Shown here: positions 1 through 64,000 of the stretch, in pieces
Layout of the letters: every line of letters starts with the position of its first letter
Numbering within the stretch: position 1 is the first letter of the stretch
DNA from: Hormoscilla sp.
Lineage (GTDB): Bacteria > Cyanobacteriota > Cyanobacteriia > Cyanobacteriales > Desertifilaceae
Length of the DNA stretch: 64,000 nt
NCBI GenBank assembly: GCA_051439505.1
Contig: JBFRWI010000100.1
Location: 1 to 64,000, forward strand
Reading direction: 5' to 3'
Made by a program: the position numbers and the translations under genes
Notes under the pieces: model-generated
What the model saw: the letters and a program-made list of their open reading frames with translations, nothing else
Told to the model about the DNA's origin: nothing
The model's database searches: none

Positions 1-923
1 GCCTGACAGAGATCGTCTCTCTACCGGAAGTTGCCGCTGTCAGCATCTCGACACCGCCATTCCTCCATTACGAGATGGCAAAGATCGTCCTGGAAGCCGG
101 CAAGCATCTGTTACTGGAAAAACCCACCACTCTCTCGGCAGAGGAGGCGAAGGAACTATACCAGCTGGCGGTGGCGAAAGGGGTAGTGACGGCGATGGAC
201 TTTGAATTTCGCTTTGTACCGGCATGGCAGCGGTTTCAGGAAATGCTAACCGAGGGTTATGTGGGAAACAAGCGTTTGGTGAAAATTGAATGCCTGGTTG
301 CCAGTCGTGCGGATGGGAATCGCCCTTGGAACTGGTATGCTCAAAAGGAGAAAGGTGGTGGCATGCTGGGGGCAATGGGTTCCCACCTGTTTGATTACAT
401 CCGCTGGTTATTTGGGGATATTCAGCGACTGTCGGCCCGGTTGATTACGGCCATTCCCCACAGACCTGACCCGAATGATGGTAAACTCAAACCGGTAGAT
501 GCTGACGATACCTGTCTGCTGATGCTGGAATTGACCGATCGCACCCCAGTACAAGTTTGTCTGAGTTCTGTCACCTATCAAGGCAAGGGACATTGGGTGG
601 AAGTGTATGGCGATCGGGGTACGATGGTCCTGGGCAGCAGCAACCTCAAAGATTATGTACATGGGTTTCAACTGCTGGCAGCACCGGCGGGAGAGTCATT
701 GAAGGAAGTGCAAATTCCCCAACGTCTGGAATTTCCCCAAACCTACAGCGACGGACGCATTGCCCCCTTTATTCGGTTAGTAGACGCCTGGGTAGAAAGC
801 ATCGATACAGGAGTTCCCATGACGCCTTCGTTACGAGAAGGGGTGTATTCTCAGCTGTTGATGGATTTAACCCATCAATCTCATGCTACTAACAGTTGGG
901 TGGATGTCCCAGAGTTATTGTAA
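1..923 (+). CDS. Gfo/Idh/MocA family oxidoreductase (5' end outside window)
   Basis: Frame open from window start (…VSISTPPFLHYEMAK…); LLEKP motif, GGGMLGAMGSH. Confidence 0.9.
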   Translation, partial: LTEIVSLPEVAAVSISTPPFLHYEMAKIVLEAGKHLLLEKPTTLSAEEAKELYQLAVAKGVVTAMDFEFRFVPAWQRFQEMLTEGYVGNKRLVKIECLVASRADGNRPWNWYAQKEKGGGMLGAMGSHLFDYIRWLFGDIQRLSARLITAIPHRPDPNDGKLKPVDADDTCLLMLELTDRTPVQVCLSSVTYQGKGHWVEVYGDRGTMVLGSSNLKDYVHGFQLLAAPAGESLKEVQIPQRLEFPQTYSDGRIAPFIRLVDAWVESIDTGVPMTPSLREGVYSQLLMDLTHQSHATNSWVDVPELL

Positions 924-1073
924 AATTGGGTCGAGGGTTGACGCTTGTTACCCCACCAGAGTGAGTTGGACCCTACCCCACCCTGCCTTTGTCACGAAGG
1001 TAGGGCAACTTCAAGCATACCATTTATAATACTATGTAGTTTTGTCGGTATGAGCACAGGGGGCTAAGTAGAT

Positions 1074-2102
1074 ATGTTAAAAAATAATCATAATCGAAAT
1101 CTTGTCGGGATTATCGGCACGATCGTGGCGATCGTCACAGCACTTAGTGCTGTGGTTGGTATTCTGACTTACTTCAACATCACACCTGCAAGTTGGCTCA
1201 AGTTATGGGCAAAAGCCACGAAGGTCGAAACTCTTTCGGGCCATGCACGCAGAGTCACTGCGGTGGCGTTCGGTCCGGATGGTAAAATTATCGCTAGTAG
1301 CAGTAGTGACGGGACGATCAAAGTCTGGGATAGCAAGACATTTCAGGACATCGCTACTTTCCATAGTGATGCAGGTACTGTCAATTCTGTGGCTTTCAGG
1401 CCGGATGGTAATATTTTAGCCAGTGGGGGTGGGGAAATGCAACTATGGAATTGGCAAACTAAGAAGGAAATAAATAGTAAGAAGCATGACTGGTGGTCAG
1501 ATACTATCATCTATGCTGTGGCCTTCAGTCCCGATGGCAAACAGCTAGCTACTGGGGCTAATGACAAGAGTATCAAACTTTGGAATGAGACACTTGGGGA
1601 AAATGCTACTTTTGCGGATCATTCTGACAGAGTTAATTCGGTAGCTTTCAGTCGGGATGGTAAAATGTTAGCTAGTGGGAGTCGGGATAAAACGATAAAA
1701 CTATGGAATATGAAGACAAAAAGGAAAATTGCTACCCTGGAGGGACATGGAGGCACGGTTAATTCGGTAGCTTTCAGTCGGGATGGTAAGATATTAGCTA
1801 GTGGCAGTGATGATAAGACGATTAAAGTATGGGATCCTGAGACATTTCAGGCGATCGCTACCTTGATGGGGCATACAAATGGAGTCAGGTCTGTTACTAT
1901 TAGTCACAATGGTCAGATGTTAGCTAGTGGTAGTTTAGATGGCACGATTAAACTCTGGAATCTCCAGACACAAGAGGCGATCGCCACCCTGAAAGACGAG
2001 GAATATTCACGGAGTATCAATGCTGTTGCTATCAGTCCCAACGGGAAAATTTTAGTCAGTGGCAATAACGATGGGACGATCACTATTTGGCAGTTGCGAT
2101 GA
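1074..2102 (+). CDS. WD40-repeat protein with N-terminal TM anchor
   Basis: Hydrophobic N-terminus, ~7 GH…VAFS.DG..LASGS.D.TIKLW repeats. Confidence 0.92.
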   Translation: MLKNNHNRNLVGIIGTIVAIVTALSAVVGILTYFNITPASWLKLWAKATKVETLSGHARRVTAVAFGPDGKIIASSSSDGTIKVWDSKTFQDIATFHSDAGTVNSVAFRPDGNILASGGGEMQLWNWQTKKEINSKKHDWWSDTIIYAVAFSPDGKQLATGANDKSIKLWNETLGENATFADHSDRVNSVAFSRDGKMLASGSRDKTIKLWNMKTKRKIATLEGHGGTVNSVAFSRDGKILASGSDDKTIKVWDPETFQAIATLMGHTNGVRSVTISHNGQMLASGSLDGTIKLWNLQTQEAIATLKDEEYSRSINAVAISPNGKILVSGNNDGTITIWQLR

Positions 2103-2189
2103 AAATGGGTGCCAGTATGATAGCATGAGGGTGAAGGGTTTACTGTTTCGGGATGTCCCCCAGGTGCGATCGGGCGGCAAGTAATATCT

Positions 2190-3209
2190 ATGTTTAAAAA
2201 TCATAGCAACCGTAATCTTATACTGTCGATCGCAACGATTATTACATTAATCGGTACGGTCGTTGCTGCGCTAGCTTACGTGAAAATGAAACCGGAAATT
2301 TGGTTAAAGTTATGGCCGAGGGCGACTCTGATAGAAACGATTTCGGGGCATTCAGGTCCGGTCACGTCGATCGCGATCGGTCCGGATGACAAAACTTTAG
2401 CCAGCAGCAGTAGTGACGGCACGATTAAACTTTGGAATCTGCATGATTTTGAGGAAATGGCTACTTTTGTGGCCACTGAAGGTATGGTCACTTCTGTTGA
2501 TTTCAGTCCGAATGGCAAGATGTTAGCCAGTGGTGGCGATCGCATAAAACTCTGGAATGCCGAGACGAAGCGGAAAATAGCGACGAAGAGGCATTCATGG
2601 TGGTCCTATAGGGTGAATTGCGTTGCTTTCAGCCCGGATGGCAAGCAGCTTGCTAGTGGGGGTGACGACCAGAAAATTAAAATCTGGGATCCAGAGAATC
2701 TTTGGGAAATAGCTACTTTCTCGGAACATTCAGACTGGATTAATTCCCTAGCTTTTAGTCCGGATGGTAGTATTTTAGCTAGTGGCAGTCGGGACCAGAC
2801 GATTAAACTCTGGAATTTAGAGACAAAGCAGAAAATTGCTACTCTCACGGGCCATTCAGGTACGGTTAATTCCCTAGCTTTCAGTCGGGATGGTCAGATG
2901 TTAGCTAGTGGTAGCAAAGATCGCACGATTAAAATATGGAATCTGGAAACCAAACAGGCGATCGCTACCCTGATAGGACATGCAAACGCGATTAAAACTG
3001 TGACGATCAGTCCCAATGGTAAGATTTTAGCTAGTGGGAGTTTAGATGGCACGATTAAACTTTGGAATCTCCAGACACAAGAGGCGATCGCCACACTGAC
3101 TGAATCGGAAGATTCAGGGGGGATAAACTATATTGCTATCAGTCCCAATGGTAAGATTTTAGTCAGTGGCAGTCAGGATGGGACGATCGACATTTGGCGA
3201 GTGAGATAA
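2190..3209 (+). CDS. WD40-repeat protein with N-terminal TM anchor (tandem paralog of 1074..2102)
   Basis: Same architecture, near-identical stretches with upstream gene. Confidence 0.92.
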   Translation: MFKNHSNRNLILSIATIITLIGTVVAALAYVKMKPEIWLKLWPRATLIETISGHSGPVTSIAIGPDDKTLASSSSDGTIKLWNLHDFEEMATFVATEGMVTSVDFSPNGKMLASGGDRIKLWNAETKRKIATKRHSWWSYRVNCVAFSPDGKQLASGGDDQKIKIWDPENLWEIATFSEHSDWINSLAFSPDGSILASGSRDQTIKLWNLETKQKIATLTGHSGTVNSLAFSRDGQMLASGSKDRTIKIWNLETKQAIATLIGHANAIKTVTISPNGKILASGSLDGTIKLWNLQTQEAIATLTESEDSGGINYIAISPNGKILVSGSQDGTIDIWRVR

Positions 3210-3215
3210 AAATCG

Positions 3216-3271
3216 TTCGTAGTAAGCACTAAAGTGCTTCTGGGGGAAAGACTAAAGTCTTTACTACGAAC
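3216..3271. repeat. Palindromic REP-like element GTTCGTAGTAA…TTACTACGAAC between convergent genes
   Basis: Inverted repeat; related half sites near 63480 and 63855. Confidence 0.7.
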
Positions 3272-3281
3272 CTATTAACTG

Positions 3282-3911
3282 TCAGATTTCGTTTTTCTTT
3301 GCTAAGGCATTTACCGCTGCTGCGGCGATCGCACTTCCTCCCCGTCGTCCATGGAGGGTGATAAAAGGAACTCCCCGGCTATTCGCTGCTAGTTCGGCTT
3401 TCGATTCTGCGGCCCCCACAAACCCAACCGGAAATCCTAAAATTAGGGCAGGTTTGGCAATTCCATTATCCAGCAGTTCTAGTAAGTGAAAAAGGGCAGT
3501 TGGGGCATTGCCAATGGCGACTACTGCACCTAATAAATGGGATTTCCATAATTCGATCGCTGCCGCCGATCGCGTATTTTGGATTTGTCGGGCTATTTCT
3601 GGCACTTCTGGATATTTGAGGGTGCAAATTACTTCATTATTCCCACTCAACCGATCGCGGATAATCCCATTTGCTACCATTTGAGAATCACATAAAATTG
3701 GCGCACCCTTGCTTAATGCTGACGTTCCTGCTGACACGGCATCGGGTGAAGCGGCTAAATCTGCTATAATATCTGTCATGCCGCAGGCGTGAATCATCCT
3801 TACTGCCACTGGGGCGAGATCGGCAGCTATTCTTTCTAGTTTCGCTTCCTCTCGAATCATAGCAAAGGATTGGCGGTAAATCTCATCGCCATTGCGAATA
3901 TAATCAATCAT
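3282..3911 (-). CDS. cobH: Precorrin-8X methylmutase
   Basis: MIDYIRNGDEIYRQSF start (ATG 3911), RMIHACG, AIGNAPTAL, PVGFVGAAESK, GRRGGSAIAAAAVNAL. Confidence 0.95.
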   Translation of the reverse strand: MIDYIRNGDEIYRQSFAMIREEAKLERIAADLAPVAVRMIHACGMTDIIADLAASPDAVSAGTSALSKGAPILCDSQMVANGIIRDRLSGNNEVICTLKYPEVPEIARQIQNTRSAAAIELWKSHLLGAVVAIGNAPTALFHLLELLDNGIAKPALILGFPVGFVGAAESKAELAANSRGVPFITLHGRRGGSAIAAAAVNALAKKNEI

Positions 3912-4044
3912 GGTCCAATTGTGAATTGCGAATTGTGAATGGAAAATTGTGCATGGATATCTGCTGTCGGACATTAAAATTGCATAGGTCGAGTTGCTAA
4001 TTTTTTTCTTTGGTTGAAAATTTTTGAATTTTGAATTTTGAATT

Positions 4045-5274
4045 TTGAATTATTTAAAGTGGCTTTCAATTGTTGGCATTGGCGAGGATGGACTGCTAGG
4101 AGTTAACCCGGTGGGGCGATCGCTGATTGACCGGGCAGAGGTCTTAGTCGGTGGAGAACGTCACTTAGCCATGCTACCAGAAGATTCACGAGAAAAACTT
4201 TTCTGGACTTCTCCTATTCAAGATTCGGTGCAGGAAATCATCCGTCGTCGCGGCCAAGCGGTCTGCGTGCTGGCCAGTGGCGATCCGATGTACTATGGCA
4301 TTGGAGTTACTCTTACTCGCCGGATCGCGATCGCCGAAATCACCATCGTACCATCTCCCTCAACCTTCAGTCTCGCCTGTAGTCGTTTGGGTTGGTCCTT
4401 AACGGAGGTGGAAACGTTGAGTTTGTGCGGTCGCGACCCGGCTTTATTGCATGGGATAGTTTATCTCGGGGCGAGATTATTACTTTTGAGTGCCGATGGA
4501 GGGACGCCCGCCACCGTGGCGAAACTCTTGACTGCCAAGGGATTTGGTGATAGTAAAATGGTGGTTTTAGAACGGATGGGGGGCCCCCAGGAACGATCGA
4601 TTGAGGGCGTTGCTTCATCCTGGAATATAACAGATGTAGCGGACTTGAATGCGATCGCGGTTACTTGCATCTCTGGACAATCTGTAATCTCCGTATCTCG
4701 GGTTCCCGGACTCCCCGATACAGCTTACCACCATGACGGACAGTTGACAAAACGGGAAGTTCGTGCCATGACTCTATCGGCCTTGGCACCCTCACCGGGA
4801 CAACTGCTTTGGGATGTGGGGGCGGGTTGCGGTTCCATTTCCATTGAATGGATGCGGTGCGATCGCCGAAATCAAGCTGTGGCGATCGAACGGCATCCGA
4901 CACGCTTACAGTATATAGCAGATAATGCGATCGCTCTGGGAACCCCCGGTCTGAAAATCATCTCTGGATCCGCCCCAGAGGCGTTGACAGATTTACCACA
5001 ACCAGATGCGATTTTCATCGGCGGAGGATTAACCGTACCAGGACTATTAGAAACCTGTTGGCAGGCCCTAACTGTAGGAGGCAGGTTGGTGGCAAATGCT
5101 GTCACGGTAGAAGGGGAACAAAAACTGTTTGAATACCAGAGTAAATGGGGCGGTGAATTAACTCGAATTGCCATCCAACGGGCGGAACCGGTGGGCAAAT
5201 TCACGGGTTGGAAGGCAATGGCCCCCGTAACCCAGTGGATCGTAGGGCGGGGCGATCGCCTGCCCGAAACCTAG
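4045..5274 (+). CDS. cobL: Bifunctional precorrin-6Y methyltransferase/decarboxylase CbiE-CbiT
   Basis: IVGIGEDG, LASGDP, GQLTKREVR, WDVGAGCGS, FIGGG; TTG start. Confidence 0.93.
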   Translation: MNYLKWLSIVGIGEDGLLGVNPVGRSLIDRAEVLVGGERHLAMLPEDSREKLFWTSPIQDSVQEIIRRRGQAVCVLASGDPMYYGIGVTLTRRIAIAEITIVPSPSTFSLACSRLGWSLTEVETLSLCGRDPALLHGIVYLGARLLLLSADGGTPATVAKLLTAKGFGDSKMVVLERMGGPQERSIEGVASSWNITDVADLNAIAVTCISGQSVISVSRVPGLPDTAYHHDGQLTKREVRAMTLSALAPSPGQLLWDVGAGCGSISIEWMRCDRRNQAVAIERHPTRLQYIADNAIALGTPGLKIISGSAPEALTDLPQPDAIFIGGGLTVPGLLETCWQALTVGGRLVANAVTVEGEQKLFEYQSKWGGELTRIAIQRAEPVGKFTGWKAMAPVTQWIVGRGDRLPET

Positions 5275-5569
5275 GGATCTCGCGGCCCAAAAAGGTGGAT
5301 ATTGTCAGCTTTAAAATATGCCCAAAGATATATTCTTGAAGTGAAAAGCGAATGTATGATGGGAGAATCGTCCGCCATAAGTATGGGTAGGCATCAAGTA
5401 TGATGATGGCCACAGCAAGTGAAAGACGAGAGGGTTACAGGTTGCTCCCTAATAACGGTATTATGGGGGTAATGGGCTCTCAGAAGCGTATTCTCTAGTT
5501 GGGGGAGGCATCCATCCCGGGATATCACCCTCTAAAAAACCGTGCAATAGAAGAGAAAAAGAAAGGAAA

Positions 5570-6007
5570 ATGAAAAAAGCTCTGAAAATTGTTGCTTGTC
5601 TGGTCATAGCCATGACGGTAGCATTGGCAATGAATGTATCGAATGCTAGCGCACAACCAGCTAAATGCGATAAGTCTGCCGCACCAACTTGTAGTACAAT
5701 GCTATATCCTGGGGAATGTCAGAAGGTACCTCTGGGAGGATATGACTTGGCACAAATCGAGATCTCATTCCCTGAGGGATTACCTGTCCCAGGTATTTAT
5801 CCACCCCCAACAGTCTTTTACAATATTGACGTTTGTGATACCCAGGTATCAGCAAAACTAAATCTAGCAGCAACAGCGACATACGGTTTCAAACCACCGT
5901 TACCATGTCAGGGCCAGGTCTGTAACTATCAAGACCCAATCACCTGGGGATATCCCATGCCATTTGAACTTGAATGGAAGAATATCCCATCGGAATGGGA
6001 GAAATAG
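5570..6007 (+). CDS. Hypothetical secreted Cys/Pro-rich protein
   Basis: Signal peptide MKKALK…NASA, purine-rich RBS, six Cys in mature part. Confidence 0.7.
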   Translation: MKKALKIVACLVIAMTVALAMNVSNASAQPAKCDKSAAPTCSTMLYPGECQKVPLGGYDLAQIEISFPEGLPVPGIYPPPTVFYNIDVCDTQVSAKLNLAATATYGFKPPLPCQGQVCNYQDPITWGYPMPFELEWKNIPSEWEK

Positions 6008-6245
6008 TAGGGGATAGATGACAAGTAAATACCACCGAAAATGAAGGGCACCCAAAAGTAACCCAAGAATTTTTGGCTCGGTAACTACTGCATGCTGTAT
6101 TCTACCTGAGACAGTCCACAGAAAACCTATATCCAGCAAGGGCGATCGCATGTCCGAAGGCGATCGCCCTTGCACTTTTATAGTAACATTGATTTGACAA
6201 TGCAGGTGCAATCGCTCTAACATCTGTTTTTGTAGATATTAGCAA

Positions 6246-6286
6246 TGGTTAAGATATGACTAAAAAAAAGTTAAAGTTAATCTAAG
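6246..6286 (-). promoter_or_regulatory. Putative Pho box (SphR/PhoB), duplicate copy
   Basis: Four 8-mers at 11-bp period (CTTAGATT/TTTAACTT/TTTAGTCA/CTTAACCA) matching PyTTAAPyPy(T/A); identical to 7895-7935. Confidence 0.65.
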
Positions 6287-6373
6287 AATAGATTATCCTA
6301 GAGTTTGATAGCGCGAAAGGTTATCCAATCCCTAATATAGAGTGTGAGATCAATTGTAGTGAGGAGGAGACGG

Positions 6374-6700
6374 ATGACAAGGGGGACAAGGGGAAGTCGG
6401 TGAAATTGAAATCAAACAATTCGACATTAGCAATTAGCCATTAGCAATTAGCGAGCATTGTTGCAAAAATGCAAAAGTGAGATCCTCCCGATATGTTTAT
6501 CCTGGGACCGGGTAGTCAAACTTTCAGGAATGTGGATAAGCTGTCGCGCATCTAAACTGCATGTTGGGGCTGAGGTAAAAATCGAGGCAACCCACGAGAG
6601 GAGAGCGTTTCAGATCTAACGGCCATTTTTGCCTATGCAATTTAAATGCATCACAGCTTATCATCGCAGATTTTCGGCCCGGTCGGGACTTAATGGAGTA
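6374..6700 (+). pseudogene. Relic of the 5' end of the phosphatase gene at 8023
   Basis: RBS+ATG copied; fragments match 8220-8300 (GGGACCGGG.AGTCAAAC; GCAGATTT.CG.CC.GGTC.GGA.TTAAT); stop after 9 codons. Confidence 0.75.
6537..6660. mobile_element. MITE with ~26-bp imperfect TIRs and TA ends
   Basis: TAAGCTGTCGCGCATCTAAACTGCAT … ATGCAATTTAAATGCATCACAGCTTA inserted at a TA of the relic gene; related ends at ~3962-3990 and 43649-43678. Confidence 0.75.
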
Positions 6701-6755
6701 TAAATGACTTATACTCAAGCCATTGGCTTTAAATTAACATTAAATGGAGTAGGAC

Positions 6756-7712
6756 ATGAGTCAGGAATCTGGGCGCCAACTCAAATTGATGGTGGTTGAC
6801 GACGATCGCGACAACCTGGATTTGCTTTACCAGACGTTTATAACGGAGTTTCAAGTCTATAGGGCAGACAGTGGGATCGAGGCTTTGAAGGTCCTTGAGA
6901 AAGAAGGAGAAATGGCGTTCATCATTTCCGACCAGCAGATGCCGGAAATGAAGGGTACCGAATTTTTGGAAAAGACGCTCGAAAAGTTTCCCGATACGAT
7001 CGGGATTCTCCTAATAGAGGACATTGATGTAGAAGACTTGGTAGAAGCTATTAACGCCAGGAATGTTTTTAAGTGCATGGTCAAACCCTGGACCTCGACT
7101 GACCTGAAGGCAGCGGTGGAACAGGCGGCTGAAACCTACAAGGTAATCAAGAAAAGAAGGAAGGAATTAGCCGATGATGCGCGTTATTCGCGGTGTGGAA
7201 CCTCCCCCAGGATAGGACTTTTAGGTAATTTTGAAAAGAAAATTTTCAGCAAAAAGGCTCCAAACCGTGATGCTTCCGTAGAAAGTTGCACATCGCGTAG
7301 TCGCCCTATTCGCAAACTAAAATTGATGGTGGTTGACGACGATCTCTGGAACCTGGATTGTATTTACCGGAGGTTGAGAAAAGAGTTTAAAGTCTACAGA
7401 GCAGACAGTGGCATAAAGGCTTTGAAGATCCTCGAACAGGAAGGAGAAATGGCGATCGTAATTTCCGACCAGCAGATGCCGGAAATGAAGGGTACCGAAT
7501 TTTTGGAAAAGACGATCGGAGAGTTTCCCTATACGATCGGGATTCTCCTAATAGAGGACACTGATGTAGAAGACTTGGTAGATGCGATTAACGCCAGTAA
7601 TGTTTTTAAGTGCTATCTCAAACCCTGGAACCGGGACATTAATGAGCTGAAGGCAGTTGTGACACAGGGGGCTGAAACCTACAAGCTAATCAAGGGTCTT
7701 CGGTACGGCTGA
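6756..7712 (+). CDS. Tandem receiver-domain protein (REC-REC, atypical)
   Basis: Two copies of the REC domain of 14806..16479; acidic pocket, phospho-Asp and Lys kept, LLTGY replaced by LLIED. Confidence 0.8.
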   Translation: MSQESGRQLKLMVVDDDRDNLDLLYQTFITEFQVYRADSGIEALKVLEKEGEMAFIISDQQMPEMKGTEFLEKTLEKFPDTIGILLIEDIDVEDLVEAINARNVFKCMVKPWTSTDLKAAVEQAAETYKVIKKRRKELADDARYSRCGTSPRIGLLGNFEKKIFSKKAPNRDASVESCTSRSRPIRKLKLMVVDDDLWNLDCIYRRLRKEFKVYRADSGIKALKILEQEGEMAIVISDQQMPEMKGTEFLEKTIGEFPYTIGILLIEDTDVEDLVDAINASNVFKCYLKPWNRDINELKAVVTQGAETYKLIKGLRYG

Positions 7713-7894
7713 TAGTTAAAAACAGCCCTTAGCATGGCAGTGTAAGGCTTTAGCGATTGATTAAGCCATTTGATCTTCCTGAATGTATGCTAAGTGGCTC
7801 TCAGCCTTGCTGCCCAAGACTGACAACATGATTTTTTTGACAAAATACCATGCCTTTTAGACAAGTATGAGACTATTGTAGTAGATATTAGCTA

Positions 7895-7935
7895 TGGTTA
7901 AGATATGACTAAAAAAAAGTTAAAGTTAATCTAAG
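7895..7935 (-). promoter_or_regulatory. Putative Pho box upstream of alkaline phosphatase
   Basis: Four 11-bp-period PyTTAAPyPy-like repeats ~90 bp upstream of ATG 8023. Confidence 0.7.
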
Positions 7936-8022
7936 AATAGATTATCCTAGAGTTTGATAGCGCGAAAGGTTATCCAATCCCTAATATAGAGTCTGTACTC
8001 AATTCTAGTGAGGAGGAGACGG

Positions 8023-11000
8023 ATGACCAGATTTTTCGTAACGCCAGATGACGATCGCGTCACGGGCACCCCAGATAGGGACCAGATATCGGGCCTGGAA
8101 GGCAACGATCATCTCAATGGCGCTGGCGGAAATGACGAACTGCGCGGGAACCAGGGTGACGATATCTTGAACGGCGGTCCGGGACGCGATCGCCTGTTCG
8201 GAGGCCCAGGTCGAGATACCTTCATCGTGGGACCGGGAAGTCAAACCTTGAGGAATGCGGATATAATTGCAGATTTCCGTCCAGGTCAGGATTTAATTGG
8301 TTTAAGGAACGGACGGGAATTTGCTGACCTGGAGATCCTAGGTAGCGACAACACGGTCCTGCGCGATCGCGTCACGGGAGAATTTTTGGCCATCATCCGG
8401 GGAGTGAGTCCCTCCGAAATCACCCCAGAGGACTTCACCCGGGACAGGCGGGACGGACGTCCTGCGGAACTGCGGGCAATTTCTTCTATCGAACTCAGCG
8501 GGGCAGAAATTGTCGCCCACGACGACTCTACTCAACGGTTGTTCGCGGTCACGGGGAACGAGTTCCTGGAAATTATCGATATCGCCGACCCCACCAACCC
8601 CATTCCGGTGGATAGCATCAATCTCGAACCCTTTACTGCTAACAGTGTCGCTGCGAAGAATGGCATTGTGGCGGTCGCCGTTGAAAATCCTGTCGCCCAA
8701 GAACCGGGACTGGTAGGATTTTTCGATGGGGAAGGAGAATTTTTCGGTGCCGTCACTGTGGGGGCCCTACCGGATATGGTTACTTTCACCCCCGACGGAG
8801 AAAAAGTTCTGGTGGCCAATGAGGGAGAACCTAACGATGACTATACTATTGACCCGGAAGGTTCTGTCAGTATTATCGATCTGTCTGGTGGGGTTGCTAA
8901 CCTGACTCAGGATAACGTTACTACTGCTTATTTTGCAGCCTTTAACGATCGCCTCCCCGAACTCGTCGCAGAGGGAGTGAGGATCTTCGGTCCGGGGGCC
9001 ACGGTAGCGGAAGATGTGGAACCAGAATATATCACGGTTTCCCAAGATTCTCAAACTGCCTGGATTTCTTTGCAAGAAAATAACGCGATCGCGCGGTTGG
9101 ACATCAACGCTGGAGAGATAACGGAAATCTTCCCCTTGGGTTTCAAAGACCACAGCAAGCAATCAGTTCTGAATACATTCTTCTTCAACCCTGGGTCGTT
9201 ACCCAGTCTGGGAACTACCGATGCCCGAGGCGAGATTAAACTGAGTGGTTTCTCAGGATTATACTATGAAGGGGTTAATCCAGACAATGGTAATTTGCAG
9301 TTTATCACCCATCCCGATCGGGGACCCGATGACGGCACCGATGAAAATGGCGATCGCATATTTATCTTACCCGAGTTCCAACCCGAATTAGTCCGCTTTG
9401 AACTCGATCGGGAGTCGGGGGTATTAGATATTGTCGATCGCATCGGTCTGAAACGTCAAGATGGCACGCCCCTGACGGGTTTACCCAACCTGCCAGAATT
9501 AGATCCTGATACGCCCGTAGATGAAGATGAGAACCTGTTAGAGTTCGACCCCCTGGGAATAGATCCTGAAGGAGTGGTCGTGGCGCCGGACGGAACCTTC
9601 TGGTTAGTAGACGAATACCGTCCCTCCATCTATCACTTCCTCCCCGACGGAACTCTATTTCATCGCTACGTACCGGAAGGACTGGACCCCGCAGTGGGAA
9701 CGCCGGCATTACCCGCCCTGTATAGTACGCGGCAACGCAACCGAGGGTTTGAAGCAGTGGCCTACGAGGAAGGGAAAATCTATGCTTTCATTCAAACCCC
9801 ATTGAATAATCCTACCTCAGGTGAGTCCCAAACCATTCGCATTCTGGAATTCGATACAGAAACGGCCACTACCACCGGAGAATACCTCTACATTCAGGAA
9901 GATATGGGAGGTGGCAGCGATAAAATTGGCGATGCCGTATCCTTGGGGAATGGAGAGTTTTTGGTCATCGAACGTGATTCTGGTTTCGGTCCGGAGTCCC
10001 AGAAAAAAATATTCCACATTAGCATCGATGACGCTACCAATATCCAAGAGTTGACCCCAGACCCCGATGCTACTTTTGAAAGTTTAACACCAGAAGCATT
10101 GGCAGATCAAGGAATTAATCCTGTCAGCAAGTCTGTCTACGCCGACTTGACGGCCTTGGGTTACAGTTTTACCGATAAACCAGAAGGGTTGGCCCTAATT
10201 GATGAAAATACGGTTGCAGTCCTGAATGATAATGACTTTGGGGAAACAGGGGTTCCTATAGGTTTGGGGTTGATCGTCAATCAAAATGGCCACAACGCCC
10301 TAGATCCATCAGATCGGGATGGGGAGATTAACATTCAAAACTGGCCGGTCCTGGGCATGTACCAACCAGACGCGATCGCCTCTTACGAAGTCAACGGCAA
10401 AACCTACATCGTCACGGCCAACGAAGGGGACAGTCGGGACTATGATGGTTTCAGCGAAGAGGAACGAGTCAAGGATCTGACTCTGGATCCCACAGCATTT
10501 CCCAATGCCGCCGAACTGCAAGCAGATGAGGCGATCGGTCGCCTGCAAATTACCACAACCTTGGGCGATCGGGATGGAGATGGAGACTATGATGAAATCT
10601 ATGCCTATGGCGGGCGATCGTTCTCCATCTTCGAGGCCACAGATACGGGTTTGGAACTGGTTTTCGACAGCGGCAATGATTTCGAGAAGATTACCGCCGA
10701 GGTATTCCCCGACTTTTTCAATTCCGACTTCGATGACGAGGAGGAAGTTTTTGAATTCGAGAGTCGCAGCGACAGCAAAGGACCGGAACCAGAAGGAGTC
10801 GTGGTGGGAGAAGTGGGCGATCGCACCTATGCCTTCATCGGCTTAGAAAGGATTGGGGGTATCATGACCTATGATGTCACAGATCCCTTTAATCCCAGTT
10901 TCGTCCAGTATCTGAATAATAATCCCGAGTTTCTGGCCACAGGAGACATTGCCCCGGAAGGACTGACCTTTATCTCCCCAGAAAATAGTCCCACAAACAA

Positions 11001-11073
11001 TCCTCTATTAGTTGTCGGGAACGAAGACAGCGCCACAACTACAATATTTGAGGTAACGCCGACATTCATCTAG
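8023..11073 (+). CDS. Large alkaline-phosphatase-like protein: RTX Ca-binding repeats + choice-of-anchor I beta-propeller with inserted phytase-like esterase domain
   Basis: GGxGxDxL repeats; VGALPDMVTFTPDG, VANEGEP, MYQPD, TANEGD, RSDSKGPEPEG; inner DRGP, DPEG, VDEYRP, RNRGFE, NDNDFG; AGGAGG RBS. Confidence 0.88.
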   Translation: MTRFFVTPDDDRVTGTPDRDQISGLEGNDHLNGAGGNDELRGNQGDDILNGGPGRDRLFGGPGRDTFIVGPGSQTLRNADIIADFRPGQDLIGLRNGREFADLEILGSDNTVLRDRVTGEFLAIIRGVSPSEITPEDFTRDRRDGRPAELRAISSIELSGAEIVAHDDSTQRLFAVTGNEFLEIIDIADPTNPIPVDSINLEPFTANSVAAKNGIVAVAVENPVAQEPGLVGFFDGEGEFFGAVTVGALPDMVTFTPDGEKVLVANEGEPNDDYTIDPEGSVSIIDLSGGVANLTQDNVTTAYFAAFNDRLPELVAEGVRIFGPGATVAEDVEPEYITVSQDSQTAWISLQENNAIARLDINAGEITEIFPLGFKDHSKQSVLNTFFFNPGSLPSLGTTDARGEIKLSGFSGLYYEGVNPDNGNLQFITHPDRGPDDGTDENGDRIFILPEFQPELVRFELDRESGVLDIVDRIGLKRQDGTPLTGLPNLPELDPDTPVDEDENLLEFDPLGIDPEGVVVAPDGTFWLVDEYRPSIYHFLPDGTLFHRYVPEGLDPAVGTPALPALYSTRQRNRGFEAVAYEEGKIYAFIQTPLNNPTSGESQTIRILEFDTETATTTGEYLYIQEDMGGGSDKIGDAVSLGNGEFLVIERDSGFGPESQKKIFHISIDDATNIQELTPDPDATFESLTPEALADQGINPVSKSVYADLTALGYSFTDKPEGLALIDENTVAVLNDNDFGETGVPIGLGLIVNQNGHNALDPSDRDGEINIQNWPVLGMYQPDAIASYEVNGKTYIVTANEGDSRDYDGFSEEERVKDLTLDPTAFPNAAELQADEAIGRLQITTTLGDRDGDGDYDEIYAYGGRSFSIFEATDTGLELVFDSGNDFEKITAEVFPDFFNSDFDDEEEVFEFESRSDSKGPEPEGVVVGEVGDRTYAFIGLERIGGIMTYDVTDPFNPSFVQYLNNNPEFLATGDIAPEGLTFISPENSPTNNPLLVVGNEDSATTTIFEVTPTFI

Positions 11074-11163
11074 TCATTCGTAGGGTGGGCGGTGCCCACC
11101 TTACCGCATCGGGTGTGGTCATGCAGAAGTCACCGCAGATCTCCCCTTCAACCGTATCAAAAT

Positions 11164-11377
11164 TATTTAAAAATGCGCAGGAGAGCCCTACCACAGGGCC
11201 CTCCTTGTGGAGTCTAAGTGAGCGATTTAGAGATTTACCTGACCCGGAGTTACGCAAAAAGCGCCTGTTTCCGTTGCTTGACCCAAGTGAGGCGCTTTTT
11301 GCGCAGTCCGGGCCGGGCATCCCTGGTTTCGCTTGGGCTTGTGTTGATTTTCCAAGCCCCCATGAACCTTCATTTAT
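11164..11377 (-). ncRNA. Candidate structured small RNA (~200 nt), unassigned
   Basis: TTGACA-17-TATATT promoter, three stems with G-U pairs favouring the minus strand, terminal hairpin followed by U-rich run. Confidence 0.55.
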
Positions 11378-11383
11378 AAATAT

Positions 11384-11412
11384 AATATAGCTAACTTTCT
11401 GGAGTTTGTCAA
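11384..11412 (-). promoter_or_regulatory. sigma70-type promoter TTGACA-N17-TATATT
   Basis: Reverse complement of 11384-11412. Confidence 0.7.
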
Positions 11413-11635
11413 GGGGTAAGGGAAAAATTGTTTTTCCCTCTTATGGGATATGTGAATTCCGGTACTACGGGTGCGATCGGGTGCAGGTGCGATCGGATGT
11501 GGGGGTGCGATCGGGTGCGATCGCGAAGATAATGTAGGGGCACGGCATCAACAGATTATGGGAAAGATGAGAATGTTTGTATCGCCGTGCCCCGGCCCCA
11601 TGGGAATGGGCATGGGGATGCGATCGCCAGTCGGT

Positions 11636-11962
11636 GGTGGGTGCGATCGCCCGCCAGTTGCGAGAAACCGGGTTTCTGAGATATCTTCTCATCTTTAGCC
11701 AAGGTTGAAAAAAGAAACAAAAATGATGGTGCCGGGGGTGGGTGCGATCGCCCGCCAGTTGCGAGAAACCGGGTTTCTGAGATATCCTCTAATCTTTAGC
11801 CAAGGTTGAAAAAAGAAACAAAGGTGATGGTGCCGGGGGTGGGTGCGATCGCCCGTTGGTGGTGGGGAGTTGCGAGAAACCGGGTTTCTGAGATATCTTC
11901 TCATCTTTAGCCAAGGTTGAAATAAGAACCCCGGTTTCTGGTCCCGGGGGTGGGTGCGATCG
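11636..11962. repeat. Three tandem ~100-120 bp units containing HIP1 and the AGAAACCGGGTTTCT palindrome
   Basis: Direct repeats; palindrome family recurs at 34897-34962 and 63310-63342. Confidence 0.85.
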
Positions 11963-12009
11963 CAAGCACATATTGACAGACTGTCTGCACTTGTTAACCA
12001 CCCATCAAC

Positions 12010-12158
12010 GGGTGTGGTCAAAAGTAGTTGTAGAGGATCCCCCCAAACCCCCCTTAAAAAGGGGGGCTTCCGGAGGCCCCCCCTTTTGGAAGGGGGGGTT
12101 TGGGGGGGATCCGGCGACTGGGGAGGCGTTTGAACTATCAACGGGTTTTGACCACACC
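12010..12158. mobile_element. MITE with GGTGTGGTCAAAA TIRs and 10-bp direct flank
   Basis: TIRs 12010-12023 / 12146-12158; ACCCATCAAC at 12000-12009 and 12159-12168; solo ends at ~34997 and 59594. Confidence 0.8.
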
Positions 12159-12272
12159 ACCCATCAACCGGGAAATGAATTGCACGTTGTGACCGATGAA
12201 TTTTAATTAATATGGTTTACAGCGTTCCCGGGGGATACAAATTATCAATTAACCATTGCTCAATTTCCCGTA

Positions 12273-13424
12273 TTAACTTCTCTGATAGCGCATACCCGGC
12301 AACTGGGACACCAAACCCAACAACTCCAACTGCAACAAAGCACTAGAAACAGAACTAGCATCCATGGCAGCTTCCTCGACAATTAAATCAAACAATATCG
12401 CCTCTGACGGTACAGCCTCCAACACCTTGGCCAGGTCTGGCGCTAGATCCGGTACAGAAGCTGTTGAGGGCGCAGGCGCAAACAATTCCAACTGTTCGGC
12501 CTTCTGTGCATTTGTCGAGACTGGCGCAGGATCCAGTTGGGGAATAGCACCCAACATTTCCAGCAGATAACCCTCACTAATAATCAATTGGGCCCCCTTA
12601 CTCAGTAGCCCCAAACAGCCCTGAGACTTCCGATCGTCCAGACGCCCAGGTAAAACATAGACATCTCGCCCAAAATCATTGGCCAAGCGGGCGCTAATCA
12701 ATGCACCGGAATTCACAGGTGCTTCCATGATCAACACCGCACGACATAAACCGACAATAATCCGATTGCGTTGGGGAAAGTGAGCCCGATCGGGTTGAGT
12801 ACCCGCCGGATACTCGCTGACCACCAACCCCTGCTGAAGAATTTGTTCGTAAAGCTCTTTATTTCGAGGCGGATAAATCATATCCACCCCCGTACCAAAG
12901 ACCGCGATCGTCCGTCCGCCGGCTTCCAGACAACCCCGATGGGCTTCACTATCAATACCCTGTGCCATACCAGAAACAATAGTAAAACCCTTTTGAGCAA
13001 GAGTACGACTAATGCGGCGAGTCCAGCGTTTACCATAGTCAGTAGGTTCCCGCGTCCCGACGATCGCCACAGATGGTATCATACCTTGATTTTCCTCACG
13101 TCGCACCAGCCCCCGGTAATAAAGTACCGCAGGAGGATTAGGAATTTCCCGCAGCAGGCGAGGATAGTCAGCATCAGCAGGAGTCCAAAAATGCGGATTG
13201 TCTCTTAAATGCGCGGCGGCGAGTTTTTCCGGGTCGATCGCCTTACGGGCCGCCAACACTGCCGCCACCGTCTTAGGGCCAAACCCCTCCACTTGCCCCA
13301 AAGCCGCAGCATCCGCATGCCAAGCCGCTGCCATGGTACCAAAATGCCGTTGCAGACGCAATAGCAGAATCGGTCCAATGCCCTTAATTTGGGACCAGGC
13401 CAACCAAAATGCACCTTCTGCCAT
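12273..13424 (-). CDS. dprA: DNA-processing protein DprA
   Basis: YPRLLREI.NPP, AIVGTR, VSGMAQGID, FPQRNRII, SGALISA, C-terminal winged helix. Confidence 0.96.
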   Translation of the reverse strand: MAEGAFWLAWSQIKGIGPILLLRLQRHFGTMAAAWHADAAALGQVEGFGPKTVAAVLAARKAIDPEKLAAAHLRDNPHFWTPADADYPRLLREIPNPPAVLYYRGLVRREENQGMIPSVAIVGTREPTDYGKRWTRRISRTLAQKGFTIVSGMAQGIDSEAHRGCLEAGGRTIAVFGTGVDMIYPPRNKELYEQILQQGLVVSEYPAGTQPDRAHFPQRNRIIVGLCRAVLIMEAPVNSGALISARLANDFGRDVYVLPGRLDDRKSQGCLGLLSKGAQLIISEGYLLEMLGAIPQLDPAPVSTNAQKAEQLELFAPAPSTASVPDLAPDLAKVLEAVPSEAILFDLIVEEAAMDASSVSSALLQLELLGLVSQLPGMRYQRS

Positions 13425-13674
13425 TTGCTAACTATTCCTGGTATCGTTCATGTCTCCCCTGGTAAGATAGCCACCGAGGGATTGACACTCTCGCATCTGT
13501 AATGGTATACTACCGAATTAATAAACCAACAGAAAAATTTTATCCTTGTCATCCAGGGCGACAAGCCTTTCGCCAAAAATGTAAATAGCTTCTTGTTAAT
13601 GGTTAAATGTAAATTATTAGTTTTGATTTACATTTTCCTTGACAAACAGCTCGTCCACCATGTAACGGAAGTAA

Positions 13675-14406
13675 ATGATGAGCCAAATTAGCGTTGTCTT
13701 GATTGAAGATCACGATCTGACTCGCGTAGGTCTGCGGACTGCATTTCAACAGCGGCGCGAGGTAAAAGTGATTGGCGAAGCAGCTAATGGCAGGGAAGGT
13801 CTGGGGTTGGTGACCGACATGAAGCCAGATATTGCGATAGTCGATATCGGCTTGCCAGACATAGATGGCATAGAGCTGACTCGCCGGCTGAAGAAGGGAA
13901 GTGTGGGCTCGAAGGAGTCCAGACAGAAAGTCTTGATTTTAACCATGCAGGATAATGATGAAACGGTGCTAGCGGCCTTTGCAGCTGGGGCCGACTCGTA
14001 CTGCATGAAGGATGTCAAGCTAGAAAAGTTGATTGAGGCATTAACCGTGACCCAAGAAGGAAACAATTGGGTGGACCCGACAATAGCCAGGATAGTGCTA
14101 CAGCAAGCACGCAAGGGTAAGGCGGGTGGACGATCAACAGCCCGAGGCGCAGTACAGCCAAAAGTGCTTCAGGCGAGAGAGTCACCCGAATATAGTCAAC
14201 AGCTGCAAACATCCCCCCTCACAGAAAGGGAATTAGAAGTGCTAGAACTAATTGTGGCAGGATGCAGTAATGCGGCGATCGCCGAAAAGCTGTATATTAC
14301 TGTAGGGACAGTGAAAACCCACGTCCGGAATATTCTCAATAAGCTCTGTGCTGATGACCGCACCCAAGCAGCGGTGCGGGCTCTGCGCAGTGGCTTGGTA
14401 GGATGA
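13675..14406 (+). CDS. NarL/LuxR family response regulator
   Basis: REC (IEDH, DIGLP) plus LTERELEVL…TVKTHVRNILNKL HTH. Confidence 0.93.
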   Translation: MMSQISVVLIEDHDLTRVGLRTAFQQRREVKVIGEAANGREGLGLVTDMKPDIAIVDIGLPDIDGIELTRRLKKGSVGSKESRQKVLILTMQDNDETVLAAFAAGADSYCMKDVKLEKLIEALTVTQEGNNWVDPTIARIVLQQARKGKAGGRSTARGAVQPKVLQARESPEYSQQLQTSPLTERELEVLELIVAGCSNAAIAEKLYITVGTVKTHVRNILNKLCADDRTQAAVRALRSGLVG

Positions 14407-14805
14407 CCGGCCCTTGACTGTCCGGAGTCACTGGCAAAATCATGTAGACAAACTGGCGAGCGCGTGCCAGGTCAAAAAACTCTACCAAGTAGGGTGCATC
14501 AACGCTCTCCAATCAACTCAGTCCGAACAAATGCTTCAAAAATATATACAAATGATGTCAACTGACACCCACGAGCAAATATGCAAGCATGTGTGTCAAG
14601 GAGCGGAACCTACAGATGGGGTTAATGGTGCCCATCGATATCACCTGGGAAAACGACAAACCCAGGCTGACGCTCAGTTAAGATATAACCCGTAAACTAA
14701 CAGAGGGCGATTGGACGTGTCAATCGCAGACAAGGGACGCGGAGGGTATAAATTGAAATACACTCAAGCCATTGACGTTAAATTAACCATTAAGTGGAGT
14801 ACGGC

Positions 14806-16479
14806 ATGAGTCAGGGATCTGGGCGCAAACTCAAATTGATGGTGGTTGACGACGAGCGCGACAACCTGGATTTGCTGTACCGGACGTTTAGAAGAGAGTA
14901 TCAAGTCTACAGAGCAGACAGTGGCATCAAGGCTTTGGAGGTCCTTGAGAAAGAAGGAGAAATGGCGCTCATCATTTCCGACCAACGGATGCCGGAAATG
15001 AATGGGACCGAATTTTTGGAAAAGACGGTCGAACAGTTTCCCGATACGATCCGGATTCTCCTCACAGGCTACACTGATGTGGAAGACTTGGTAGATGCGA
15101 TTAACGCCGGTAAGGTTTTTAAGTACATAGTCAAACCTTGGACCCCTGCTGACCTGAAGGCAGTGGTGGCACAGGCGACTGAAACCTACAAGATAATCAA
15201 GAAAAGAACGAACGAATTGACAGAAGCGCTGCGGCAGAAGTCCCTCATGAATGAGGTGATGAGTGCGATCAGGGAATCCCTGGACTATAGCAGTATGCTG
15301 CAAACGATCGTGGAGACGATCGGCTCTAACTTCAAGGCTAGTCATGCTCAGCTGCGACCAGTAGAGGAGAAAGGTTTAGCGCCAGAGGCTTTCTCCTATC
15401 AGACGTCGGAGGCACAGGGAGATGCAGACGAAAACAGCACTTCCTTGAGCGACGATCTGGTGCAAGAAGTCCTAGAAACCGGTCAGACCAAACTCAGCTC
15501 GTCCCAGGATAAGAAAAACCCCGCGCAACAACTGATAGTGCCCCTTACCTATCAGAAGGATGTGCTCGCTATTCTCAGTCTGTACCAAGACAGGGATCTA
15601 GATTCCTGGAAAACGGAAGACATCCAGCTGATAGAAAATCTGGTGTCCCAAGCAGCTCTGGCCCTTTCACAAGCGAAAGTATACCAGCGGGCCACGGAGT
15701 TAGCCCAACAGCTACGCTCGGAGCTGGAAGTTGCTCGCAATATCCAGATGGGTCTGTTGCGCCAGAGTTGGCCAGAAATAGAGGGTGTCAAGGTGCAAGC
15801 CTGCTGTTATCCTGCTAGAGAAGTGGGAGGCGATTTCTTTGAGGTCTATGTACAACCCCAAGGTGATGTTTGGGTGGCGGTGGGCGATGTCTCCGGTAAA
15901 GGGGTGCCTGCTGCTCTGTTTATGGCCAGCGCCATTTCGGTCCTACGACGAGAACTTTCTCAAGAAGGATCTCTGGAACCGGATGTGGTGATGGGGAACC
16001 TCAACAGTTCTCTGATCGAAGACCTCGCTAGCAATAACCGCTTCATTACTATGGCTTTGGCCCGTTACAGGCCCTCAACCGGTGAGCTAGCATACACCAG
16101 TGCGGGGCATGTTTACCCGATCGTCTGGTGCCACAAAACTGTGGTGGAACAGCGAGCTTCTGGAGGTAAAGTTCCCCTTGAGCCCAAATCTCTGACGGCT
16201 AGGGGCATCCCAGTGGGAATTCTGCCAGTATGGAAAGGAAAAGCTGGGCAAGCGCAACTGAACTCAGGAGACGTTTTGCTGCTGATCAGCGACGGGATCA
16301 CCGAAGCCAAAGACCCTGAACATCTTGATGATGGCAGGATGCTGAACGAGGATGGTCTGTGGCGGCTGATAACTAAGCAGGATGAACCTCTGAGCCTGAC
16401 GAGTTTATTAGATAGCGTGCGAGCAGACAATCCTGTTCAGGAAGACGACCAAACCCTACTCTCTTTGGAGGTTCTGTAG
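14806..16479 (+). CDS. REC-GAF-SpoIIE (PP2C) phosphatase, RsbU/HmpU-like
   Basis: REC, GAF, EVGGDFF, GDVSGKG, SDGITE, QEDDQT. Confidence 0.92.
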   Translation: MSQGSGRKLKLMVVDDERDNLDLLYRTFRREYQVYRADSGIKALEVLEKEGEMALIISDQRMPEMNGTEFLEKTVEQFPDTIRILLTGYTDVEDLVDAINAGKVFKYIVKPWTPADLKAVVAQATETYKIIKKRTNELTEALRQKSLMNEVMSAIRESLDYSSMLQTIVETIGSNFKASHAQLRPVEEKGLAPEAFSYQTSEAQGDADENSTSLSDDLVQEVLETGQTKLSSSQDKKNPAQQLIVPLTYQKDVLAILSLYQDRDLDSWKTEDIQLIENLVSQAALALSQAKVYQRATELAQQLRSELEVARNIQMGLLRQSWPEIEGVKVQACCYPAREVGGDFFEVYVQPQGDVWVAVGDVSGKGVPAALFMASAISVLRRELSQEGSLEPDVVMGNLNSSLIEDLASNNRFITMALARYRPSTGELAYTSAGHVYPIVWCHKTVVEQRASGGKVPLEPKSLTARGIPVGILPVWKGKAGQAQLNSGDVLLLISDGITEAKDPEHLDDGRMLNEDGLWRLITKQDEPLSLTSLLDSVRADNPVQEDDQTLLSLEVL

Positions 16480-16482
16480 TTA

Positions 16483-16908
16483 ATGAGAACTGAGCTTAAT
16501 GTCCCAAGCGACTTAAGGTTTTTGAATATTGTAGAATCCTGGCTACTGGGTTGTTTGGAAGTTGAGCTAGGAGAATCGGTCGATTGGCCTCGGCAATCGA
16601 ATCGGTTACGCTTGGCTTTAGTAGAAGCATACTCGAATGTGGTGCGTCACGCCCACAAAGAACAACAGGAGTTGCCAGTGCAGATGCGCTTAGAACTAAA
16701 AAGCCGCGATATTGCTTTGGAAGTTTGGGACCACGGTCAAGGATACGACCTGGCTACCTATCTGCCACCGGATCCAACACAGAAACAAGAAGGTGGCTAT
16801 GGCTGGCTGATCATGAATCGTCTGATGGATCGGGTGGAGTACCGGTTACAGATAGATGGTCGCAATTGCCTGAAGTTGGAAGCAAGTTTACCAGAGGTCA
16901 CCAAGTAG
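16483..16908 (+). CDS. Anti-sigma factor / Ser-Thr kinase, RsbW/HmpW-like
   Basis: LVEAYSNVVRHA, DHGQG, EGGYGW..M..LMD. Confidence 0.9.
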   Translation: MRTELNVPSDLRFLNIVESWLLGCLEVELGESVDWPRQSNRLRLALVEAYSNVVRHAHKEQQELPVQMRLELKSRDIALEVWDHGQGYDLATYLPPDPTQKQEGGYGWLIMNRLMDRVEYRLQIDGRNCLKLEASLPEVTK

Positions 16909-16936
16909 TCCAGCAAAATCTATTTTTAACTCAATG

Positions 16937-16971
16937 GAGACGCTATTATTTGGCGTCTCTAATTTTTTTTG
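16937..16971 (+). terminator. Intrinsic terminator
   Basis: GAGACGC/GCGTCTC stem followed by T-run. Confidence 0.6.
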
Positions 16972-17090
16972 TTGGAGAATGGAAAATTGTGAATGGAGAA
17001 TTGCGAATGGAGAATGGAAAATTGACAATTAGCACCATACCCGCACACAGGTTTAAGCAATTAGCAATTAACAGTTAGCAATTAGCACTC

Positions 17091-18083
17091 ATGAATGCCG
17101 ATGTTTCTCTCAGTAGCTATGAGGTAAAGGAAAAAGCGCTCTTATTGGGTTTCCATAAGGTGGGCATAGCGCCTGTAGATGCTAGCATTGTTGATAAATC
17201 AGTTGCAGGTTTACAGACTTGGCTAGAACTGGGCTACCAGGCGGATATGCAATGGATGGCAAACCCGAAGCGTCAAGATATTCGTACCTGTATGCCTTCA
17301 GTTCAGTCTATTATTAGCGTGGCTCTTAATTATTATACTGCCGATGAGCGTCCAGAAGAAAGTCAGTACGGAAAGATTTCTCGCTATGGGTGGGGACGAG
17401 ATTACCATCGGGTGATGGACAAAAAGTTGAAATTGTTGGCTAATTGGCTGCGATCGGCCCGCGGACGGTCCGAAAAATCGCACTCTTGTGAGGTGGAAGT
17501 GCGTTACTATGCTGATACTGGACCGGTTCAGGATAAGGTTTGGGCTCAGGCGGCGGGGATTGGCTGGATTGCTAAGAATGGTAATGTAATTACGCGGGAG
17601 TATGGGTCTTGGGTATTTTTGGGGGAACTGTTGACTAATCTGGTGTTAACCCCAGATAGACCCCATACCGAACATTGTGGCACTTGTACTCGCTGTTTGG
17701 ATGCTTGTCCGACGGGGGCGATCGCCCAGCCTTTTGTAGTAGACGCTAATCGCTGTATTGCCTATCATACGATCGAGAATCGTGCCGACAGTTTACCAAA
17801 GGCGATCGCGTCTCATCTAGAGGGTTGGGTTGCGGGTTGCGACATTTGCCAAGATGTCTGTCCTTGGAATCAGCGGTTTGCCAAAGAAACTGACGTTACC
17901 GAGTTTAACCCCTATCCCGAGAATGTGGCTCCCAAGTTGAGTGAATTGGCAGAAATTTCCGATGAGGAGTGGAACCGGCGCTTTCGGGCTTCGGCCCTGC
18001 GGCGGATTAAACCAGAGATGCTGCGGCGGAATGCTCGTGCTAACATGGAAACAAATCGGGCATCTGGTGGGTTAGAGGGATGA
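17091..18083 (+). CDS. queG: Epoxyqueuosine reductase
   Basis: [40 protein letters not shown]. Confidence 0.95.
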
Positions 18084-18715
18084 GTGTCAAATTAATTATT
18101 TTTGATTTTGATGGTACTTTGGCTGATACCCTAGATGCGATCGTCTCTATTACTAATCGCTTATCTGCGGAATTTGGCTACCAACCCGCTAGTCCGGAAA
18201 AGGTTATACATCTGAAAAATTTAAGTTCCAGAGAAGTAATTCAGCAGTCTGGTGTTTCCCTGTGGAAGTTACCTTTTTTGCTCAGAAGAGTGCGATCGGA
18301 GTTCAATAATCACATTGACGAATTAAAACCTGTTCCCGGAATTAAAGAAGTATTGCTCGAACTAAAAAACCGGGGTTATTACCTGGGTATTCTCACTTCT
18401 AACGATCGGAAAAATGTGCAGTTGTTTACCAAAAATCATGATTGGGAGCATCTGTTTGATTTTATTCACTCGGCAATGAATCTGTTTGGGAAAGGGCGGG
18501 CGATCGAACATTTGTTAAGGAAGTCAAAATTCGATCGCCAGGAGATAATTTATGTAGGAGATGAAACCCGAGATATAGAAGCAGCCAAAATAACCAACAT
18601 TAGGGCGATCACCGTCAGTTGGGGTTTCAATTCTCCAGAAGTATTAGCCGCCCACAACCCCGATTTTTTGATTCACCAACCCCGAGAATTGATTGCAGCG
18701 ATTGAAAATTGCTAA
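18080..18715 (+). CDS. HAD-family hydrolase (phosphoglycolate phosphatase-like)
   Basis: [22 protein letters not shown]. Confidence 0.9.
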
Positions 18716-18764
18716 TAGAGAATGGATAGTTGTGCAATTATCCATTCTCTATTTTCTCTTCCCA

Positions 18765-20102
18765 TTACTCACAAGTAATTGACAAGCCCTCAACCCAGAT
18801 TCTGGGACAGACTCCTGATGGAGTAATTTGCGGTTCTTTCTCGACAAAAACAATAGATTTTAGCAACTGCAAAAAGTCTCCAGCAACGGTTGCAGAATCA
18901 ACACTTGTCTTTTTACCGTCATCCATCAGCCAACCATCAAAGGGTAAAGAAAAGGATCCTTGTAAAGATTGTACTCCTGCATGGAGAGCCTGAAGTTCGT
19001 CGATGAAAATCGCGTTTTTCGCCTCAGCAAGATTGTATTCTCGATCAGCGGCCACTCCTGGGAATACGTGATAAAAATTCGGGCTGACCCTGACTTTAGC
19101 GCCAATATCGGCATGACCGGTGGGTTGAGCATTCAGCCGTTTGGCAGTTCCAGCACTGTGCAGGAAGCTAGTCAAAATGCCTTCCGTAATTATGGGGACT
19201 CGACGGGTTGGCGTTCCTTCTCCATCAAAGGCGATCGCGGCCACGTTGTCTGGATGCAGGGCGTCGTCGCAGACAGAAAGTAAGGGCGAAGCAATTTGAG
19301 TGGCCAAAGACTCCGGAGTCGAGAGACTTTGCTTGTCAAGAATATTCTGAGCATTGAAGATATTAGAAAAAGCATTCAGCAAACTAATGAATGCTTCGGC
19401 TGAGAAAACTACCAGATATTTACCCGACTTGACCTTTTCATAGTGCAAGTGAGAGATGGTTTTTTCTGCCGCCTCTTGGAGACAACCCTTGATATCTAAA
19501 TCATCCAGGGCATGGCTAATTCTGAAAGCACCGGCACCGCGAGGCTTTTTCCCGGGCTGTTCGGTTTTGCTATATAGGAAAATCGAGCTGTATGAGTTAC
19601 CTTCAATCCTAGCTGCACCGTCACTGTTCAGATAAAATCGGTCAATATCTTCTTGTGCTAATCCATTGTAAGGCACGCTGGCGATCGCCTCCGATGCTGC
19701 CAGCAATTCTTTTTCCGCGCCGATCAATTCCGCAAGCAACCGATCGGCAGGCGCTTGGGGGCTTTTGATCTCGGCAGTTTCCAGACTTGCCGTCGCCTCG
19801 GGACTAAAATCAGGAACATGTTCCTTCACTCCGAAGAAACTCGCCTCATAAGCAGTTTTTAATGCCAATTCCACGCCCTCCGGGTCAACATCTGTGGTGC
19901 TAGTCACCCCCATTGTATTATCGGAGTTCCAGACTCGGACTATCACGCCCGATCGCTGGGAGGCTTTCACCTGTTTTGGTTCCCCTTCATATATTTGCAC
20001 GCTGGTTTGATCCACAGAGGAGCCAAATATATCGTATTTCTTGATGCCTAGTTTCTCCGCACTCTCTTTTGCCGAACTTGTAACTTCCTTAATGTTGGGC
20101 AC
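18765..20102 (-). CDS. pmbA: TldE/PmbA family protein
   Basis: FDGEG, PTGHA, GSFSL; no HExxH; follows tldD. Confidence 0.88.
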   Translation of the reverse strand: MPNIKEVTSSAKESAEKLGIKKYDIFGSSVDQTSVQIYEGEPKQVKASQRSGVIVRVWNSDNTMGVTSTTDVDPEGVELALKTAYEASFFGVKEHVPDFSPEATASLETAEIKSPQAPADRLLAELIGAEKELLAASEAIASVPYNGLAQEDIDRFYLNSDGAARIEGNSYSSIFLYSKTEQPGKKPRGAGAFRISHALDDLDIKGCLQEAAEKTISHLHYEKVKSGKYLVVFSAEAFISLLNAFSNIFNAQNILDKQSLSTPESLATQIASPLLSVCDDALHPDNVAAIAFDGEGTPTRRVPIITEGILTSFLHSAGTAKRLNAQPTGHADIGAKVRVSPNFYHVFPGVAADREYNLAEAKNAIFIDELQALHAGVQSLQGSFSLPFDGWLMDDGKKTSVDSATVAGDFLQLLKSIVFVEKEPQITPSGVCPRIWVEGLSITCE

Positions 20103-20309
20103 AACTATTCTCCTTTTTGTGCTAATTGCTAATTGCTACTCTCAAGTAATTCCCTCTCTTCGCTGTTGGCCCGCCGGGGGTTCAAACCCCCGGCTAATAG
20201 CTAAAGTCGGTTAAAACCGACTAATAGCATAATGCTTAATTTTTTTCGCCAACTTTGAAAAAATGGTATCATCAGGTAGTAACTGCTCGCCTGATGCATT
20301 AGGCTGACA

Positions 20310-21785
20310 CTAGCGTCCGCCAACGGTAATAGAATCCACCTTCAGATGAGGCTGTCCCACTGTCACGTAGATACTACCACTAACGGAGCCGCAGAAACCA
20401 GCTGCCAGTCCCAAATCTTGGGAACTCATAGAAATCTTGTTCATGATTGAGCGCGCTTCACCAATCAATGTCGCACCCTTCAGCGGTTTAGTGATTTTAC
20501 CATTTTCAATCAGGTAGGCTTCATCTACCGCAAAGTTAAACTCACCCGTAGCGCCCACGCTGCCGCCGCCCATCTTTTTACAATAAATGCCTTTGTCGAT
20601 CGAGGCAAATAGGTCATCAACGGAGTAGTTCCCGGGGGCGATGTAGGTATTCCGCATCCGCGACGCTGCCGCAAAAGCATAGCTTTGCCGCCGTCCACTG
20701 CCGGTGCGGGGATGTCCGGTGCGCATGAAACCCGCCCGATCGGCAATGAAGTTCTTCAGGATGCCATTTTCAATTAACAGGGTTTTTTGAGTCGGCATTC
20801 CTTCATCATCCATGTCGATCGTCCCGAAAGCCTGGCCCGATCGGCCCTCATCCCAGGCCGTTAGATTTTCGTGAGCAATTTTTTCACCTTTTTTATCGAT
20901 GAAGGGAGTAGTCTTCTTTTCGATCTGAGTCGTTTCCAGCAGATGTCCGCAAGCTTCGTGGAAGATCACCCCGCCAAACTTATTCGCCATGATAATGGGA
21001 TAGGTTCCCGACTCCACGTAATCAGCGTAGAGCATTTTTCCTGCCGCTTCCGCTACTTCGGACGCCGTAGTTTCATAGTCCCAGGTTCTCAAGAAATCTG
21101 CTTGACTGGTGCTGCCATCCCGTTTGCTGATGCTTGACCGATGGGTTCCATCAGCGCACAACAGATTGTAACCCACAGATTGAGTCAGGCGGATGTCCCG
21201 GGCGAAGGTACCGTCACTGGCAGCCACTAGGACCTCTTGCCAATCTCGGAAATAGACCGATCGCCTGGACTGGACGTGGCTAGCTTTGAGTGCCAGTTTA
21301 GCATTAGCGTCCAGCAGCACCTCTGACATTTCCCGCATCGAGCTGCATTCCGACAGCCAGATTTCCTTACCTTTGGTGGTAGCATAGTCTCTGAGGGGTT
21401 CCAGGATAACCTCCGGGATGTAGGAATTGGCCCCTGGTAATTCCAGTCCCAGGATGGATAGTCCTTTTTCCAGAGCCGCTTTCAGTCCCACAAATGTCAA
21501 GTCATTGGTGCTGACGTAGCAGTCTGCTTTACCGCGAAATACTCTCACCCCTGCGCCAGTTGAGAGGCGGGGAGTGATACTGGTGATCGTGTCTTCTTCT
21601 GCCAGACAACTGATATAGTTTACCCGTTCTAAGAAGAATTCGATCAAATCCGCCCCTGCGGCCCGTCCCCATCCCAGCAGGGTGGAAAGCATTAGCTCCC
21701 AGGAAGCATCGAAGCGATTTTTCGTCGAACTGTACGAACGGGCCGACAGTTCTTGAGATTGAGGTGCTGTAATTGCTAGATTCAT
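20310..21785 (-). CDS. tldD: TldD metalloprotease
   Basis: [31 protein letters not shown]. Confidence 0.92.
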
Positions 21786-22035
21786 ATGATGTCTGCTAGT
21801 CTCCTCTCCGAATTATATAACTTTTCTCACTTGATTTTGGCAGCTTGCCTTACCCTTTCGGGATCGCCCGTGAGTGGGTAAGGCGATCCCGCTTCTATAA
21901 TACCACATCTCCTACCCTCATCTGACGTTCCGCCCCTTATGCTGCACCATGCTGCACCTCCCTTCCTCAACCGCAACCCTGTTATTGGGTATTTATCTGG
22001 TTGCGGAAGCTGTTGTCTAGAAATATGTCATCATT

Positions 22036-22335
22036 TCATGCTGCCCCCAGCATTTCCGGTTCCTCATGTTCTACCCTAAACAGGTTAGCATAGAGGTTAG
22101 CAATGATTTGTTTTCCATCTTGATTTAAATTCATCTGTAGAAACCCCGTTTTTATATAAGGATAGACTACCTTCCAGAAAAACGCCGGGTAGCTAGCACG
22201 CAAATCACCAGGATGGCGGTATTTCAAATTTTTCTTCACCCCCGTCTCTTCAAATTCATAGAACAAAGCCGGAATTTTTTGCAGATAGCGCGGGTCACTC
22301 AACATTTTCCAAAGCCATTCCACCCGCCCAAGCAA
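22036..22335 (-). pseudogene. C-terminal fragment of cyanobacterial HD-domain metalloprotein (Npun_R2479-like)
   Basis: LSDPRYLQKIPALFYEFEETG…YRHPGDLR…GKQIIANLYAN; N-terminal HD part absent. Confidence 0.65.
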
Positions 22336-22671
22336 CTATTTCGCCATAGAAGTGGCACTAAACATTTTTCGCTTCTGGTTAACGTCGTCATGCACTCAGG
22401 ATAATTGTTCCTTCCAGCTATGTTCTACTAACCCCTAAGTCGCCTGTCTGTGATATGTGCCTTCCCCAGTTGTGATTTAAGACAAGGTCTTTCTCTGTAC
22501 TATCGCCGCAATCTGTATAAATAATTACAGAAATATTGGCGCGGGACTAGAACATCGATAAGTTAACATGGGAATTGCAGTAGGGGAAGTTGATAAGCTT
22601 TCGGCACTACCCATTCGGAAGTAGCCTCTAGCCCGATCTGTGGAAAACTAACATAGAGCAATTCTCAATTT

Positions 22672-23340
22672 TCAATTTTCAGATGCACCAGATTGATTCC
22701 CATTCCCATTTGAAGATTTCGATTTTTGGGGCTTAACTAAAACGCCATTTAAGAAGATATCAGCAAGCACTTCCGCCATTTCCTTCATCTCTTGGGGAGA
22801 AGAATTTGGTTCTAAAAGAGTATTTTGGCTAAACCCAGCGATCGTAAACATGCCCAAAAATATCTGAGCTACAATTCTTGGGTTTATAGGGCGGTAGATA
22901 CCCCGATCGATTCCCGTTTGGATGAAAGCTTCCGCCACATCCATCATTTTCACGATCACTTCTGACTGGATGCGATCGCGCAACTCCGGGTGAAACTGCG
23001 CTTCCATAAAGCAGATTCTGAGGAGATCGTTATTTTTATGTATATTCATCATGCGCCGACGCATCATTTGAGCCACAGATCTATAGCTTGCCATCTCACT
23101 CAAGTCCGTCAGTAGATCCGTAAGAATTTCAATCCAGCCAGCGCTCGCAATTTCAATTAAAATTGCTTTTTTACTCTCAAAATGCCTAAAAATCGTGCCC
23201 TCAGCCACACCAGCTGAAAGGGCCAAATCCCGGGTGGTGGTCCCGTCATATCCCTTACGGGCAAACAACCGCTGCGCCGCTTGTAAAATGCGGGTTCGCG
23301 TCTGAACTTCTGGTTGGGGAGGACTACTAGCAATTCGCAT
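22672..23340 (-). CDS. TetR/AcrR family regulator
   Basis: RILQAAQRLF…GTTTRDLA…GTIFRHFESK. Confidence 0.92.
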   Translation of the reverse strand: MRIASSPPQPEVQTRTRILQAAQRLFARKGYDGTTTRDLALSAGVAEGTIFRHFESKKAILIEIASAGWIEILTDLLTDLSEMASYRSVAQMMRRRMMNIHKNNDLLRICFMEAQFHPELRDRIQSEVIVKMMDVAEAFIQTGIDRGIYRPINPRIVAQIFLGMFTIAGFSQNTLLEPNSSPQEMKEMAEVLADIFLNGVLVKPQKSKSSNGNGNQSGASEN

Positions 23341-23435
23341 GACTAAATCAGGTTATATTGGACATCAGCTTTGTAGCCCTATTTTGGAACAGATAAGCAG
23401 TCGAGCGCCATTTATTTACATTTTTTTACATAATC

Positions 23436-25799
23436 TCATGCCGATGAGCCCATCGTGCGGAGGGGAAGGAAGATCGTAAACTCTGTTCCCTGGCCAACTC
23501 TTGAATTACAGATTAGCTTTCCACCGTGTTTTTCTACAACTATTGAGTAGCTAATAGACAACCCCAAGCCCGTACCTTTGCCCACAGGCTTGGTCGTGAA
23601 TAGAGCATCGAATATCTGCTGCTGCACCTCGGGCGTCATTCCTGGACCATTGTCAGCAATATAGATCGCCACCCAATTATCATCTATCACTTCCGTTCTA
23701 ATGCAAATGATGCCCTGCTGCTGATTATCTTCCTCTAGAGCGTCAATAGCATTTGCCAGCAGATTCATAAATACCTGGTTTAGTTGTCCCGGATAGCAAT
23801 CGACTAGAGGTAATTGGCCGTATTCTTGGATTAATTTAATCTCAGGACTTTTTTTTGTAGCGTTCAGCCGATATTTGAGAATTAGCAGGGTGCTATCAAT
23901 ACCTTCATGGATATCAAAAGGTGTTTTCTTCGATTGGTCTGAGCGAGAAAAATTCCGCAGAGATTTGCTAATTTGTTGGATCCGCTCAGTTCCCATATTC
24001 ATCGAATAGAGCATTTTGTCCAAATCCTCGGCGATGAATTCTACATCTATCTCTGTGGCATTCTCGATGATTTCCGGTGCCGGGTTGGGGTAATGCTGCT
24101 GGTAGAGGCGCAGGTGATTGAGCAACTCTTGGACGTAGCCTTTAACGTAGACGATATTGCCAGAGATGAAACCCACCGGATTATTAATTTCATGAGCCAC
24201 CCCAGCCACCAATTGTCCTAAACTGGACATCTTTTCGCTGTTTACGAGCTGCACTTGTGCCTGTTGCAGTTCTGTGAGAGTTTGTTCCAGTTGCTCTTTT
24301 TGCTCGATCAGTCTGGCTTCCGAGGCCCTCAGCGCCGACTCCGCCCGTTTGCGATCGCCTATTTCTTCTAGCAGAATGGAATTGCTGTAAGCTAGTTCTG
24401 TCATCATTTCTTGCAGCCGCTCTTTTTGCTCGATCAGTCTGGCTTCCGAGGCCCGCAGCGCCGACTCCGCCCGTTTGCGATCGCCTATTTCCTCCAGCAG
24501 GATTGAGTTCGTGTATCCTAGTTCTGCCGTCCGCTCTGCTACCCTAACTTCTAGTTCTTCGTTGAGTTTTTTGAGAGTTAACTCCGTGCGTTTGCGATCG
24601 GTGATGTCGCGAGCCACTGCATAAATCAGCCCTGCCGATTCTACCGTCACCCCTCTCCAGCCGAGCCACTTATAGGAACCATCTTTGCAGCAATAGCGAT
24701 TTTCAAACTCGAGGATATTCTTTCCCTGAGATAACTCTTTCACAATAGCTATCGTCGCCGATCTATCCTCGGGATGGACAAAATCTATCAACTGGCGATC
24801 GATCACTTCAGCGCTACTGTATCCTAATAGCCTAGTAACAGCTGGATTTACTCGTTTGAAGTAGCCGTCTACCCCAACTATTGCCAGCAGATCCAGGGAC
24901 AAATCGAAGAACCGATCGCGTTCTTCTGCCACCTGCTTCCGTTCCGTGATTACTTCAGTAAACATAATAATCCCGCCAATTTCAGCCCCATTCTTTCGCC
25001 AGGGATGAATTTCCCACCTCACCCAGTCTATGCTGCCATCTTGACGGGGGAATATGTCTTCCGCACACCATTCCACGGCCCCCGCTAAACAACGCTGGTG
25101 GATTTCCTTCCAGCGATCGGGTATTTCTGGAAACACTTCGTAGTGAGAGCGACCTATTATCTCCATATCGCTCAATCTGTATTCTGTCAACCAGCTCCGA
25201 CTTACCGCCAGGTAACGCATTTGGCGATCGCACATCGCCACAGCTGCTGGCGTGTTTTCCACAAACAAACGCATTTGAGCTGCGCTTGTCAACCTATTTG
25301 CCGCCACTTTCGCTTCCGACCGATTATCCGATCTGCGAGCGTCTGGTGCCAGCAATATTACTGTCTGGCGGTCAGTAATATCTAGGAGCAACCCATCCCA
25401 GAGGATTTCTCCATCAGCCATTTTTTCGGGAGACGCCGCTAGCTGTATCCATTTTACCTTTCCTGACGGGAGGATAAATCTTCCTTGCCAATGCCATGAC
25501 CGCCAACTAGACATCGAGCAGGCCAGGGACTGGTAGAACTCCCAGATATCCTCTGGATGAATCATCCCCAATAGGAGATTAGCATCCGCTTGAATCGCTT
25601 CTGCGGACACCTCCAGTAATTCCCGGCAACGATTGCTCAGGAATGGCCAAGTTAAACTGCCATCGTCGCGCCGCCGAACTTGGCAGATCGCCATTGCCGG
25701 TAAGCTAGCAGCGATGCTCTCCTGTCTGGCCTCACTTTCTGGTCGCGCCGTGGCCTCGCCATGCTTGTTTGCTGTCGAATTGCTTAAATCTCGCATCAT
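23436..25799 (-). CDS. Multi-PAS sensor histidine kinase
   Basis: Three PAS/PAC domains, AGVAHEINNP H-box, N/G1/F/G2 boxes. Confidence 0.93.
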   Translation of the reverse strand: MMRDLSNSTANKHGEATARPESEARQESIAASLPAMAICQVRRRDDGSLTWPFLSNRCRELLEVSAEAIQADANLLLGMIHPEDIWEFYQSLACSMSSWRSWHWQGRFILPSGKVKWIQLAASPEKMADGEILWDGLLLDITDRQTVILLAPDARRSDNRSEAKVAANRLTSAAQMRLFVENTPAAVAMCDRQMRYLAVSRSWLTEYRLSDMEIIGRSHYEVFPEIPDRWKEIHQRCLAGAVEWCAEDIFPRQDGSIDWVRWEIHPWRKNGAEIGGIIMFTEVITERKQVAEERDRFFDLSLDLLAIVGVDGYFKRVNPAVTRLLGYSSAEVIDRQLIDFVHPEDRSATIAIVKELSQGKNILEFENRYCCKDGSYKWLGWRGVTVESAGLIYAVARDITDRKRTELTLKKLNEELEVRVAERTAELGYTNSILLEEIGDRKRAESALRASEARLIEQKERLQEMMTELAYSNSILLEEIGDRKRAESALRASEARLIEQKEQLEQTLTELQQAQVQLVNSEKMSSLGQLVAGVAHEINNPVGFISGNIVYVKGYVQELLNHLRLYQQHYPNPAPEIIENATEIDVEFIAEDLDKMLYSMNMGTERIQQISKSLRNFSRSDQSKKTPFDIHEGIDSTLLILKYRLNATKKSPEIKLIQEYGQLPLVDCYPGQLNQVFMNLLANAIDALEEDNQQQGIICIRTEVIDDNWVAIYIADNGPGMTPEVQQQIFDALFTTKPVGKGTGLGLSISYSIVVEKHGGKLICNSRVGQGTEFTIFLPLRTMGSSA

Positions 25800-25938
25800 T
25801 AGGTATATCTACTCATTCTCCTCCCGTTTCCTGCCAAAAATGCACGACCACGATCGCTTGACTTGGCGCCATCTCAAATAGTATCACCTATCTCAAGTGA
25901 TACTGCACCAGCAGAGGTGAGGTGAGGGGAGTTAGTGC

Positions 25939-26256
25939 TTAAAACTTGTCGAGCATCCATTCAGAAGCCCGCGATCCCAAAATAATCGGAATGCCGATCG
26001 CTTTTCCCAGTCGGGGGCGATCGCGGGTGTTCTCAATGTACGACTTAATCTGTTCCGATGCGCCCCAGTCATGCAGACACAGAGCAATCTGATTGAGATG
26101 GGACCTATACTCTGCCTCCTCTAGGGGGAAGGACGCCTGTTCTAGATATTTCCACATCACTTGCACAAATATCTTCCCCTGAGTCCTTCGCAGCTGGATG
26201 TCGTAAGAGCGTCCCCATTTGTTCAACAATAGCTGATGTAAGTCTGCTCCGGTCAT
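25939..26256 (-). CDS. DUF3067 family protein
   Basis: KWGRSYD, QVMWKYLEQASFPL, RPRLGKA; upstream of petC. Confidence 0.85.
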   Translation of the reverse strand: MTGADLHQLLLNKWGRSYDIQLRRTQGKIFVQVMWKYLEQASFPLEEAEYRSHLNQIALCLHDWGASEQIKSYIENTRDRPRLGKAIGIPIILGSRASEWMLDKF

Positions 26257-26552
26257 ATCATTTTAGATTTTCGAGTGAACTGAGAGCGAGGGCTCGGCCT
26301 CGCCACCTGTAGGCATTTTTTCAGGTATTATATCATACCACTCTTCTTGGGAGCTTTTGTTTACATTTCTTTATGAAAAATTTGGGCGAGCAGTTAAAAA
26401 AATGTAATAATACTCTCACAAAGACGGGAAACTCCCCCGGAACTGGCAAGATTGTCAGCTGATGTGCGTGCCTGATGCCTGCCGTAGTCAGGTAGGTACA
26501 GGTGCCTATTGTCTATAGACAGATAAAGTAACAAGATCTCAAACACCAGGTT

Positions 26553-27095
26553 ATGACTCAAATTTCAGGCTCAGCGGATGTCCCGGATATGGGGCGTCGT
26601 CAATTCATGAATCTTCTGACATTTGGTGCGGTCACGGGCACGGCCCTAGGAGCACTATATCCGGTTGTGAAGTATTTCATCCCACCCTCCAGTGGTGGTG
26701 CAGGCGGTGGCGTCACAGCGAAAGACTCTCTGGGAAATGACGTGATTGCCAGTGAGTTTTTATCCAGTCATAATTCCGGAGAACGGGCCCTGGCTCAGGG
26801 GCTGAAGGGGGATCCGACCTACCTGATAGTGGAGAAAGATGCAACTCTAGCAGGCTATGGCTTAAACGCTGTCTGTACCCACTTAGGCTGTGTGGTGCCC
26901 TGGAATGCGAGCGAGAACAAGTTCATCTGTCCCTGTCACGGTTCTCAGTATAATGACGCCGGTAAGGTAGTGCGGGGACCAGCGCCCCTGTCTTTGGCCT
27001 TAGTCCATGCTGATGTCACAGAGGATGATAAAGTCGTGTTTACCAGCTGGACGGAAACTGACTTCCGCACCGGCGAAGACCCATGGTGGACCTAA
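26553..27095 (+). CDS. petC: Cytochrome b6f Rieske iron-sulfur subunit
   Basis: Tat motif RRQFM, CTHLGC, CPCHGS. Confidence 0.98.
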
Positions 27096-27197
27096 GGCTG
27101 CACGAGACAAGAGCATGTTGATGATGTTGATGTTCAACGGTTCATGGCAACGAACGATCAACTTGACAATTTTATTTGGTGAGCATTGTTGGAACTG

Positions 27198-28202
27198 ATG
27201 AAAAAAGTTGATGAATTGGCGAGATCCCATAGCAGCAAGCGGGTACTGACTCAAACTCTAGTGCTGGCGATCGCGACCCTTGTCTGTTTTGTCGGGCTAG
27301 AACTAGCCCACCCGCAAACGGCGGCGGCCTATCCATTCTGGGCTCAGGAAACTGCCCCGGAAACTCCCCGGGAAGCCACTGGGCGGATTGTTTGTGCCAA
27401 CTGTCACTTGGCTTCTAAAGTGACAGAAGTGGAAGTACCCCAGTCGGTGCTGCCCGACACGGTGTTTGAAGCTGTGGTCAAAATCCCCTACGACCTGAGC
27501 TTGCAGCAAGTGTCGTCCGATGGCGAACTTGATTCCTTACAGGTGGGTGCGGTGTTAATGTTACCCGAAGGCTTCAAGATTGCACCAGAGGAACGCATTC
27601 CTGAAGAATTAAAGGCAGAAGTAGAGGATCTCTATTTTGAACCCTACCGCGAAGACCTGGAAAACGTCGTGATTGTGGGACCGATACCGGGCGACGAATA
27701 TCAGGAAATCATCTTCCCAGTTCTTTCCCCCGATCCGCGGACGGATAAAAATATCCACTTCGGTAAGTATGCCATACATGTAGGCGGGAACCGGGGTCGC
27801 GGTCAGGTTTATCCCGAAGGCAATAATAGCAATAACAATGTCTACAAGGCTGCTACCACTGGCACGATCGTTCAGATTACCCAAGCCGTAGATGAGGATG
27901 ATGAGCTTGAGGGTTATGCAGTGACTATTCAGCCTGCTGAGGGTGAAGCGGTGGTAGAGGAGATTCCCTTAGGACCGACTTTGATTGTCTCGGAAGGGCA
28001 GGAAATTGCGGCTGGAGATCCTTTGACTAATAACCCAAATGTGGGCGGTTTTGGTCAAGCTGATACGGAAATTGTCTTGCAAAGCGCTAGCCGCGTTAAA
28101 TGGTTAATGGCATTTATTGCTGTTGCTATGCTGTCTCAAATATTGCTGATTCTGAAGAAGAAGCAAATTGAAAAAGTTCAAGCTGCTGAGATGAATTTCT
28201 AA
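27198..28202 (+). CDS. petA: Apocytochrome f
   Basis: YPFWAQ, CANCH, GGNRGRGQ, NPNVGGFGQ, C-terminal TM helix. Confidence 0.98.
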   Translation: MKKVDELARSHSSKRVLTQTLVLAIATLVCFVGLELAHPQTAAAYPFWAQETAPETPREATGRIVCANCHLASKVTEVEVPQSVLPDTVFEAVVKIPYDLSLQQVSSDGELDSLQVGAVLMLPEGFKIAPEERIPEELKAEVEDLYFEPYREDLENVVIVGPIPGDEYQEIIFPVLSPDPRTDKNIHFGKYAIHVGGNRGRGQVYPEGNNSNNNVYKAATTGTIVQITQAVDEDDELEGYAVTIQPAEGEAVVEEIPLGPTLIVSEGQEIAAGDPLTNNPNVGGFGQADTEIVLQSASRVKWLMAFIAVAMLSQILLILKKKQIEKVQAAEMNF

Positions 28203-28230
28203 GTCATCATCTCATGTTTGTCTGGAGTCT

Positions 28231-28263
28231 GGGATGGGCAAATTGCCTGTCCCTTATTATTTG
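28231..28263 (+). terminator. Terminator after petCA
   Basis: GGGATGGGC/GCCTGTCCC stem plus T-rich tail. Confidence 0.55.
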
Positions 28264-28275
28264 AAAACAGTCTGA

Positions 28276-28394
28276 AATGGCTAATGGCTAATGGCTAATG
28301 GCTAATGGCTAATGGCTAATGGCTAATGGCTAATGGCTAATGGCTAATGGCTAATGGCTAATGGCTAATGGCTAATGGCTAATGGCTAATGGCT
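28276..28394. repeat. STRR-type heptamer (AATGGCT)x17
   Basis: Perfect tandem repeat. Confidence 0.97.
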
Positions 28395-28664
28395 AATCAT
28401 CATGACCAGACGATCGCTACTGCGAATAATCTCAACTCCGATTCCTTTTCGGGAACGCGATCGCTCGAAGGTTTGAGTGGGGCGATCGCACTTATGGGAA
28501 CAAAATTAAAGGTATAATTTATATCATTTGAATTTATTTGAGATTAAAGATTTAGGAAACTTGGTTTCGGGCTGAATATCTGTAGAAAGAAGTTTTTTAT
28601 GGTCCGATCGGGATAACTATGGTACGATAAAGAGACGGACAATTAATTTGTGGTACGAGAGTGA

Positions 28665-28847
28665 GCTCCTAGATTGTTCAATCATTATGACCGTAAGGCC
28701 CAAAAAGCCATGTATAGAGGCGAGATATTTCCATCAGACGCAGAGGTTGGGTATTACGGGGAAAATTCCTTTGAGTTTTTCCAAAAAGATCGAGATAAAA
28801 ATCGAAAAGGAATAATAGCCATAGATTTAATGAGGTGTTCGCCATGA
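28665..28847 (+). pseudogene. C-terminal remnant of DUF6932-like (nucleotidyltransferase-like) gene
   Basis: RKAQKAMYRGEIFP…FEFFQKDRDKNRKGIIAIDL; in-frame stop upstream; TGA overlaps next ATG. Confidence 0.55.
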
Positions 28848-29362
28848 TTAAAAATGAATTTCAGTACGAAGTCACTCAAGAATGGGTAGAGAAGTTTAGC
28901 AATTATATCATGAAGATGGAGCAGGATGAAGAAGCAAAAAGAAAGGACTTTCAGAAATGGGAAGTAAGCAGAGGTGTGTTACAATATCACCTGGATGAAT
29001 TAAACGCGGAAATCGCCGAATATGAAAGATTGATTAATTGCGACAATAGCCAGCCAATTGAAATTGTTGTGAGATTTTTGAATGAACTGCCAGATGTGTT
29101 AATAAAAGCGCGGATGGCTGCCAAAATCAGTGAGAAAGAACTCGCGGAAATTATCGGAGTTGAAGAAGAGCGAATTAAGCACTGTGAAAAGAGAAGTTAT
29201 GGAGATGCGACTTGGTCAGAAATGCTTGATGTTATCGCTGCTTTGGGGGTGGAATTTCCAACGCATGTGATGATGCAGGTGGATTTTGAGGAAGTGGAGA
29301 TTGCGAAAAGAATAACAGCAAAGCGACCGCAAAAAAAGATGAAGGCTGCGAGTAAAAAATGA
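28844..29362 (+). CDS. XRE-family HTH protein (putative antitoxin/regulator)
   Basis: MIKNEFQY N-terminus, LIKARMAAKISEKELAE HTH. Confidence 0.8.
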   Translation: MIKNEFQYEVTQEWVEKFSNYIMKMEQDEEAKRKDFQKWEVSRGVLQYHLDELNAEIAEYERLINCDNSQPIEIVVRFLNELPDVLIKARMAAKISEKELAEIIGVEEERIKHCEKRSYGDATWSEMLDVIAALGVEFPTHVMMQVDFEEVEIAKRITAKRPQKKMKAASKK

Positions 29363-29412
29363 AAGCGCGATCGCCCGTGTGTGGGGCGATCGCACCGGTG
29401 GCAGCCGATCGA

Positions 29413-29604
29413 CTATTGTGGTTTCGTCTGTTCCAAGGAGTTGTGGTTAGGTCTCCGTTTGATTGGCAGCTGTACAATTTTTTCCGGATGAGCGTTCTGC
29501 TTTTTGCGCAAATCTGCAAATATTGCATCCAGGTCGTAGTTAAAGGACCGGGCGTATTCCTCTCTGTACTTGTAAATTTCTTCGAGGATTTCGTCTTTCC
29601 ACAT
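29413..29604 (-). CDS. Small protein downstream of PIN gene (putative antitoxin)
   Basis: MWKDEILEE…REEYARSFNYDL; paralog at 31041..31223. Confidence 0.75.
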   Translation of the reverse strand: MWKDEILEEIYKYREEYARSFNYDLDAIFADLRKKQNAHPEKIVQLPIKRRPNHNSLEQTKPQ

Positions 29605-29607
29605 GGT

Positions 29608-30096
29608 TTATTCTCCCATAACTTCATATTCCATCAACTGATATGGCGTGCAGATAGTTGGTAGATAGTATCCAAAGTCAGAGCTAATTTGCGATAGCTT
29701 TCTCTGAATTTGAGCGTTCGCCATATGCTTGCAATTCCATGTTAGCAGGTAATCCAAGCCATAAACTGTTGCAACTGCCATATGCAAGGCATCGTTAGAG
29801 GCTTTTGATGGTAGGTTACTTTGCTGCAAAAAATATTTGCCAAGCGCTTTGGCTGATTCGGTAATATCGAGAAGCATCAAGGGCTGTAACAAACTTAGTC
29901 TTTGAGCCGCGATCTCTGGATCTCCTTGAGCTGCTTCATCCCATACTACTTCAGAAGTGTAAAGCACAAATGAGCTACGACGACTATCCCACCAATCCTG
30001 CGTAACTTTCATGTTGGCGGCAAGAATTAAGTTGTTTGTCGATCGCGCGGTCAAGTAACCCAAAATACTGGTTTCGATATAGATTGTTTCACTCAT
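29608..30096 (-). CDS. PIN-domain (VapC-like) protein
   Basis: YIETS, DALH, LLTWNCKHMAN. Confidence 0.88.
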   Translation of the reverse strand: MSETIYIETSILGYLTARSTNNLILAANMKVTQDWWDSRRSSFVLYTSEVVWDEAAQGDPEIAAQRLSLLQPLMLLDITESAKALGKYFLQQSNLPSKASNDALHMAVATVYGLDYLLTWNCKHMANAQIQRKLSQISSDFGYYLPTICTPYQLMEYEVMGE

Positions 30097-30223
30097 GTTG
30101 TCCGCACTGTATACTTTCTCATTCTAAACTAGGCATTCCTTATTTGTCAAATACAGGGACGGGTTACACTGAAGTTCTGTCCTAAATTTGAATGACTCTG
30201 AGCCTCAAACCCTTATTCTATAA

Positions 30224-30388
30224 AGAACCTGGTCCTTCTTGCGAAAGATTGGCTACCCGACTGGACAACCTGCGGATCCCGATGTTGCTTATGAAGTATG
30301 GAACAATGCTCACACAGCAACTCTTGAGGATTATCGATTAAAAGAAGGTCCTGGTGTTTTATTCCATCCAAGTGTGGAGGACTATTAA
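30224..30388 (+). pseudogene. Start-less C-terminal fragment, possibly a toxin tail
   Basis: 55-codon frame …EVWNNAHTATLEDY… whose TAA overlaps the next ATG (TAATG). Confidence 0.45.
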
Positions 30389-30837
30389 TGGAAGACTCAA
30401 TCAAATTAACTAAACTTGAATTAGTCCTGCTCGAATTAGTCGATAAGGGTGAGGGAAATTGGAGTTGGTATGAACTAGCAAATGCCCTTTCACGTCGAGA
30501 CGTGCCCAGAGAACCTGACATGATGGTAGTATTAAAGAAGTTGGCTGCTGATGGTTTACTGAAAAGAACTGTGCAACCAGGGTCGCCTCGCGATCGCTAT
30601 TCATTGACAATCGCCGGTACGATCGTATTGCGGTCAGGTAAAAAGAGCGATCGCATTATGATGTCTGACCCTCAAGATAAATTGTCAGATCGGAAGGTGA
30701 AACTGAAGCAGTTACAAGAGTGGGCGCGGGCACAGATCGATCGGACGGCTAAACCAGAAGTTAGACCGGATATTGGCATGACAGTTTTGCAGTTAATTGA
30801 TGAACTAGAACAGGAGGGTCTGGTTAATTCATTATAG
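30388..30837 (+). CDS. Hypothetical winged-helix-like protein (possible immunity protein)
   Basis: GGAGG RBS; LLELV…WSWYELANAL…LAADGLL…RYSLT.AG pattern. Confidence 0.65.
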   Translation: MEDSIKLTKLELVLLELVDKGEGNWSWYELANALSRRDVPREPDMMVVLKKLAADGLLKRTVQPGSPRDRYSLTIAGTIVLRSGKKSDRIMMSDPQDKLSDRKVKLKQLQEWARAQIDRTAKPEVRPDIGMTVLQLIDELEQEGLVNSL

Positions 30838-31040
30838 TTAAAATATCAGCTTTCCGGTACGGTAATTTCTTCAGGAGCCCACGATCGAAGAATGGGCGAT
30901 CGCCTGCTGTGGAGGTGGGGCGGTATCACCGGTGGCAAGATAATGGGCGATCGCCCCATCCACAGGCGATCGCCTGTGGCCCTTGGAAACAAACGTAAAT
31001 CTCCAAGTCTCCATGACTAACTGCAAATTGGAGCAGGGTT

Positions 31041-31223
31041 CTACCCCATATGCTGCACGGATTTTTTAGACTGTTGAGCGGGAGTCAGTGTCACAAACTT
31101 CCTGCCACTTTCCGCCTGTTGTCTTCGCCAATCTTCACAGATGGCTTTCATATCATAATTAAAAGACTTGGCATGTTCTTCACGAATTCGATGAAGTTCT
31201 TCTAAAATTTCATCTTGCCACAT
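31041..31223 (-). CDS. Small protein downstream of PIN gene (putative antitoxin), copy 2
   Basis: MWQDEILEELHRIREEHAKSFNYD. Confidence 0.75.
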   Translation of the reverse strand: MWQDEILEELHRIREEHAKSFNYDMKAICEDWRRQQAESGRKFVTLTPAQQSKKSVQHMG

Positions 31224-31226
31224 AGT

Positions 31227-31700
31227 TTATTCTCCCATCAGTTCATAAGGCGTACAGATTATGGGCAGATTGCATCCAAAATCTCCAGAAATCTCCCGCA
31301 GCTTTCTTTGAAGCTGGGCATTGGCAATATGCTTGCAATTCCAGGTTAACAGGTAATCGATCTGGCTGACTGTAGCCAATGCAATATGAATGGCATCATC
31401 AGAAGCTTTGTCGGGAAGATTGCTTCGCAACATAAACTGTGAGGCTAATTCTTCGACAGCTTCAGTCACTTCCAGCAATGGCAAGCCACTTATCGCTTTC
31501 AGCCGACGCGCAGCCATTTCTGGATCTCCTCGGGCTGCCTCTGTCATAACGACTTGTGACACGTATAGGCTAAAAGCGCTTCGACGCAACTCCCACCAAT
31601 CTTTTGTCAATGCAATATTGCTGGCAACAATCGCGTTTTTGGTCGCTCTGGCTGTAAGATAACCTAGAATACTGGTTTCGATATAGACGGTTTCACTCAT
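31227..31700 (-). CDS. PIN-domain (VapC-like) protein, copy 2
   Basis: MSETVYIETS, DAIH, LLTWNCKHIAN. Confidence 0.88.
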   Translation of the reverse strand: MSETVYIETSILGYLTARATKNAIVASNIALTKDWWELRRSAFSLYVSQVVMTEAARGDPEMAARRLKAISGLPLLEVTEAVEELASQFMLRSNLPDKASDDAIHIALATVSQIDYLLTWNCKHIANAQLQRKLREISGDFGCNLPIICTPYELMGE

Positions 31701-32138
31701 TGGAGGACAGACTGTAGATTTTTTCATTATAAATTAAATATCGCTTGTCCGTCCAATACAGCGATGGGTTTGTTGGCTGTCGGTTAGATAGGTAGGGGCT
31801 CACTGGTTGAGGTGGCGCGATCGCACCTGTTGCAAGATGATAGGCGATCGCCCGTGGGAGGGGCGATCGCACCGGTGACAATATAATGCGATCGCCTGCT
31901 GTGTGGGTGGGGCGATCGCCCATTTGTAAAGCATTAAAATTTAATCAAAGGTAGGGGCACGGCCTCAGCTAATTGTCGGGTCAATATGTCAATTGTCTCC
32001 TGCCGTGCCCCGGATGTGGGTTGTATTCAATTTTTACTGCCACAGAAGCGCGATCGCCTGCTGTGTAGTAGGCCGCTCGCTCCTGCTAATGTTATCAAAA
32101 CTATTCTTTTTCAAAACCTATCTTTATCGAAAAGAAAG

Positions 32139-32321
32139 CTAGGAATTTTTATCATTTTCTTTAACAGCAGATTTCTCAATCATATAGACCGACATCCCAA
32201 CCAGAGTGCCAATTATTATTGGCGTTACTGGGTTTCCATTCGTCAAGACAAATCCAGCTATCGCACCAATACTGACAGATGCTATAAATCCTCGTGACAA
32301 ACCTTTAGGGTTATTTTTCAT
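32139..32321 (-). CDS. Small two-helix membrane protein with GxxxG motifs
   Basis: 60 aa, GAIAG and GTLVG hydrophobic segments. Confidence 0.6.
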   Translation of the reverse strand: MKNNPKGLSRGFIASVSIGAIAGFVLTNGNPVTPIIIGTLVGMSVYMIEKSAVKENDKNS

Positions 32322-32344
32322 ATTGCAAATTCAATTCAACAATA

Positions 32345-32445
32345 GGGAGCATCTCACTTTTGTAATCTAGCCCGCGCAGGCGGGCTTTGTTCGAGTAGCC
32401 GGGCCCTTTAGGGTTCGGGCGGCGACGAAAATATGAGATGCAGCC
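32345..32445. mobile_element. MITE (GGGAGCATCTCA…TGAGATGCAGCCC) enclosing a REP
   Basis: Terminal IRs; relative at 54668-54834. Confidence 0.6.
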
Positions 32446-32819
32446 CAACAATATCTTGTCAAAACCTGATATCTACCTTTCCAATAATCGATCGAGTTTA
32501 ATGGGTTAAGCTCTGGGCTCTGGGGTGTTGATTATGTATATTTTTTGACTCCACCATCTACCCACTTCGGGAGCAAGTTGAAAGCGATAGCCATATAATC
32601 GATACGCAGAGGGCGATCTATGCTTTGACATACCATCACAAAAATAGCATGATTTATTCTGTAATACCACCCCACAAAGTCAACACCCCAGTGAATATCC
32701 CATGGTTGCCTGTGCTAACTGATGACCTGTCCTACTGGATGCATCTCACTTTTGCTGCGGCTATATTCACCAGTAGCCCAGAAAGCAGGTTTTTCAAAAA
32801 AACCTGCTTTCTTAATTCT

Positions 32820-33068
32820 CTATTGATACGTTCCCTGTGATACGTTATAAATTGTGCGAGCGTGAGTGCTAACTGCGCCTGCCGGATCGCACATAACAGT
32901 ATTAACAATTGTTGCAGCAGCATAACCAGCCAAACTACTAGCCACAGTCCTTGCTGTCTCTTTAACTGCTGGGCTCGCATCCCAGCTTTCACAAGCCTTA
33001 TACGTCAAGCCAGCAGCAGCGCCACTAGCGAGAGCTTCAGCTAACCTTGCAGGAACCTCAGAGTGCAT
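32820..33068 (-). CDS. Small Ala/Gly-rich hypothetical protein
   Basis: GGAG RBS, 82 aa, two small-residue helices. Confidence 0.6.
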   Translation of the reverse strand: MHSEVPARLAEALASGAAAGLTYKACESWDASPAVKETARTVASSLAGYAAATIVNTVMCDPAGAVSTHARTIYNVSQGTYQ

Positions 33069-33228
33069 AATGAAAATAACTCCTTAATCGCGGTACAACT
33101 TTTGTCTGTCAAGTCCTGCTATTGATTGCAATAAGCTTGACTTTTATTCATCCTAGCCATTAAATTTTCCTTTGAGCCGCCTAAAAAGTTGGATCTTTGT
33201 TGGGACTTTTTCCGTTAATTACCAGCTC

Positions 33229-33294
33229 AAATGTTGGGAAATGTTGCTAAATGCTGGGAAATGCTGGAAAATATTGGGAAATGTTGGGTATAAT
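33229..33294 (+). promoter_or_regulatory. Six 10-bp direct repeats (AAATGYTGGG) abutting a TATAAT box
   Basis: 33229-33288 repeats; TATAAT 33289-33294. Confidence 0.65.
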
Positions 33295-33455
33295 ACAACT
33301 TATATCTTGCATCTTTCCCAATACTCCGCCGGTGGTTGCCAACATACTCCGCCGGTGGTAACCACTGGATCATAGCTATCGATGACAATATGTTAGGCTT
33401 ATTGACAATACTGCAAGATCTCAGATAAAAGCAACCTTGACATCTACCCGACTTT

Positions 33456-34862
33456 ATGGACCTTGACGAAGTGTTAAAACTTGCAGACGATCTAGTCTTT
33501 GCCAGAACCGGGAACCACCTCAATGACTTGCAAGAGATAATTCTGCGCGGGACGTGGTCAAAGGAAAGCTACGATAAAATTGCTAAGAAGGTCAACCTAT
33601 CTGAACCTCGCGTCAGAGAGGTAGGAATGGAATTATGGCAGATCCTTTCACAGAAATTGGGGGAAAAAGTTAAGAAATCAAACTTTAGAACGGTAATAAA
33701 GAGGCTACAAAAATCAAAGGTTTTAACCTTTGAACAAGAGGTTGTAGTAAGCGGTAGCTTCAATATTTGTGGAGAAACTAGACATCCGCCAGATATCCCC
33801 AACTCGCACCCAGACGATCGGGAAACCTCTAACGTCAAACAACCTCAAACTCAATATCGAGATTTAAGCGAAATGCCCGACTTGGGTGCTTTCTACGATC
33901 GCGCCTCGGAACTAGCGACCCTAAGAAGCTGGATTTTAGAACAAAGGTGCCGCCTGATAGCACTCACCGGAATGAGTGGCATCGGCAAAACCGCCTTAGC
34001 AGTGCAGCTGGTGCAACAAATCAAAGATGAGTTTGAGTACGTAGTCTGGTACAATCTCGAAACATTCCCCACCCCAGATAAATTTCAAGCACGTCTGATA
34101 AAGCTTTTCACCCAGTCAGAAAATCCCGATACATCTGCCACTAACCAGAAAAGCTTACCGCCGATCGAGTACTTGCAAAAGCATCGCTGCTTAGTCGTAT
34201 TGGATGACATTCACAACCTGTTCTGTAGCGGCGAATTGGCAGGCAAATATCAACCAGAATCCTCGGAATATCGCGCCCTATTCAAACAGATAGAAAAATT
34301 ATCCCATCAAAGTTGCTTTCTGCTCGTCGGTTGGGAGCAACCCAGAGAATTTCCGCCAGTTAAAAGTAAAAATCAGACCATTCGGACCTTACAACTGCGG
34401 GGTTTGTCCGCCGCCGATGCCGAGAAAATCCTCAAAGATAATGGCATAGAAGAAATCAAAAAATGCTCCGCACTCATGCACCATTACCAAGGCAACCCCT
34501 TATGGTCAAAAAGCGTGGCAACTCTCATGGTTGAGTTGGGAGGAGGCGTGACAGAGTTATTACCAGATGAGACGATATTGATAAGCGCAGATTTGCAAGA
34601 TATTTTCCAGCAGCAGTTCGATCGCCTATCGGCACTAGAAAAGCAAGTTATCTCATTAATAGCCCGATCGGGGGAGGCAGTCAAGCTCGCCAAATTGCTG
34701 GAAAATAGCATAATTCCACCTTCAGAGTTACTAAACGCCCTGCAATCTTTATCTCGGCGCTGCTTAATAGAACAGGAAGCTTCTTTGTACAAGCTGATAC
34801 CAGTAGTGAGGCAGTATGTGATATCTTCGATGCAGGATATCTCGCTCCCAGATTCATCCTAA
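33456..34862 (+). CDS. HTH + NB-ARC (STAND) ATPase without C-terminal repeat sensor
   Basis: HLNDLQEIILRG…LWQILS..LGEKV.KSNF HTH, GMSGIGKT Walker A, LVVLDD Walker B, GNPLW. Confidence 0.87.
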   Translation: MDLDEVLKLADDLVFARTGNHLNDLQEIILRGTWSKESYDKIAKKVNLSEPRVREVGMELWQILSQKLGEKVKKSNFRTVIKRLQKSKVLTFEQEVVVSGSFNICGETRHPPDIPNSHPDDRETSNVKQPQTQYRDLSEMPDLGAFYDRASELATLRSWILEQRCRLIALTGMSGIGKTALAVQLVQQIKDEFEYVVWYNLETFPTPDKFQARLIKLFTQSENPDTSATNQKSLPPIEYLQKHRCLVVLDDIHNLFCSGELAGKYQPESSEYRALFKQIEKLSHQSCFLLVGWEQPREFPPVKSKNQTIRTLQLRGLSAADAEKILKDNGIEEIKKCSALMHHYQGNPLWSKSVATLMVELGGGVTELLPDETILISADLQDIFQQQFDRLSALEKQVISLIARSGEAVKLAKLLENSIIPPSELLNALQSLSRRCLIEQEASLYKLIPVVRQYVISSMQDISLPDSS

Positions 34863-35058
34863 AACCGGGTCACAAGTAGTTGATAGCCAACAGACAAGAA
34901 ACCGGGTTTCTTCGATCAATTTGGGGGCAAAAAGCAGCCATTTCCATAGAAACCCGGTTTCTGAACCCCCACGCGAGGTCTCCCCGTACCAACGGTTTTT
35001 GACCACACCCCCTAAAATCGGATGCCTATTCTCAAGAAGCAGAGTAAATATAGAGATA

Positions 35059-35262
35059 TATTGAATATTTATCCGGGCGCGATCGGGTTGGGGGTTGGGT
35101 TTCGTACCTCAACCCAACCTACGAATTATTGAATATTTACCCGGGCGCGATCGGGTTGGGGGTTGGGTTTCGTACCTCAACCCAACCTACGAATTATTGA
35201 ATATTTACCCGGGCGCGATCGGGTTGGGGGTTGGGTTTCGTGCCTCAACCCAACCTACGAAT
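35059..35262. repeat. Three tandem 68-bp units containing a GGTTGGG…CCCAACCTAC REP
   Basis: Near-perfect tandem repeat. Confidence 0.92.
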
Positions 35263-35267
35263 TAAAG

Positions 35268-35459
35268 TCAAGTTTGCGGTAGATTTTCCGGTGCGGGAAT
35301 TGCCTCGGGAGGTATCCAGATAACTCGACCATCCCGCCATACAGCTATAGGATTACCTGCTTGTTTGTGTTGCCAGAGTGCTTTTTCGACTGCCTGTTTC
35401 AACGCTAAATCTATCAAGGCTCCATCGGCAAAAATTTGAGCAATGTCCTTTTCCTTCAT
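35268..35459 (-). CDS. Small partner protein of zeta-like ATPase (putative antitoxin)
   Basis: AVEKALWQHKQAGNPIAVWRDGRVIWI. Confidence 0.75.
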   Translation of the reverse strand: MKEKDIAQIFADGALIDLALKQAVEKALWQHKQAGNPIAVWRDGRVIWIPPEAIPAPENLPQT

Positions 35460-35476
35460 TTCATGAATCCTCCTAA

Positions 35477-36085
35477 TTATATCGCGATACTTTCCCAGAT
35501 TTCATTATCGGATATATTCTCTTCAAAATTACCTCTACCAGATGCAATTAATCGAGGACTTCGGGAATCTAAATTTTCATATAAACGCCAGGTATCTGCT
35601 AAGGGGCGGTACAGTTGAAAAAAGTTCTTAAGTCCGGCATGATAGCGACGCCGAATAGTTGTTTCTGGTACGTCATGTCCGCCTTGCCTTACTCTTCCTT
35701 GCACCCGCGCGATCGCGAGTTCTGGGTTTTGCAACCACAAGAACACCAGCTGAAACAGATAACCGCTTGACCGTAAGTTGGCGATCCAAGGGGCAAAACT
35801 GCGGGTCGCTAAAGTTGTTTCAAAGGCAAAATTTACCCTTTCTTCTGCCAATTGTTGCAAGCGTTCTAGCATAATGCGTCCGGCGCGAAACGCGACTCTC
35901 TCTGGCGCAAATGCTGATAACCCTCGGGCGATCACGTCGGCATTAACGAATTCAGTAATTCCCAGGGTTTCTGGGAGCAAAGCAGGGGCCGCTGTCGATT
36001 TCCCAGCGCCATTTGGTCCGGCAATAAAATTATATGTGGCATAATTTATTCTATCCTCGTTCCCAGTCTCTGGCTGGGAATGCAC
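35477..36085 (-). CDS. Zeta-toxin-like P-loop ATPase, native start apparently frameshifted
   Basis: IAGPNGAGKST, VNADVIA, FETTL, RVRQGGHDVP; likely native ATG 36042 is out of frame. Confidence 0.75.
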   Translation of the reverse strand: MHSQPETGNEDRINYATYNFIAGPNGAGKSTAAPALLPETLGITEFVNADVIARGLSAFAPERVAFRAGRIMLERLQQLAEERVNFAFETTLATRSFAPWIANLRSSGYLFQLVFLWLQNPELAIARVQGRVRQGGHDVPETTIRRRYHAGLKNFFQLYRPLADTWRLYENLDSRSPRLIASGRGNFEENISDNEIWESIAI

Positions 36086-36175
36086 CTTGGGAGGCTCTGC
36101 CTCCAGTGAAAGACAGCGGGCCCACTTGGAGGCAGAGCCTCGGGAGTACGTTCCCAGGCGGAGCCCGGGAACGAG
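36056..36175. repeat. REP-like element CTCGTTCCC…GGGAACGAG
   Basis: Terminal IR plus internal GAGGCTCTGCCTCC/GGAGGCAGAGCCTC; half copy at 59057-59105. Confidence 0.75.
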
Positions 36176-36250
36176 TTAAAATGCTTCCAGTGGGTTTTAA
36201 CCCACTTAAGCTGTTAGCCGGGGGTTTGAACCCCCGGCGGGCTGACTTTA

Positions 36251-38410
36251 TTATTGATCGTGTAACCGCATGGATAAGCTGATGCGCTTTAATTTCTCAT
36301 TCACTTCTAAGACCCGCACCTTGACCACCTGTCCCACCTTGACTATCTGCTTGGGGTCTTTAACAAAGCGGTCAGCTAATTTGGAAATATGCACTAAACC
36401 ATCCTGATGGACGCCGATATCTACAAATGCGCCAAAGTTGGCGACGTTAGTCACTATTCCTTCTAATTCCATTCCTGGTTTCAGGTCGGTGATTTCCTTA
36501 ATTCCCTCCTTAAATGTAGCATATTTGAACTCGGCACGGGGATCTCTTCCCGGTTTTTCCAGTTCCTTGATGATATCTTGCAGGGTTGGCAAACCTACTC
36601 GGTCCGAGACGTACTGCTTGAGGTCGATCGCCTTGACTCGATCGCCTGCTTGAGTTATCCCTGTTAAGGGAATCTCCAGACTAGATGCGATCGCCTGTAC
36701 GACCCCATAGCTTTCCGGATGCACCGCCGTATTATCCAAGGGGTTATCCCCACCGCGAATGCGCAAAAAACCTGCCGCCTGTTCAAATGCTTTCGGTCCC
36801 AGTTTTGATACCTTCAGCAGTTGCTGGCGATTTTTGAAGGCCCCATTATTATTGCGATAGGTAACAATATTCTTGGCCACGGTGGGGGTCACCCCAGAGA
36901 CAAAGGTCAGCAGTTCTTTGGAGGCGGTATTTAAATCTACCCCGACATAATTTACGCAGCTTTCTACCGTTTCTTCTAGCTTCTGCTTCAGCAACTTGCG
37001 ATCGACATCATGCTGGTATTGTCCCACACCAATGGACTTGGGATCGATCTTCACTAACTCCGCTAAGGGATCTTGCAAGCGCCGTCCGATACTGATGGCC
37101 CCCCTTACCGTTACGTCCAGGTCCGGAAATTCGGCGATCGCCACTTCGCTAGCTGAATAAACGGACGCACCCGATTCGTTTACCATTACTTTAATCGGTT
37201 TGCTTGCCAATGTGGCCAAAACTTCCGAGATGAACTCGTCTGTCTCCCGGGAAGCAGTGCCATTCCCGATCGCGATTAATTCTATTTTATACTTGGCGAT
37301 GAGATGGGCGATCGCCTGACGGGCCTGAGTACGCTGCTTTCCACTCTGGTGGGGGAATACCGCTTGATATTCCAAAAATTTCCCCGTCTCGTCCAGGACC
37401 GCTACCTTACAACCGGTTCGGAAACCAGGATCGATCGCCAATGTGGGTTTCATCCCCGCTGGCGGCGAAAGCAGTAATTCTCGCAAATTCGCAGCAAAGG
37501 TTTTAATTGATTCTACCTCAGCATAGGCTTTTTTCTCCGATCGCACTTGGTTTGTCAGAGAAGGTTTCAGCAGTCGCTGGAAAGCATCCTTCAGCATCCC
37601 CTGGTAAAGCGATCGCACTGCCGGTACTTTGGTATGAATTTCCGCCGACTCCAGGTAAGAGATCGCGAAGTCATCATTGCATGAGAGTTCAAACTTCAAG
37701 ACTTTCTCCGTCTCACCCCGCAGTAATGCTAGCAGATTATGGGGCGCAATATCCTTTACGTTAATCTGGAAATTGCGGTACATTTCAAACTTAGTGCTAC
37801 CTGGGGGATGATCGTCTTTAATGCGGGAGGAAAATACCCCTTCATCCAGCAGGTACTCTCGCAGGTAGGCCCGTAACTCCGCTTTTTCCGAGACCTCTTC
37901 TGCTAGAATATCAGCTGCACCTGCTAGTGCATCCTCTGCCGAGAGGATCTCCTTTTCCGCAGAAATATATTTTGCTGCTTCTGACTCCAAGGACAGGGGT
38001 TTGGCCTGAGGATGGTTCAGAGATTTGATGAATTCTGCTAGGGGTTGGAGACCTTTTTCCCTGGCAATGGTGGCCCGGGTCCGTCGCTTGGGTTTATAAG
38101 GTAGGTAGAGGTCTTCCAATTCCGTTTTCTGCAAGCAGGATTCTATTTTCGCTTTTAATGTTTCAGTCAGTTTCCCTTGAGATGCGATCGCCTCCAATAT
38201 GGTCGCCTTGCGTTCTTCCAGTTCCTGCAGATAGGTAAAGCGATCGGCAAGATCGCGCAACTGTATTTCGTCCAGAGAACCAGTCCGTTCTTTGCGGTAA
38301 CGGGCTATAAAAGGAATTGTTGCTCCCTCACTCAACAATGTCAGGGCATTATTTACCTGAGAGAGACTGATGTCAAGTTCTTGCGCTATGGTTTGAGGAA
38401 TGTTCAGCAT
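36251..38410 (-). CDS. tex: Tex RNA-binding transcriptional accessory protein
   Basis: PFIARYRKE, IDPGFRTGCK, GNGTASRET, IGVGQYQHD, C-terminal S1. Confidence 0.96.
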   Translation of the reverse strand: MLNIPQTIAQELDISLSQVNNALTLLSEGATIPFIARYRKERTGSLDEIQLRDLADRFTYLQELEERKATILEAIASQGKLTETLKAKIESCLQKTELEDLYLPYKPKRRTRATIAREKGLQPLAEFIKSLNHPQAKPLSLESEAAKYISAEKEILSAEDALAGAADILAEEVSEKAELRAYLREYLLDEGVFSSRIKDDHPPGSTKFEMYRNFQINVKDIAPHNLLALLRGETEKVLKFELSCNDDFAISYLESAEIHTKVPAVRSLYQGMLKDAFQRLLKPSLTNQVRSEKKAYAEVESIKTFAANLRELLLSPPAGMKPTLAIDPGFRTGCKVAVLDETGKFLEYQAVFPHQSGKQRTQARQAIAHLIAKYKIELIAIGNGTASRETDEFISEVLATLASKPIKVMVNESGASVYSASEVAIAEFPDLDVTVRGAISIGRRLQDPLAELVKIDPKSIGVGQYQHDVDRKLLKQKLEETVESCVNYVGVDLNTASKELLTFVSGVTPTVAKNIVTYRNNNGAFKNRQQLLKVSKLGPKAFEQAAGFLRIRGGDNPLDNTAVHPESYGVVQAIASSLEIPLTGITQAGDRVKAIDLKQYVSDRVGLPTLQDIIKELEKPGRDPRAEFKYATFKEGIKEITDLKPGMELEGIVTNVANFGAFVDIGVHQDGLVHISKLADRFVKDPKQIVKVGQVVKVRVLEVNEKLKRISLSMRLHDQ

Positions 38411-38580
38411 CTGATGCTATTGATAATATGATCGCCTACCTTCCATTATACTACATAATCGCGGGGTGGGCGAAGCAAATGGAATCGGACATTTGTAAAT
38501 TCCTGACTTATCTTGTCGCCCAAATGCTTCGCCCCTACAGATATATATGCAAATATGAATTGTCGCTAATTTATGATTGA

Positions 38581-38964
38581 TTACTCTCCTGAAAGAACGT
38601 AGAGATCGACATCGATTTCGGCATTGAGTTTATTCACCCGATCGATAATCATTTTATCAAAATGAATTGCCAGTACTTGTCCATTCACATAGATGACGCA
38701 ATCAATTTCAGCGTCATGCTGAGTACAGAGTTCTGCCAAAGGCCCCCACCCCGGTTGAAGTTTTTCTAGCACATATTTAACGTGGTCTTCTAGTTCGGCA
38801 GACTTTTCCAACTGAGACTTCAGACTCCAACCATTTTGCTGGTGACGTATAGTCCCCTTTGGATGAATTAATTCACCCATTCTCCAAGTTTCGCTGGGAA
38901 TTATCCCCACTTTCTCAGTAATTTCTTCCGGATCGAATTCTCCAGTCAAGGTGAAAGATGCCAA
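38581..38964 (-). CDS. DUF4279 family protein (immunity-like), possible nonsense mutation at codon 4
   Basis: FDPEEIT..GI.P…W.L.S…EIDVDLY; upstream ATG 38979 reads MES*IL. Confidence 0.7.
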   Translation of the reverse strand: MASFTLTGEFDPEEITEKVGIIPSETWRMGELIHPKGTIRHQQNGWSLKSQLEKSAELEDHVKYVLEKLQPGWGPLAELCTQHDAEIDCVIYVNGQVLAIHFDKMIIDRVNKLNAEIDVDLYVLSGE

Positions 38965-39193
38965 AATTTACGATTCCATCTTATACCGTTTTGGGAAAAT
39001 AGTGCTACAATTCACATTAGATTTATTATTTTCCAGAATAAGAGTTTATTTGTGTGGGTTAAGTGTAGCAAATTTTTAATAGGTCTTGTGCGGTTGGTTA
39101 CAATTAGGCTAAATCACCTACAAAAAACCGATTATTAATAAAAAACTGCTACACTTAATAATCGTTATCTTATCCAGTCGGTTTTAACCGACT

Positions 39194-40420
39194 TTAGCTA
39201 TTAGCAGGGGGTTTGAACCCCCTGCGGGCTGACAACGAAGCCAGAAAATTACTTGACAGCAATTGCTGGTACAGTTCCAGAGTTTGGAGACCGATCGCCC
39301 CCCAACTATAATGTCGGGCAGCATACTCCCGGGCATTGTCTCCCCGCTGCTGTCGGACCCCCCGATCGGCAAGTGCTATACCTAACTTATCATATAAATC
39401 CTCTACTTCACAAGCACAAACCCACCCCGCCTCAGCATCGCGGACCTCCTCCCAGATATACACTCCATCGGAAATTACCACAGGCGTACCCGCTGCCATC
39501 GCTTCCGCCACCGCAATGCCAAAGTTTTCATAGTAAGATGGCAAGACAAATAGATCGGCATCTTGTAGCAACCCGGCTTTTAATTCCCCCGATACAAAGC
39601 CCGTGATCGTGCTATACTGACCCAGAGGTGAAGACCGTACCCTTGCTTGCATTTTCCCTTCGTACTCCGGGTCTTGAGGATTACCACCTGCTAGCACAAA
39701 GTGGAACTCCACACCTTCAGCTAAAAGTTTCTCCAATGCTGGAATCAGTAAATCCAACCCCTTCTTCGGGTCAATGCGGGACATATATAGCAGCAAAGGC
39801 ACCTCAGCAGGTATATTCAATTGACGCCGTGCCATACCGGGTGCCGGAAATTCTGGCAGTTGCACTCCCAAAGGAATTACTACATCTGGAGTGGCAGTCC
39901 CGAAGCGATCGGAAACCTTAGCTTCCTGAGTGCTAGTAAAGTGAATGGCCGCAGCACCCGCTAAATTAGGACCTTCCAACAATGCAGTATAGATCCGCTT
40001 CAACTGCTTTTTCTTGCGTAGATCGGCCGGGTCCAAAGTACCCAGGGGACGCATCAGATAAGGCAGTTGGCGACGGCGGGCCACAGCAGCAGAAAAGGAA
40101 GATACCGGAGAGAACAAAGCATGAATGTGGGCGATATCAAATTCTGTAGCATGTTGAGATAGCCAGCGCAACAGGTCAATAGAAAACTTGTAGCGACGAA
40201 ATGGAGAACAGCGGAAATAGCGCATCTGATAGCCATCTTGTTCTACAGGTCTGTCCTTAGGCACGTCCAGTGGTGCTTGACCCGTATCTCCATTAGAATC
40301 AGTAGTTAGCACAGTTACCTCGGCACCGGCATCCGCAAGTGCTGCTGACAGTCCCAGCACCATCTGACTAGGACCGCCGTACACTAGGGATATTGAAGGG
40401 ACAATTTGCAGAATTCGCAT
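39194..40420 (-). CDS. hpsP: GT4 glycosyltransferase, HpsP-like (hormogonium polysaccharide)
   Basis: MRILQIVPSISLVYGGPSQMV, HIHALFS, SRIDPKKG, ENFGIAVAEAM. Confidence 0.8.
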   Translation of the reverse strand: MRILQIVPSISLVYGGPSQMVLGLSAALADAGAEVTVLTTDSNGDTGQAPLDVPKDRPVEQDGYQMRYFRCSPFRRYKFSIDLLRWLSQHATEFDIAHIHALFSPVSSFSAAVARRRQLPYLMRPLGTLDPADLRKKKQLKRIYTALLEGPNLAGAAAIHFTSTQEAKVSDRFGTATPDVVIPLGVQLPEFPAPGMARRQLNIPAEVPLLLYMSRIDPKKGLDLLIPALEKLLAEGVEFHFVLAGGNPQDPEYEGKMQARVRSSPLGQYSTITGFVSGELKAGLLQDADLFVLPSYYENFGIAVAEAMAAGTPVVISDGVYIWEEVRDAEAGWVCACEVEDLYDKLGIALADRGVRQQRGDNAREYAARHYSWGAIGLQTLELYQQLLSSNFLASLSARRGFKPPANS

Positions 40421-40429
40421 GGTTTTCAT

Positions 40430-40494
40430 TACCAATCATTTTAATAGCCCGCGCGGGCGGACTTAGTTTTTGTAGTGGCAGGTTTTAACCTGCC
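40430..40494 (+). repeat. 65-bp direct repeat (REP-derived), left flank of cassette
   Basis: Matches 41666-41730; partial copy 41561-41611. Confidence 0.85.
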
Positions 40495-41312
40495 ACTACA
40501 CTGCCCGATCGCCTGCCTATTGTAGCCATAATCTCTTCAGCATGAGTCCGTAGGATGGGGAAGCGACGGGCACATCGCTCTAAAATATTATTTATGTGAG
40601 GCGCGTCCTCAGCAAGGCTCGATCGCATCTCACGTTCCGTCAAGTCAGTTAAAATATTCAGGATATTAATTGCCAGAGATTCATCAGCATTATCCAGCAA
40701 ACTCAATAGCTTGTTCATAGCCCCGATCGCGCCCTGACAATACATAGCTGCGAGTAATTCAGCTTTAACAGAGAGGGAATGTTCAGCTCGAACATATTCA
40801 GCAAATTTTGGTAAGAGCTGTTCTGTGGCCAAAAGGCCAATAGAGTTAGCAGCAAATGCTCTAACCGAGTCATCTTCATCAACATCAAGCAGTGCCAGTT
40901 CCAGGGAATAAATTGCTTCAGAAACTCCTAATGATCCAAGTGCTTCTGCCGCCGATGCCCGCACCAGGGGAGAAGCGTCATTTCTGAGCAAATACTCGAT
41001 AGAAGCCACTGCTCGAATATCACTCAGTTCGGCCAGGGCCTCCACAACTTCCGACCTCACAATTTCTTCTGGGTCATCCAGAGAGTCCATGAGTGCAGCA
41101 CCAACAGATTCCAAATCTTGCCTTCCCAGATAACCCAATGCGTATGCTGCTGAGGAACGAATATCAGCAGCGGGGGACTTCAACAATCTCAGTATTTTCG
41201 GTGCAGATGCATAATCTTTATCATCAACCATATCCATCAGGGATGCCACTTGCAGCGTCGGCTCATCTGAATCATGCTTATCTAGCAATGCGTTAATATT
41301 TGCCCGTTCCAT
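40485..41312 (-). CDS. HEAT-repeat protein (putative immunity protein)
   Basis: Repeated VR..AA.ALG.LG; GGAG RBS before ATG 41312. Confidence 0.8.
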   Translation of the reverse strand: MERANINALLDKHDSDEPTLQVASLMDMVDDKDYASAPKILRLLKSPAADIRSSAAYALGYLGRQDLESVGAALMDSLDDPEEIVRSEVVEALAELSDIRAVASIEYLLRNDASPLVRASAAEALGSLGVSEAIYSLELALLDVDEDDSVRAFAANSIGLLATEQLLPKFAEYVRAEHSLSVKAELLAAMYCQGAIGAMNKLLSLLDNADESLAINILNILTDLTEREMRSSLAEDAPHINNILERCARRFPILRTHAEEIMATIGRRSGSVVAG

Positions 41313-41340
41313 GATTTTTATCCACTCCACTTCAATTCTA

Positions 41341-41541
41341 TTACTGTTTGCGACGGCGTCGGCATCCTTTAGCTTTCTGAGTTGCCTTAATTTTCTGTAT
41401 TTTAGCAGTGTCGCGAGCAACTCTAGCCTCCGCCATCATAATTTCGAGCGCTTCGCAAATTGTTGTAGCTGAACCCTCTGAGATTAATTCGCGAACCTCA
41501 TTTAAGATTCCCGTGTCTGCGACATTTCCTTCTGATGTCAT
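41341..41541 (-). CDS. Stand-alone polymorphic toxin domain, Ntox34-like
   Basis: GNVADTG, ICEAL, KIKATQKAKGCR fit the GNxxD/K/C helical signature as I recall it. Confidence 0.65.
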   Translation of the reverse strand: MTSEGNVADTGILNEVRELISEGSATTICEALEIMMAEARVARDTAKIQKIKATQKAKGCRRRRKQ

Positions 41542-41665
41542 GAGTTACGCTAATTTCTTTATAGCCCGCGCAGGCGGGCTTGGTTTGTGTAGCGGCAGGT
41601 TAAAACCTGCCGACTGGTGATGGGTGATTCCCAACCTATTGGTGATTGGTGGGCGATGCCCACCC

Positions 41666-41730
41666 TACCAATCATTTTAATAGCCCGCGCAGGCGGGCTT
41701 GGTTTGTGTAGCGGCAGGTTTTAACCTGCC
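41666..41730 (+). repeat. 65-bp direct repeat, right flank of cassette, followed by AACCTGCCGATTC 13-mers
   Basis: Matches 40430-40494. Confidence 0.85.
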
Positions 41731-41782
41731 GATTCAACCTGCCGATTCAACCTGCCGATTCAACCTACAGATTAAAAGATTG

Positions 41783-43576
41783 CTAACGCTTTGCCAACTT
41801 CTTAGCCTTCATCTTCCGCAGACGAATAGACTTAGGCGTCACCTCCACCAACTCATCAGATCCGATATATTCCAACGCGCGTTCTAAACTCATTTCCACA
41901 GGTGATTGCAACTGTACCAACTCATCCCCCGTAGCAGAACGCATGTTAGTCAACTGCTTAGTCTTACAGATATTCAAATCCAAATCTTGGGGGCGGTTAT
42001 GTTCCCCGATAATCATCCCTTTATACACCTTCGTCCCAGGGGTAATGAAGAATACCCCTCGGTCTTCAGCATTTTTCAGGGCGTAGAAAGTCGCCGTTCC
42101 TTCTTCAAAAGCAATCAGTACCCCATTGCGGCGGGTTTCCACTTCCCCACTCAAGGGACGATAGTCGAAAAAGCTGTGATTCATGATTCCCTCGCCCCGC
42201 GTCAGGCGCATGAATTCACCCCGAAAACCAATTAAACCCCGGGCCGGGATGATAAATTCTAACTGGGTGCGTCCGTTACCACTCATTTGCATATCCTGCA
42301 TTTCCCCCTTACGCTGTCCCAGTCTTTCGATGCAACCGCCTGCTGCTGTTTCGGGAACGTCCAAGATTAAGCATTCAAAGGGTTCGCAGGGTTGGCCCTT
42401 CACTTCCCGGTAGATCACTTGGGGTTGAGAAACCTGGAATTCATAGCCTTCCCGCCGCATGGTTTCGATTAAAATTCCCAGATGCAACTCTCCCCGTCCC
42501 GAGACCGCAAATTTATCTGGAGTGTCCGCTTCTTCTACCCGCAGGGCCACATTGGTTTCCAGTTCCCGCGATAGGCGATCGCGCAATTGCCGGGAAGTCA
42601 CGTAATCTCCCTCTTTCCCTGCGAAAGGCGAATCATTCACAGAGAAAGTCATCTGCAAAGTGGGTTCATCCACCTTAATCAAAGGTAAAGCTTGGGGTTC
42701 GTTCGGGCAAGTAATGGTCTCGCCAATATTAGCATCAGCGAAGCCGGCCACCGCCACAATATTCCCAGCGGAAGCTGACTCCAGGTCGATGCGCTTGAGA
42801 CCTTCAAACCCCATCAACTTGGAGATCTTGGCCTTGACAATATCCCCAGTTTCCGTGACGATCGCAGCTTGTTGACCTGCTTTAATCGTACCATTGTGAA
42901 TTCTGCCAATGACAATGCGACCCAGATATTCAGAATAATCCAGAGTCGTCACTTGCAACTGTAGGGGTTGATCCGGGTCACCTACCGGGGGCGAAACGTG
43001 ATGCAGAATTGACTCAAACAGGGGTTGCATATCCGTGCTTTCGGCATCTAAATCCTCTTTAGCATAACCTTGTATGCCCGAAGCAAACAGATAGGGAAAC
43101 TCGCATTGGTCGTCATCCGCACCCAATTCTAGGAACAGATCCAGCACTTTATTCACCGCGCCGTGGGGGTCCGCTTGGGGGCGATCGATCTTATTGACAA
43201 CTACAATGGGGCGCAAACCCTTTTCCAGGGCCTTTTTGAGCACAAAGCGAGTCTGAGGCATCGGGCCTTCATTAGCATCAACAATGAGGATACAGCCATC
43301 CACCATACCCAGGACCCGTTCCACCTCACCGCCAAAGTCAGCGTGACCGGGAGTATCGACAATGTTAATTAAGGTATCCTTGTACTTGACAGCGGTGTTT
43401 TTTGAGAGTATAGTAATGCCCCGTTCTCGTTCCAAGTCATTGGAGTCCATGACGCAGTCCGGCACATCTTCCCCTTCGCGGAAGATACCAGACTGTTTCA
43501 GGAGGGCGTCAACGAGAGTAGTTTTGCCGTGATCGACGTGGGCAATAATGGCTACGTTACGGATAGGAAGAGACAT
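41783..43576 (-). CDS. typA: Translational GTPase TypA/BipA
   Basis: [30 protein letters not shown]. Confidence 0.97.
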
Positions 43577-43971
43577 ACGCAATTCAAAATTCTTTCTTCA
43601 AAATTCAAAATGGGGAAACTCATTGAGCGTAAGGCTTTCAGAGGATCTGCCTATGCAATTTAAATGCACGACAGCTTAGGTACGTGAGTCAGTCTGTCGG
43701 CAGACTGGTATTGTGAAACATTTCTTAACGATTATAGCTTACCAGGTGGTGGGCGAGTACAAATGTACCATTCGAGTGCTGGGCCCCAGGATGCTGGGAC
43801 GATCGGCTAGGATAGAGAGATTACAGGAGTCAAGACAATCACAGGACGTAGGGTGGGCACCGCCCACCACCCGAAGCGCCACGCCCGCGCCAACTCAATA
43901 ATGTGTAAATCAGTCGGTCCACTTACTTAACATGGTGTATCATTGGAGTGCTGGGCAGCTAGAATAAGTTC

Positions 43972-44328
43972 ATGCAAGCACAACCGAGGGAGATTCGGAG
44001 TTACATTACGATAGATGGTAGAGTTCCTTTTGAAGAATGGCTGAATTCCCGGCGCGATTTTACAGCAGTGGTCAAGATAGAGAAAAGACTTGACCGAATT
44101 CGCCTTGGCCACCTGGGAAACTATCGGTCAGTGGGAGAAGGAGTCTATGAATTAAGGATTGATTATGGTCCGGGATATCGGGTATACTTCGGACAAATAG
44201 GAACAAGGATCGTAATTCTGTTATGTGGCGGGGATAAAAGCAGTCAACAGCAAGATATACGCAAAGCTAAGGAGTATTGGAGAGACTATGAAGAACTTGA
44301 AAACGATGACGGTGAAAACCCCTACTGA
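43972..44328 (+). CDS. RelE/HigB-like addiction module toxin
   Basis: RLDRIRLG.LG..RSVGEGVYELRIDYGPGYRVYF, LLCGGDKSSQ. Confidence 0.9.
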   Translation: MQAQPREIRSYITIDGRVPFEEWLNSRRDFTAVVKIEKRLDRIRLGHLGNYRSVGEGVYELRIDYGPGYRVYFGQIGTRIVILLCGGDKSSQQQDIRKAKEYWRDYEELENDDGENPY

Positions 44329-44722
44329 GTCGTCAGATGCTGTGTCTCCTGGGAGCAAGCTCCGGGAACCCTCCGCTACTCGCACTAACCGGAGGACTCA
44401 GCGGAGTAATAGCTACCAAGACTATCTCATAGAAACGCTCAAAGATCGAGTCCACGCTGCTGCTTATCTGACGGTACACTTGGAAGATGAAGACGGAGAC
44501 GCTGAAGAGGAACTGCTCATGAACGCACTTAGTAATGTCTTCCAGGCCCTGGGGGAACCCAATATGTCACCCGCATCGGCTAAACTGCATCTGGAAAAAC
44601 TAGATGATTTGCTCTCAAAGTCGGGAAGTGCAGTAATTTACAGTTTAACAGATTGGTTGGCGATCCTGGGTTTAAAACTTACTGTCACTGTGAATCAAGA
44701 TTTGGGCGATAATGGAGATTGA
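44288..44722 (+). CDS. Cognate antitoxin (addiction module antidote-like)
   Basis: YQDYLIETLKD..HAAAYL; overlaps toxin end; start uncertain. Confidence 0.75.
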   Translation: MKNLKTMTVKTPTESSDAVSPGSKLREPSATRTNRRTQRSNSYQDYLIETLKDRVHAAAYLTVHLEDEDGDAEEELLMNALSNVFQALGEPNMSPASAKLHLEKLDDLLSKSGSAVIYSLTDWLAILGLKLTVTVNQDLGDNGD

Positions 44723-44741
44723 GATTTTGCCCGATCGCCCT

Positions 44742-45227
44742 CTAAGCCCTCTGGAACTGACCTCCGGGAGTAATATACCCCACCATATGGGAATATTGGG
44801 TCCGACTGTCAAAATTCACCTCTGTCAATTCTCTATCCAAGTGAATAGATGAGCTTTCATCTTTACTCACAAACACCATCATGCAATCATGCAATTTTCT
44901 TCGCTCTGGCTCGATCAAATCATTAATGATCAACTCGATAAAATCCTTTTTGCTTGGCAAAGAAGAACGCAGTAACTGAATTTTTACGCCCATTCGATCG
45001 CCCTGCGTACCGGTCATAATATACTCCGACGATCTGTCAGGAATTTTAGTGAGATATTGATGGGGTTGATGAATCTTCAACCACTCCAATACCGCTGTTT
45101 CTGTTGCAGCGATAGATTCATATAACCTATCCATATAAGCATAGAAAGCATCATCATCATCTCGATTAGCGAGCATGTATGCGCGGAGTTCTTTGCGATT
45201 CATTTCCTGAAAGTTAGGTTTCATCAT
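44742..45227 (-). CDS. DUF6887-like protein with C-terminal extension
   Basis: MMKPNFQEMNRKELRAYMLANRDDDDAFYAYMDRL. Confidence 0.75.
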   Translation of the reverse strand: MMKPNFQEMNRKELRAYMLANRDDDDAFYAYMDRLYESIAATETAVLEWLKIHQPHQYLTKIPDRSSEYIMTGTQGDRMGVKIQLLRSSLPSKKDFIELIINDLIEPERRKLHDCMMVFVSKDESSSIHLDRELTEVNFDSRTQYSHMVGYITPGGQFQRA

Positions 45228-45397
45228 TCGTCTACCAAATCACCTTTTTGATCGATCAAAAACTGAATGTCCTCTCCTGCCTGGATGTATATGTAACCCG
45301 TGCGTTCGTCAATCCGCACGATATAAATCGGCACATACATCTTTGTCAAATCATAGCATATAATAAAGCATTTCAATGCCTGGGCTGCTGTAGGAAT
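45224..45397 (-). CDS. DUF6888-like small protein (missed by ORF track, non-ATG start)
   Basis: PTAAQALKCF…YVPIYIVRIDERTGYIYIQAGEDIQFLI; TGA overlaps next ATG; upstream TTGACA-N18-TATAGT. Confidence 0.7.
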   Translation of the reverse strand: MPTAAQALKCFIICYDLTKMYVPIYIVRIDERTGYIYIQAGEDIQFLIDQKGDLVDE

Positions 45398-45619
45398 AAT
45401 CTTTACCCCCTGACGTTCTTCATCCTTGACTATACAATCCCAAATGGCCCCATGTCAAGCCCCAGGACACCCGATCGCGTAGCGGCTGCGCAGCAGCATC
45501 GCCCCTAGGGCCTAAACCGATCGCCGGTGACAAGCAAGCCAAATTTTCCATCGCCCTGTCCTCTGCGTCAAGAAGTTGATAAAATAGAATATAGAAATTT
45601 GAAAGGGAGTATTGCAGGT

Positions 45620-45904
45620 ATGGATATGCAAGCGCTCAGAGAGCGTGCCGAGCTTACTCGCACTGAAGTAGCATATAAGCTAGGAGTAAGCGAAACCAGC
45701 GTCCGCAACTGGGAAAGGGGCCGGACTGAACCGACAATGACACCGCAAAAATACTTAGAAGCATTGAATTTATTCCAATGTACGCCAGAAGAATTAGCCG
45801 CAGCAAGCGAAAAGTCCCTCAACCAAGACCACAAGGGCAAACCCGGAAGGCCCAAACGGATAGTCAAAAATGAAACTGATAAGCGGAAATTATCTGAATC
45901 ATGA
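45620..45904 (+). CDS. XRE-family HTH regulator
   Basis: LRERAELTRTEVA..LGVSETSVRNWERG. Confidence 0.85.
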   Translation: MDMQALRERAELTRTEVAYKLGVSETSVRNWERGRTEPTMTPQKYLEALNLFQCTPEELAAASEKSLNQDHKGKPGRPKRIVKNETDKRKLSES

Positions 45905-46045
45905 CATAAAAATTGCATCGGTACTATTGCAAGTAATTCAGTAGCAAGAGGCGATCGATCTATCAGCCGTTTCGGAGTTCCCCATCGGCAAGGGAACGAG
46001 TCCAACTCCAAGTCCGCCAAAAGCCAGTCAATCACCAGTCCCAAC

Positions 46046-46642
46046 ATGCTATCAGAAAAATTTACCGAAGCCCTCACCTTTGCCACGGAACTTCACGCTA
46101 CCCAGAAGCGTAAGGGTTCGGGCGTTCCCTATATTGCTCATTTGTTAGGCACGGCCAGTATTGTTCTAGAATATGGAGCTAACGAAGCTGAGGCGATCGC
46201 CGCCTTACTCCACGATGCCATCGAAGATCAAGGGGGTACACCGACTAGAGAAGCAATTCGCCGCCGGTTTGGGGATGCTGTCACGGCCATTGTGGATGGA
46301 TGCACGGATGCTGACAGCATCCCCAAACCCCCCTGGCGACAGCGCAAAGAAGCTTATATTGCTAGCATTCCCACCGCCTCAGCCTCAGTGCGACTGGTGA
46401 CAGCAGCAGATAAACTGTACAATGCTAGATCGATACTCAAAGATTATCGGGTATTGGGAGAGGAACTCTGGCAGCGTTTCGCTGGCGGCAAAGCAGGCAC
46501 CCTCTGGTATTACCGGGCCCTGGTAGAAGCATTGCGCGCAGCAGCATCAACGCCTCTGGTAGAAGAATTAGACCGGGTAGTTACTCAGATAGAACAGCTA
46601 GCATCCGATTCCCCAGTTAAGATGTCGTCCATCGTAAACTAA
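46046..46642 (+). CDS. HD-domain small alarmone hydrolase-like protein
   Basis: HATQKRK, PYIAH, ALLHDAIED, ADKLYN. Confidence 0.88.
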   Translation: MLSEKFTEALTFATELHATQKRKGSGVPYIAHLLGTASIVLEYGANEAEAIAALLHDAIEDQGGTPTREAIRRRFGDAVTAIVDGCTDADSIPKPPWRQRKEAYIASIPTASASVRLVTAADKLYNARSILKDYRVLGEELWQRFAGGKAGTLWYYRALVEALRAAASTPLVEELDRVVTQIEQLASDSPVKMSSIVN

Positions 46643-46686
46643 GAATTACACGAGTACCTCAGATTAGAGAAGGATTCACTATTACA

Positions 46687-47106
46687 ATGGCAGAAGCAAC
46701 AGAGCAAAAGCCCGCTGGCAAAAAAGCCAAGCCACCCGCACTGGAAGACAAGCCCTTTGCTGAGTTTATCGGGGAGCATTACCTGCCCGCCTTAGAGACC
46801 AAACTGGCAAGTCAGGGAATTTCTCAATTAGACCTCAAGTTTGTCAAGCAAAAAATTCCCATCATCGGTCTGGAGAAAGAGCCTGAGTGCTGGCAAGTGA
46901 TTGGCAACTGGGCCGATCGCCAGTTTAGCGTCTACTTCCTCAAAGAAGACATCAAAGGAGAGCGAGCCTTTTCCTACGCCATGGGGGGCAGCAAGCCAGC
47001 TGCTCTAGAACCATTCTTAATTGACGAGCGGAAGATTACCCTAGACTTGCTGGTGTTTGGCGTCCTACAGCGGCTCAACGGTCAAAAATGGCTGGCCTTA
47101 AATTAA
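46687..47106 (+). CDS. ndhV: DUF2996 / NDH-1 subunit NdhV-like
   Basis: LEDKPF.EFI..H..P.L, EPFLIDERKITL, QRLNGQKWL. Confidence 0.8.
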   Translation: MAEATEQKPAGKKAKPPALEDKPFAEFIGEHYLPALETKLASQGISQLDLKFVKQKIPIIGLEKEPECWQVIGNWADRQFSVYFLKEDIKGERAFSYAMGGSKPAALEPFLIDERKITLDLLVFGVLQRLNGQKWLALN

Positions 47107-47597
47107 CCTTGCAACTCGTGGAATTCGTAAAGGACAATCCCCGTATCCGGGTGATTGCCAATGGTAGCATAGTCAGCCTTGACCATTTCTAGCAAAACGG
47201 ATTCCACTTCGCTAAAGCCCACCCCCGTTTCCATCACCCCTTGGGTAACGGATAATTTGCCCCCCCGGGCTTCAGCAGCCTTGAGGAGTTTCACCATCAG
47301 CTGATCCCGGGTGGGCATTGCTGGGGGAGCTTTAGCCACCACTTGCTGGGCCACTGCCTTTTGCTCGGTAGGTACGCCAGTTGGGGACAAGCCATATTTG
47401 GCTCTAAAATTGGCATTGTGCTCTTCGACCATATCAGAAATCAAGAACAAATCCACAAACTGCCCGATGCCCAATAAGCCCCCAGTACAGAGCCACAAGA
47501 GACCTGTGGCAAATTTTCGGTTATAAATGCGATGCAGCCCAGAAGCCCCAAACAGGAAGCCGAGCCAAAGTAAATAGCTGGTACTAACTTGATTCAT
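47103..47597 (-). CDS. TM2/NINE domain membrane protein
   Basis: GLHRIY…GLLWLCTGGLLGIGQFVDLFLI. Confidence 0.85.
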   Translation of the reverse strand: MNQVSTSYLLWLGFLFGASGLHRIYNRKFATGLLWLCTGGLLGIGQFVDLFLISDMVEEHNANFRAKYGLSPTGVPTEQKAVAQQVVAKAPPAMPTRDQLMVKLLKAAEARGGKLSVTQGVMETGVGFSEVESVLLEMVKADYATIGNHPDTGIVLYEFHELQG

Positions 47598-47637
47598 TGC
47601 CGTAACTGATAGATTTAGTTCTAATATAAATGTTTAT

Positions 47638-47800
47638 CCGTTACATAAGACTTACCCAAAGCTCCCCACATGTGGACCGCTTTGGAACTTACTTCCTGCA
47701 ACATCGCTGGTAGTGTCGGCACTGACCAGTCCGCAGGCTAACACCACCTAACTGGCGGCTATCTCCAAATTAATGGAGGCATTCAAGTCTCGATCTATTT
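47638..47800 (-). ncRNA. Putative TnpB omega/reRNA scaffold
   Basis: Structured region between tnpB 3' end and right end; established TnpB organisation. Confidence 0.55.
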
Positions 47801-48836
47801 CCAGGCCACAGTTGTCACACCGGAAGATTCTTTCTGATAAGGGCTGCTCGTCTTTTTTTGTGTGACATCTAGAACAGGTCTTAGTTGAGGGATACCATTG
47901 GTCAACCACAACTAAGGTCGAACCATACAACTCACACTTGTACTCCAACTGCCGTCTGAATTCGTAGAAACCCATGTCACCAATAGCTTTGGCTAGCTTG
48001 TGGTTTGCCACCATACCAGACACATTCAAGTCCTCAATTCCTATCCGGCCGTGGTTTTTGGCCAAATATGTCGTGAGTTTGTGTAATGTATCTTTGCGGA
48101 TGTTAGCTATCTTTCGATGCAGACGAGCTATTTTGACTTGGGCTTTTTTCCAATTTGCCGAGCCGATCTTTCTTCTCCGATTCAGCCATTGTAGTCGCGA
48201 GAGTTGTTTTTCATATTTTCGATAGCTTTTAGCGCCATCAAAAACTTCACCGGTCGATAAAACTGCCAGAGTTTTTATGCCTAAATCCACCCCTACTACC
48301 GGAGAGGGTTTTGGGTGGTTTACTGGCTCAACTTCCAGTTGAAAGCTGATAAACCAGCGATCGGCAGTTCTGGATCTGGTTACAGACTTCGGCTGAGAAC
48401 CGACTGGTAGTCTTTCATATGTTCTCAGCCAACCAATCTTAGGGACTTTGATCCCAAAATGGTCAAGTTTAATGGAGCCATCTAAAGTAAAGCTATCACC
48501 ACGACCTTTTTTCTTAAACCTGGGCGGTTTACTTATCTTTTTGAATGCCCGCCTCCAAGCTTCACGTAGCTGTCTCAAGGCATATTGTGGGGCACACTTG
48601 CTGACCTCGTAATACCAGGGATACTCATGTTTTACTAGGGCAACCAACCACTTATGCAGGTCAATTGCTGTTGGAAATTTTATTTTCTCTTCTGGATTGT
48701 CCCGATTGTGGTCAAGTATCTGTTTTGTCAGACCCAATCCCCAGTTCCAAGCATGACGGGCTACCCCCGCGTGTTTTGCTAGTAGTGTGCGTTGCTTGTT
48801 GTTTAATTTTAGCTCGGTCTTAAAACCTAATAACAT
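47748..48836 (-). CDS. tnpB: TnpB RNA-guided endonuclease
   Basis: GVDLG, IEDL, DRDLNA RuvC residues; CSRC/CDNC zinc finger. Confidence 0.93.
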   Translation of the reverse strand: MLLGFKTELKLNNKQRTLLAKHAGVARHAWNWGLGLTKQILDHNRDNPEEKIKFPTAIDLHKWLVALVKHEYPWYYEVSKCAPQYALRQLREAWRRAFKKISKPPRFKKKGRGDSFTLDGSIKLDHFGIKVPKIGWLRTYERLPVGSQPKSVTRSRTADRWFISFQLEVEPVNHPKPSPVVGVDLGIKTLAVLSTGEVFDGAKSYRKYEKQLSRLQWLNRRRKIGSANWKKAQVKIARLHRKIANIRKDTLHKLTTYLAKNHGRIGIEDLNVSGMVANHKLAKAIGDMGFYEFRRQLEYKCELYGSTLVVVDQWYPSTKTCSRCHTKKDEQPLSERIFRCDNCGLEIDRDLNASINLEIAAS

Positions 48837-49111
48837 ACATCCTCCACCGCATTAGCTTATCTTTGCGGATCGTGATATCCTTGATTTAATTTATTTAAGG
48901 AAGGGAGCTTAATGCTTCCTTTTTCTTAATTTTTATTATAGCAATCCCTACCTCAGAAACCTATCCGAAATAACACCTAATTTGATTAATCGGGCCAAAT
49001 ATATTGATTCGACACGAGCCCCTTACCCAATTCGGCAACAATGTAAAAAGGTGTCAAACAATTTACTTACAGCTACAAACCCCCCGCCAGTGGTTATCAT
49101 GTTTAGTGTAG

Positions 49112-50788
49112 GTGCTGCGCCAGTTTACCCCAACTATCCGACCTATGGGACAATTACGGAATTTACTACTGATTGCTTCGATCGGGGCTTTGACATTGCA
49201 GCCCATCTCGACAGTGCTGGCTCAAGCAGATACCAGTATAGAGAGTCCTGCTCCTGAGCCGGCAGATACGATACCGAGTTCTCCCACCACCGATCCAGAT
49301 GATGAGTCCCCAGATGAAGCCAGGGACATCACGACCGAGGAGGAGACAGCAGCAGAAACCCCCAGTCCCGAAGAACTTCAGCGCCATCAGACCTTAGCTG
49401 AAGCCGACAAGCTGTATCGGGAGGGATCTCTTGAGGCAGCGGAACAGCTATATCGGCAAGCAAAACCCCCCTTCGATCGAGAGACTTCGGAAGCTTCTCG
49501 ACAGTCGCGGCCAAAAATAATCGAAGACCCGGCAGAACTGTCCCCAGCTGGAAAGGTTTACTGGCGGGAGTATCAGGCGGGGTTAGCACGGGGACTGGAA
49601 ACAAGGATATTCGTGCCCCTCAAACTCCTAGTCGATCGATATCCCGAATTTATCCCCGGCCATCTGCATCTAGCGCAGGCACTCACAGATGAGGGACGTT
49701 CTGATGAAGCATTGCAGCTGCTGGAACGGGCGGCCCAACGCTATCCCGATCGACCTGATTTACTCAGAGCTAAAATTGCTGCTCAGGTAGAGGCGGAAAA
49801 CTGGTTAGATGCTTCCCTGACGGCACGAGAATTTGCTCTCCTAAACCCGGAACATCCCTCAGCGGCAGAGTTTACCCAGTTGGCAGACGAGCATCTGGAA
49901 CGCTTTAAGTTGCATCTGAGAAGAAGGGTGCGGGGAAATGCGATCGGCAACGCGGTGGTAGGAACCCTGGGTTACGCCCTGATGGGCAACATTTTTGGTC
50001 CCCTCTCTGCTTTAGAAACTACCCTGCTATTGCTGCGGGGGGAGTCTGGTGTCGGAGAAAAGCTCGCCAATCGACTTGTCAAACGGCTGCCGATGGTAGA
50101 AGATGAAGAAGTGCTCTCCTATGTGGGGGAGATGGGAGAGAAACTGGCTCAACTGACCGGGCGGGATGACTTTGAATATGAATTTTATGTCGTTCTGGAT
50201 GAAAATCTCAATGCCTTTGCTCTACCGGGCGGGAAAATCTTTGTCAATGCTGGTGCGATCGTCCAAACCAAGTCGGAAGCGGAATTAGCAGGATTACTAG
50301 CTCACGAACTTTCCCATACCGTCCTTTCCCACGGATTTCAATTAGTCACCAAGGGCAGCCTCACCTCTAATGTAGTTCAGTATATCCCCTATGCCGGGGG
50401 CATCGCCTCTCGTCTGTTAGTATTCAGCTACAGTCGGGATATGGAACGACAAGCAGATCTAGTGGGGACTCGCATCCTCGCTTCTTCGGACTATGCCGCC
50501 GATGGGATGCGAAATCTGATGGTAACTCTAGACAATCAAGATCGACCATCTCCTCCCGCTTGGCTTTCTACTCACCCGGACACCTCAGCAAGGGTAGAAT
50601 ATCTGGAAGCGGTGATTATCAGCAATGGCTACAACCGCTATGCTTATGAAGGGGTGGAACGACATGCCCAGATCCAAGCAAGGGTGAAGCAGCTGTTAGA
50701 GGAGCAAAAGGAACAAGAAGAGGAAGCAGACGTTGAGCAAGAAACTCAGCCCTCAGAGGAAGAGCAAGAACATGAAGTTGAGTCTTGA
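49112..50788 (+). CDS. M48 family metallopeptidase with TPR region
   Basis: NAFALPGG, HELSH, YSRDMERQAD, STHP; signal peptide. Confidence 0.9.
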   Translation: MLRQFTPTIRPMGQLRNLLLIASIGALTLQPISTVLAQADTSIESPAPEPADTIPSSPTTDPDDESPDEARDITTEEETAAETPSPEELQRHQTLAEADKLYREGSLEAAEQLYRQAKPPFDRETSEASRQSRPKIIEDPAELSPAGKVYWREYQAGLARGLETRIFVPLKLLVDRYPEFIPGHLHLAQALTDEGRSDEALQLLERAAQRYPDRPDLLRAKIAAQVEAENWLDASLTAREFALLNPEHPSAAEFTQLADEHLERFKLHLRRRVRGNAIGNAVVGTLGYALMGNIFGPLSALETTLLLLRGESGVGEKLANRLVKRLPMVEDEEVLSYVGEMGEKLAQLTGRDDFEYEFYVVLDENLNAFALPGGKIFVNAGAIVQTKSEAELAGLLAHELSHTVLSHGFQLVTKGSLTSNVVQYIPYAGGIASRLLVFSYSRDMERQADLVGTRILASSDYAADGMRNLMVTLDNQDRPSPPAWLSTHPDTSARVEYLEAVIISNGYNRYAYEGVERHAQIQARVKQLLEEQKEQEEEADVEQETQPSEEEQEHEVES

Positions 50789-51256
50789 GAGTTAGTTATT
50801 GCGCTTTAGTGCTCAAACCATTTGTCGTTAAAGACACAGAATTCCATTTTGTTACAAAAATTAATGTTGTGTTGCAAATATTAACGAAAATCGGGGCAGG
50901 CACTACAGGAAAACTCTGGTAGACTGAAGGAGTTGCGATCTTGTTGCCCAAAAACTTACACATCTCTCATATTTGGGGGAAGTATCAGTAAGAGAAAGCT
51001 ATTTAGCGGTATAAAAAAATGTCATGTTTCCGTATAATATAGCAGATCGGGCGCTCGTCTTACTTGAGATCGGCTCCAGAGCGCAAGTCCACTTGCTTTT
51101 TGCGAGGCAAGTCCACTAAGCTGGCTGCGACAGCCTGACCTGTCGAAAGATGCGGATGTTATACTTGCACCTATCTAGCTGTTAGATTTGTGAGGGTTAA
51201 ACGCAGCACGTGCAAACACAGCAGCAACAACGATAATAATAGGAGTAGACACGCTT

Positions 51257-52333
51257 ATGGTACAAGCAGCTGAAAAACCAGCCTTTCAAGAGTTGCGACC
51301 TGGGATTAAAGCCCCAGCTAAGGAAACGATCCTGACGCCTCGGTTCTACACTACCGACTTCGACGAGATGGAGAAAATGGATCTCTCGGTGAACGAGGCG
51401 GAGCTCAAAGCCATATTAGAGGAGTTCCGGGCTGATTACAATCGCCATCACTTCGTCCGGGATGCGGAGTTCGAGCAATCCTGGGACCATCTGGATGAGG
51501 AGACTCGCCGGTTGTTTGTGGAGTTTCTGGAGCGTTCCTGCACGGCGGAGTTCTCTGGTTTCCTACTCTATAAGGAACTGGGACGCCGGATCAAGAAGAA
51601 AAATCCGTTGCTGGCGGAATGCTTTACTCTGATGTCCCGGGATGAGGCCCGTCACGCGGGTTTCCTGAATAAGGCGATGTCAGATTTCAATCTGGCCCTG
51701 GATTTGGGATTCCTCACGAAGAATCATCAGTATACGTTCTTTAAGCCCAAGTTTATTTTCTACGCTACTTACCTGTCCGAGAAGATCGGCTATTGGCGGT
51801 ATATCAAGATTTATCGCCACCTGGAAGCTCATCCAGAAGACCGCATTTATCCGATTTTCCGGTTCTTTGAGAATTGGTGTCAGGATGAAAACCGCCACGG
51901 TGACTTCTTTGATGCGGTGATGCGGACCCAACCCCAGATCTTAAATGATTGGAAGGCGCGGCTGTGGTCTCGGTTCTTCCTGCTGTCGGTGTTCGCGACG
52001 ATGTATCTCAATGACGTGCAGCGATCGGGCTTCTATGCCTCGATCGGGCTGAATGCGCGAGAATATGATAAGGAAGTCATTGAGAAGACTAATGAGACGG
52101 CGGGGCGGGTGTTCCCCATTATCCTGGATGTGAAGAATCCCGAATTCTATCGCCGCTTGGAAGTTTGCGTCAAGACGAATGAGAAACTGACGGCAATTGT
52201 GAAATCCAAGACTCCCAAGTTCCTGCAATTGATTCAGAAGCTACCTCATTACATCTCTAATGGCTGGCAGTTCCTGCGCCTGTATTTGATGAAGCCGATT
52301 AATGTTGCTAATCTAGAAGGTACGGTGCGCTAA
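51257..52333 (+). CDS. acsF: Mg-protoporphyrin IX monomethyl ester cyclase
   Basis: [34 protein letters not shown]. Confidence 0.97.
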
Positions 52334-52369
52334 TTTATTCTCCATCGGAACCATTCACACTCCCCAACA

Positions 52370-52521
52370 CCCACATCCCCACCCTCAAGGGTGGGGCTAC
52401 AGGAACGAAGCAATTGTCTAAGCGAGCGCAGCGCGGCAACCGCCTGCGCGGGCTAGTTACGCCCCCACATCCCCACCCTCAAGGGTGGGGCTACAGGAAC
52501 GAAGCCCGCCTGCGCGGGCTA
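52370..52521. repeat. Two REP copies CCCCACCCTCAAGGGTGGGGCTAC…
   Basis: Direct repeats 52370-52412 and 52463-52505. Confidence 0.8.
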
Positions 52522-53202
52522 CCGATATTAGTGACGATTCTGAGTATAATTCTGGCAGCAGCCCCAGCTTGGTGTCAACCTCTGCCGCCGTCTGAGTTAG
52601 ACTTAAGTCCGGAAATAATCGAGTCCAGTCCTGTTTTACAGCGTTGGCAGCGTCAGGTGCCTTCTGTCTGGTCGGACATTAAACATGACCCCAGTTTTCC
52701 TACGCGCCTGCGCCTGGGTTATTCTCTGTTTCCCGACTCTGATGCTGCGGGATTTCATTTTGGCCTGGAGGATCTGTTTGTCGGACGCACTGGGTTAACT
52801 ATTAGTGCAGATTATTATGGCACGGGCGATCGGCCCGCGGACGGTCCGAAAAATCGCACTTCCTACGGTGGGGACTTACGTTACTACCTGCGTCCTTTAG
52901 GGAGTTACATCAATATCGCACCTGTGGTAGGATATCGCTATCTGGAAACTGATGGTGATGTCAGGGATGGGATTAATCTCGGTTTGCGTTTATTGTTAGT
53001 TCCCTCTCGGGGTGGCGGTGCGGATATTGCTTTAACTCAAACTTTTGTCTCTCCCGGTGGCAGTGCCGAGGTAGGGATAACAACCTTGTCTTTTGGCTAT
53101 GCCCTTACCCCCCATTTGCGCTTATCTACAGATATCCAGCAGCAAAATACCCCGGACAACAAAGATAGTCGCTTCGGCATACTTTTGGAGTGGATGCCTT
53201 AA
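52414..53202 (+). CDS. Hypothetical exported, beta-barrel-like protein (N-terminus runs through REP; true start maybe GTG 52531)
   Basis: Signal-like ILAAAPAW, alternating beta-strand pattern, terminal aromatic strand. Confidence 0.7.
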   Translation: MSKRAQRGNRLRGLVTPPHPHPQGWGYRNEARLRGLPILVTILSIILAAAPAWCQPLPPSELDLSPEIIESSPVLQRWQRQVPSVWSDIKHDPSFPTRLRLGYSLFPDSDAAGFHFGLEDLFVGRTGLTISADYYGTGDRPADGPKNRTSYGGDLRYYLRPLGSYINIAPVVGYRYLETDGDVRDGINLGLRLLLVPSRGGGADIALTQTFVSPGGSAEVGITTLSFGYALTPHLRLSTDIQQQNTPDNKDSRFGILLEWMP

Positions 53203-53339
53203 GTAGTTCGTAGTTCGTAGTTCGTAGTTCGTAGTTATGATCCGCCCGTCACGTAATCATGCGGGTTTGAGGTTTTTCGATCTCGACGGTCTCGGAGTTT
53301 GAGTAGCTGTCGAACTGACGTTCGTCACCCTCGTAATTG

Positions 53340-54521
53340 TCAATTCGCCATTGTCAATTTGCCATTGTCAATTGTCCCGTCGCCATTGTCAATTTGCCAT
53401 TGTCCATTCGCAATTAGCGATCGCCTACGGGCCGTACAATCTAACATACCGCGGATGGTTTTAGAGATCGCCCCTGCGAGGGCAGGGGGGACGGCGTTAC
53501 CAAGCTGTCGGGCGATCGCGGTTTTGCTGCCCATAAAGCGAAAGTCATCTGGGAACCCCATCAATCTTGCGGCCTCCCGGTGGGTAATGGGTCGATGTTT
53601 TTCCGGATGGAGATAGCGTCCTTTTTCTGGCTTAAAGAATTCAGTTCTAATAGTTACTGAAGGTCTATCCCACCATAAGCGACCGAAGAGATCTGTTCCC
53701 TGATAAGTTGGGTTCACCCAGCAAGGCGGACTCAATTCTGGGGCATTTTTGATCAGGTCAAAACGGTTGCCTCCTGGGGGCACGGCTTGGTAACGTGCTA
53801 AACTTTTCTCCGTGGGCCTGCGTGCAAAATGTAAATCTAGAGGTGGGTCAACTGGGCGGATATTTGTTCCTTCTGGATCTGGTAAATCACCAATTGCGTC
53901 CCGTAAAGTCAGCCACCTATTCTCATGGGTAGGTTGGGGTGGGAATTTAGGCGATCGGATATTTTGCTGCCAACCGATAATCACTGCCCGTTTGCGAGTT
54001 TGCGGTACGCCATAATTGGCAGAATTGAGCACCCCCGCAATGATATTAAATCCTAATGAAGCTGCACAATCGGAGATTTGCTGAAACTCATCCGATCGTA
54101 AAATATCTGGCACGTTTTCGATCACAAACACCAATGCCTGGGAAGCTTTTACCACCTGCATGAAGGGTTGCCAGAGAGTCCGACGGCGATCGCCTGCTCG
54201 CTTTCTGTTCAGTCTACTGAAACCCTGACATGGGATCCCGCCAATAATTACATCTGCTTTGGGAATTTCTGGTTTTTCAGCTAGCCATTCTTCTAGATCG
54301 GCCATTACCGCATTTTTGCCATCAAGATTAGCCTTATAAGTTGCTATAGCAGCTCGATTATTGTCTATAGCCAGAATACTCTTAAATCCACCGCCAAATC
54401 GCGGATCTGTAAATCCTAGGGTCATCCCCCCTGCCCCTGAGAACAGGTCAATCAGGCGATATTTAATGATTTCGGGTTCTCTGAATATACTATAATCTAG
54501 TTGCAAATCTGCTATGTTCAT
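53340..54521 (-). CDS. C5-cytosine DNA methyltransferase (orphan)
   Basis: DLFSGAGG, GGIPCQ, ENV, QTRKR, QLGNAVPP; tail encoded by heptamer repeats. Confidence 0.92.
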   Translation of the reverse strand: MNIADLQLDYSIFREPEIIKYRLIDLFSGAGGMTLGFTDPRFGGGFKSILAIDNNRAAIATYKANLDGKNAVMADLEEWLAEKPEIPKADVIIGGIPCQGFSRLNRKRAGDRRRTLWQPFMQVVKASQALVFVIENVPDILRSDEFQQISDCAASLGFNIIAGVLNSANYGVPQTRKRAVIIGWQQNIRSPKFPPQPTHENRWLTLRDAIGDLPDPEGTNIRPVDPPLDLHFARRPTEKSLARYQAVPPGGNRFDLIKNAPELSPPCWVNPTYQGTDLFGRLWWDRPSVTIRTEFFKPEKGRYLHPEKHRPITHREAARLMGFPDDFRFMGSKTAIARQLGNAVPPALAGAISKTIRGMLDCTARRRSLIANGQWQIDNGDGTIDNGKLTMAN

Positions 54522-54856
54522 CCTTGCTTGTTCGTCACTGATTGTTCTACAGAGTCTCTTACCAGGCTCTGCTTGCGAACGTTATCATCATAATTTTATA
54601 ACATACAACCTAAGTTGGCAACCCTAATCAAACTTGCAATAGTTAGTGGTTAGTAGTTAGTAGTTAGGGGTGCATCTCACTTTTGCACGGGCGAAGCATT
54701 CGGGCAATAAATGATGACAGAAGATGACAAATTTTCGGCCCGAATGCTAGCTGCTGCGCAGCCGCTGCGCTTTTACGCAGTGCGCGTAGCGCTACGCCCC
54801 TACAGATGGATATGCTTGCGGTCCAGATGCACCCGTAGTTAGCGAACAACTGACAA

Positions 54857-55693
54857 CTATCTACTATTCTCAATTTGTTCTAGCTTTGTCCCACAATGTT
54901 TGCAGAATTTCGCATCAGCATCATGAAAATACAAGCCGCACCCGGGACAAGGCATTTCTATGTGATTAGCAGTTTTGACTAAGTGTTTGATCAAATCTCC
55001 TACCTGCCAGGGGATCAGGGCAATTCCTGTTACAATCATAAATAATGTCATCCAGCGCCCCCCTTCTGATACGGGGGTAATATCACCAAATCCTACCGTT
55101 GTCATGGTGACGATCGAGAAATAAACGGCATCGAAGAATGTCCGGAAAGCTTCTGAATTTACCGCATGTTCTACTTGATAAATTAACCCCGAGTAGATAA
55201 AGATAATTGCGAACAAGGTAAAGAGGATCCTTGCTAAAATTACACCATCTTCTTGATTGATGATGCCCAACCAAGTTTTGCTAGTAATAAATCGCATTAG
55301 ATGCAAGATGCGTAACCAGCGAAAGATGAGTATGAAGCTAACATCTATTACTCCCAAGAAAAAGGGCAGAATGACGACTAAATCGATTAAAGAATAGATT
55401 GATAACAAATACTTGACTTTCTGTTCTGCGCACCAGAGTCGGAGTAGATATTCGACGGCAAAGCAGATGATAATCAAAGTATTGATAGCTTTCAGGGTCA
55501 GCAGCAATTCTGGTGGAATTCTGTAAGTTTCTATTACAAAAATTACTGAAGATAATAAAACTAATCCAGTAATTATTAAGTTCACGACCCTTCCTGCTGG
55601 AGTTTCTACTGCTAGGTAAAAAGCTACCTTTTCTCGCAGTGACATGGGTTGCTGAAGTCCGGTTTCAGGATACATAATTTTAATTTGTCTCAT
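54857..55693 (-). CDS. Potassium channel / ion transporter with C-terminal zinc ribbon
   Basis: TMTTVGFGD selectivity filter; CPGC…CKHC. Confidence 0.9.
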   Translation of the reverse strand: MRQIKIMYPETGLQQPMSLREKVAFYLAVETPAGRVVNLIITGLVLLSSVIFVIETYRIPPELLLTLKAINTLIIICFAVEYLLRLWCAEQKVKYLLSIYSLIDLVVILPFFLGVIDVSFILIFRWLRILHLMRFITSKTWLGIINQEDGVILARILFTLFAIIFIYSGLIYQVEHAVNSEAFRTFFDAVYFSIVTMTTVGFGDITPVSEGGRWMTLFMIVTGIALIPWQVGDLIKHLVKTANHIEMPCPGCGLYFHDADAKFCKHCGTKLEQIENSR

Positions 55694-55711
55694 TACAGGT
55701 TATTATTGTCT

Positions 55712-55746
55712 AAAAAAATCCCAGCTTTATTAGTCTGGGATTTTTA
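55712..55746. terminator. Intrinsic terminator hairpin
   Basis: AAAAATCCCAG/CTGGGATTTTT. Confidence 0.6.
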
Positions 55747-55777
55747 AATCGAATCCATATTGTGCGATCGTCTGATA

Positions 55778-56221
55778 TTACTTGACCAGAGTCAGTTCCC
55801 GATCGGCAGTTTCTGTAGCTGGGGTTTCTTCAGTAACAGTTACCTCGGTCAGGACTGTCTCTACTACATACTCGGAAGCAGTTTCAGCATTGGCCTCGGG
55901 AACCTCGGCGATGTCGGTGGGATCCTGACGGCGCCGACTGGTGATGCCAACGGCACCCAAACCAGCAACGGTGGCAACTCCGGCAGCTGCGATCGCGGCC
56001 CATTTGCCAGACTTCCAGTCCTTCACATTGAAAGTGGTCGATGAGGTTTGACTTGCCCCTTCAACGGAAGTCTGCTTCATTTTGCTAAACATGCAAGCTT
56101 CAGCGGGATTGACAGCAGCCAGCAGGGCCCCACTGGCGATCGCGGCGGCTGCTAAGATCGAGGTCAGAGATGATTGCTTTGAGATCGTGGTCATGTTTAA
56201 GGATGATTGCTTAAAGGACAT
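55778..56221 (-). CDS. Hypothetical membrane protein
   Basis: Signal-like segment ending PAEA, one TM helix, acidic tail. Confidence 0.65.
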   Translation of the reverse strand: MSFKQSSLNMTTISKQSSLTSILAAAAIASGALLAAVNPAEACMFSKMKQTSVEGASQTSSTTFNVKDWKSGKWAAIAAAGVATVAGLGAVGITSRRRQDPTDIAEVPEANAETASEYVVETVLTEVTVTEETPATETADRELTLVK

Positions 56222-56326
56222 GCTCCCTCACGGGGGGAGCGGTTTAGTGATACAACATTACAGAAATTAAAACACATTCTCGATCGAAATGCAAGGCGAA
56301 ATGCAAGGATGGGGGAGAATTTACTC

Positions 56327-56712
56327 TTACTCCAGTGCCAATTCGGCCATCACCGGGAAGTGATCGGAAGGCCAAATCCCTTGCCACTGCCCGGTTTCCA
56401 CCTGCGCTGCTTGCAACTGAGTCCACAGCAGCGAAACCCTTGCCAGTAAAATCGTGGTAGGTCTGCTGACTTTCCCATTCCACCCCAGCAAGGGCGTCTA
56501 GCAGTGTTCTGCCGTTTAAGAGGCGATCGCCCCCGACACTCTGATATTCTGGCAGCAGGCGGTGCCTATCTAGCAGCTGGTGGGCCTGGCCTTCCTGGGT
56601 GCCGATGAGATCGGGTTCTGCTTGCAAGACTACTGCATCCCGTCGCACTGTCCAGGCATCCCCGATCGGGCTTATCATACCGCAGGTTAAAGCTGATGAT
56701 TTTTAGTTTCAT
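56327..56712 (-). pseudogene. Endonuclease/exonuclease/phosphatase (EEP) family pseudogene
   Basis: MKLKIISFNLRYD, PDLIGTQE, TYHDFTG, WPSDHFPV in different frames with internal deletions. Confidence 0.8.
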
Positions 56713-56905
56713 ATTTTGTCAATTGTTATAGCATTTCTCTGATTAGTGTAATATGATGTTGGAGATTGCTTCGGGGGGGGGAATTCAATGGGATCATAAC
56801 TTAATCGCTACTTTCCCCCCCCTCGCAATGACAAATAGGCACACCCAAACTATACCACATCAATTTTATAAGTGCTATAATTGCCAATTGTTAATTGACA
56901 GAAAA

Positions 56906-57553
56906 TCATTCTGTTTGCTGCTTTTTGACAAACAAAGTGCGATAAACAGGTTTGCCACCTGCCAGAGTAGCAATTTCCCGTTCCGTGGGGACTGGTAGAG
57001 GGTTTTCTGCTAGCCAGTTGTCCATCTCTTTTTCCTCAAAGTCAGGATGTGCGGAAAAGCGATCGCGCATTATCCCGGCCACAAACTCCAGATCTGACTG
57101 TAGGAAGACCTCTCCTCCCATAGCCAGGTGTGGGGCCAAATCAGCTACCAACTCTGGCTGGATCATCCGGCGTTTCCTGTGGCGATTTTTGAACCAGGGG
57201 TCGGGAAATTGGATCGTCACCCGCTGCAACACCCCAGTTGGCAAAGAACTCAGCAGCGGTTGCAACGAGTTATTCACATTCACAAACAGGTAATGGAGAT
57301 TGGTTAAACCCAACTGCGATCGCAACTCATTTGCTTCCGACACTAGGGGTTTGCGGATTTCCAAGCCCAGAAAGTTCCAATCCGGTTGCAGTTGAGCCAT
57401 CTTCAGTAAAAACCGCCCCCTAGCACAGCCAATATCCAACAGCAGGGGTTTATACCGATCGGCATAAATCTGAGGCCAGTCGGGAGGACTGATTGCGGTC
57501 TGATATTTTTCGCATAGTGGGTTGACATGTTGGCGGACTCGCACTCGTACCAA
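56906..57553 (-). CDS. trmB: tRNA (guanine-N7) methyltransferase
   Basis: RVRQHVNP, DIGCARG, GLEIR, FPDPWFK.RH, TERE. Confidence 0.95.
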   Translation of the reverse strand: MVRVRVRQHVNPLCEKYQTAISPPDWPQIYADRYKPLLLDIGCARGRFLLKMAQLQPDWNFLGLEIRKPLVSEANELRSQLGLTNLHYLFVNVNNSLQPLLSSLPTGVLQRVTIQFPDPWFKNRHRKRRMIQPELVADLAPHLAMGGEVFLQSDLEFVAGIMRDRFSAHPDFEEKEMDNWLAENPLPVPTEREIATLAGGKPVYRTLFVKKQQTE

Positions 57554-57637
57554 GATTCATTCCTCCATAATTTAATTTTTCCTTTAGGATCGAAGTATAA
57601 GTGCCTTAGTTACTGTCAGCATCAAGGGAATCGGCAT

Positions 57638-58738
57638 ATGAGACTAAATTTTCGCTTCGCTGTTGTCAGCGATCTACATATCGCACTCCCCCATACCATC
57701 TGGGACCATCCTCACCGATTTCATCTAGTGGAGGTGTCTATCCCCGCCTTAGAGATCATCTTAGAACATCTGGGACAGTTGGATCTAGATTTTCTGCTGT
57801 TACCGGGAGACTTGACCCAGCATGGGGAACCGGATAACCATGCTTGGTTGCAACAGCGTTTAGCCCAGCTGCCTTATCCAGTTTACGTCGTGCCTGGCAA
57901 TCATGACGTGCCCCTGCCCCAGTCTAACGGACATTCGATCGGGCTTAATGATTTTCCCCATTATTACGGTAAATGCGGCTATGAAAACCCCGATCGCCTT
58001 TATTATAGCTGTGGAATTATGCCCGGGGTGCGGCTCATTGGGCTCAATTCTAACATATTTGACGCCGATGGTCAGCAGTTAGGATGTATGGATGAAGCCC
58101 AGTTGACTTGGTTGGAGGGGGTTTTGGCATCAGCTAGAGAAGAATTGGTAATGGTGATGATCCATCATAATGTTATCGAGCATTTGCCTCGTCAATCTAG
58201 CCATCAGTTGGGGCGTCGCTATATGTTGGATAATGCACCCGTACTATTGCAGATGCTGCGGGATGCTGGGGTGCAGCTAATCTTTACTGGACATTTGCAC
58301 GTTCAGGATATTGCCTGCGATCGGGGCATCTATGAGATTACCACGGGTTCTCTGGTCAGCTATCCTCATCCCTACCGCATCTTACATTTCCAGATGGATA
58401 GCAAAGGTAGAAAGCAGTTGTCCGTAGAGTCACATCGGATAGAAGCAGTACCCGGTTGGCCAACTCTGGCCGAAACTTCCCGAGAATGGATCGGGTCCCG
58501 TTCCCATCCCTTCATGCTGAAACTCCTGACCCAGCCACCTGCGAGTTTACCAGAAAAGCAGGCTTGCGAATTAGTCAGCAGCCTGCGCTATTTCTGGGCA
58601 GATATTGCTTATGGCGATGCTATGTTTAATTTCCCCCATTTTCCCCCAGCTACCCGCAAATACTTCGAGAGTTTTAGCGCCATGGGCCCGGATGGCACTC
58701 CCCAGGCGATCGACAATTATGCAACACTTTTACTCTAA
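57638..58738 (+). CDS. Metallophosphoesterase
   Basis: SDLH, GDLT, GNHD, HH, TGHLH. Confidence 0.9.
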   Translation: MRLNFRFAVVSDLHIALPHTIWDHPHRFHLVEVSIPALEIILEHLGQLDLDFLLLPGDLTQHGEPDNHAWLQQRLAQLPYPVYVVPGNHDVPLPQSNGHSIGLNDFPHYYGKCGYENPDRLYYSCGIMPGVRLIGLNSNIFDADGQQLGCMDEAQLTWLEGVLASAREELVMVMIHHNVIEHLPRQSSHQLGRRYMLDNAPVLLQMLRDAGVQLIFTGHLHVQDIACDRGIYEITTGSLVSYPHPYRILHFQMDSKGRKQLSVESHRIEAVPGWPTLAETSREWIGSRSHPFMLKLLTQPPASLPEKQACELVSSLRYFWADIAYGDAMFNFPHFPPATRKYFESFSAMGPDGTPQAIDNYATLLL

Positions 58739-58846
58739 ACTGATGCACCCGTGGTCATTTATTCGTTATGAGTATTGTTTGCGGCTTAATATACAGGCGA
58801 ACTTACAATTTGGTTGGGGTTAGCTTATTCCATTAGATTATCGGGT

Positions 58847-58876
58847 TTGTCGGGTTGAATATTGGCCTGCTATAAT
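58847..58876 (+). promoter_or_regulatory. Extended -10 promoter (TGcTATAAT) with TTGTCG at -35
   Basis: Sequence match; no credible CDS for 1.3 kb downstream. Confidence 0.5.
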
Positions 58877-59104
58877 TAAGAGTCAGGATATCCTTAATCA
58901 ACCCTCGACAAGCACGATCGTTCCGTCATCAACTTCATGTACCGGTGCGGGGAGTCCGCACCCCTGGGTCCACCGGTTGTGCGATCCAGCGCTCCCCGAG
59001 CGATCGGGAGACAGGCCCCCGGCGGGGTAACGAGACAAAACGAGATACCAGACAAAGGAGGCAGATCCTCAGGGGGCCAGTTCCCTGGATCTGCCAGGGA
59101 ACGA

Positions 59105-59334
59105 GATATTTAAAATGCGGCATATGATATTTGATATGGGCCATATGATATTTGATATGCGGCATATGATATTTAAAATGCGGCATATGATATTTAAAAT
59201 GCGGCATATGATATTTGATATGCGGCATATGATATTTGATATGCGGCATATGATATTTGATATGCCGCATATGATATTTATATGGCCCATATGATATTTG
59301 ATATGCGGCATATGATATTTGATATGCCGCATAT
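59105..59334. repeat. Eleven tandem 21-bp units GATATTTGATATGCGGCATAT
   Basis: Counted directly; unit 9 has a 1-bp deletion. Confidence 0.95.
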
Positions 59335-59455
59335 CAAATTTAATTTGCGACTGGTGGGAACGTGAGAAGCTTGTGGGGGCTTGTCCGGTGGCGTTCCGGG
59401 TTCCGTGGGAGGCCCGGAAACGAGAATATATGGGTTCATTTTCGGATGGGAGCGC

Positions 59456-59593
59456 ATGTGGCCGGTGTACGGCAACAGAGAATTGGCAGATGCCCAGAGT
59501 TAATTGTTGAATGTGGTCGGTGTACGGCAACAGAGAATTGGCAGCTGCCCAGAGTTAATTGTTGAATGTGGCCAGTGTACGGCAACAGAGAAT
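59456..59593. repeat. 2.5 tandem 55-bp units
   Basis: Starts at 59456, 59511, 59566; third cut by MITE end. Confidence 0.9.
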
Positions 59594-59755
59594 GGGTGTG
59601 GTCAAAAGTAGTTGCTCCGGGATCCCCCCCAAACCCCCCCCTTCCACGGCCCTTCGGCTCACGCTCAGGGACTGCATCAAAAAAAATTCGGGAATGATGA
59701 TGATGTTACTCTCGCGCCCGCCCCGGCCTCAGGCGATCGGGGGTTGTGGGGCGAT

Positions 59756-60145
59756 CGTCGGTGGAATTGGGGCATAATATATTAAACATTTTTAACAGTA
59801 TCGGTAGGTGTACGGCATCGATAACATTGGGTTCCCAACCAAAAGATATATAACGCCGTACACCGGTTGTGCGAGGGGCGATCGTCTCTGGGGGCGATCG
59901 GGCATGGGGCCGGGGCACGGCGATAATAATATTGTCATTATTAGCGAAAGATTTCGGATGCCGTGCCCCTACAGAAATTGACGAACAATGGGGCGAGCGT
60001 CGGTGGGATTGGGGTACAATATGTTAAACATTTTTAACAGCATTGGTAGCTGTACGGCATCGATAACATTGGGTTCGCAACCGAAAATTATATAACGCCG
60101 TACACCGGTTGTGCGATGGGCGATCTCTTCTGGGGGCGATCGGGC
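59756..60145. repeat. Two ~148-bp direct repeats (offset 242) with internal GGTGTACGGC/GCCGTACACC stem
   Basis: 59756-59903 vs 59998-60145. Confidence 0.85.
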
Positions 60146-60243
60146 GGCGAGTTGAGACCAAGAGGGGGTGCGATGGAAACATGTGCGATCGCCTCTACAG
60201 GAATAGATCATGTATAATGGATAATTATCGTCGGTAATAAATC

Positions 60244-60699
60244 ATGAAAAACGCACTTGACATTGCTAGTTACTTCCTGCGCCGTGTAGACAGAGAGGCG
60301 GGGGATACCATTTCTCCCCTCAAGCTGCAAAAGTTGGTATATTACGCTCAAGCATGGAGTTTAGTATTGAGAAATAAACCTCTGTTTGAACAAGATATTG
60401 AAGCCTGGGTTTCTGGTCCAGTTGTGCGGGATGTATGGGATGAATATCTGGCTTATAAATATAGAGATATTCCCGCACCAGCAGATTTAGATATAGAATT
60501 GGCATCCGATGAAATAGATGTGCTAGAAGAAGTATGGAATGTTTATGGAGAATTGAGTGCTAAACGCCTTCAGGATCTGACAAAATCCGAAACCCCTTGG
60601 CTCAACGCTCGCCAAGGTTTGGAACCGGCGCAAAAATCAACGAATGTCATATCTCATGACGACATGAAGTCCTACTATGGGGAGTTTGTGGAAGCTTAG
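60244..60699 (+). CDS. Panacea/SocA (DUF4065) antitoxin
   Basis: LKLQKLVYYAQ, IEAWVSGPVV, T.SE.PW. Confidence 0.9.
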   Translation: MKNALDIASYFLRRVDREAGDTISPLKLQKLVYYAQAWSLVLRNKPLFEQDIEAWVSGPVVRDVWDEYLAYKYRDIPAPADLDIELASDEIDVLEEVWNVYGELSAKRLQDLTKSETPWLNARQGLEPAQKSTNVISHDDMKSYYGEFVEA

Positions 60700-60810
60700 G
60701 TGAGTAAAAAGCAGAAGATAAAAAAGCCCGCTCAGCAGAAAACAGTCAGGCAGATATCTGAGAAGGCGGTCGCCAAATTAACTGGTAGTACCGATGAGGA
60801 ACATCCTAGC
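60700..60810 (+). pseudogene. Truncated partner (putative toxin) gene
   Basis: MSKKQKIKK…STDEEHPS then REP at 60825; remainder of ORF overlaps pbpC. Confidence 0.5.
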
Positions 60811-60943
60811 TTAACAGACTCAATTAGGGTGGGCGGTGCCCAGCGGACATTTATTCATAATTATTCTGAAGGAAATCTAAAATATATTGCCAGAGGTGAA
60901 AAAAAAGGATACAGTCAAATTAGAGAGCAGCAGAGGTACGCAG

Positions 60944-63289
60944 ATGAGACAAAGAAGAAAATCATTCATCCAGAGAAAGGCAAAATTAAGGCATTGGTTC
61001 GGGCGCTGGCAGTTGCGCCTGTTCCTGGGGTTGCTTCTACTCTGCTTGACGGTACGCGCCCTCCCCTATATCGCCCCTATCCATAGCAGCGATATCGAAC
61101 AAAATCAACAGGCGATCGAGTTTACGGACCGCAACGGACTTGCTTTGGGAACTATTCTCACTCGCAACCAGGAAAATACCGCAGTGGTGAGTCTCTCCCA
61201 AGTATCGGATTATTTTATCGACGCGATTATCGCTGCTGAAGATCAGCGCTATTATCAACATGGGGCCCTGGATATGCAGGCGATCGCCCGTTCTTTGTTA
61301 GAAGCGATGCAAGCAAAGCAGATCGTCAGCGGTGCATCGACAATTACCATGCAATTGGCACGGATGCTAGACCCCAGTCCCCGCACCATCCCTAATAAAA
61401 TTCGGGAAGTTTGGCTGTCCTGGCGCTTAACTGCTGGCATGAGTAAAGCGGAAATTCTGGAAGCTTACATTAATAGATTGCCAATGGGTGGTAATATCTA
61501 TGGAGTAGAAGCAGCGGCCCGGACTTATTTCGGCATTCCCGCAGCAGACCTGAATTTGGCCCAAGCAACTCTCCTGGCAGCTATTCCTAACGATCCTACG
61601 GACCTCAATCCTTATAGTAATTGGCAAGGGTTGAAGCAACGACAAGCTTACGCGATCGATCGCCTGGTAGCAGACGAGTACATTACCCGCACGGAAGGCG
61701 ATCGGGCCTTGGCAGAAAAGATTTCTTTGCAACCGCGCGACAAAGGAATTATCGCCGCCCCCCATTTTCTGTTCTTTGTCGCCCAGCAACTCCATCAGCA
61801 GCATCCTGCTGTAGTGAAAACAACCATCGATCGCCCCTTGCAGCAGTTTGTGGAAGCGCAAGTGCAGCAAGTAATTGACGATCTGGAAGCCAATAACGTT
61901 GGCAATGCCGCTGCCTTAGTCATAGATAATCAGACTGGGGAAATTTTAGCCTATGTTGGTTCGGCAGATTACAATGATACTGGCAAGTTAGGTCGCAATG
62001 ATGGGGTGCAAGCTTTGCGACAACCGGGCAGTACCCTCAAACCTTTTCTCTACGAGTTTGCCTTAGAAAAACGTCTCATTCATCCCAATACGATCTTGGC
62101 AGACGTACCCACCCATTATCCCATTCCCGGTGCCAAACTCTACAGTCCTTTAGATTACAGCGAAACCTTTCACGGACCGGTACGAGTGCGCCTCGCCTTG
62201 GCCAATTCTTTGAATATTCCCGCAGTCCGCGTCTTGGAAAAAGTGGGAGTAGAAAATTTCCTTACCCGCCTGCATCAGCTAGGATTTTCACATCTGGACG
62301 AGTCTCCAGAATATTATGGTTTGGGGTTGGCCCTCGGTAGCGGCGAAGTCAGTCTCTGGGAGTTGGCCCGCGCCTACCTTACCCTCGCCCGAACAGGAGA
62401 TGCGATCGGGTTATCTGTTACCCCTATAGAAACCTCTGAGAAGCAAGAGATTGATGCTTCACCTAGGGGCCGATCGACAATGGCATTAATTGCAGATATG
62501 TTGAGTGACCCCCACGCCCGGGCGATCGAATTTGGCGTAGACTCGGTATTGAACTTGCCCTTCCCCGCAGCAGTGAAAACCGGGACATCTTCTAATTATC
62601 GGGATACCTGGACCGTAGGGTTTACTCAAGACTATACCGTGGCAACTTGGGTCGGGAATTTTAATGGCGATCGCATGGAAGAGGTATCTGGAGTCACGGG
62701 TGCAGCACCACTTTGGCGGCGGATTATGCTACACTTACATGAAACTTCCGAACCGCCAGCATTTCCCCCACCCGAACATCTCGTAACTCGACCGATCTGC
62801 GCCCTTTCCGGGTTGCGACCGACTCCCGCCTGTCCTGCTGTCGTGCGAGAATATTTCTATCCTGAAGACTTGGCCGAGTACGATCGCCATCTCGACAGTT
62901 TCTATCAGCTAGTATCTTCCGAAAGTGGCGATCGCGAATATCGGATCGACTTGCCTCCAGAATACGACGAATGGGTCGCCATGCAGCAGGCCCCCGCTTT
63001 ATTTGCCAGGGACTTAAAAATTGTCTCCCCTCGGAATGGAGATGTTTTCTTGCTAGAACCTGCGTCCCGGGTCGAGTTCAAACTTGCTGGCCTAGAGGAT
63101 GAAGCTGTAGAATGGTGGTTAAACGGGAAAAAACTTGCCAGGGGACCGGAACATCATTTATTCTGGTCATTGCAACCCGGTAACTGGACCTTGCAAGTGA
63201 AAGCTGGAGAAAAAAGCGATCGGGTGAATTTTGAGGTCCTGTTGGCCGAACATCGACCCACACCCCGGGGCTTTTCGATCGGCAATTAG
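60944..63289 (+). CDS. pbpC: Penicillin-binding protein 1C
   Basis: EDQRYYQH, GASTITMQ, STLK, SLN, KTGT, C-terminal BiPBP domain. Confidence 0.92.
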   Translation: MRQRRKSFIQRKAKLRHWFGRWQLRLFLGLLLLCLTVRALPYIAPIHSSDIEQNQQAIEFTDRNGLALGTILTRNQENTAVVSLSQVSDYFIDAIIAAEDQRYYQHGALDMQAIARSLLEAMQAKQIVSGASTITMQLARMLDPSPRTIPNKIREVWLSWRLTAGMSKAEILEAYINRLPMGGNIYGVEAAARTYFGIPAADLNLAQATLLAAIPNDPTDLNPYSNWQGLKQRQAYAIDRLVADEYITRTEGDRALAEKISLQPRDKGIIAAPHFLFFVAQQLHQQHPAVVKTTIDRPLQQFVEAQVQQVIDDLEANNVGNAAALVIDNQTGEILAYVGSADYNDTGKLGRNDGVQALRQPGSTLKPFLYEFALEKRLIHPNTILADVPTHYPIPGAKLYSPLDYSETFHGPVRVRLALANSLNIPAVRVLEKVGVENFLTRLHQLGFSHLDESPEYYGLGLALGSGEVSLWELARAYLTLARTGDAIGLSVTPIETSEKQEIDASPRGRSTMALIADMLSDPHARAIEFGVDSVLNLPFPAAVKTGTSSNYRDTWTVGFTQDYTVATWVGNFNGDRMEEVSGVTGAAPLWRRIMLHLHETSEPPAFPPPEHLVTRPICALSGLRPTPACPAVVREYFYPEDLAEYDRHLDSFYQLVSSESGDREYRIDLPPEYDEWVAMQQAPALFARDLKIVSPRNGDVFLLEPASRVEFKLAGLEDEAVEWWLNGKKLARGPEHHLFWSLQPGNWTLQVKAGEKSDRVNFEVLLAEHRPTPRGFSIGN

Positions 63290-63481
63290 ATCCCGGAATG
63301 CCAGAATTAAGAAACCCGGTTTTTCGGGAAAACCGGGTTTCTGGGTACCGAGGCGATCGGCAATTTTATCAGCGTACAGTCGTAGGTTGGGTTTCGTGCG
63401 GAAACCCAACCCGCGATATGTTGTTGGCGCTGGACTTGTTGGGTAACTTTCGACAACCCAACCTACGAATGTCTTTATCAA

Positions 63482-63526
63482 CTACGAACCTCGGCAAACC
63501 CTATCGAGTAAATATTGATAACTCAT
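63482..63526 (-). pseudogene. vapC stub (MSYQYLLD then REP-derived stop)
   Basis: ATGA overlap with the vapB stop; YLLD is the typical PIN N-terminus. Confidence 0.6.
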
Positions 63527-63807
63527 CCGTCAGCACTCAAGCAAATATCATCAAGTGGTGGTAGGCATCCATCCACATCTGGGAACGAATCCGGAACATC
63601 TTTTAGAGTTTTGAGCAAAGCGAGGAGAGAGGTGGTGGGTACGGGTTCAATAATTAAACGATCGCCCTCTTTCCGGAAAGTCACTTCTGTATTCGGTAAG
63701 CTAAACTCCGAGGGGATTGTCAATACTTGATTGTGACCGTTCTTGCCTAAATAAACATGGTAGGACTCGTGCATTTTTTCCTCTTCTAACCAAAACTTAC
63801 CTTCCAT
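63523..63807 (-). CDS. VapB/AbrB-type antitoxin
   Basis: KNGHNQVLTIPSEF, RKEGDRLIIEP. Confidence 0.85.
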   Translation of the reverse strand: MEGKFWLEEEKMHESYHVYLGKNGHNQVLTIPSEFSLPNTEVTFRKEGDRLIIEPVPTTSLLALLKTLKDVPDSFPDVDGCLPPLDDICLSADG

Positions 63808-63857
63808 AGCTTCACCTTCTTAATTTTTAGGAGAATGGGCAAATGCTAAAGCGTTTA

Positions 63858-64000
63858 CTACGAACCCTGGATCTTCGATCGCACTTTTTCTATCTGCTCC
63901 ATAAAATATTCTGAATCGACTTTCAACTCGGAAGCTAACCCTAATCCATCATTAAATGCTTCTAATGCTTCCTCATATTCTTCTTGACTTACATGAATCT
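63858..64000 (-). CDS. 3' end of a gene (TPR-like helix), partial
   Basis: IHVSQEEYEEALEAFNDGL…KIQGS*. Confidence 0.55.
   Translation of the reverse strand, partial: IHVSQEEYEEALEAFNDGLGLASELKVDSEYFMEQIEKVRSKIQGS

Follow-up and report, generated by a model that had tools for sequence, protein, structure and literature searches.

The window, a stretch of 64,000 nucleotides from a Hormoscilla genome (G000), carries on its minus strand a structured RNA gene with its own promoter, lodged in a stack of repeats with dprA (12273–13424, minus strand) on one side and a convergent choice-of-anchor I/phytase-like gene (8008–11073, plus strand) on the other; both protein-coding genes lie outside the RNA element, dprA forming the upstream flank on the same strand as the RNA. 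The promoter (TTGACA at 11412–11407, a 17-nt spacer, and TATATT at 11389–11384) matches at 11 of 12 positions and is the best of three promoter-like sites between 10000 and 12500, a region whose shuffled versions yield 2.3 such sites of any quality; upstream of it lies an A/T tract (11413–11445) resembling an UP element, which recurs in nearly all copies (diversity 0.31). The predicted transcript of about 209 nt runs from 11377 to 11169. On its 3' side the gene is fused to one lone end from the GGGTGTGGTC MITE family (11111–11121, minus strand), next to a palindrome (11080–11104) that we take to be REP-like. This MITE family is also represented by a complete 150-bp element (12010–12159), bracketed by the 9-bp duplication CCCATCAAC at 12001–12009 and 12160–12168. 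Elsewhere in the window, two isolated CRISPR-DR28 matches (32368–32391 and 52498–52521) score just above the cut-off; since other loci also have a similar GCCCGCCTGCGCGGGC palindrome next to them, they are probably a repeat and not a CRISPR array.

The minus strand between 11160 and 11385 folds with –97.8 kcal/mol (z –7.7; none of 200 shuffles as good), and the predicted transcript alone with –94 kcal/mol (z –7.0; equalled by none of 200 shuffles); the plus strand of the same region is also well folded (z –6.4). An earlier note had outlined the promoter, a 5' hairpin, a long rod with a 16-bp stem and a GC hairpin, and all of these letters are where it placed them. In the refined fold, a GGUU strand (11365–11368) forms the pseudoknot helix P1 with AACC at 11328–11325, and the P2 hairpin (11335–11359) stands between its two strands. 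The rod is built from the 5' half of an invariant core (11303–11334: P3, the 3' strand of P1, P4, P4b and P5) and a 3' half that supplies the P5, P4b, P4 and P3 partners (11221–11252); between them extends P6 (11251–11305), whose 16-bp stem (11305–11290/11266–11251) has at its tip a loop containing the semi-conserved motif GGGUYAARCAAC (11284–11273). The P7 hairpin (11179–11205) and a GCGCA plus U5 tail (11169–11178; diversity 0.018 in G000) complete the RNA.

Not all of the structure described in the earlier note carried over into this fold. Its 11/12 terminal inverted repeat (11371–11382/11164–11175) is present in the window copy, but the closing role given to it is not borne out: the repeat is unconserved, five of the 12 letters of its left arm lie upstream of the predicted start at 11377, and its pairing is absent from the predicted fold of 11377 to 11169. 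The GC hairpin is likewise followed by a U run, yet this run starts 5 nt past the hairpin, so that P7 and the U run are unlike a textbook intrinsic terminator; the U run is, moreover, missing in many copies from a second genus (see below), and P7 may accordingly be structural rather than a terminator. The Rfam scan of the window copy returned no family at the cut-off, and a search of this copy and five distant ones at gathering and E-value thresholds found no relevant family, in agreement with the earlier note, which had not recognized the RNA as 6S, SRP, tmRNA or RNase P.

The locus is not the single orphan small RNA that the earlier note had supposed. By BLAST, 30 places in G000 match the region, 28 of them with the core and 25 at full length; these correspond to 26–28 loci, as one copy has an interruption and a further two stop at contig ends, the last two probably being the 5' halves of two others. 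A covariance model found 2, 0, 0 and 3 copies in four congeners (G001–G004, respectively) and 9 in the closed genome G078, which together with G169 represents one genus of another family; a second model recovered 15 copies in G169. Carriers thus comprise three of five Hormoscilla genomes and both genomes of the second genus, the latter being two of the 19 genomes of its family. No further copies appeared in 151 genomes of the order and 151 of the phylum. A relaxed pattern applied to 401 genomes was multicopy in Hormoscilla and the second genus only; 11 further genomes had one or two matches each, which are pattern matches carrying no model score and look like chance. Scanning all GTDB species gave 25 loci, namely five in Hormoscilla, 11 in "Oscillatoriales cyanobacterium S07.Bin090" and nine chance matches that reach at most 19.3 bits, against 89–97 bits for two true members. 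Three of 16 metagenome loci were members, and the other 13 lacked the remaining parts of the RNA on inspection. A weak match in G052 falls in a coding region and was rejected as a member. Phage, plasmid and viral collections held no match to the RNA family, and no more distant sister family was found in G000.

Within the second genus, three divergent subtypes occupy shared loci in G078 and G169 (L039/L070, L042/L075 and L044/L073), and the main subtype is polymorphic; genes of the PD-(D/E)XK Rpn type adjoin two of the three divergent-subtype loci. Because two of the five Hormoscilla genomes are without the RNA, the family is dispensable. Three G000 copies are decayed (C145, C149 and C228): one is cut by a heptamer tandem repeat, one is cut by a MITE within P7, and in one the RNA is wholly replaced by heptamer repeat. 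The literature searched contains no description of this RNA; the main text of a study of 202 cyanobacterial genomes (PMC12873609) does not name Hormoscilla, its supplements being a place where the motif may be listed, and a term search of an account of Hormoscilla genomes (PMC6520454) found no mention of transposases, introns or non-coding RNA. The RNA family is real, uncatalogued in Rfam, and narrow in range, being confined to two genera among the genomes searched.

Conservation within the family follows the promoter and the RNA. Of the 57 copies for which upstream sequence exists, 56 retain TTGACA and, at a distance of 16–18 bp, a –10 box of the form TAnnnT (that is, with A2 and T6); the genome-wide density of such sites is 0.05 per kb. 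No ORF is common to both genera, including small ORFs on either strand. The reading as an independently promoted, non-coding structured RNA is supported. Pairwise diversity over 22 full G000 copies is 0.000 in the –35 hexamer, 0.291 in the spacer, 0.121 in the –10 hexamer and 0.285 in the leader, an AT-rich, element-borne segment of 6–17 nt on the 3' side of the conserved promoter. In the RNA body it is 0.000 in GGUU, 0.006 in the 5' core, which the second genus shares, and 0.055 in the 3' core, where the P3 partner stands at 0.018 and values are 0.02–0.06 throughout except for a 3-nt linker at 0.457. The P2 stem is conserved (0.01–0.04) and its loop variable in length, with 30% gaps; the P6 cap motif is intermediate (0.11), and the 16-bp stem varies in sequence and length (0.14–0.21). 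Loops and linkers as a group range from 0.19 to 0.46, against 0.006 in the core, and the flanks from 0.44 to 0.57.

Base pairing was assessed across 18 sequences from both genera, for a fold of P1, P2, P3, P4, P4b/P5 and P7. Of 727 cells, 96.1% are paired, compared with 22–56% in slid controls; changes on both sides of a pair occur in 12 of 41 pairs (seven of 11 in P7, two in P3, two of four in P1, where 90% of cells are paired, and one in P4). None of 500 shuffles scored as high, with the caveats that the sequences are related, that the structure was drawn from the same sequences, and that P2 and P7 were fitted by the aligning model. P5 is the most conserved helix, with nine of 11 pairs invariant and no two-sided change. 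Where pairs deviate, G-U outnumbers A-C by 45 to 3 cells and by 13 to 2 pairs; the RNA-level bias that the earlier note had read from five G-U stem deviations in the window copy is upheld, while the count itself is six plus one marginal pair. By folding energy, the sense strand is the better one in only 23 of the 57 copies. Variation between subtypes includes a P1 variant, GGCGA/UCGCC, in L044 and L073, and a P6 that is much shorter in most second-genus copies; the RCC of P1 also covaries with a 3' GGY, which makes an alternative pairing or a switch possible. Gene conversion alone could homogenize the core among copies. On the combined evidence, selection very probably acts at the level of the RNA and its promoter, as expected of a real RNA gene.

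Public RNA data contain the RNA in part: eight libraries from six studies include a portion of it, and the RNA body is covered by contigs from four RNA runs, X4 having the greatest depth (369–751 over 11181–11328, against 0–2 over the promoter); such contigs may hold DNA, also cover neighbouring repeats, and are blind to transcript ends, strand and level, and since their ends are possibly graph branch points, uncovered parts prove nothing. The genomic neighbourhood is heterogeneous. Among 59 neighbouring ORFs at 31 loci there is no reverse transcriptase (RT), no IscB and no IS110 protein; no neighbour family recurs more than twice, and no gene is common to the loci. The presence of an RT beside homologues, which the earlier note had proposed as a check, is thus negated at all 31 loci.

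Two known RNA classes resemble the family in outline and were rejected as its identity. Like 6S RNA (RF00013), it is a rod-shaped RNA of similar length, and it would likewise be abundant and act by binding a protein; in contrast to 6S RNA, it gives no match to RF00013 and is without the large central bubble, and G000 has a separate, single 6S gene. The bridge RNA of IS110 elements, as described in part in PMC11208160, likewise has a 5' stem-loop followed by internally looped stems within a similar length; the present RNA differs by forming one rod instead of two guide-bearing stem-loops, by internal loops of 3–5 nt, by an intact internal promoter, and by the absence of an IS110/DEDD recombinase from the 59 neighbouring ORFs.

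Since the promoter and upstream DNA are copied together with the RNA, movement would take place at the DNA level, and it is highly likely that the RNA gene travels as DNA cargo. In Hormoscilla the most visible vehicle is the genus-wide MITE with GGGTGTGGTC ends, which has 569 ends in G000; 96 of 166 end pairs are flanked by duplications of 8–10 bp, mostly 9 bp. This MITE encloses varied cargo. Of 33 Hormoscilla copies, 12, the window copy included, carry one of its ends at 228–294 bp downstream from the core, and five (C54, C156, L115, L125 and L128) sit in whole MITE composites with target duplications of 8–9 bp. The C156 composite occupies an lpxA–lpxB spacer, and its site is empty in G002, G003 and G004 (L159, L160 and L162). 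The window copy keeps one MITE end, and the matching duplication was not found upstream; the site of the 150-bp MITE in the window is empty in L154 and L156, and the RNA site itself has no clean empty allele, the genes after dprA differing in relatives. The target duplications flank larger composites and not the RNA gene, which has ragged ends, no conserved terminal repeats and no flanking target duplication of its own; on these grounds the RNA was rejected as being itself a MITE. The possibility, raised in the earlier note, of a many-copied element with target duplications therefore holds for the five composites and fails for the RNA, which lacks terminal repeats and is multicopy in a genus where the GGGTGTGGTC MITE is missing.

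A mover for these composites may be encoded at C102 (L207, G000:C102:12439–14879), where inverted repeats of about 250 bp that begin with MITE ends, flanked by a 9-bp duplication, enclose an ISKra4-like transposase with a score of 179.5, below the family cut-off of 205. This ORF is a candidate for the autonomous partner, since p-MULT elements are described, in part of PMC3942029, as making duplications of 8–9 bp; the transposase may also be a nested insertion itself. Known MITE-flanked composites (p-MULT/ISKra4 and Pack-MULEs; described in parts of PMC10969869 and PMC3942029) are alike in that outer MITE ends carry a passenger, with duplications of 8–9 bp and, as at C102, an ISKra4-like transposase between such ends; here, however, what is carried is a whole non-coding RNA gene, and the transposase is assigned only putatively. 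Small RNAs and promoters borne by MITEs (Cbsr3, Cbsr13 and Cbsr16 of QMITE1/2 in Coxiella and the Correia element in Neisseria, as far as PMC10969869 covers them in part) share with the present family the multicopy, intergenic state, a sigma-70-like promoter, an RNA product and mobilization in trans; unlike them, the RNA is not the MITE but a passenger next to one of its ends, has no terminal repeats, shows conservation between two families, and occurs in many copies even in the absence of the GGGTGTGGTC MITE. Other cassettes were seen with similar MITE ends: a composite at L208 (G000:C174:29000–30404) contains a promoter and an HU-like/DUF4469 gene, of which a second copy lies at C227, and in a five-copy cassette (G000:C100:114543 and four more sites) a TTGACA promoter and a G-rich tract are accompanied by a MITE end, with no ORF seen.

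Most copies lie outside a recognizable composite, as indicated by a generic search for repeats plus duplication that flagged 3 of 60 copies and 2 of 60 control promoters. In G078 and G169 the GGGTGTGGTC MITE is no more frequent than expected by chance, no vehicle made of repeats plus duplication was found for the 27 second-genus copies, and the presence of a copy differs between these two genomes at one tested site. The copies are mosaic (140 of 210 site pairs are four-gamete incompatible), and in seven of the 25 full G000 copies (C33, C102, C105, C116, C138, C189 and C213) the 3' junction, about 10 nt or less from the U run, falls at GCGATCGC, which we take to be HIP1. This mosaicism, together with junctions located at other repeats, makes recombination a plausible second means of spread. 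Intergenic DNA of the second genus (L050, L211, L153 upstream of arsA, and L210) is built up from interchangeable cassettes stacked between AGAAACCGGGTTTCT repeats, among them the RNA gene, another promoter cassette and a toxin-antitoxin-like gene pair.

What the RNA does can be approached through its conservation pattern. The reading that we tentatively prefer, at somewhat less than even confidence, is that of a protein-binding decoy or scaffold: the conserved bases lie in paired helices and short A-rich loops and not in a long single-stranded seed, the promoter comes close to the consensus, neither position nor neighbours matter, and copy number resembles a dose. The element would be a self-contained gene with a strong sigma-70-type promoter, a pseudoknotted RNA of about 205 nt and a 3' hairpin; the promoter would yield an abundant, stable RNA whose invariant rod base, pseudoknot and A-rich internal loop could form a protein-binding surface, acting in trans on one protein, most plausibly a mobile-element protein or a toxin or nuclease. 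Extra copies would raise the dose and would for this reason be retained intact. In Hormoscilla, one copy may have been captured next to a MITE end and then mobilized in trans, with the ISKra4-like protein as the candidate transposase; further copies, as well as those in the second genus, may have spread via recombination among intergenic repeats.

A related reading, which we consider possible and rather unlikely, regards the RNA as an RNA-only mobile cassette: lacking any protein of its own, it would hitchhike on repeat systems that differ between lineages and sponge up the protein of a rival mobile element, possibly a group II intron RT. RNA copies and RT matches run in opposite directions among several genomes (28/3 in G000, 15/6 in G169, 9/19 in G078, 3/46 in G004 and 0/93 in G002, with two copies and, at a stricter cut-off, 45 matches in G001), but G003 (0/7) and nine other genomes of the second genus's family (no copies, 0–4 RTs) do not fit. 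This inverse trend among carriers is a weak lead, and a confounded one, as fragmented assemblies lose introns; the RNA has no sequence likeness to group II introns. G000 contains a single full copy of a group II intron RT (G000:C125:26795–27451), compared with 34–62 strong RT matches in G001, G002 and G004; the gene that it interrupts is presumably tnpB.

It is unlikely that the RNA is an inert repeat that spreads with MITEs and other repeats, keeps its core through gene conversion, and is transcribed incidentally or to insulate neighbours. The dispersal of ragged-ended, mosaic copies in repeat-rich intergenic stacks, the folding of both strands, the absence from two of five Hormoscilla genomes, and a Hormoscilla copy number that tracks MITE ends (ends/copies 569/28, 327/3, 183/0 and 211/0) are consistent with such an origin. 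A passive sequence would hardly explain, however, that invariant and drifting segments alternate sharply within a few bases, both promoter hexamers included, that compensatory changes occur, or that another family, whose flanks differ and which has no GGGTGTGGTC MITE, shows the same core and promoter.

Descent from the HEARO/omega-RNA (RF02033) of IscB and IsrB, shrunken and rewired into a short-guide RNA acting in trans or an IscB decoy, is quite improbable. There is a resemblance in outline: omega-RNAs, as treated in part in PMC9581776, which also mentions standalone forms, are pseudoknotted, of about 200 nt, multicopy and ORF-less in cyanobacteria, and by eye four short motifs (GGGGCUU..AAGCCC, ACC.GGG.UGC, GGGUUAA and AAC..GG.C.AGGYAAA) follow an order similar to that of cyanobacterial HEARO. 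IscB and the RNA also co-occur in G000, G001 and G004 and are both absent from G002, among these four Hormoscilla genomes. Yet statistical similarity is lacking: RF02033 matches no copy, the model of the RNA family misses the HEARO RNAs of G000, and an nhmmer profile of 24 HEARO sequences gave no match, with z above 3 in only one of 10 copies. The SL4 hairpin is incompatible with the supported rod, IscB or IsrB is never adjacent to RNA copies, and the closed genome G078 and G169, despite 9 and 15 copies, have no RRXRR protein, leaving these two carriers without IscB. In place of the sharp left end and flank-derived guide seen in the true omega-RNAs of G000, the RNA has its own conserved promoter. 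These omega-RNAs form a separate, ordinary family with two full IscB genes of 421 amino acids and 14 HEARO matches, mostly ORF-less and with a sharp left end (G000:C41:32968–33495, C2:75254–75986 and others).

Two further proposals are, in our estimation, highly doubtful, each to about the same degree. A small self-cleaving or ligating ribozyme of a new class, with its active site in the pseudoknot and invariant core, would account for the compact pseudoknotted fold with invariant loop bases, and the topology recalls what we take to be an HDV-like nest without P3; but no Rfam ribozyme family matches at E values up to 10, the linker in which the catalytic C of HDV would be expected varies more than any other part of the RNA, and cleavage has no obvious use in a cassette that runs from promoter to hairpin. 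A base-pairing small RNA, or the antitoxin or mRNA of a type I toxin-antitoxin cassette, would agree with the individual promoter, the 3' hairpin and the setting among small cassettes, for example with PIN, Uma2 and DUF29 genes; against it, the conserved bases are mostly paired, neither strand has a small ORF common to both genera, and the genome has no notable complementary match elsewhere (best E 0.014). Finally, the retron msr-msd likeness seen in the earlier note, with an RT in trans, is extremely improbable: the long stem and terminal repeat that suggested it are combined in the window copy alone, the repeat being partly untranscribed and unconserved and the stem a variable part, and although RTs occur in all five genomes tested, none is among the 59 neighbouring ORFs and their number does not rise with copy number.

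The family is a repeat-borne small RNA, mobile as DNA cargo, and adds a structured RNA that Rfam does not contain. Its fold is supported by covariation, its promoter is conserved, and a single genome holds as many as 28 copies; to our knowledge, bacterial non-coding RNA genes are rarely this numerous, apart from those for tRNA, rRNA and transposon guide RNAs. Its narrow range of two genera limits its reach, and within that range a whole RNA gene travels as MITE cargo and was amplified independently in two families. If the RNA were a ribozyme or a rewired omega-RNA, it would represent a new compact scaffold; a decoy directed at mobile-element or toxin proteins, the reading that we tentatively prefer, would constitute an RNA-only layer of genome conflict.
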